DNA of 29,909 nucleotides from a virus (Duplodnaviria; Caudoviricetes): the IMG/VR virus record IMGVR_UViG_3300017761_004738, positions 1-29,909 of that record; one strand, given 5' to 3'. The first letter of the stretch is position 1, and the number at the start of each line of letters is the position of its first letter. The translations under genes were made by a program, and so were the position numbers. Of the stretch, positions 1 to 29,909 are shown in pieces. Under the pieces are notes generated by a model, which did no database searches, had not been told where the DNA came from, and saw only the letters and a program-made list of their open reading frames with translations.

Positions 1-2
1 AC

Positions 3-338
3 CACTGGCTGGTGTGGCACAAGAAAAACGACGGAAGGTCGTTTTCGGAGTGCGAGTTCGCGTGGACCAATTTCGGTAAACAGTCGAGGCATTTTTCGTG
101 GGGATGGTTGCACAACGACGAGGGCAAAGTGCATCCAACGCAAAAGCCAGCTGCGCTAATGAAGTGGTGCATTGGGTTAGCAGGCGAAGAAGTCAAGACG
201 ATCATTGACCCATTTATGGGTTCAGGAACGACGCTCGTAGCGGCGAAGCTCGAAGGCCGTCAGGCCGTGGGCATTGAGATCAATGAAGCGTACTGCGAGT
301 CAGCCGCAAAGCGTCTGTCTCAGGGGACGCTGTTTTAG
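3..338 (+). CDS. DNA methyltransferase, N4/N6 (beta-class) C-terminal part; 5'-truncated by window edge
   Basis: [15 protein letters not shown] (SAM-binding motif I) and GIEINEAYC motifs; frame is open from position 3. Confidence 0.92.
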
Positions 339-395
339 GTCAGGGGAACGCTTTATTACCCGTCTGAGCGCAAATAACACGAAGGAGGTTGAGCG

Positions 396-563
396 ATGAA
401 AATTGATATTGCGACTACTGAGCGGTATTTGCATGTGTCTAAGGATGGTGCAACTGCGGCTAAGAGTCCTCTTGAGGATTTGTTGCGGAATCCTGTTGAG
501 CGGCGTGTTGATCAAGAGGCTGTTGCGTTTGTTCCTCGGCTGTTTACTGGAACGGAGGGGTGA
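396..563 (+). CDS. small hypothetical protein (55 aa, MKIDIATTERY...), not in ORF track
   Basis: AAGGAGG at 382-388, ATG 396, TGA 561-563; next ATG follows at 568. Confidence 0.6.
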   Translation: MKIDIATTERYLHVSKDGATAAKSPLEDLLRNPVERRVDQEAVAFVPRLFTGTEG

Positions 564-567
564 GCGA

Positions 568-900
568 ATGGCTGATCTTGTGTCTGATGTGGTTGAGTTC
601 ATTCGTTCCAATCGGGTTCCGGTTAAGCGGCAAGATATTGTTGTTGAGTTGATAACGATTGCGGCGCATTCGGGCGGGGTTTGGCCTCGGGCGAGTTCTC
701 AGGAATGGAATGCGGCGATTGATGCGGCGGTTGGTCGCGAGTTGCTGGCGGTGTCTGGTGATCGCAAGGAGTTTATCGGGGTTCCTGTTGTTCAGTTGGC
801 CGGCGCTGAGGATTCTGCGCCGGTGGTTGTAGGGAAACAGTCGCGAGGGGCTAAGGCAAAGGTTGCGGCCTCGCAATTGTCGTTGTTTGAAATGGATTGA
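568..900 (+). CDS. hypothetical protein (MADLVSDVVEF...; ends in QLSLF clamp-binding-like motif)
   Basis: GGAGG upstream of ATG 568; stop abuts next gene; C-terminal QLSLF resembles beta-clamp binding motif QL[S/D]LF. Confidence 0.65.
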   Translation: MADLVSDVVEFIRSNRVPVKRQDIVVELITIAAHSGGVWPRASSQEWNAAIDAAVGRELLAVSGDRKEFIGVPVVQLAGAEDSAPVVVGKQSRGAKAKVAASQLSLFEMD

Positions 901-902
901 GC

Positions 903-1310
903 ATGATAGCCGAAAAGGTTGTTGATAGGGTTTCGGGCGCAATGAGCGAGGGCGAGCGAGAAGCGGCGGCGCGTGAGCATGCCATTGATTGGCGCGTTGA
1001 GCGGGCGGCGGTGGCTCGGTTGGCTACTGGGGTTGCAATCGGTAGGCCGTGGCGTGTGTCCACTGCTGGGCAAGAACGTATTTTGCGAATGATTCGCGAT
1101 GGTTTTTGCGATGATGTGATTGTGATCAAGTTCAATAAAGCGGCTCGCAAGAATCGCGAGCCGTTTATTACTCCCTCGCATGTGCTTGCTTTGGCTGAGC
1201 GCGGGATTCCATTTCCTCGGGTGGCTGAGGTTCATCGGTGTCCTAGTTGTAATGCGAAGATTGTTACCAATTTTTGCATCGCGTGCAGGGTCAAGGAGGA
1301 AGTTCGGTAG
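903..1310 (+). CDS. hypothetical protein with C-terminal Zn finger (CPSC...CIAC)
   Basis: ORF track 897..1310; two CxxC pairs at the C-terminus. Confidence 0.7.
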   Translation: MIAEKVVDRVSGAMSEGEREAAAREHAIDWRVERAAVARLATGVAIGRPWRVSTAGQERILRMIRDGFCDDVIVIKFNKAARKNREPFITPSHVLALAERGIPFPRVAEVHRCPSCNAKIVTNFCIACRVKEEVR

Positions 1311-1364
1311 GGGGTTTAGTGTTGTTGGTTTGGTGTTGATGTGATTTAAGCGAGGAATTTAAGC

Positions 1365-2198
1365 ATGATGCATAATGCCACTGAGGGCTTGAAATTTCGT
1401 CGATTCGTTCGGCGGTTGCGAGGGTTGCTTAACGAGTGGGCCGGTTTGCCGGTTGATGTTGAGACAATCGCGGTTGGATTGCTTGAGAGGCTTTGGCATA
1501 TTGGCATTCGCGAGCAGCGTAACGGGCGGCTTGGTGAGAAGTTTGCTAACGCTGATATTTGTGAGCTAATTGGCTGGGCGGGTGATCCTGATGCGCTGGT
1601 TGAGTGCTTTGTTGCTGAGCGGTGGTTGGATGTGGTTGATGGTGTGTTGGTGATTCACGATTGGGACGAAAACAAGCCTAATTTTTTGAAAGCCATTGAC
1701 TCGCGCGAGGCTAAGAGGGCGGCGGCTCAGTCGGCTCAACCTAGTTCCGTACCTAGTTCCGCACCTAGTTCGCAACCTAGTAACCAACTAGGTCGGGAAT
1801 CTGGTTTAGTGGCTGGTGTGCAACCTAGTGCTCAACCAGTAGCGCACACCAAACCTAACGTAACCAAACCAAACCAAACCAAACCAAAAGAGAGTGTTAA
1901 AACTCGCTCGCTCGCCTCGGGTTCGGGTGATGGTGTTTTGATGCCAAAAGCGTTTGCCGATTCGGCTGAGTTCGCTCAGGCTTGGCGGCTGTGGGAATCG
2001 CATAGGGTTGAGTTATGCAAGCCATTGAATCCGGTTCAGGCTGAGGCGCAGTTGATGGATTTGCTGCGGTTTGGGCCGGATGAGGCGGCTGCGGTGGTGA
2101 TGTTTTCGATTCAACGCGGGGCGATGAATTTAATCACTGATGGCGGGCATAAGCGCGAGGCGGTGGCGGTCGGTGGCGGGATCGATTCAGAATTTTAG
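1365..2198 (+). CDS. phage replication initiator (lambda O / replisome organizer-like)
   Basis: N-terminal wHTH-like region ending IHDWDE; low-complexity QPS linker containing DNA repeats; TKPNQTKP segment; C-terminal F..AW..W helical domain; sits before a P/G39P-like gene. Confidence 0.75.
   Translation: MMHNATEGLKFRRFVRRLRGLLNEWAGLPVDVETIAVGLLERLWHIGIREQRNGRLGEKFANADICELIGWAGDPDALVECFVAERWLDVVDGVLVIHDWDENKPNFLKAIDSREAKRAAAQSAQPSSVPSSAPSSQPSNQLGRESGLVAGVQPSAQPVAHTKPNVTKPNQTKPKESVKTRSLASGSGDGVLMPKAFADSAEFAQAWRLWESHRVELCKPLNPVQAEAQLMDLLRFGPDEAAAVVMFSIQRGAMNLITDGGHKREAVAVGGGIDSEF
1739..1890 (+). repeat. iteron-like ACCTAGT repeats (12-bp register) plus AAACC pentamer run; candidate origin of replication
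   Basis: ACCTAGT at 1739, 1751, 1763, 1775, 1823; inverted ACTAGGT at 1787; A/C-rich (AAACC)n at about 1850-1890, inside the initiator gene. Confidence 0.65.
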
Positions 2199-2208
2199 GA
2201 TTTGCGAA

Positions 2209-2679
2209 ATGACTTACGACGAATTCAGCGGGTTCATGAAGGGAATCTATAGCGCGTTCCCTGATATTTATTCGGCGATTAAGTTTGCCTCGCCTCAGTT
2301 GAAGGAAACGCATGCGGCTTGGTTCAAGGTGCTTGGGCGGTTTGAGCTTGGCGAGTGTGAGGCGGTGTTGGATGCGTGGATTGATGGCAGTGAGCCGTTG
2401 CCAAGCAAGGAGGATGTTAAGCGGATCGCGTTTGCGGTGCGAGCTATCGTGGCTAAGCGGCGGGCGGCGGCTAGTCGCTCAACTGATGTTGATGGTGAGG
2501 AGTTTGCGCAGTGTCGCGAGCGGCGGCGGGCTGAGTATCAACCATCGGCGCTCGGGTTGCTGGATGTGGCTGAGGCGATGAAAGCGGGTTTGAGAGCTAA
2601 GCAGGCGGTTTTGTCGGGCGAGATTTCTGAGGATGATGCGCGTGAGCGTATTCGGCGGGCTATCGAGTTGGTTGGGTAG
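2209..2679 (+). CDS. helicase loader/inhibitor-like replication protein (G39P/P-like)
   Basis: MT.DEF...I..AFP...W..VL......C..V...W pattern; immediately after the initiator. Confidence 0.55.
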   Translation: MTYDEFSGFMKGIYSAFPDIYSAIKFASPQLKETHAAWFKVLGRFELGECEAVLDAWIDGSEPLPSKEDVKRIAFAVRAIVAKRRAAASRSTDVDGEEFAQCRERRRAEYQPSALGLLDVAEAMKAGLRAKQAVLSGEISEDDARERIRRAIELVG

Positions 2680-2707
2680 TGGTTGGTCGCAAAAAGGAGG
2701 TTCGTTG

Positions 2708-3508
2708 ATGGCGTTGGTGCAACCTATTAAATGGCATGGTGGTAAACATTATTTAGCGTCTAAAATTGTCGCGATGATGCCTACGCATGCGCGGTATCTT
2801 GAGGCGTACGCGGGCGGGCTGAGTGTGCTGTTGGCTAAGCCTTGCGCTGGTGTGGCTGAGTGGGTGAATGACTTAAACGGCGAGCTTACCAATTTTTGGC
2901 GAGTGCTTGCGTCAACGCCTGATCGGATGTTGAGGGCGCTTTGGAGTACGCCACTGTCGCAAGATGAATTTTTGGCGGCTCGGGCGTTTCAGGCGGGCGA
3001 TGATGTGAAGCGGGCAACGGCGTTTTTTATTCGCATGCGCATGAGCCGTCAGGGGCTCGGGCGTGATTACTGTACGCCAGTTAAGAAGCGAACTAGGCGC
3101 GGGATGAATGAGCAGGTGAGCGCGTGGCTATCGGCGGTCGATGGGTTGCCGGATGTGCATGCAAGATTGCGGCGGGTTGAGGTTTGGAATCGGCCCGCAA
3201 TTAAAGCGATTCAGGAATTGGATGGTGACGGCTTTTTAGTTTACGCTGATCCGCCCTACATGCATTCAACGCGCTCAACCAAAAGCGAGTACGGCGCTTT
3301 CGAAATGTCGGTTGCGGATCATATCGAGTTGCTTGATTGCCTTGCGTCGATGCGCGGAAAGTTCATTCTGAGCGGTTATCATTCTGAGTTGTATGGTTTG
3401 TTTGCAGAAAAAAACGGCTGGAATTTGCATGAGTTCGAGTTGCCGAATAATGCATCAAGCGCGAAAGCAAAAGAGCGTAAGGTTGAGGTTGTTTGGTGCA
3501 ATTTCTAG
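2708..3508 (+). CDS. DNA adenine methyltransferase, D12/Dam family
   Basis: KWHGGK, YLEAYAGG, VNDLN and DPPY motifs; AAGGAGG SD upstream. Confidence 0.95.
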   Translation: MALVQPIKWHGGKHYLASKIVAMMPTHARYLEAYAGGLSVLLAKPCAGVAEWVNDLNGELTNFWRVLASTPDRMLRALWSTPLSQDEFLAARAFQAGDDVKRATAFFIRMRMSRQGLGRDYCTPVKKRTRRGMNEQVSAWLSAVDGLPDVHARLRRVEVWNRPAIKAIQELDGDGFLVYADPPYMHSTRSTKSEYGAFEMSVADHIELLDCLASMRGKFILSGYHSELYGLFAEKNGWNLHEFELPNNASSAKAKERKVEVVWCNF

Positions 3509-3543
3509 TTATGAGATTTTAGATTTGAAAAAGGAGTTGGATT

Positions 3544-3831
3544 TTGAAAGTTCCGTTTAGTAAGTCGGTCGATGTGGAGTCTGAGGTTAGTATTGATGTG
3601 GAGGATATTACTAACGCGCTAACTGAGTTACTGAGCGATGCGGGTAATAAGGTTGCAAGTGGTTACGCTAATGATCGATCAAAGGCGTTTGCTGTTGGCG
3701 GGTTTGTTAGTGGCGTTCATCAATGCTTGGCGGCGGTTACTGATGAAATGATTGACTGTATGGGTGGAAGCGGGCGCAAAGTAATTGCCGATGCGCTGCG
3801 TAAGCAGGCGGCGCGGTTTTATGAGGAGTGA
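3544..3831 (+). CDS. hypothetical protein
   Basis: AAGGAG SD before TTG start; genome-typical codon use; overlaps next gene. Confidence 0.65.
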   Translation: MKVPFSKSVDVESEVSIDVEDITNALTELLSDAGNKVASGYANDRSKAFAVGGFVSGVHQCLAAVTDEMIDCMGGSGRKVIADALRKQAARFYEE

Positions 3832-4087
3832 TTTGCGCGGGCTGATCGCTCGCGCGATGCGTGATCCTGATAGGGTTGTTTTGCGGGTGAGCTATCGCGC
3901 GAAGAATGGCGAGGTTACTGAGAGGCTGATTTCGCCGATTCGGTTCAATGAGGCGGGTAATCTACTGGCGCTGTGTATCGGTCGGGGTGAGGTGCGCCAG
4001 TTTGTTTTGAGTCGGTTGTCTGATGCGGTGTTGGTTGATGCCTCGGATGTGCTTATGCCGAGTGGCGTTTCGAAAAAGCCTGATTGA
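3821..4087 (+). CDS. stand-alone WYL-domain protein
   Basis: V.Y....G..T.R.I.P.......L.A.C..R...R.F.L.R pattern typical of WYL (Sm-like) domains. Confidence 0.85.
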   Translation: MRSDLRGLIARAMRDPDRVVLRVSYRAKNGEVTERLISPIRFNEAGNLLALCIGRGEVRQFVLSRLSDAVLVDASDVLMPSGVSKKPD

Positions 4088-4122
4088 TGGATTCAGAGTA
4101 GGCTTTTCATGGATTGAGAATA

Positions 4123-4338
4123 ATGCAAGCGGACAAATGCGAGTGCGGCGGGCGCTGGATGGTTTATTCTACGCGGATTAAGGGGCGCAACCGGTTTCGC
4201 TATCTTCGATGTTCCAAGTGTGCGCGAAAGCCGGATTTTTCGCCGGTTCTAATCCCAATCGAGTACGCGCCGCGCGAGTCGGCGCATAAGCAAGGCAATT
4301 CCGGTGAGTGTTTTGCTATATCTAGCAATGCTCGGTAA
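4123..4338 (+). CDS. Zn-ribbon protein (Ogr/Delta- or NrdR-N-like), candidate late transcription regulator
   Basis: CECGG..VYSTR.....R..RC..C; lies at the early/late boundary. Confidence 0.6.
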   Translation: MQADKCECGGRWMVYSTRIKGRNRFRYLRCSKCARKPDFSPVLIPIEYAPRESAHKQGNSGECFAISSNAR

Positions 4339-4365
4339 TTGGCGGCTTGGTAGCGTTGGTATTCT
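4310..4365 (+). promoter_or_regulatory. candidate late promoter 1: dyad TTGCTA-TATC-TAGCAA, TTGGCG, TATTCT
   Basis: 19-bp GTTTTGCTATATCTAGCAA identical to 13254-13272; TAnnnT 31 nt downstream. Confidence 0.6.
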
Positions 4366-4468
4366 TTGTGAATCGCAATTCTGATCCGCACACGCAGTTT
4401 GCTTAAATGGCGGCTATTCACAATTGCGACTTTTAGAATTTATCCATCGCTGTAATTTGGGGTTTGCG

Positions 4469-5155
4469 ATGATCGGTTTTTCGCGGTTCGTGGATCGAAT
4501 GCTGGCGGTTCTGCTGGTTGCTGTGGTGGCGGCGGTGGCAGGCTGCGCCAGTGATCGCGGGTTGGATTTGGTGTACTTGCCTGATGTGGCTCAACCGGTT
4601 CCGGTTTCCGATTTGCCTGAGGAAATGCGGATTAAAAACTGGATCGGTACGGATGTTGATGGTTCGCGCGGTGGGTCGTGTGTGCATGCGTCAACAATTC
4701 ACTGCTTTAGAGCGGCGGGCCGGTATGATCTTGAGGCGAAGTGGTTTGCGATGCGCGATAAGGGCTATGAGGGGCCTGAGGCTGATTTTCGAATACTGCA
4801 AAAACTTGACGAACAAGGCGTCCCATTCCTCGCAACTGATGGCGAATGCGAGCGCGGCGATATTGATGTTTTGCAGGCGGCAAGCGATACGGGGCGTTGG
4901 GCGGTGATTTTTTACTACCCATCGCATTCGATCAATTTCGTTGAGTTTGCCGATGTAAACGGCGTCGAGAATGCGATTTTGTTGGATAACAATTTTCCTG
5001 ATAAATATATCGCGGTTCCTCGCGATGTGTTTGAGCGTAGCTGGTTGGCTTATGGCGGTTTCGCGGTTGTTCCGTGGATTGAGCCGGTTGTGCCTCGGAC
5101 GTTTGCGCGGGCTGTGCCTCGCGAGTATGTGGCGGCTGAGCAAGTTTGGAAGTGA
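4469..5155 (+). CDS. lipoprotein with papain-like (C39-like) Cys peptidase signature
   Basis: hydrophobic stretch ending VAGC (lipobox); GSCVHAS (Cys), PSHSI (His), LLDNN (Asp/Asn). Confidence 0.65.
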   Translation: MIGFSRFVDRMLAVLLVAVVAAVAGCASDRGLDLVYLPDVAQPVPVSDLPEEMRIKNWIGTDVDGSRGGSCVHASTIHCFRAAGRYDLEAKWFAMRDKGYEGPEADFRILQKLDEQGVPFLATDGECERGDIDVLQAASDTGRWAVIFYYPSHSINFVEFADVNGVENAILLDNNFPDKYIAVPRDVFERSWLAYGGFAVVPWIEPVVPRTFARAVPREYVAAEQVWK

Positions 5156-5207
5156 AAAGCAATTTGCGCGGAGCGATTTGCGAGAATCTTTTTGTCGGGG
5201 GGCTGTT

Positions 5208-5744
5208 ATGCGTGGTTTGCGGTTTGGTGGTTTGGGTGCGGTGGTTGCTTTGTTGGTGGTTGGTTTGTTGGTCGGGTTGGTTGGGCCTGTGAGCGCTCAG
5301 GTGCGTAAGGTTGGCGGTTGGGCGCGGGTTCCTGGTGGTACAGTGTGGCTAGAGCCTGGGCGGCAAGCCTATGAGCATGATACGGGCTTGGTGCGTGATC
5401 TTGCGACGGGTCAAAAGAACTACCCAATTCGTCCAAGTACTGAGTTGAATTATTCGCAACCGTTGGCTTACTCGGTTCCTCAGGTTGCTCCTCAGGTTGT
5501 TGCGCCGGTCGTATTGCCTCAGGTTGGGCCTCGCTTGGTTGCGCCGGCGGTTCCGTTGGTTCCGTTCCAAGTGCCTCAGGTTTATCAGCCTTACGCGAAT
5601 CCCTACTATGTGCCTCAGTACCAATTCAATTCTCGGAATTCGATTGATATTGGACCCTATGGGGCCGGCGGGTGTAGTGGCGGTGGCTGCGGTGCGATTG
5701 CTACGCATGGCGCAATTCGTTCGCAGTGGCGCAAGGTTCAGTAG
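5208..5744 (+). CDS. secreted Pro/Val/Gln-rich protein
   Basis: signal peptide ending VSA|Q; low-complexity PQV repeats; GGCSGGGC near the C-terminus. Confidence 0.7.
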   Translation: MRGLRFGGLGAVVALLVVGLLVGLVGPVSAQVRKVGGWARVPGGTVWLEPGRQAYEHDTGLVRDLATGQKNYPIRPSTELNYSQPLAYSVPQVAPQVVAPVVLPQVGPRLVAPAVPLVPFQVPQVYQPYANPYYVPQYQFNSRNSIDIGPYGAGGCSGGGCGAIATHGAIRSQWRKVQ

Positions 5745-5796
5745 GTTCACAATTTGAGATTTGAGATTTGATTTGAGATTTGAAAAGGGGGTTGGC

Positions 5797-6711
5797 GTGA
5801 AAGGTCTGTTGGCATTGGTGCTTGCGTGCTGCGTGGCTAGTTTTGCCAGTGCGCAGGCGGTTAGCGTGGCGGCGCTGGGTGATGGTGGGTTGAATGCTTG
5901 GCGCACGCCTAAGGCTGGTGGGATTGTTACCAATACTGAGCGCGGTGATTTGTCGTCTAAGGCTTTCCATTTGGTTATCGTGGGCGATGATTCGGGCGCG
6001 GTGGCGGCTCGGTTCTATCGGCCTCAGTCGGCGCAGTTGGCGGCGTTCATGCGTGGTTGCGAGATTCGGCGGTTTGCGGCTGGTGATCCGTTTGTGAAAG
6101 AGCATCATAAAGACTTGATGCATAAACATTCTGAGTTGCCAATTGTGGCTATGGTGGATCGCTCGGGCGGGGTGTGGTGGTCGGCGGGTGGTCGCGAGAT
6201 TCCCGCGAATGAGCAAGATTTAGCTTCGACGATGGCTTATTACTACTCGGAAACAATGACGGCTAAGGCTAAGGCGAATGGCGGTAGCTTGCATGGGCTT
6301 AGGCCGGTTGTGAATCGCGAGAACTATTCGCAACCGCTGTTGAATTCGGGCGGGCCTCAACCGTTTAGGCCGGATCAGGGCGGCGGTAGGCCGTTTTTCA
6401 ATCCTCAGGTTGACATTGATCACAACGTGAACATTCCGCCCAATCTGAGCGGAAGTGTGCAGGGTTCGCTTGATCAGGATACGCGGCGGGCGTTGTATGC
6501 GGGCGGTGCGATGTTGATTGTGTGCGCTGTGTTGCTGGCGGGTGGCATTGTGTTACATGGGGCGTTGATTGGTAACGCTATCACTGATGACGAAAACGAC
6601 AAAAGCGCAGTTGAGCAGGTGCGAGGGTTGTTTCCTGGTGGTTTCGGCAATGGGTTTCCTGGTTCGGGTGTGAGTGGTGCGGGTTCGGGTTCGGTTGGAG
6701 GGGGTCAATAG
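5797..6711 (+). CDS. signal-peptide protein with C-terminal transmembrane helix
   Basis: GTG after AAAGGGG; signal peptide ASA|Q; hydrophobic segment ALYAGG...LIG. Confidence 0.75.
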   Translation: MKGLLALVLACCVASFASAQAVSVAALGDGGLNAWRTPKAGGIVTNTERGDLSSKAFHLVIVGDDSGAVAARFYRPQSAQLAAFMRGCEIRRFAAGDPFVKEHHKDLMHKHSELPIVAMVDRSGGVWWSAGGREIPANEQDLASTMAYYYSETMTAKAKANGGSLHGLRPVVNRENYSQPLLNSGGPQPFRPDQGGGRPFFNPQVDIDHNVNIPPNLSGSVQGSLDQDTRRALYAGGAMLIVCAVLLAGGIVLHGALIGNAITDDENDKSAVEQVRGLFPGGFGNGFPGSGVSGAGSGSVGGGQ

Positions 6712-7133
6712 TGGATCAGAATACTGTCATAACGCTGGCTGTTGTTGGTGGCGTTGCGTTTCTTTTGTTGGTGTGTTTGTTGTTGTTTGTTTGGCGGGCT
6801 TCCAACCAGTTGGCGCGGCGGCGGTTCAATCCATCGCAGCAATTTATTGCTCCCCAATGGGCGCAGCCTCAGGTTGCTCCTCAGGGTAATCAATCGCGCG
6901 GTTGCGAGTGTCCCCCTAAGCGCGGGCCGGAATGTGTGCCGGCGCGGGTTGGCGATGTTGAGGATGTGCCGCATGCGATTTATGGGTTGGCGGCTGGTGA
7001 TGGTTGCGGCGGTGGCGGCAAGTTAACGCGGGCTGAGATTCAGACGTTGGTTAATGAGTTGAATGCGGTTCAGGCGGCTGAGGATCGCAAGAGGTTGTTT
7101 GAGCGTTTGGCGGGCGTGTTGGCGCAAGGATAG
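6711..7133 (+). CDS. membrane-anchored hypothetical protein
   Basis: N-terminal TM helix; start overlaps the previous stop. Confidence 0.7.
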   Translation: MDQNTVITLAVVGGVAFLLLVCLLLFVWRASNQLARRRFNPSQQFIAPQWAQPQVAPQGNQSRGCECPPKRGPECVPARVGDVEDVPHAIYGLAAGDGCGGGGKLTRAEIQTLVNELNAVQAAEDRKRLFERLAGVLAQG

Positions 7134-7191
7134 AGTGCGGCGGCGGAAGATTTGAGATTTGAGATTTAAGATTTGAGAACGGGGGATTGCG

Positions 7192-7398
7192 ATGCGTGGG
7201 TTGATGTTGTTGGTGATGTTGGTTTGTGGATTGGTAGGTTGCGTGGCTGAGCGTGCTGAAAAGTACCAACCTCATCCGAATGCGTCTAATGAATGGATTT
7301 CGCCGATTCTTGGCAGTGATCCCGATGTTTACAATCGGCCCAATCGGCGTCCTGATCAGCCTCAACCGCGCTGTCCTGGGCCGAATTGCCCCAACTAA
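7192..7398 (+). CDS. small Pro-rich lipoprotein (o-spanin-like architecture)
   Basis: LVGC lipobox; Pro-rich mature part ending CPGPNCPN. Confidence 0.6.
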   Translation: MRGLMLLVMLVCGLVGCVAERAEKYQPHPNASNEWISPILGSDPDVYNRPNRRPDQPQPRCPGPNCPN

Positions 7399-7414
7399 GC
7401 AGGAATGCGCGGCG

Positions 7415-7684
7415 ATGGATGAATTGCAGGCTTGGGGTGCGCCAATTACGGGGCTGGGTGTCGCGGCTATTCTTGCTTGGTTCATGTGGTACACAACAAG
7501 TACGCTGATTCCTGGGATGCATCGCGAGCATACGGTTGCGAGTGAAAAGCAGCATACTGAGCATTTGGCGACGGTTGAGCGCATTTGTGATCAGTTTACG
7601 GAATCCCTCAGGGAAGAACGGACTTTGCGAGCGCGTGAAGCGGAAATGATGCGGGCGGTTTTTCGGTGTCGCGGAGAGAATTGA
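7415..7684 (+). CDS. single-TM protein, holin-like (BhlA/UviB-like architecture)
   Basis: ITGLGVAAILAWFMWY TM helix followed by a charged coiled tail; CAGGA SD. Confidence 0.55.
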   Translation: MDELQAWGAPITGLGVAAILAWFMWYTTSTLIPGMHREHTVASEKQHTEHLATVERICDQFTESLREERTLRAREAEMMRAVFRCRGEN

Positions 7685-7685
7685 A

Positions 7686-8549
7686 TTGAGTAAGCAGTTT
7701 GATGGTTTGTTGCCTGGGGATCGGGTTTATATCGCTGGGCCGATGCGTGGTATTGAGTACTTCAATTTTCCGGCATTCGATGCGGCGCGGGATCGGTTGC
7801 GCAAGTTTGGGTTGAATGCTATTTCGCCTGCTGATATGGATCGGGCTATAGGGTTTGATCCGAATCAGATTGCAAACCCTGAGGGCTATGATTGGCGCGA
7901 TTTGAATAAAGTCGGGTTTAACTTGCGCGATGCATTGGATCGCGATGTTGCGGCGCTCAAGGAGTGTGATGCAATCTACTTGCTGGATGGCTGGGAGGGT
8001 AGCAAGGGCGCTCAGGCTGAAAAGGCGGTTGCGGAGTGGTTGGGGTTGAAAGTGGTTTATCAGAGTGAGCCTTTGAAAGCTGAATTTGTGGCTAAGAGGC
8101 TGGCGCGGCGAGTGTTCGGGCTGGTTGATGATCCGCAAACTGATGAGCAATCTGATGAGGTTACTGCTGATCGGTTGCGGGTTGTGCAGTCGGGTGTTGC
8201 GGCGTTGGCTGAGGGGCAGACTGAGGTTAATGAGGCGGGCGGTAAGCAGTCTTTTATTGCGGCGCGGTTCGATTGCATTCCGGCTATTTGTCAACGGTTG
8301 CTCGCGCAGTGCCTCGGGTTTGGTGCGCGTAAGTATGGCAAGGAAAATTGGCAGAAAATACCAATTGAGGACAATCTAGCGCATGCAATTAATCACTTGA
8401 ATGAGTGGCGGTTGGGTGATCGGTCTGAGCCTCATTTAGTTAATACTTTAGCTCGGGTTAATTTCGCGCTGTGGCAGGCTGTGCAAAGCGGGGATCAGGC
8501 TGAGCAGTATATTCATCCTGATATGATTGCGAGCGGTGAGGGTAGTTAG
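7686..8549 (+). CDS. DUF4406 (nucleoside deoxyribosyltransferase-like) fused to dATP/dGTP diphosphohydrolase (DUF5664-like) domain
   Basis: N-terminal VYIAGPM.G...FN..AF...CDAIYLL.GWE.SKGA..E; C-terminal GGKQS...RFD.IP...GARKYG..NW.K...H...HL...EPHL. Confidence 0.85.
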   Translation: MSKQFDGLLPGDRVYIAGPMRGIEYFNFPAFDAARDRLRKFGLNAISPADMDRAIGFDPNQIANPEGYDWRDLNKVGFNLRDALDRDVAALKECDAIYLLDGWEGSKGAQAEKAVAEWLGLKVVYQSEPLKAEFVAKRLARRVFGLVDDPQTDEQSDEVTADRLRVVQSGVAALAEGQTEVNEAGGKQSFIAARFDCIPAICQRLLAQCLGFGARKYGKENWQKIPIEDNLAHAINHLNEWRLGDRSEPHLVNTLARVNFALWQAVQSGDQAEQYIHPDMIASGEGS

Positions 8550-8582
8550 CGGGTTCTCGCTCGCTTACGCTTCGGGTTAGCT

Positions 8583-10754
8583 ATGGTGTTAAAGCCTCAG
8601 CGGCAAGAGTTGGCTTCGCGCGCTTCGGCTGGTGATCGTGATCGTGATCGGCTGGCGCGTCGGTCGCGTGAGTTGCATGAGGAAGTTAGCGAGCTTGGGG
8701 TTTTGCCTGAGTGTAAGAATCCTGAGCGTAGGGCTAAGGCGCGGGAGTCGCTGCGGTTTTTCTTAACTGAGTATTTTCCTAATTCAACGGGCCTGAGTCC
8801 GTTGTGTGATGATCAGTTAAACGCGATTGATCGCTTAGAGGTTGCGATTCGTGAGGAAGGGTGGACGGCTAACATTTTGCCTCGGGGTTTCATCAAATCG
8901 ACGATGAGCGAAAACGCTATCTTGTGGGCGTTGTTGTTTGGGTTGCGGTCGTACATTCTATTTTTCGGCGGTACGGCTGAGCTTGCTGAAAAGGGCGTCG
9001 GATCAATTCGGCAGGAATTGATTTCTAACGATTTGCTGCGCGAGGATTTTCCTGAGGCGTGCGAGCCGTTTATAGCGTTGCAGGGTAAGGTTGCGCGGTG
9101 TCCCTCGCAAACTTATCAGGGTGTGCTTACTGGTATCCAGTGCAACAAGGATACGCTGCGGCTTGCGCGGATCGATGGCGCAGAGTGCAGCGGCGGGATT
9201 GTTGAGTCTTATGGTTTGCTCGCTCCTCCTCGGGGCGCTCGATTCAAAGACCATTTAGGGCGCAATGTTCGGCCCGATTTCGCGGTTCTGGATGATCCGC
9301 AAACTGACAAGAGCGCGAAAAGTTTGCCTCAGACGGCTGAGCGGTTGGAGTTTATCAGGTCGTCTATTTCGATGATGGGCGGGCATGGCGCTGAATTGTC
9401 AATGGTTTGTAATGCAACGATTATTGCCGATGGGGATTTGGCGGCGCAGATTTCGGACCCGAATAAGTCGCCTGAGTGGCAGGCGGTTCGAGTGCAGATG
9501 GTTAAACGCATGCCTGATCGGCTGGATGATTTATGGTTGGTTGACTATGCGAAGATTCGGCGTAGCTACGATAGAAATGATCCTCGGGGGCGGATTCGCG
9601 CAAAGGAAAAATCAACTGAATTTTATAAGCAGAATTATGAGGCTATGCGGGCGGGCGCTGTAGTCGCCTGGGAGCATATCGGTTTGAGCAAAACGGAAAT
9701 TGATGCGGTTCAACATGCAATCAACATTCTGATTGATAAGGGCGATAGAGCGTTTTGGGCTGAGGCCCAAAATTGTCCTTTGCAGGCTTCGGTTGCAACT
9801 CCGTTGCATTTGGATGCGGATGAGTTGGTTGCGCGTACGAATAACTACGGGTATGGCGTTATTCCCGATGGGCGCGGGAATGTGGTTTTTCATGTGGATG
9901 TGCATGATGAGGTTTTGTACTGGACGGCGGCGGCGGTTGGTCAAGATTTCTCGGGTGATGTAATTGGGTATGGTTCCTGGCCTGAGCAACCTCAGCCTTG
10001 GTTTAATTTGCGTTCGGCTAAGGTGCTGCTGAGCGATTTATATCCTGATTGCGATTCAGATACGGCGATTGAGCGCGGCGTTAAGGATTTACTGAGCCGG
10101 TTGTTGGCGTATGAGTTTTGTTTCTCCAATCGCGTGCGGTTGCCGGTGTCGTGCGGTTTGGTCGATGCTGGTTACAAGTCGCGGCAAGTGGCTAACGCTA
10201 TTCGGGCGCTTGATTGCGGTGATCGCGTTATGACTAGCAAGGGCGTTGGGATCGGGCCTGAGAAAAAGCAGATGCCTGATTACGATATGTCGCCTCAGCG
10301 GGTGTTACGTTGCGGGCCGGTGGTTTCTGAGCCTCGGTGGTACTATCCAATTGAGTACATTTCAGGCGGCGTTTTGCGGGTGCATTTTGATTCCAATTTC
10401 TGGAAAGCGGTTTTGGTTAGTAGGTTGAATCAATCGGCGGCTGATGGCGCTTGGCGGTTGTTTGGTAATCACTTGATTGATCATGGGCATTACGTTTCGC
10501 ATTTGATGGCGGAAAAGCCTCGGCAAAAAACTGCGGACGGAAGAACGGTTAACGTGTTCGAAAAAGGCAATGAGGATAATCACTGGTTCGATACGTTGGT
10601 GGGGTGTGCTGTGGCGGCTTCCATTATGGGTTGTCAGTTGCCTAGCGATGAGGTTGAGCAGATTGAGGAGGTTGCGGTTGAGCAACCGATTGAGCGAGTT
10701 GAGGGCAGTTTAGTGCGGCCTGATGGTAGGCCGTTTTTTGTTTCGGCGCGGTAG
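8583..10754 (+). CDS. terL: terminase large subunit (ATPase plus gpA-type nuclease)
   Basis: PRGFIKST Walker A, VLDDPQ Walker B; nuclease acidic motifs VDVH, VDAGY, NHWFD. Confidence 0.9.
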   Translation: MVLKPQRQELASRASAGDRDRDRLARRSRELHEEVSELGVLPECKNPERRAKARESLRFFLTEYFPNSTGLSPLCDDQLNAIDRLEVAIREEGWTANILPRGFIKSTMSENAILWALLFGLRSYILFFGGTAELAEKGVGSIRQELISNDLLREDFPEACEPFIALQGKVARCPSQTYQGVLTGIQCNKDTLRLARIDGAECSGGIVESYGLLAPPRGARFKDHLGRNVRPDFAVLDDPQTDKSAKSLPQTAERLEFIRSSISMMGGHGAELSMVCNATIIADGDLAAQISDPNKSPEWQAVRVQMVKRMPDRLDDLWLVDYAKIRRSYDRNDPRGRIRAKEKSTEFYKQNYEAMRAGAVVAWEHIGLSKTEIDAVQHAINILIDKGDRAFWAEAQNCPLQASVATPLHLDADELVARTNNYGYGVIPDGRGNVVFHVDVHDEVLYWTAAAVGQDFSGDVIGYGSWPEQPQPWFNLRSAKVLLSDLYPDCDSDTAIERGVKDLLSRLLAYEFCFSNRVRLPVSCGLVDAGYKSRQVANAIRALDCGDRVMTSKGVGIGPEKKQMPDYDMSPQRVLRCGPVVSEPRWYYPIEYISGGVLRVHFDSNFWKAVLVSRLNQSAADGAWRLFGNHLIDHGHYVSHLMAEKPRQKTADGRTVNVFEKGNEDNHWFDTLVGCAVAASIMGCQLPSDEVEQIEEVAVEQPIERVEGSLVRPDGRPFFVSAR

Positions 10755-10776
10755 GTTCTTTTGAGTGGGGTGAAGT

Positions 10777-11334
10777 GTGGCTAATGTTGTTGGCGGTGTG
10801 AAAGTTGGTAAGCCGGTGGTTGGTAAGCCGGTCGTTAAGGCTGGGGCCAAGTCGGTCGTAAGTGCTCAACCAAGTGCTCAACCAAGTGAGCAACCAAGTG
10901 AGCAACCAAGTGAGCAACCAAGTGAGCAACCAAGTGAGCAAGTAGTTGAGCAACCAAGTGAGCAACCAAGTGCTCAACCAAGTGAGCAACCAAGTGAGCA
11001 GGATTTAAGCGATTTGGCTGGGGCGGTTGAGAGCGCTGGGCGCTATGAGATTCCGGTTGCCTGGGTGTCGGTTCGCATTCCGGTTGGTGATCTTCCGGCT
11101 GGGTATGAGCAGCAATTGGCGGCTCGGGGTGCGGTTAATATCACTGGGACGCATTTGCAGTTGCAGGTTAAGCCTGAGTTAGCTGGTTTACTGTTGCGTG
11201 TTCGGCAAGCGCTGCGCGATTTGAATGAGTCGATTGATGAGAGCGGTAAGCCGGTGGTTAGCAATGCTGATGTGATTCGGTGGTTGCTGTTGCAGGTTGC
11301 GGCGGGTTTGGAAGTAGAGCCGGCGCGGGGTTAG
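10777..11334 (+). CDS. hypothetical protein with (QPSE)n tandem repeat
   Basis: open 185 aa ORF directly after terL; genome-typical codons outside the repeat. Confidence 0.7.
   Translation: MANVVGGVKVGKPVVGKPVVKAGAKSVVSAQPSAQPSEQPSEQPSEQPSEQPSEQVVEQPSEQPSAQPSEQPSEQDLSDLAGAVESAGRYEIPVAWVSVRIPVGDLPAGYEQQLAARGAVNITGTHLQLQVKPELAGLLLRVRQALRDLNESIDESGKPVVSNADVIRWLLLQVAAGLEVEPARG
10861..11000 (+). repeat. 12-bp tandem repeat AGTG(AG/CT)CAACCA, about 11.5 units
   Basis: ten perfect ACCAAGT cores at 12-bp spacing from 10869 to 10989; one degenerate unit at 10941. Confidence 0.95.
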
Positions 11335-11369
11335 TTCTCGGGTGTGATTTCAGATTTGAGAGGTATGGT

Positions 11370-11738
11370 TTGAGTGAGTTGTTGTTGCGTGAGTTGTTGC
11401 CGGTCAAGTTAACGAACGGCAACGATGGGCGCGGTTCGCGATGGTTCAAGGCGGATAAGCGGCGCAAGGCAATTGTTAAGCAGTTGGCAGGCTTAAAGCG
11501 TGAGCCGTTTAGTGATCCGGTGCGGGTGGTACTCACTCGGGTACTTGGTAAGGGCGAGCGGCTGTGGGATGCGGATAGCGTCGGGCGAGGGAATGCAAAA
11601 GAGTTAATTGATTCACTGGTTGAGCTTGGCTGGTGGGTCGATGATGGGCCGAAGTTTATTCGGGAGTGCGATTATCGGCAAGATGCAAATAGGCGCGATG
11701 ATGGGTCTGCGGTGTTGGTTGAGGTGTTTAGCTGTTGA
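11370..11738 (+). CDS. RusA-like Holliday junction resolvase/endonuclease
   Basis: V.V.LTR......WDADS....K.LIDSLV..G...DD acidic pattern; GAGAGG SD before TTG. Confidence 0.75.
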   Translation: MSELLLRELLPVKLTNGNDGRGSRWFKADKRRKAIVKQLAGLKREPFSDPVRVVLTRVLGKGERLWDADSVGRGNAKELIDSLVELGWWVDDGPKFIRECDYRQDANRRDDGSAVLVEVFSC

Positions 11739-11748
11739 TTGGTTATTG

Positions 11749-11880
11749 ATGCGCGCTTGGTTTGTGTTGTTTGTTCAGCGTTCAAGTTTTTGCAAGTTGG
11801 CGCTAATTGGTTTCGCGATGCATATCCTAGCTTTTGAGCTAGGGCGATTGCTCGGATTTGCGTTGATGCGATGTTGGTAA
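11749..11880 (+). CDS. possible small hydrophobic protein (43 aa)
   Basis: fills the gap between two genes; 3' part of ORF 11608..11880. Confidence 0.3.
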   Translation: MRAWFVLFVQRSSFCKLALIGFAMHILAFELGRLLGFALMRCW

Positions 11881-11890
11881 AGGGGGCGTG

Positions 11891-12925
11891 ATGGTTAAGG
11901 CTGCGGTTGATAGTAAGCAGGTTGAGAAAAAACCCAGTAGGCCGAAAACGGCTATGAGGGTTGAGGCTGAGCGGTTGTGTCGTGATATGCCTGAGGCTAC
12001 AAGTTCGAGTTTGGCTAAGCGGCTGGCGAGTGAGTTCAAGTGTAAGGTTGAGGTTGCGCGTTCGGCGGTGCGTGAGATTCGCGGGCAAAATGGGGATGCA
12101 AAGCGGGCTAAGGCAACGCAACCTAAGGCTGAGGGATCGCGAGCGCCTAAGATGCCACCTAGCGCGGCTGAAAAGTGGTCGCCATTTGAGTTGCAGGGCG
12201 CTAGGCGGGTGCTTGTGTTGTCAGATACTCACATTCCCTACCATGATGAGCAAGCGCTAGAGGCGGCGGTTGCTTGGGGTAAAAAGCAGTCGCCTGATGT
12301 GGTGTTGCTCAATGGTGACGTTGGGGATTTTTACACTATTTCGCGGTGGCAGAAAAACCCTAAGAAGCGTGATTTTAAGGCTGAGTTAGCTGCGGTGCGG
12401 CAATTCTCAGAATGGTTGCGGTTCGAGTTTCCTAAGTCGCGGATCGTTTGGAAAAAAGGCAACCATGATGAAAGATGGGATCATTGGCTGTGGAATCATG
12501 CGCCTGAGATTTCTGATTGCGATGAGATGCTATTGGAAACCTGGATGCAATGCGACAAGTGGCGCATTGAAATGGTGGGCGAGCAGCGGCCCGTTATGTG
12601 CGGACTGTTGCCGGTGTTTCATGGGCATGAGTTAGGGCGCAGCGGTATAGCCTCGCCGGTTAATCCGGCGCGGGGTGCGTTTTTGCGGACTCATCATACG
12701 GTGATGGTTGGGCATAGCCACCAAACCTCGGGGCATGCTGATACTAACCTTTGGCATGAGGAAACCTTTGTTTGGTCAACGGGTTGCCTGTGCGATTTAA
12801 CGCCTGAGTATGCGCGGGTGAATCGGTGGAATCATGGATTCGCTAAGGTTGATATTGCGGTTGATGGTTCGTTTGATGTGAGCAATCTGCGGATCGGGCG
12901 CAAGGGTGAAGTTCGTTCGGCTTAG
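11891..12925 (+). CDS. calcineurin-like metallophosphoesterase with N-terminal helical extension
   Basis: SDTH, GDVGD, GNHD, HGHE and GHSH motifs. Confidence 0.92.
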   Translation: MVKAAVDSKQVEKKPSRPKTAMRVEAERLCRDMPEATSSSLAKRLASEFKCKVEVARSAVREIRGQNGDAKRAKATQPKAEGSRAPKMPPSAAEKWSPFELQGARRVLVLSDTHIPYHDEQALEAAVAWGKKQSPDVVLLNGDVGDFYTISRWQKNPKKRDFKAELAAVRQFSEWLRFEFPKSRIVWKKGNHDERWDHWLWNHAPEISDCDEMLLETWMQCDKWRIEMVGEQRPVMCGLLPVFHGHELGRSGIASPVNPARGAFLRTHHTVMVGHSHQTSGHADTNLWHEETFVWSTGCLCDLTPEYARVNRWNHGFAKVDIAVDGSFDVSNLRIGRKGEVRSA

Positions 12926-12963
12926 GGTTTAAGATTTCAGGTTTGAAATTTGAGAGTTAGCGC

Positions 12964-13230
12964 ATGCGGGTAACGGTTTGCGGTAAGCGATGGAATTTGA
13001 AATTCGTTGCGCTCAAGGTTAATCGCGGGGATTGCTCGCCCCCTGAGAGCGCTCGCAAGGTTATTCGCGTGCATGCTGGTTTGCGCGGTGAGGAGCGGCT
13101 AGAGGTTCTGTTGCATGAATTGCTTCACGCCTCACATTGGATTGTTGATGAGGAGCATGTTAGGCGGTCGGCTGTTGATATTGCGCGGGTATTGTGGCGT
13201 GTTGGGTATCGGTTGGGTGATGAGCGTTAA
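12964..13230 (+). CDS. small HExxH zincin-like protein (ImmA/IrrE-like)
   Basis: G.C......I.V.......EVLLHELLHA. Confidence 0.75.
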   Translation: MRVTVCGKRWNLKFVALKVNRGDCSPPESARKVIRVHAGLRGEERLEVLLHELLHASHWIVDEEHVRRSAVDIARVLWRVGYRLGDER

Positions 13231-13253
13231 TTGCCTCGGGTTATTTCGTTCGC

Positions 13254-13308
13254 GTTTTGCTATATCTAGCAACGCGGGCGTTTGGCTGGTTGTGCGCTCG
13301 GTTATCTT
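13254..13308 (+). promoter_or_regulatory. candidate late promoter 2: dyad TTGCTA-TATC-TAGCAA, TTGGCT, TATCTT
   Basis: 19-bp identity to 4310-4328; TAnnnT 30 nt downstream; 7 nt before the ATG of the first head gene. Confidence 0.6.
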
Positions 13309-13315
13309 TTGACGC

Positions 13316-13600
13316 ATGGCAGTACTTGATGAGTTAGTTCAGACGGCTTGCGATAATCTTGATTACGACTTGGAAAATTCTGTTGCCAAGTGTAAGGCGT
13401 GTGTTGCTGCGCTTCGCAAGATTAAGTTGATGCGGCCCAAAAGTGTTTCAGTTGGCGCGAATCCTGTGTCCTTCGATGAATTGGCGAGCCTGTTAGAACG
13501 TGCTGAAAATTGGTTGGCTGCAAATTGGTCGGCAACCGGCGGAAGTTCTACGGGCTCGCCATCTTCGAATTACTACGATTTGAGCAATTTGCGGCGGTAG
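13316..13600 (+). CDS. head completion protein (gpW-like position)
   Basis: small helical protein directly before a lambda-type portal. Confidence 0.6.
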   Translation: MAVLDELVQTACDNLDYDLENSVAKCKACVAALRKIKLMRPKSVSVGANPVSFDELASLLERAENWLAANWSATGGSSTGSPSSNYYDLSNLRR

Positions 13601-13604
13601 GTGA

Positions 13605-15152
13605 ATGGCGCTACAGTCTAAAAAATTAACCGATGCAATGCGGGACTTACAAGGCGAGTTTCGCGCTGATTATCGCGCGGGCAAAACTTCGCGGTTTGTG
13701 CCTCGGTTGGTTGGTGTTGATCCGGCTGGGAGCGGCGCGGACTATCACTATCGAAGTGAGCGCGAGTTTTTGCATGTGATCGAGCGTTCGCGTGATTACG
13801 AACGTAACGATTGCATTGTACGCAGCGGGCTTGATCGGCTTACGGCTAATGTTTTGCAAGAGGGATTTAATCCCGATCCTAAGACTGGGAATAAAGAGCT
13901 TGATTCGCGGCTAAAGGATAAATGGAATCGATATGCTGGTGATCCTGATGAGGTTCACAGTGAGGGCGAGTTTGATTGGTATCAATTAGAGCGGTTGGCG
14001 TTTCGGTCGATTATTCGCGATGGGGATTGCTTCGTACTACCGCTAAAGAATGGGCGGATTCAGTTTGTTGAGGCCCATCGGCCTCGGACGCCTAGCGCTA
14101 CTTCGTTGCGGGTTGTGCATGGTTTGTTGCTGGATGAGAACGCGCGGCGCGAGGAATTGTGGGTTACGCGCGAGGATGTGGGAATTAATCCAGTGCGGTT
14201 GGTTCGGGATATTAAAAAATATCCGATTCGCGATGCTGAGGGTAATCGGCAAGTCTTGCATTTGTATTTTCCGCGCCGGCTATCGCAGCGGCGCGGAGTG
14301 GGTGCGATGGTTCCGGTGTCGGATACTGTCGGGCAACATGATGATTTGCAGTTTACTACGCTGGTTAAAGCGCAGATGGCTGCGGTGTTGGTGATGGTTG
14401 AGGAGTTGGCGCAGTCGCAAAAGAGCGTGCGCGGGCCTGGGTTGGGTGCGCCAACAACGGGGAATGATGCGGCGGCGGTGAGTAGCGTTTCGGCTATTCC
14501 TGAGGTCGGGGCGGGGTTGCATTTCAAAACGCCAAACAAGTTGACTGGGTTTGCGCCTAACATTCCAAACCCTGAATTTTTCCCGCATGCGATGTTGTTG
14601 CTAACATTCATCGCCATCAACCTTGATTTGCCGGTTCAAGTTCTGTTGCTTGATCCTCAGCGGGCAAGTTTTTCAAGTTGGCGAGCGGCTATTGATCAGG
14701 CGCGGGTACGGTTCCGCGAAATGCAAAAGGATTTGTGTAGTCAGTTGCATGAGCCGATTTGGAAATGGAAGGTACGCCAATGGCTAGAGTCGGATGTTTC
14801 GCTATCGCAGTATTTGGTTGCCGGTGTTGATCCGTTCAAGTGCAGTTGGAAGCGGCCCAGCTGGGCGTACATTGATCCGTTGAAAGATGCTCAGGCGGAT
14901 GCGTTGCAGGCGGAAAAATTCCTTGCGTCGATGCGCGGGATTTATGGCAAGCGCGGGGCGGATTGGGATGAGGTCGCGGTTGAGATTGTTCAGGATAAGG
15001 GGCTTTTGATTCGCGAGGCGTTGAGGGAAGCGGCGGTAATCAATTCGGAGTTCCCTGAAGCGAAATTGACTTGGCGCGAGTTGCTGGGGCCTGGGTTAAC
15101 AATCCCATTGCAACCGTTCAATGTGCAGGCTGATCAGGCGGCAATTAATTAA
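13605..15152 (+). CDS. portal protein, lambda family
   Basis: RSRD..RND, RDGDCF, VLHLY..R..QRRG, ASFSS.R, W.YIDPLKDA.A motifs. Confidence 0.93.
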   Translation: MALQSKKLTDAMRDLQGEFRADYRAGKTSRFVPRLVGVDPAGSGADYHYRSEREFLHVIERSRDYERNDCIVRSGLDRLTANVLQEGFNPDPKTGNKELDSRLKDKWNRYAGDPDEVHSEGEFDWYQLERLAFRSIIRDGDCFVLPLKNGRIQFVEAHRPRTPSATSLRVVHGLLLDENARREELWVTREDVGINPVRLVRDIKKYPIRDAEGNRQVLHLYFPRRLSQRRGVGAMVPVSDTVGQHDDLQFTTLVKAQMAAVLVMVEELAQSQKSVRGPGLGAPTTGNDAAAVSSVSAIPEVGAGLHFKTPNKLTGFAPNIPNPEFFPHAMLLLTFIAINLDLPVQVLLLDPQRASFSSWRAAIDQARVRFREMQKDLCSQLHEPIWKWKVRQWLESDVSLSQYLVAGVDPFKCSWKRPSWAYIDPLKDAQADALQAEKFLASMRGIYGKRGADWDEVAVEIVQDKGLLIREALREAAVINSEFPEAKLTWRELLGPGLTIPLQPFNVQADQAAIN

Positions 15153-15273
15153 CGAAATTCTTTAATGATGGCGCGGCGCGGTGAGTGAAACGGCATAGAA
15201 GGTTTAACACTGCAAACTAAAGGGCGCGGGCCTCTACTATGCAGGGGATTCCGCAAATTTGAAAGGCTTGTAA

Positions 15274-15663
15274 ATGGATTGGGTTGGTGAGTTGGTTTTA
15301 TTCTCGGTTGCGGTTGTGCTGTTTGTGGCTTGGGTTTGGGCGGCTCGCAAGGTTGATGATCTTGAAAGTGATTTGGCTTGGGCTGAGTCTCGCAATGGAA
15401 AGTTTGATAGAGAGTTCGGCGCGTTGCGTGATCGCAATCGCGAGCTTGCCTATGAGGTCTGTGCGATGCAAGAGCGGCTTGATCAGGCTTCGGTTTTGGT
15501 GGGAAAAATGGTTCCGGTCGTTACTGATGTGGAAAAGGGTAAGGCTAAGTTGACTGAGGCGGAAGTTGATGAGGCGTACGCTTATGCGAATCAGTTGGGC
15601 TGTCAGCGTGAGGATGAGCCTAAGTGGTATGGCAAAATGTGTAGTGAGATTAGCAAGGGTTAG
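15274..15663 (+). CDS. TM-anchored coiled-coil hypothetical protein inserted between portal and protease
   Basis: GAAAGG SD; N-terminal TM helix followed by heptad-like region. Confidence 0.7.
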   Translation: MDWVGELVLFSVAVVLFVAWVWAARKVDDLESDLAWAESRNGKFDREFGALRDRNRELAYEVCAMQERLDQASVLVGKMVPVVTDVEKGKAKLTEAEVDEAYAYANQLGCQREDEPKWYGKMCSEISKG

Positions 15664-15713
15664 TAATCGCGATACTGTTGAAGTTTGAAAAGTTGAATTG
15701 ATTGAGGGTTGAT

Positions 15714-17108
15714 ATGCAGGTTAAAAGTTTAGCGTTGAATCCGTTGGCTTATTCAATGCCTCATTTCGATCAATGGTTAGGGGTTTGGGCGATTGAGCCT
15801 AGCGCGATTGAGGGGATGATTGCGTTGGTGATGGGCGCGGACTGGGGCGCGCACATGGCGGTTTGGGATGCGGCTGAGGCGAAGGCTAAAGCGGCGGCGG
15901 CTGATTCTAGCGGGGCAGGGTTCAAGGGGTATTACCGCAATGATTCTGATGGGGTGGCGGTTCTATCATTGAATGGGACGTTACAGAAACAACGGGCCTC
16001 AATGAGCGCGGCGACTTCGACGGTGATAGCGCGGCAGGAATTGAGGGCGGCGGTTAAAGATGCTGCGGTTGGCGCAATTCTCTTGGCGATTGATTCGCCT
16101 GGGGGTACTTCGGCGGGGACGGCTGAGTTAGCGGCTGAGGTTGCGGCGGCTCGGGCTGTTAAGCCGGTGTTTACGCATTTTACTGATCTTGGGGCGAGCG
16201 CGGCTTACTGGATTGGATCGCAGGCGGGTAAGGCTGTTGCGAATGAGGCGGCGCTAGTGGGTTCAATTGGGACTTATGCGGTTGTTTCTGATTACTCGGC
16301 ATTGGCGGCAAAAGAGGGCGTTAAGGTGCATGTGGTTCGGGCTGGGGAGTACAAGGGTACTGGTGTTCCTGGGACCGAAGTTACAGCGGCGCAATTGGCT
16401 GAAATGCAATCCATAGTTGATAGTCGAAATGCGATGTTTTTGGATGGGGTGGCGTCGGGCCGGTCGATGGCGATGGAACGGGTTAAGGCGTTGGCGGATG
16501 GTCGGGTACATGCGGCTAAGGATGCTGTGGGCCTGGGGTTGATTGATGCGGTTGGTTCGTTTGATTCGGTGTTCGCTGAGGCGGCTACGGCTGCTAAGCG
16601 TTTTTTGAATGGTGGTAGCGTTGCCGGTAAGGCGAAGGGGTCGAGGATGAGTGAAGGTGTGGTAACGGCGAGCGCGATTCGCGCGGCGTGTCCTGGTGCG
16701 TCGGATTCGTTCGTTTTGAATGCTCTTGAAAAGGGGTACTCAATCGATCAGGCGATGAGTGGCTATATGGGTTCGCTGGTTGAGGCGAGCAAGCAGATGA
16801 GCGCGGATTTGGTTGACGCTAAGGCGTCGGTCGAAAAGCTGTCGGCTGAGTTGGTGACGGTCAAAAGCGAGCTTGAGGCGGCTAAGTCTGCGGCTAAGGT
16901 CAATGGCGCAGTGGTCAAGGGTAAGGCGGCTGTTGGTGTTGATGCGTTGGCTGATGAGGGCAAGGGCGGCGGTAGTGGCGTGAGCTATCAGGATGTGGTT
17001 GCTGAGCAGATGAAAGCGGGCAAGAGTCGCGGCGAGGCGATGAAGTTTGTGAATCGGCATTACCCTGAGTTGCGCGCTGAGTTTGTGAGCGCGGCGAACG
17101 GTCGCTAG
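15714..17108 (+). CDS. prohead protease, S49/SppA family (lambda gpC-like) with C-terminal scaffold
   Basis: IDSPGG, ASAAYW, VGSIG, AGEYK, GLIDAV motifs; coiled-coil C-terminus. Confidence 0.93.
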   Translation: MQVKSLALNPLAYSMPHFDQWLGVWAIEPSAIEGMIALVMGADWGAHMAVWDAAEAKAKAAAADSSGAGFKGYYRNDSDGVAVLSLNGTLQKQRASMSAATSTVIARQELRAAVKDAAVGAILLAIDSPGGTSAGTAELAAEVAAARAVKPVFTHFTDLGASAAYWIGSQAGKAVANEAALVGSIGTYAVVSDYSALAAKEGVKVHVVRAGEYKGTGVPGTEVTAAQLAEMQSIVDSRNAMFLDGVASGRSMAMERVKALADGRVHAAKDAVGLGLIDAVGSFDSVFAEAATAAKRFLNGGSVAGKAKGSRMSEGVVTASAIRAACPGASDSFVLNALEKGYSIDQAMSGYMGSLVEASKQMSADLVDAKASVEKLSAELVTVKSELEAAKSAAKVNGAVVKGKAAVGVDALADEGKGGGSGVSYQDVVAEQMKAGKSRGEAMKFVNRHYPELRAEFVSAANGR

Positions 17109-17170
17109 TTCGCGGGTTGGTTGTGTGGTTCGTTAGAGGGTTAGCAAGAGATTTTATAAGGGGTCTGATT

Positions 17171-17539
17171 TTGATCGATGGGAATTACAAGGCGTTTAAG
17201 ATTGGCGCGACGGCTATCCCGAACGGGGCGCGGGTCAAGCTGGCGAGTGGGCTGTTGGTGGTCGCTGTGGCTACTGATAAGGAGTTGGGTACGCTGGTGG
17301 GTAATGGCGACATTGGGGCGCATGGGACGGTTAAGTTGCGTACGGCTTCCGGTACTCACACGATGATTGCTAACGGTGCGCTCGCTGTCGGTGCGACGGG
17401 TTTTACGGCGGCGGCTGGAAAGATTGGCGCAACCTCAACGGGTGCGTTTCAGGCGGTTACGGTGCTTGAGGCTTCCTCGGCGGATGGTGATCTGATTGAG
17501 GTTTTGTATAACGCGCATGGCGATACTGCGGCAAGCTAG
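17171..17539 (+). CDS. capsid decoration/cement protein (DUF2190-like)
   Basis: small Ala/Gly/Thr-rich protein ending ALEA-like VLEAS.ADGDLIEV; between protease and capsid genes. Confidence 0.75.
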   Translation: MIDGNYKAFKIGATAIPNGARVKLASGLLVVAVATDKELGTLVGNGDIGAHGTVKLRTASGTHTMIANGALAVGATGFTAAAGKIGATSTGAFQAVTVLEASSADGDLIEVLYNAHGDTAAS

Positions 17540-17608
17540 TGTGAGTTAGTGCGGGTTTGTCGGTTTGTGATTTGGGATTTGAAAAACTGTTTTTTGTGAG
17601 GTGAGATT

Positions 17609-18592
17609 TTGGTATACGCGGCTAATGGGCAAAAGACGTTGCGGCCTGATTTGGCGACGTTTATGCAGTTGGAGCTTGAGATGCAAATGCGTGGCTATGT
17701 GGCTACGCGAATCATGGGCGCATTTCAGGCTGTCGTTGCAAGCGGTTTGTTTAAGATGATTCGCCTGAAAAGCCTTTTGGCTCAGGCTAACGCAGATACA
17801 AAACGCGGATCAAAGGGCAATTTCAATCAAGGTGATTACGAATACGTTGAAGCGGATTTTCGTACTCTTGAGTACGGCTGGGAGGAGCCGATTGACAAGA
17901 ACGAGGCGAAAATGTATGCCAATTTTCTTGATGCGGAAGAAGTGGCGACAATGCGCGCTTGGGAGCATGTTCTAAGCGGGCTAGAGTCTCGGGTTTTGGA
18001 TAAGGCGGTTACGGCGGTGATCGCGGCTAACCAAAAGGCTAACGCAACTGCGGCTTGGACAAGCCATGCCAGTGCTGTACCAATGACGGACGTTAAAACG
18101 GCGCGGCGTGCGGTTTGGTTGCGTACTGGTCGGCGTCCTAACACGGTTGCAATGGCTTATGAGGACTTCGACGATTGCCGTCGATGCGCTCAGGTTGTCG
18201 ATGCTATCGCGGCTCAGGGTGCGGGTGATCGCGTCAAGCCTGGGGACATTAACGCGGCGATGCTGGCGCAGGTGTTCGATGTTGAGCAAGTGGTTGTTGC
18301 GGATTCGATTAAGAATACCGCCAACATTGGGCAGAATGCGACGGTTGCGAGCTTGTGGCCTGAGGGCAAGGTTTGGGTTGGTGTAACTACCAATTCAAAA
18401 GACTTCAAAACGCCTTGCTTTGGTCGCGTGTTCCACTATGGCGGTGATCAAGCGGAAAGCGGGGCTATCGGTACTGTGGATCAATACGATTGGGAGCCTA
18501 CCGATAGCCTGATTACTCGGGTGCGGAATCAGACTGATGAAAAGATTCTGTATCAAGAAATGGCGCAGGTTATTGAGGCGGTGCGCGGTTAA
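17609..18592 (+). CDS. major capsid protein (HK97 fold, gpE-like)
   Basis: 327 aa; W......P..DV......V....GRRPNT motif; canonical position. Confidence 0.88.
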   Translation: MVYAANGQKTLRPDLATFMQLELEMQMRGYVATRIMGAFQAVVASGLFKMIRLKSLLAQANADTKRGSKGNFNQGDYEYVEADFRTLEYGWEEPIDKNEAKMYANFLDAEEVATMRAWEHVLSGLESRVLDKAVTAVIAANQKANATAAWTSHASAVPMTDVKTARRAVWLRTGRRPNTVAMAYEDFDDCRRCAQVVDAIAAQGAGDRVKPGDINAAMLAQVFDVEQVVVADSIKNTANIGQNATVASLWPEGKVWVGVTTNSKDFKTPCFGRVFHYGGDQAESGAIGTVDQYDWEPTDSLITRVRNQTDEKILYQEMAQVIEAVRG

Positions 18593-18594
18593 CT

Positions 18595-18975
18595 ATGTCG
18601 ATCATTGGCGATTGCTTTGGTATTGGTTTTTCGGCTATCGAGTCGGTGGGTGGTGAGCAGGTTGATTACTTGCTGTCGGATTCGGTGCGGATTACTGATG
18701 TTTTGGCTGTGCCTGGGTTGGCGGTTGGGGTTGAGAGCGATGTTGCTGGTCAGCGGCATCGCTCGGCGGTGCGTCGGGTTGAGTGGTCGATTCGCGCAGC
18801 GTTGTTGACGGTTGGCGGTGAGTTGGTTGAGCCGTCGAGCGGGCATAGGATTGAGCGAACGGTTGGCGGGGTTGTGGTGGTGTATCAAGTGCAACCGCAA
18901 CCTGGGCTCGCTTGCTGGGATTGGGTCGATGGGCAACGTACGCATTTGGTGATTCGTACGATTGAGGTTGGTTAG
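18595..18975 (+). CDS. head-tail joining protein (gpFII-like)
   Basis: position after the capsid gene; beta-rich, EP..G.RI motif. Confidence 0.65.
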   Translation: MSIIGDCFGIGFSAIESVGGEQVDYLLSDSVRITDVLAVPGLAVGVESDVAGQRHRSAVRRVEWSIRAALLTVGGELVEPSSGHRIERTVGGVVVVYQVQPQPGLACWDWVDGQRTHLVIRTIEVG

Positions 18976-18993
18976 GGTTGCGGAGGTAGTTTG

Positions 18994-19479
18994 ATGGGTG
19001 CGGTTGCGCTGGCTGAGGGGTTAGTTGATGCGCTCAAGGATGCGCTTCCTGATTTGGCCTCAGCCATAAAGCGCAATTATTTGCCTCGGTTCAATCGTGC
19101 TGATTTTGTTGATGATCAGTTGTATGTAACGGTTTATATGGAAACGCTACATGCGGTTGAAAGTGCGGCGAGGCTTGCGGATGTGAAGGAGTTTGCGTTT
19201 GGGGTTGCGATTCAAAAGGCGTTGCCGATTGGGGCGGCGGTTGATGATCCGGCATGCCTTGAGTTTTGTGATGATATGATCGCGCTACAACAACGGTTTG
19301 AGGCTTTGTGGTCCTCGGGTGAGGATGGCGAGGATGAGGTTGGTGCGCTGCGGTTTGAGCGGATTGGTGGTTATGAGTTTATTCAGTTGGTAGAGTCGCC
19401 ATTGTATGAGCCTGCGCATTTGACTGAGCAAGGCGTTTTTACTTCGGTGATCATTCCCAGATATAGGGGTGAGGGTTAA
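18994..19479 (+). CDS. tail terminator-like protein
   Basis: acidic protein just before the tail tube; GGAGG SD; TAATG coupling to the next gene. Confidence 0.6.
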   Translation: MGAVALAEGLVDALKDALPDLASAIKRNYLPRFNRADFVDDQLYVTVYMETLHAVESAARLADVKEFAFGVAIQKALPIGAAVDDPACLEFCDDMIALQQRFEALWSSGEDGEDEVGALRFERIGGYEFIQLVESPLYEPAHLTEQGVFTSVIIPRYRGEG

Positions 19480-19922
19480 TGCTTAAAGGTAGCAAGTGTT
19501 CGGCGAACATTAACACGGGGACGTTTGGTACGCCTGTGTGGTCGGCGATTGGTCGGTTGAGTAGTCCTAAGCGGACGCAAACGCGGGCGGCAAATGCGCG
19601 GACTTATCGCGCGGCAACAACTAAGAAGAACATTCTTGGTTTGAAAGAGTACGGGTTTTCTTTTACTTATGTGGTCAAGGGGATCGCGGATTCGGATGCA
19701 ATCCTGGTTTTGCTGCAAGAGAGTTTCGACGATGAAACGGCGCTTGATATTGCTTTATTGGATCGGCCTGCTGGGACGGGCGCGAAGGGGATTCGCGGGC
19801 CGTTTCAGGTTAGTCAGTTTGATCGCAATGAGGATGATGAGGATGCGGTTACTTATGAGGTAACTGTTGTTGAGGTCGAAGATTCGGCAATTGGCGAGTG
19901 TGATAACTACACAATTTCCTAG
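19479..19922 (+). CDS. major tail tube protein
   Basis: 147 aa; G.RG.F.V..F.R.E....V.Y.VT C-terminal strand pattern; position. Confidence 0.75.
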   Translation: MLKGSKCSANINTGTFGTPVWSAIGRLSSPKRTQTRAANARTYRAATTKKNILGLKEYGFSFTYVVKGIADSDAILVLLQESFDDETALDIALLDRPAGTGAKGIRGPFQVSQFDRNEDDEDAVTYEVTVVEVEDSAIGECDNYTIS

Positions 19923-19993
19923 TGGTTAGCGGGCGGGCCTCGCTTACGCTGTGGGTTCGGGTTTCTGGTGCTGTTTAGTTTGGAGTTTTGTTC

Positions 19994-20176
19994 ATGGTGC
20001 GTGTTACTCTCGGCGAGTTGCGTTCAATTGATTTGGGCGCATTGGATGTTGCGGATGCTGAGCAGGCTGATATTAAGGCGGCGGTTGAGCGGTGTATTGG
20101 TTTACATGATGGGGTTGGTGATCGCGAAAAGGTAGTTGCGCCTGAAAGTGTTGCGGCGTTGATTCCTAAGGCTTGA
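19994..20176 (+). CDS. small hypothetical protein
   Basis: GGAG SD; TGATG coupling to the next ORF. Confidence 0.55.
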   Translation: MVRVTLGELRSIDLGALDVADAEQADIKAAVERCIGLHDGVGDREKVVAPESVAALIPKA

Positions 20177-20427
20177 TGCAACTGATATTGCGGGCGAGGT
20201 TGGTGAGGGTGAGTAGTCTCGCAACTCCCTCGCGCCTGATTGTAGGCGTGATGGCTGGTTGCTGGTTGTTGGTTCGGTTGTTGCTTACCCTAGCGGCTTG
20301 GGCGGTTGAGGTCGCTGGGGTTGTGCTTGCGTGGTTGCTGTTGTGTTGTTGCTTAGATGCGGTGGTTAGTGTCGTTGAGGGTGGTTTCGATTCGGTTGCG
20401 TGGTCGTTGAAGTGTAGAGGGTTTTGA
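20176..20427 (+). CDS. hydrophobic membrane protein
   Basis: long hydrophobic stretch; fills the gap to the chaperone gene exactly. Confidence 0.5.
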   Translation: MQLILRARLVRVSSLATPSRLIVGVMAGCWLLVRLLLTLAAWAVEVAGVVLAWLLLCCCLDAVVSVVEGGFDSVAWSLKCRGF

Positions 20428-20428
20428 A

Positions 20429-20917
20429 TTGAGTACTTGGAAGGATGGCGCGGGGCGCGATTGGGTTTGTAAGGTTACTGTTTCGGTGGCTGAGGCGCTG
20501 CGCGGTGAGGGGATCGATTTACTAGACCCGAAAGCTGTTTCACAACTGTACTCAAAAGACCCCATCGAGTTCGTTGCGTTTGCTGCAAAGTTGCATAAGT
20601 CGCAAATCGAGGAGCAAGGCTTAACGGTTGGCGATTTCGTGGATTTGGCAACTGATAGCGAGGAAGTTTCTAACGCAATGCTCGGGGCTGTTGAGGCGGC
20701 TCTATGCGATTTTTTCCGACGAATGCGGCGCGGCGCGTTGGCGGCGGTGGTGCAAAGAGCAAGCGAAAGCGCAGCGGCGTTGGATGTGCAGCAAACGCAA
20801 ATGATCGAAAGCGAGCGGGCCGGCGCGGCGATGAAAGCGGAGGTATCGCGGGCGCTGAGGCCCATCGAGCAAGAGATAGCGAAAGCGCTAGGCGAGCCGA
20901 TAATTGCTGGCGATTAG
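20429..20917 (+). CDS. tail assembly chaperone (gpG-like)
   Basis: between tube and tape measure genes; contains T_TTT_TTC slippery heptamer at 20710-20716. Confidence 0.75.
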   Translation: MSTWKDGAGRDWVCKVTVSVAEALRGEGIDLLDPKAVSQLYSKDPIEFVAFAAKLHKSQIEEQGLTVGDFVDLATDSEEVSNAMLGAVEAALCDFFRRMRRGALAAVVQRASESAAALDVQQTQMIESERAGAAMKAEVSRALRPIEQEIAKALGEPIIAGD

Positions 20918-21180
20918 TTTGGGAATTCGCTGGGGTGCTTGGTGTCGATCCTGGGCCGTTTACTTTGCGCCAGTTGGTTTGGATGTATCGAGGTCGTCAG
21001 ATTGCTGAATGGGATCGCGTGGCGATGGTTACGGCTGCGGTGCTGCAAACGATGGGCGATTATCGCGGCGGGTTGAGGGGATTGAATCCTTATCGCAAAA
21101 AGCAGGGGCGCGGATTTATGCGGCCCGTCGAGTTGTATGCGCGTATGAGGGCGATTGATCGAGCGAAGTCTAAGAAGTAG
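20710..21180 (+). CDS. -1 frame extension of tail assembly chaperone (gpGT-like)
   Basis: -1 frame opens after TGA 20692 and runs to TAG 21180; encodes ..GVDPGPFTLRQLVWM..W......LNPY. Confidence 0.7.
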   Translation, partial: FFPTNAARRVGGGGAKSKRKRSGVGCAANANDRKRAGRRGDESGGIAGAEAHRARDSESARRADNCWRLVWEFAGVLGVDPGPFTLRQLVWMYRGRQIAEWDRVAMVTAAVLQTMGDYRGGLRGLNPYRKKQGRGFMRPVELYARMRAIDRAKSKK

Positions 21181-21189
21181 GTTTGAAAA

Positions 21190-21714
21190 GTGGGCGCGTT
21201 TGTACTTGATGTTTCGATGCGTGAGCGGTTTTTCGATCGCGCTAAGGTCGTTAAGTGGATCGAGAATAAAGAGCGGCGGGCGCTGAGTCGCATGGGTGCG
21301 TTCATTCGTCAGCGTGCTAGAACGGATGTGCTGCGGAGGGGTAAGAGGAGCGCGGCTAATGGTGAGCCTCCTCGGGTTCATAGCAATGATTCCCATGCGA
21401 CTTTGAAGAACATTATTTTTGCGCTGGGTAGTGATGGGCAGAGTGTTGCGGTGGGTGTAGTTGGAATCCCTAGCTTGAGGCTAGTGGGTTCAACGGCTAG
21501 GACTGTGCCGGAATTGCTTGAGGAGGGCGGAACGGCGCGGCGCTCGGTGGCTCGGTTGCCTGATGGGCGGGTTGTGTTCGGTCGGTTGGCTGAGCGGCCT
21601 GATGCGGTTCCGATGGCTCAGGTGGTTAGGTATCGCGGGAATCCATTTATGAAGGTAGCGCTTGCGAGGGAAGCTAGGGCGGGGACGTTGGCGCAGGCGT
21701 TTAGCTATGGGTGA
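21190..21714 (+). CDS. tail completion/neck protein (HK97 gp10-like, basic)
   Basis: Arg-rich; GAFIRQRAR, G.PP..H, L...I.F, PFMKVAL motifs. Confidence 0.65.
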   Translation: MGAFVLDVSMRERFFDRAKVVKWIENKERRALSRMGAFIRQRARTDVLRRGKRSAANGEPPRVHSNDSHATLKNIIFALGSDGQSVAVGVVGIPSLRLVGSTARTVPELLEEGGTARRSVARLPDGRVVFGRLAERPDAVPMAQVVRYRGNPFMKVALAREARAGTLAQAFSYG

Positions 21715-21761
21715 TCGCGGCTGATTTGAAATTTGAGAGTTCAGATTTTGAGGCGGGTTGA

Positions 21762-23852
21762 ATGAGTGGGAATCAAGTTAGGGCGGGCGGTGCTTATGTT
21801 GAGGTATCGTTGCGGGATCGCGTTGGCAAGGGGCTAAACGCGATTGAGCGGCGGTTGTCGGCTACTGGGCGCGGGATAGCTTCGTTAGGCGGTGCGTTGG
21901 CTGCGGGTGGGCTGGCTGCGGTCGGTTGGCCTTTGAAGTTGGCAGCGGATATGGAACAAGTAGCGGTGTCGTTTGAGGTAATGACGGGTTCGGCGGCGCG
22001 TGGAAAGCAGATGCTTGATGAGATAAAAAAGTTTGCGGCCTCAACTCCGTTTGGGTTCACTGATTTGAGCGATGGGGCTAAAACGCTGCTGGGCTACGGT
22101 GTGGCGGCTGATGATGTGATCGGTACGCTGCGCTTGCTGGGTGATGTTTCGGGCGGTGACGTTGAGAAGTTGAAGCGGCTCGCGCTGGCTTATGGGCAGG
22201 TTCAGGCTAAGGGCAGGTTGATGGGGCAGGAAGTTTTGCAGATGGTTGAAAATGGATTCAATCCATTGCAGCAAATTGCGGAGGGGATGGCTAAGCAGTT
22301 TGGCGGGTTGGCGAAGGATTATATGCCTGGGCTAACTAAGAAAATGGAGGAGGGCGGCATTTCCTCGGGAATGCTAACGCAGGCTTTTGTTGATGCAACA
22401 AGCGCCGGCGGGCGGTTCGCGGGGATGATGGAACGGCAAGCGGGGACGGGCTTAGGGTTGCTGGCGCAGATTGTTGATAACGTGACTTTTGGGCTAACTG
22501 AGTTTGGTACGCAGTTGCTTGAGTCGATCAAGCCTGGGTTAAAGTTGGTGCTTGGGTTGGCTACGGCTATGCGCGGGTTTGTGGCGGCGAATGCTGGATT
22601 CCTCAAGGTGTTTGGGTTGGTGGCTTTGGGTGTTACGGCGCTGGGTGGTGTGTTGGCGGCTGTCGGGTTGGGTGCGGTTGCATTATCAACGGTCGCGGGC
22701 GGGTTGGCGCTTGCTTGGGGGATGGTTGCGGGCGCGATCGCGGCGTTGTTTACCCCATTGGGCGCGGTGGTTGCGCTGGTTGGCTTGGCGGGTGTGGTGG
22801 CGTTCAATTTTCGTGCGCAGATTGGGGCGGCGTTATCCTCGGTGGTTGCGTACGCTGCGCCGGTTACGGATGCGATTGGGCGGGTTTATGCGGTGTTCGC
22901 TGAAATGTTCTCGGGGATCGTGGGGGCGCTAGCTGGTGGGCAGTTGCAGGCGGCGGCGGGGATCGCGTGGCTGGGGTTCGTTGCGGCGGCTTGGCAGGGT
23001 GTGCTTGAGTTAGGCAATGCGATTGATGCGGGGTTGGGTTATTTGCAATCGTGGATTCCTGGGATTGAGGGCGTGAGGAGTTATGTTTCGGCGGCGTTCG
23101 CTTCGATGGGTCAAGCTATCTTGGCGGGCCGGTGGGACTTGGCTGGTTCTATCATGATGGCAAAACTGAGGCTTGTAATTACGGATGGCTGGAATGCTAT
23201 CGCGAACACTTGGACGGGTTTTTCTACTGTACTTGGCGGCGTGTGGGATTCTATCGTAAGCGGGATTAAGTCTACTTGGCGCAATGCGGTTACTGAGATT
23301 GCTAAATGGTTGGTGTGGTTGGCTGAGCAAGCTGGGTTTTCGATGGATGGTGTCAAGGCTGAGCTTGATAGGATGAATGCGGCGGAACAAAAGCAGGCGA
23401 ATCGGGATCAGGCTGGGCGAGAGCAGGGGCGCTATGATGCCGGCGCTGCGGCGATGGCTGAGCGGGAAAAGCAGGCGGCGGCTATTCGCGCTCAGATTGC
23501 GGAACTAGAAAAGCAATCGAGTGAGGCGTTTGTTGGTGCGGGCTCGCCATCGGTTGCGGATAATGCGAGCGCGGCGCGTAAGCAGTTGCAAGATGCTATG
23601 GGGGCGGCTGAGGCTGAGCGAGCGGCGGGCATGATGGGCGGCGATAAGAAGTTTAGCCCACAATTGCCTAAGTTGGCTGAGGGGGCGGCGGCGCAGATGA
23701 AAGTTGAGAGCAAGGGTACGTTTTCGGCTGCGGCTGCGGGGTTGTTTGGGTTGGGGAATGATGCGGGCAACCAGACGGCGCAGAACACTCGCCGAATGGT
23801 TACGCAGTTAAATCAGTTGAATAACAATTTGACGGGCGGGGCTACGGTTTAG
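21762..23852 (+). CDS. tape measure protein
   Basis: FA..TPF, GDV.GGD, AYGQV...G.LMGQE..Q tape-measure N-terminal domain; long Ala/Gly helical repeats with spaced Trp. Confidence 0.93.
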   Translation: MSGNQVRAGGAYVEVSLRDRVGKGLNAIERRLSATGRGIASLGGALAAGGLAAVGWPLKLAADMEQVAVSFEVMTGSAARGKQMLDEIKKFAASTPFGFTDLSDGAKTLLGYGVAADDVIGTLRLLGDVSGGDVEKLKRLALAYGQVQAKGRLMGQEVLQMVENGFNPLQQIAEGMAKQFGGLAKDYMPGLTKKMEEGGISSGMLTQAFVDATSAGGRFAGMMERQAGTGLGLLAQIVDNVTFGLTEFGTQLLESIKPGLKLVLGLATAMRGFVAANAGFLKVFGLVALGVTALGGVLAAVGLGAVALSTVAGGLALAWGMVAGAIAALFTPLGAVVALVGLAGVVAFNFRAQIGAALSSVVAYAAPVTDAIGRVYAVFAEMFSGIVGALAGGQLQAAAGIAWLGFVAAAWQGVLELGNAIDAGLGYLQSWIPGIEGVRSYVSAAFASMGQAILAGRWDLAGSIMMAKLRLVITDGWNAIANTWTGFSTVLGGVWDSIVSGIKSTWRNAVTEIAKWLVWLAEQAGFSMDGVKAELDRMNAAEQKQANRDQAGREQGRYDAGAAAMAEREKQAAAIRAQIAELEKQSSEAFVGAGSPSVADNASAARKQLQDAMGAAEAERAAGMMGGDKKFSPQLPKLAEGAAAQMKVESKGTFSAAAAGLFGLGNDAGNQTAQNTRRMVTQLNQLNNNLTGGATV

Positions 23853-23859
23853 GGGCTAT

Positions 23860-24663
23860 ATGGCAACTGATATTGTTATCAAAGAGCATTCGGGGCAGAG
23901 TGGGAATCTAAGTACTTCCGATGTTGCGCATACGATCAAGTACGATGTTTGGGATCGGAATAGGGAAGCTACCCCAATTGAGTTGCGCGCGGCGGTTTTG
24001 TCTGAGATTCCCGCAACCTATGACGGCTGCGGGTTGAGTGATTTGGATTACGTTGAGGAGGATGGTACTAATCACTTTTGGTTTACGGCGAAATATACCT
24101 CGCGGGCGCTGGAATCCCTGATGCGGATCGGTTGGGATTCGACGGGCGGGACGGTGCGGTTAACTGCGTCGAGGGGTACGCAGCGGTACGCGGTAAGCGG
24201 TCGGACTGCGCCGGATTTCAAGGGCGCTATCGGTGTTCGCAATGGTGAGCCTGAGGGGGTGGATATTGTCGTTCCCACATTGAAGTTAGTTGTAAGTTAC
24301 AAGTGGCCGAATGGGGTTATTGATCTAGCCTACGTTAAGGATATGGCGGGCATGGTGGGCATGGTTAATAATGCCAATTTCTTGACGTTTGCGGCGGGTG
24401 AGTTGTTGTTTTTGGGGTCGAGTGGTGAAATTGATCCGATAGCGGCTACTGATATTCAATACCACTTTGCGGCATCGAAAAACGCAACTGGGTTATCCAT
24501 TGGCGATATTGCGGGCGTAGCGAAAAAGGGGCATGAGTATTTGTGGGTCGCGTTTGAGGCGTCGGCGGATACTAGCGCAAAGAAGTTAGTTCAAAGACCG
24601 TTGGCGGCGTACGTTGAAACGGTTTATCAGGTTGGAAGTTTTAGCGGGTTGGGAATTGGGTAG
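23860..24663 (+). CDS. tail tip/hub protein
   Basis: directly after the tape measure gene; VN...F..FAAGELLFLG and KKGHEYLWV motifs. Confidence 0.7.
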   Translation: MATDIVIKEHSGQSGNLSTSDVAHTIKYDVWDRNREATPIELRAAVLSEIPATYDGCGLSDLDYVEEDGTNHFWFTAKYTSRALESLMRIGWDSTGGTVRLTASRGTQRYAVSGRTAPDFKGAIGVRNGEPEGVDIVVPTLKLVVSYKWPNGVIDLAYVKDMAGMVGMVNNANFLTFAAGELLFLGSSGEIDPIAATDIQYHFAASKNATGLSIGDIAGVAKKGHEYLWVAFEASADTSAKKLVQRPLAAYVETVYQVGSFSGLGIG

Positions 24664-24692
24664 CTTGCTTACGCTTTCGGGTTGGGGGATAG

Positions 24693-25511
24693 ATGGTTAA
24701 GGCTGGTGGGTTTATCCCTACGGTGAATGGGTCGCGGGCGATTACTGCTATTCGGCCCGCCACTTGGAATAAGATAGCGCAAACCATCAACGCGGGGGCG
24801 TTGGGGGCGAATGGCGGCGGCTCGGGTCGGGCCGGCGCTAATTGGGTAATGGTTAAGAATAGCTCGGGGAGTGATCGCGCTCGCTTCGATTGCTTGGCGC
24901 TGGGTGATCCGGTGGTTGCGCTAACCACTGATGGGCAAGTTGATTTGCTGTTGAATGCGGTTGCGGCTGATCCGGCTAAGGCGGCGGTTGTGTTGGTTGA
25001 GCCGATTGCGAATAACCAAACTGGCTATGGGGTGTTGGTTGGGTTGGTGTTGGCTAAGGTGCTGAGCGGGAGTACTTCGTTTCGGTTTGGTGAGGCTGAT
25101 GCGAGCGGTTCGGCGATTAAGCCGGTTGCGAGCGGGCCGATACGGTTGTTGGGTGCGCCTAGTGCTAGTGCGAGTGTTCTGTTGCCGGTGTTGCTGGGTG
25201 GCGGTGGCGCTAGTGTTGATGTTGGCGTTGCTAAAACGCCTAGCGGTGGGATTCCGGCGCGTTCGGGTATTACGCTGGGTGTGGCTACATGTACGCTCGG
25301 GGAAACCTACGACGATGGCGGCGTGATCAAGATTCGCGAGGCTACGCCAACTACAACGGCGCTCATCTATAACTCTACTTCGATTGCAACTAGCGGATCG
25401 GCTTGGATTCATTGGAAGCTAGAGAACGGGCGGCGGCTGATTGATGTGGATGATTGTAATGCGGATGGTTCTAGTTCTGGTGGTAACGTCATAAATGGGG
25501 GGACGCCCTAA
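24693..25511 (+). CDS. minor tail protein
   Basis: I.P.TWN N-terminus; beta-rich; TPSGGIPARSG motif; tail-module position. Confidence 0.65.
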   Translation: MVKAGGFIPTVNGSRAITAIRPATWNKIAQTINAGALGANGGGSGRAGANWVMVKNSSGSDRARFDCLALGDPVVALTTDGQVDLLLNAVAADPAKAAVVLVEPIANNQTGYGVLVGLVLAKVLSGSTSFRFGEADASGSAIKPVASGPIRLLGAPSASASVLLPVLLGGGGASVDVGVAKTPSGGIPARSGITLGVATCTLGETYDDGGVIKIREATPTTTALIYNSTSIATSGSAWIHWKLENGRRLIDVDDCNADGSSSGGNVINGGTP

Positions 25512-25513
25512 AC

Positions 25514-26479
25514 ATGGGACTTGGGATGCGGAATCCTGGCTGTAATTGCGGCATAACGGCAACACGCAAAAGCGCGTGTTGCAATACGCTGGCTTGGTGT
25601 GGAAAAGGATATGTAACACTAGATAAGAATGATGGCTTCGGACCATCGACGGTCGCCAATACTGGTGAGGTCGAAGTGTGCAATCCTGGGCCGTATAAAC
25701 TTCGCTCAACATTGTGCGGACGTACGAAGAAGTGCCAAGCAAACTTGGCGATTTGTCCATTTGAGTTCAAAAGGATGCGGATTCGATGGCAACCAATAAA
25801 TCACATTAATAACACTACGCGCTCATGTATCGAGGCGGGCGGGGCTAGTATAGTGCGCCGGTTCACTGAATATATAACTCGCTCACACGACGATATCGAT
25901 ATTGTAATGGATTTTCCGTATAATGTGAATTGTAGCGCAGTTATCGGATATCCCATTGAAATAGATTTAGGGGCGTTTAGTTACTCCTCGGGTATTTCGG
26001 GGGAGGCGAATACGGGGCCGGGCGGGAGTTTCTTGCCTTACGATTATTCGGCATCTGAAGCGTGGTCTATGAAGTGGCATTATAACACCGTTTTCCCGAA
26101 CGGCGTTCAGGTTCCTACTTTTCCGCTACCGATGAGTTTCTATGAGATTAATGATTATGATTTCAGCATTACCTACACTGGATGGACGCCCTATAATCCT
26201 ACGGCAACGCAATGCACCGGATTCTTTGGAAGTTGTACAGCGGCGTTTGGGATTGTCGTCAATCAGCGTGTTTCGCTTAGTTTTATGGGTACTGGTTTAT
26301 TGTGTGCTTCTGTTTCCAATAGGTACTCGCTCGGTGTTTGGGCTTGCGGTGTTAGGCGCAGCAAAACCAATGTACTCGCGTGCAGCAATTGCACTAGAAC
26401 GGATGAGGATTATTCAGTTGGCGATAATGTAATCTACAGGGCCTCAGATGAAGTATGGACGGACATAGCATGCGTTTAA
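25514..26479 (+). CDS. Cys-rich (18 Cys in 321 aa) putative tail/receptor-binding protein
   Basis: long ORF; NPGCNC..CC N-terminus; Tyr/Thr/Ser-rich; composition differs from flanks. Confidence 0.7.
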   Translation: MGLGMRNPGCNCGITATRKSACCNTLAWCGKGYVTLDKNDGFGPSTVANTGEVEVCNPGPYKLRSTLCGRTKKCQANLAICPFEFKRMRIRWQPINHINNTTRSCIEAGGASIVRRFTEYITRSHDDIDIVMDFPYNVNCSAVIGYPIEIDLGAFSYSSGISGEANTGPGGSFLPYDYSASEAWSMKWHYNTVFPNGVQVPTFPLPMSFYEINDYDFSITYTGWTPYNPTATQCTGFFGSCTAAFGIVVNQRVSLSFMGTGLLCASVSNRYSLGVWACGVRRSKTNVLACSNCTRTDEDYSVGDNVIYRASDEVWTDIACV

Positions 26480-26943
26480 TCCAAAAAAGTTGCAGTTGCG
26501 GGCGATTGATTCCCGAATGTACTGAGTTCAAGTGTGTTTGTGGTGCGGTCTACGGGGATAGGATAAAGATTCATAGCAAGACTATTGCAGTTGCTAGGGA
26601 AATCGCAGTTGTTAGCGGCAAGCGTCTTAATCCGTGGGAGGTTATTCATAGGCGATATGCGGCTGCTGTTGCGTCGGGTGTGTGGGATGAGGCGGTTGAG
26701 GCGGTTTGGTTGCGTTCTGAGTGGGTTACGCTCATCCCTAAGGCGTGTGGGTGTCAAGATAAGAGCGAGAAGCTAGAAGCGTTGCTATCGCGGATCGATT
26801 TAACAACGGCTGAGAGTGCTGAGAGGTCGGCTTTCGAGTTGCATAACTGGGTTAGCGTCAACCATGTTGATCCGCCTAAGCCTACGATTGATTGGGATGA
26901 GTATCGTGGGATTTATCCGTTGTTGGTGAATGGGGGAGTTTAA
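26470..26943 (+). CDS. Erv1/Alr-like sulfhydryl oxidase homolog
   Basis: WEVIH ... IPKACGC ... FELHNWV ... KP..DW matches the Erv order WxxxH / PCxxC / HNxVN / KP; N-terminal CSC, C, CVC. Confidence 0.65.
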   Translation: MRLIQKSCSCGRLIPECTEFKCVCGAVYGDRIKIHSKTIAVAREIAVVSGKRLNPWEVIHRRYAAAVASGVWDEAVEAVWLRSEWVTLIPKACGCQDKSEKLEALLSRIDLTTAESAERSAFELHNWVSVNHVDPPKPTIDWDEYRGIYPLLVNGGV

Positions 26944-28583
26944 TGCCTGCTGATGTGACAATTCTATTGCGTGGTGGGACTGCGGCTGAGTGGGTTGCTG
27001 CAAATCCGGTGCTTGAATTTCGTGAGGTCGGCGTTGAGACTGATACGCGAAAACTCAAAGTCGGTGACGGTTCAACGGTTTGGAATTCGTTACTTTATAT
27101 GGGTTCGGGCGGTGCTGATGGCGTTGACGGTAAAACGCTGCGCAGCGGATCGGGCGCGCCGGCTAGTGGGTTCGGTACTGATGGCGATTTCTACATCAAC
27201 ACTTCGGCGAATACAATCTACGGGCCTAAGGCGTCGGGCGCGTGGGGTTCGCCTACTTCGTTGATTGGGCCTGTGGGCGCAACGGGTGCTACTGGGGCGG
27301 CTGGTGCAACGGGCGCTACTGGTGCAACGGGTGCGGCCGGTTCTGATGGCGCTGATGGTGTAGATGGTAAAACGGTGCGCAATGGATCAGGCGCGCCATC
27401 AAGCGGGTTGGGGGTCGATGGCGATTTCTATATTGATACCTCGGCTATCGCAATCTACGGGCCTAAGGCGTCGGGCGCGTGGGGTTCGCCTACTTCGTTG
27501 ATTGGGCCTGCGGGCGCAACGGGTGCTACTGGGGCGGCTGGTGCAACGGGTGCGGCTGGGGCTGATGGTGTTGATGCTGATATGACGCGAACTAGCACTA
27601 GTTCGATTACTATCGGTACTGGTTCGTTGACGTTTGGCTATTCATCTTCGTTAAATCTAGGCTGGGTGGTTGGTACGCGCCTGCGGGCTGCGGCCAGTCC
27701 TACGGATTATGTTGAAGGGCCTGTTACTGCGGTTTCTTCGGTCAGTGTAACTATCAATGCTGATTACAAGGTTGGTAGCGGTACGTTTACAAGTTGGGGT
27801 ATTGGTATCGCTGGTGATCGCGGGGCTACTGGATCAGGCGGCGGGGGTGATACTTCACTAATTGGCGCGGCCAATTATGCGCGTTGCGTGATTTCTAACA
27901 ATGCAACCGATGTGACGAATGATATTGATTGCGCTGCGGGTACTGAGTGGGTTACGAACGGTACGCTATGGAAACCCGTTGCCGTGTCGGCGTTGACTAA
28001 GCGGCTTGATGCAAGTTGGGCGGTGGGAACGAATCAGGGCGGGCTAGATACGGGATCGAAAGCTAATTCTACTTGGTATTATCTTTGGGTCATTCATCGA
28101 AGTGATACGAGTGCTACCGATGTGCTTTTAAGCGCCTCGGCTACTGCGCCCACGATGCCCAGCGGATACGATTACAAGAGGCGTATTTGGGCAATAAAAA
28201 CAAATTCTAGCGGGGCGATATTAGTGTTTTCGGCTAGCGGTGATTATTGCGGGCTGAATGACTTATTTTTCGAGTTCTCCAACACAATTCCCCCTACATC
28301 GCGAACGGCTGTTACTCTTGGCGGAGTGCCTGCAATAGAGACAATCGCAAAGGTTTTGCTCCAAGCGTCCAATTCGTCGGCGGGTCGAACGGTGACGGTA
28401 ATGCATGGTAAGGCGAGCGGGACTAACATTGAGCTTTTCATTCGCGGCGCTAGTGCTGTCCAGGATTTTACGGGCTTAGTCCCAACTAATAGTAGCGGGC
28501 AAATACAGTGGCTAGCTAATCTGAATTCGGGTTGGACCGCTTTACAGATTCAGACGATGGGTTTTTACTTTTTGGATCGGTGA
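26943..28583 (+). CDS. tail fibre with Mtd/hyaluronidase-like N-terminal anchor and collagen-like repeats
   Basis: RGGTAAEW...NPVL...E.G.ETDT.KLK.GDG...WN.L.Y; (GAT)n triplets; duplicated G.GAP...G.DGDFYI...YGPK module. Confidence 0.9.
   Translation: MPADVTILLRGGTAAEWVAANPVLEFREVGVETDTRKLKVGDGSTVWNSLLYMGSGGADGVDGKTLRSGSGAPASGFGTDGDFYINTSANTIYGPKASGAWGSPTSLIGPVGATGATGAAGATGATGATGAAGSDGADGVDGKTVRNGSGAPSSGLGVDGDFYIDTSAIAIYGPKASGAWGSPTSLIGPAGATGATGAAGATGAAGADGVDADMTRTSTSSITIGTGSLTFGYSSSLNLGWVVGTRLRAAASPTDYVEGPVTAVSSVSVTINADYKVGSGTFTSWGIGIAGDRGATGSGGGGDTSLIGAANYARCVISNNATDVTNDIDCAAGTEWVTNGTLWKPVAVSALTKRLDASWAVGTNQGGLDTGSKANSTWYYLWVIHRSDTSATDVLLSASATAPTMPSGYDYKRRIWAIKTNSSGAILVFSASGDYCGLNDLFFEFSNTIPPTSRTAVTLGGVPAIETIAKVLLQASNSSAGRTVTVMHGKASGTNIELFIRGASAVQDFTGLVPTNSSGQIQWLANLNSGWTALQIQTMGFYFLDR
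27214..27550 (+). repeat. direct repeat within tail fibre: 27214-27313 vs 27451-27550
   Basis: 100 bp with one mismatch, 237-bp period. Confidence 0.92.
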
Positions 28584-28588
28584 TTTTC

Positions 28589-28966
28589 ATGGGCTATGCT
28601 GTAGTTGATTCAAATGGAGTTTATGCGGGTGCGTGGTCCAGTTGGATGAATCCGCCTAGGGAGTTGCTTGCGGGCGAGTCGGTAATTGAGTGTGAATGGG
28701 ATGTGAAGCTAAAACAGCCTATCGGCTTAACTGTTTTGGTCAGTGTGCGCAGTGTTCCTGCTTATGATTTCCAATTCCGTTTCACCGATGAGGAGTTGGT
28801 TGCAATTCAACTCTCAACTGACCCGACTACGATCAGAATTCGCACGATGTTGCAGACAATGCGCGATGATGTTGATTTAGATTCTGAGGATACTCAGCGA
28901 ATGGTTGGGTACTTGGCGGCGCAAGGGTTTTTGACTAAGCAACGTGCGGCTGATGTCCTGAGTTAA
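28589..28966 (+). CDS. tail fibre-associated/assembly protein
   Basis: follows the fibre gene; F..RFT..E..AI ... VDL.......V..L...G.LT..RA..VL pattern. Confidence 0.65.
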   Translation: MGYAVVDSNGVYAGAWSSWMNPPRELLAGESVIECEWDVKLKQPIGLTVLVSVRSVPAYDFQFRFTDEELVAIQLSTDPTTIRIRTMLQTMRDDVDLDSEDTQRMVGYLAAQGFLTKQRAADVLS

Positions 28967-29090
28967 ATGGCGGGCCGTTGGTTGAATGGTCCTATGACTT
29001 TGCAACCGTTCCGCGCTATAAGTACGTGATCCGAAGGGCTACTAGCGCTAGTTACTCGGTTGGTGGCGGCTCGCCTGTGTCAATTGGTTT

Positions 29091-29146
29091 GATCGTTGGC
29101 GCGTTGGCTGGTGGGCAGTTGCAAGCGGCGGCGGGGATCGCTTGGC
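29091..29146 (+). repeat. 56-bp fragment homologous to tape measure gene 22916-22971
   Basis: 50/56 identity; all 6 differences synonymous (IVGALAGGQLQAAAGIAW). Confidence 0.9.
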
Positions 29147-29414
29147 GGCGGCGTTCGGGCCTGATGTGTGGAATGAGTCGAGTGAGCGCGTTTGGTTGCG
29201 TTCTGAGTGGGTTACGCTCATCCCTAAGGCGTGTGGGTGTCAAGATAAGAGCGAGAAGCTAGAAGCGTTGCTAACGCGGATTGATTTAACAACGGCTGAG
29301 AGTGCTGAGAGGTCGGCTTTCGAGTTGCATAACTGGGTTAGCGCCAACCATGTTGAGCCGCCTAAGCCTACGATTGATTGGGTTGAGTATCGTAGGCTAT
29401 ATCCGGTTGGCTGA
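29142..29414 (+). pseudogene. 5'-truncated second allele of the Erv-like gene
   Basis: 29190-29393 matches 26704-26907 with 5 mismatches in 204 bp; lacks the WxxIH helix and N-terminal cysteines. Confidence 0.8.
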
Positions 29415-29425
29415 TCGTTGGCGGC

Positions 29426-29662
29426 TTATTCGTTTTTCTTGCGGCCTGGGCGGATTCGTTCGCTGAGTTTCCTTTTGGTTTTGGCTGGGAGTAGTTCCAA
29501 GCCTGCTAAGCCTAAGAATTGAGATAGATTCAATCCTCGGCGCTCAGCCTCAGCCTCAAAGGCTTGCCACCAATCGGCGGGCTGGGTGATGTTTTTGCGG
29601 ATTGCTTCGGGTGTGTCGGTCATTGGTTCGCTTTCGGTTAGTGTTTGGGTTGCTTCGGTCAT
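29426..29662 (-). CDS. ribbon-helix-helix-like DNA-binding protein (alternative start 29623)
   Basis: RKNITQPADWW.AF..EA.RRGLNLSQF; basic GRKK tail; GAAAG upstream of both ATGs. Confidence 0.7.
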   Translation of the reverse strand: MTEATQTLTESEPMTDTPEAIRKNITQPADWWQAFEAEAERRGLNLSQFLGLAGLELLPAKTKRKLSERIRPGRKKNE

Positions 29663-29686
29663 TTGTTCGCTTTCGGTTAGGGTTTG
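29616..29686. repeat. 32-bp direct repeat (39-bp period) duplicating a translation start region
   Basis: TCGGTCATT(G/T)GTTCGCTTTCGGTTAG(T/G)GTTTG at 29616 and 29655. Confidence 0.85.
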
Positions 29687-29688
29687 CT

Positions 29689-29880
29689 TTATGTTGCTGC
29701 GTGGTTGATGTTTTTTGTCGGAAAGTATGGGCTGTTGCCTGCTTTAACCTCGGGGCATTCTTTGTTTAGTTTCTCACACTGAGCTAACGCCGCTTTGCGG
29801 CTCGGGAATTCCGTTGGTTTGTTCGTACTGTCCCATCGGCTCCCGATGTACCATGTTTGGGCGGTCGTTTTGCTTTTCAT
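29689..29880 (-). CDS. small hypothetical protein
   Basis: GAGG SD upstream on the minus strand; 63 aa ORF. Confidence 0.7.
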   Translation of the reverse strand: MKSKTTAQTWYIGSRWDSTNKPTEFPSRKAALAQCEKLNKECPEVKAGNSPYFPTKNINHAAT

Positions 29881-29909
29881 TTTTAACCTCGCTGTTGGCT
29901 GCGTGGGCG

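Follow-up and report, generated by a model that had tools for sequence, protein, structure and literature searches.

A cysteine-rich/Erv gene pair in the tail block of a phage contig

The window, by which we mean the whole stretch of DNA analysed, is an entire virus record of 29,909 nt, linear and ~35% complete, whose genes include those for a terminase, a lambda-type portal, an S49 protease, a major capsid protein, a major tail protein, a tape measure protein and a collagen-containing fibre. Three freshwater metagenome runs, each from a different study, contain more than half of the words sampled from the region, and the best of the three may be the source sample. The features that concern us here are as follows:

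21762..23852, + strand: tape measure protein (PF20155, E 1.8e-23)
23860..24663, + strand: conserved 267-aa gene after the tape measure gene, used as an independent anchor (398 matching stretches in viral contigs)
24693..25511, + strand: 272-aa tail-block protein, in which Cys255 precedes 17 final residues rich in Gly and Ser
25514..26479, + strand: protein of 321 aa and 18 Cys, some of these in an N-terminal C-x-C ... C-C cluster
26470..26943, + strand: Erv/ALR-family protein of 157 aa (N-terminal Cys segment, residues 8-24; Erv core, residues ~52-154)
26491..26541, + strand: C8-x-C10 ... C22-x-C24 segment, likely an optional zinc ribbon
26943..28583, + strand: tail fibre with an Mtd-type N-terminus and collagen-like repeats, joined to the Erv gene by TAATG
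29091..29414, + strand: relic that joins a tape-measure-like piece of 61 nt (87% identity with 22916-22976) to a second Erv copy

The 18 Cys of the 321-aa protein amount to 5.6% of its residues, compared to 0-2.1% for the 20 other window genes outside the Cys-rich/Erv pair. No homologue was detected, including among the partner groups of the Erv-anchored loci described below, and the position of its gene suggests that it is likely a tail-tip or receptor-binding protein. The 272-aa protein encoded just upstream, relatives of which hold the same slot in anchored loci, is a candidate adaptor for the 321-aa protein and its putative tether partner.

The Erv gene overlaps the 321-aa gene by 10 nt and its stop codon overlaps the fibre start as TAATG; the overlap, the coupling and the 18-Cys neighbour are all as an earlier note on this DNA described them. 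There is an alternative upstream ATG at 26455, but one public run reads C there (by hand, a synonymous change in the 321-aa frame) and we therefore favour the start at 26470. Contigs from public runs cross the region, one (X1) covering 22000 to 26733, through the Cys-rich gene and into the Erv gene, and another (X3) covering 26452-27243, so the linkage of the two genes is no assembly artefact.

The fibre gene (26943-28583) combines Mtd-type domains with an internal duplication of 224 nt; a look through the contig's ORF listing, rather than a profile search, showed no reverse transcriptase. Elsewhere in the window, two DNA methyltransferase-like genes lie at 12-338 and 2708-3508, a gene before the terminase (7686-8549) fuses DUF4406 to a dATP/dGTP diphosphohydrolase domain, and 12-nt tandem repeats at 10848-11012 code for QPSE/QPSA runs, with like repeats near 1730-1838 in another gene. 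A metallophosphoesterase gene is found at 11888-12925, homologues of which directly follow the Erv gene in loci L094-L098. ATTTGAG-like units, possibly regulatory, recur between genes (3509, 5752, 7150, 12934, 17563 and 21724).

Family membership, active site and flavin pocket

The proposal that 26470-26943 encodes an Erv protein is supported by a predicted model, in which the Erv four-helix bundle is followed by a short fifth helix, and by homology to PF04777 that is transitive, through relatives, in sequence and profile comparisons; the direct Pfam scan of the 157-aa protein gave no PF04777 match. The motifs first noticed are present (W56-E-V-I-H60, I89-P-K-A-C93-G-C95, F122-E-L-H125-N-W-V-S and K137-P, with Y149 beyond), and they are more than a chance resemblance, since an alignment of 33 relatives shows no variation at six Trp, His and Cys positions (W56, H60, W72, C93, C95 and H125).

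C93 and C95 form the flavin-proximal di-cysteine before helix 3, which is likewise invariant among these relatives. As the earlier note recognised, the pair has CxC rather than the canonical CxxC spacing, and this is no defect of the window's copy: the 33 relatives divide into 19 with CxC, 11 with CxxC, two with CC and one with CxxxC, and CxC is found at 85/85 Erv-anchored loci (drawn from 11 loci and the best 80 of 136 matches). In a 37-row tree, supported branches carry three or more changes between CxC and CxxC, and the clade of the window lies within a supported clade that contains CxxC forms (98/91; the bootstrap is rough). From these repeated changes and this nesting, we infer that CxC is a working state of the family and not decay. 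PMC10598087 names CxxC as the Erv signature, and in PMC3509050 it is the fold, the cofactor and the active-site cysteines that define the family; we therefore file the window protein as an Erv/ALR variant.

The flavin contacts listed for yeast Erv1 in PMC4721541 are W95, Y128, F137, H162, V165, K171, F174 and W183. In HMMER alignments, W95, H162, V165 and K171 are kept in the window protein and W183 corresponds to Tyr149, while Y128, F137 and F174 are replaced by Ile89, Ser99 and Ile140; the HNxVN motif reads HNxVS. The aromatic residue four positions after the cysteine (Erv1 Phe137) is kept in 27/33 relatives and lost in the window's four-member clade, which makes Ser99 the weak point of the pocket. 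We consider it likely that the window protein binds FAD.

These substitutions bear on a different reading, in which the Erv-fold protein would have lost flavin chemistry in this lineage and, like Mia40, would carry disulfides on its CxC or chaperone the folding of the Cys-rich protein, with something else re-oxidising it. The replacement of CxxC by CxC and the loss of the aromatic in the window's clade would fit such a role, as would the CPC active site given for Mia40 in a passage of PMC8557897 and an unrelated-looking CxC helical helper that occupies the same slot at two loci. However, the flavin-pocket Trp, both His, the Asn, the Val and the Lys-Pro are kept, and CxC and CxxC interchange on the tree as described, so that we consider a carrier of this kind rather unlikely.

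C-terminal fusions are found in 20/33 aligned relatives, several of them to glycosyltransferases (four above the GT4 Pfam cut-off and four weak GT8 matches), which raises the idea that the domain is used in some other late step, for instance in glycosylating virion proteins, and that its position is incidental. Yet the window's protein has no such fusion, and the fused forms retrieved with their context (L096-L098 and L181) also lie behind a Cys-rich gene, such that the fusion fits a shared client; the glycosylation reading seems to us very improbable.

Several unusual relatives were also observed. Eight (P0009, P0013, P0024, P0026, P0027, P0029, P0031 and P0036) join the Erv domain to a ~220-aa domain of no assigned family with invariant N-x-D-x-E-I and G-x-P-x-W-D-Y, glycosyltransferase-like by eye only. 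In P0019, the Erv domain is fused to phosphoribosyltransferase-like and HAD/LNS2 phosphatase-like domains, the latter a weak Pfam match. Three low-GC giant-virus-like contigs (L099-L101, 5779-6291) encode an Erv-like protein without the active-site cysteines.

The N-terminal cysteine segment

Five of the seven Cys of the window protein are N-terminal (C8, C10, C17, C22 and C24), and their CSC and CVC motifs had been suggested to be shuttle thiols. We considered a conserved second redox-active Cys pair on a flexible arm, of the Erv1/Erv2 shuttle type, but this does not hold. Two N-terminal knuckles are present in 25/33 relatives (16 C4 and 9 C3H); N-terminal Cys are missing in six, including the three closest in that alignment, and the Cys-to-His replacement in nine is the pattern of a zinc site. 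One relative also has a weak zinc-ribbon Pfam match. Since the knuckles are either His-substituted or missing in so many relatives, we reject the shuttle and prefer an optional zinc ribbon, likely dispensable. A shuttle is missing from many viral Erv enzymes, according to a passage of PMC3509050.

Erv genes follow cysteine-rich tail-block genes

Two scans yielded 11 loci and the best 80 of 136 matches, from which an Erv-anchored set of 85 loci was obtained after removal of three giant-virus-like loci and three duplicates. A gene with 6.6-9.1% Cys lies directly upstream of Erv in all 83 of the loci that have upstream DNA (one of these genes runs off the locus end), against a background of 8/355 ORFs; co-occurrence p-values are uncorrected for kinship. 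At eight loci inspected gene by gene, the Cys-rich/Erv pair is the last element of the tail block, downstream of a tape-measure-like gene. The 83 partners fall into four unrelated groups (78, 3, 1 and 1), none detectably homologous to the window's 321-aa protein; counting the latter, independent partner types number about five. The Erv proteins of these loci are of the HNxVN type and fall in a clade other than the window's, with a 99.8% profile match to the window's family; no locus of the window's own Erv clade was retrieved except the window itself.

The converse survey, anchored on the 267-aa gene, covered the best 80 of 398 matching stretches. No Erv ORF was found in these 80 related phages, either in the loci or in the whole records, most of which are fragments and six of which are 90% complete; as controls for the record search, the window and two Erv loci all gave matches. 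In many of the phages without Erv, Cys-rich genes again take this tail-block slot; what comes next is a small Cys protein, DUF6171-like or otherwise, or nothing evident. An Erv gene therefore predicts a Cys-rich neighbour and a Cys-rich neighbour does not predict Erv, so that the expected association of Erv homologs with Cys-rich tail-block genes holds in one direction, on counts that come from the other Erv clade.

The phages with Cys-rich tail-block genes and undetectable Erv could suggest that air oxidation makes the disulfides, at lysis or later, and that Erv is either a dispensable accelerator or a component packaged in the tail, not a catalyst of folding in the cytoplasm. We regard this as improbable: Erv directly follows the Cys-rich gene at 83/83 loci (from the same best 80 of 136 matches and 11 loci), and phages without Erv often have another small Cys helper in its position.

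Among such small proteins, CxxC-rich DUF6171-like ones follow Cys-rich genes in phages without Erv (L088 3303-3764, L023 9197-9574, L082, L083, L085 and L089), the label resting on a weak Pfam match for L088. At L066 (9142-9567) and L081 (3156-3572), the gene directly after the Cys-rich one encodes a small, helical protein that contains GPGTEL and CxC motifs and has no Pfam match.

Cysteine statistics of the partners

Partner Cys counts are odd in 22/25 clusters at 70% identity and in 15/18 at 50% (starts trimmed, kinship uncorrected), compared to 7-16 of 25 clusters for 16 other residues. The counts are mostly two apart (31, 33, 35, 37, 39 and 43), as would result from pairwise gain and loss of Cys around a single unpaired one. 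In 42/42 distinct tails, the gene that precedes the partner encodes a C-terminal Cys, and the partners start with a Cys cluster, again uncorrected for kinship. In an independent set of 49 distinct tails (short or cut loci omitted, kinship uncorrected), a Cys in the last 10 residues was accompanied by at least two Cys among the first 35 residues encoded by the following gene in 18/28 cases versus 2/21. These patterns suggest a tether between the partner and the preceding tail protein. The window departs from them, with an even count of 18 Cys and the upstream Cys255 located 17 residues from the end, and its 272-aa protein gave no demonstrable homology to the small adaptor family.

The same cysteines might instead bind metal (Zn or Fe-S), with the Erv protein controlling or delivering to those sites and no structural disulfides formed. 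Some phage tail tips do contain metal sites, lambda gpL being an example. A CxxC-rich DUF6171-like gene often comes next in phages without Erv, and the Cys-rich proteins of these phages are enriched in CxxC (28 observed, 14.7 expected). In contrast, the window's partner has one CxxC among its 18 Cys, and Erv partners show no CxxC excess and have more adjacent CC than expected (19 against 9.5), besides Cys counts mostly two apart. The CxxC depletion of the big partner family fails across the five independent partners (12 observed, 9.4 expected). As a matter of general chemistry, an oxidase would strip metal off thiolates. Metal binding is, in our judgement, quite unlikely.

A proposed oxidative folding pathway

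The reading that we favour, and consider probable, is that the CxC Erv protein is a likely FAD binder with the 321-aa protein as its likely client, whose cysteines it would oxidise in the host cytoplasm during predicted tail assembly. The phage disulfide pathway put forward in the earlier note is partly supported, by the Erv homology, the predicted fold and the co-occurrence, and loses its N-terminal shuttle thiols. We take as established the homology, the predicted fold, the retained Trp, His and Cys pair and the gene coupling; from there, client thiols would reduce the C93-C95 disulfide, and electrons would pass from C95 to FAD and on to O2, an acceptor assumed from other Erv enzymes. The acceptor need not be O2, since the kinetoplastid Erv uses cytochrome c instead (PMC8557897). 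Enzyme and client would be made side by side from the overlapping genes, oxidation would act before lysis, and client cysteines would pair mostly within the chain; in most relatives, the leftover odd Cys may bond the terminal Cys of the preceding tail protein to form the tether.

We put forward only tentatively a broader picture, in which uncultured tailed phages would commonly carry their own cytoplasmic oxidative folding. A CxC Erv flavoenzyme would fold a eukaryote-like, disulfide-rich tail-tip protein and tether it through an unpaired Cys to the C-terminal Cys of the preceding tail protein, and related phages would swap Erv for small Cys helpers (DUF6171-like and GPGTEL-CxC) that would be undiscovered disulfide catalysts.

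Relationship to known Erv systems

To our knowledge, Erv oxidases have been described as enzymes of eukaryotes and large viruses; the window protein is a member of a known enzyme family, in CxC form, in an unexpected host. Among the closest known systems is ASFV pB119L (PDB 3GWL), a compact Erv sulfhydryl oxidase, from which the window protein differs by CxC in place of CxxC, HNxVS in place of HNxVN, an additional N-terminal Cys segment, and its setting in a bacterial virus with a dedicated neighbouring candidate client. Mimivirus R596 (3TD7/3GWN), yeast Erv1 and Erv2 and mammalian ALR (Pfam PF04777) are close systems of the same family. Unlike these, the window protein has no PF04777 match, no structural disulfide and no demonstrated shuttle disulfide, and Ile, Ser and Ile stand at the equivalents of Erv1 Tyr128, Phe137 and Phe174.

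In the vaccinia E10R-A2.5L-G4L relay, a virus-encoded Erv enzyme makes virion disulfides in a reducing compartment; on our ~35%-complete contig, no thioredoxin-fold G4L-like relay partner was noticed, short of a systematic search. Baculovirus Ac92/P33 does likewise (PMC11654684); the window's host, unlike those of vaccinia and baculovirus, is a bacterium. CyDisCo, Erv1p plus PDI in E. coli (PMC8601162), illustrates that disulfides can be formed in the bacterial cytoplasm by the action of an Erv enzyme, but it is artificial and includes an isomerase; the window is a proposed natural phage counterpart in which no isomerase was found. A 2023 phylogeny reports bacterial Erv homologues to be absent (PMC10598087), and the literature that we searched, with incomplete coverage and supplements outside it, yielded no phage Erv or its context.

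If the favoured reading is true, there is natural, catalysed disulfide formation in the bacterial cytoplasm, and a known large-virus strategy extends to tailed phages, which bears on the origin of the Erv family. A 100-residue CxC oxidase evolved for the bacterial cytoplasm could also beat yeast Erv1p for making disulfide-rich proteins.

A second, truncated Erv copy

Overlooked at first reading, 29142-29414 repeats the 3' part of the Erv gene in 5'-truncated form, with 8 differences in 216 nt; helix 1 is absent (no W-x-x-x-H). Its 5' end is closer to two database relatives than to the first copy. A diversity-generating retroelement was considered for this repeat and rejected, as the eight differences are of mixed kind with no adenine-specific pattern. 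The X1 and X2 contigs reach 29 nt into the repeat from the flank of the second copy and then end, so its 5' junction exists in two runs. We regard 29091-29414 as a likely recombination relic, probably non-functional. In a 1.3-kb contig (P0003), the 5' part of the second copy is joined to the 3' end of the first, reflecting either inter-repeat recombination or an assembly path.
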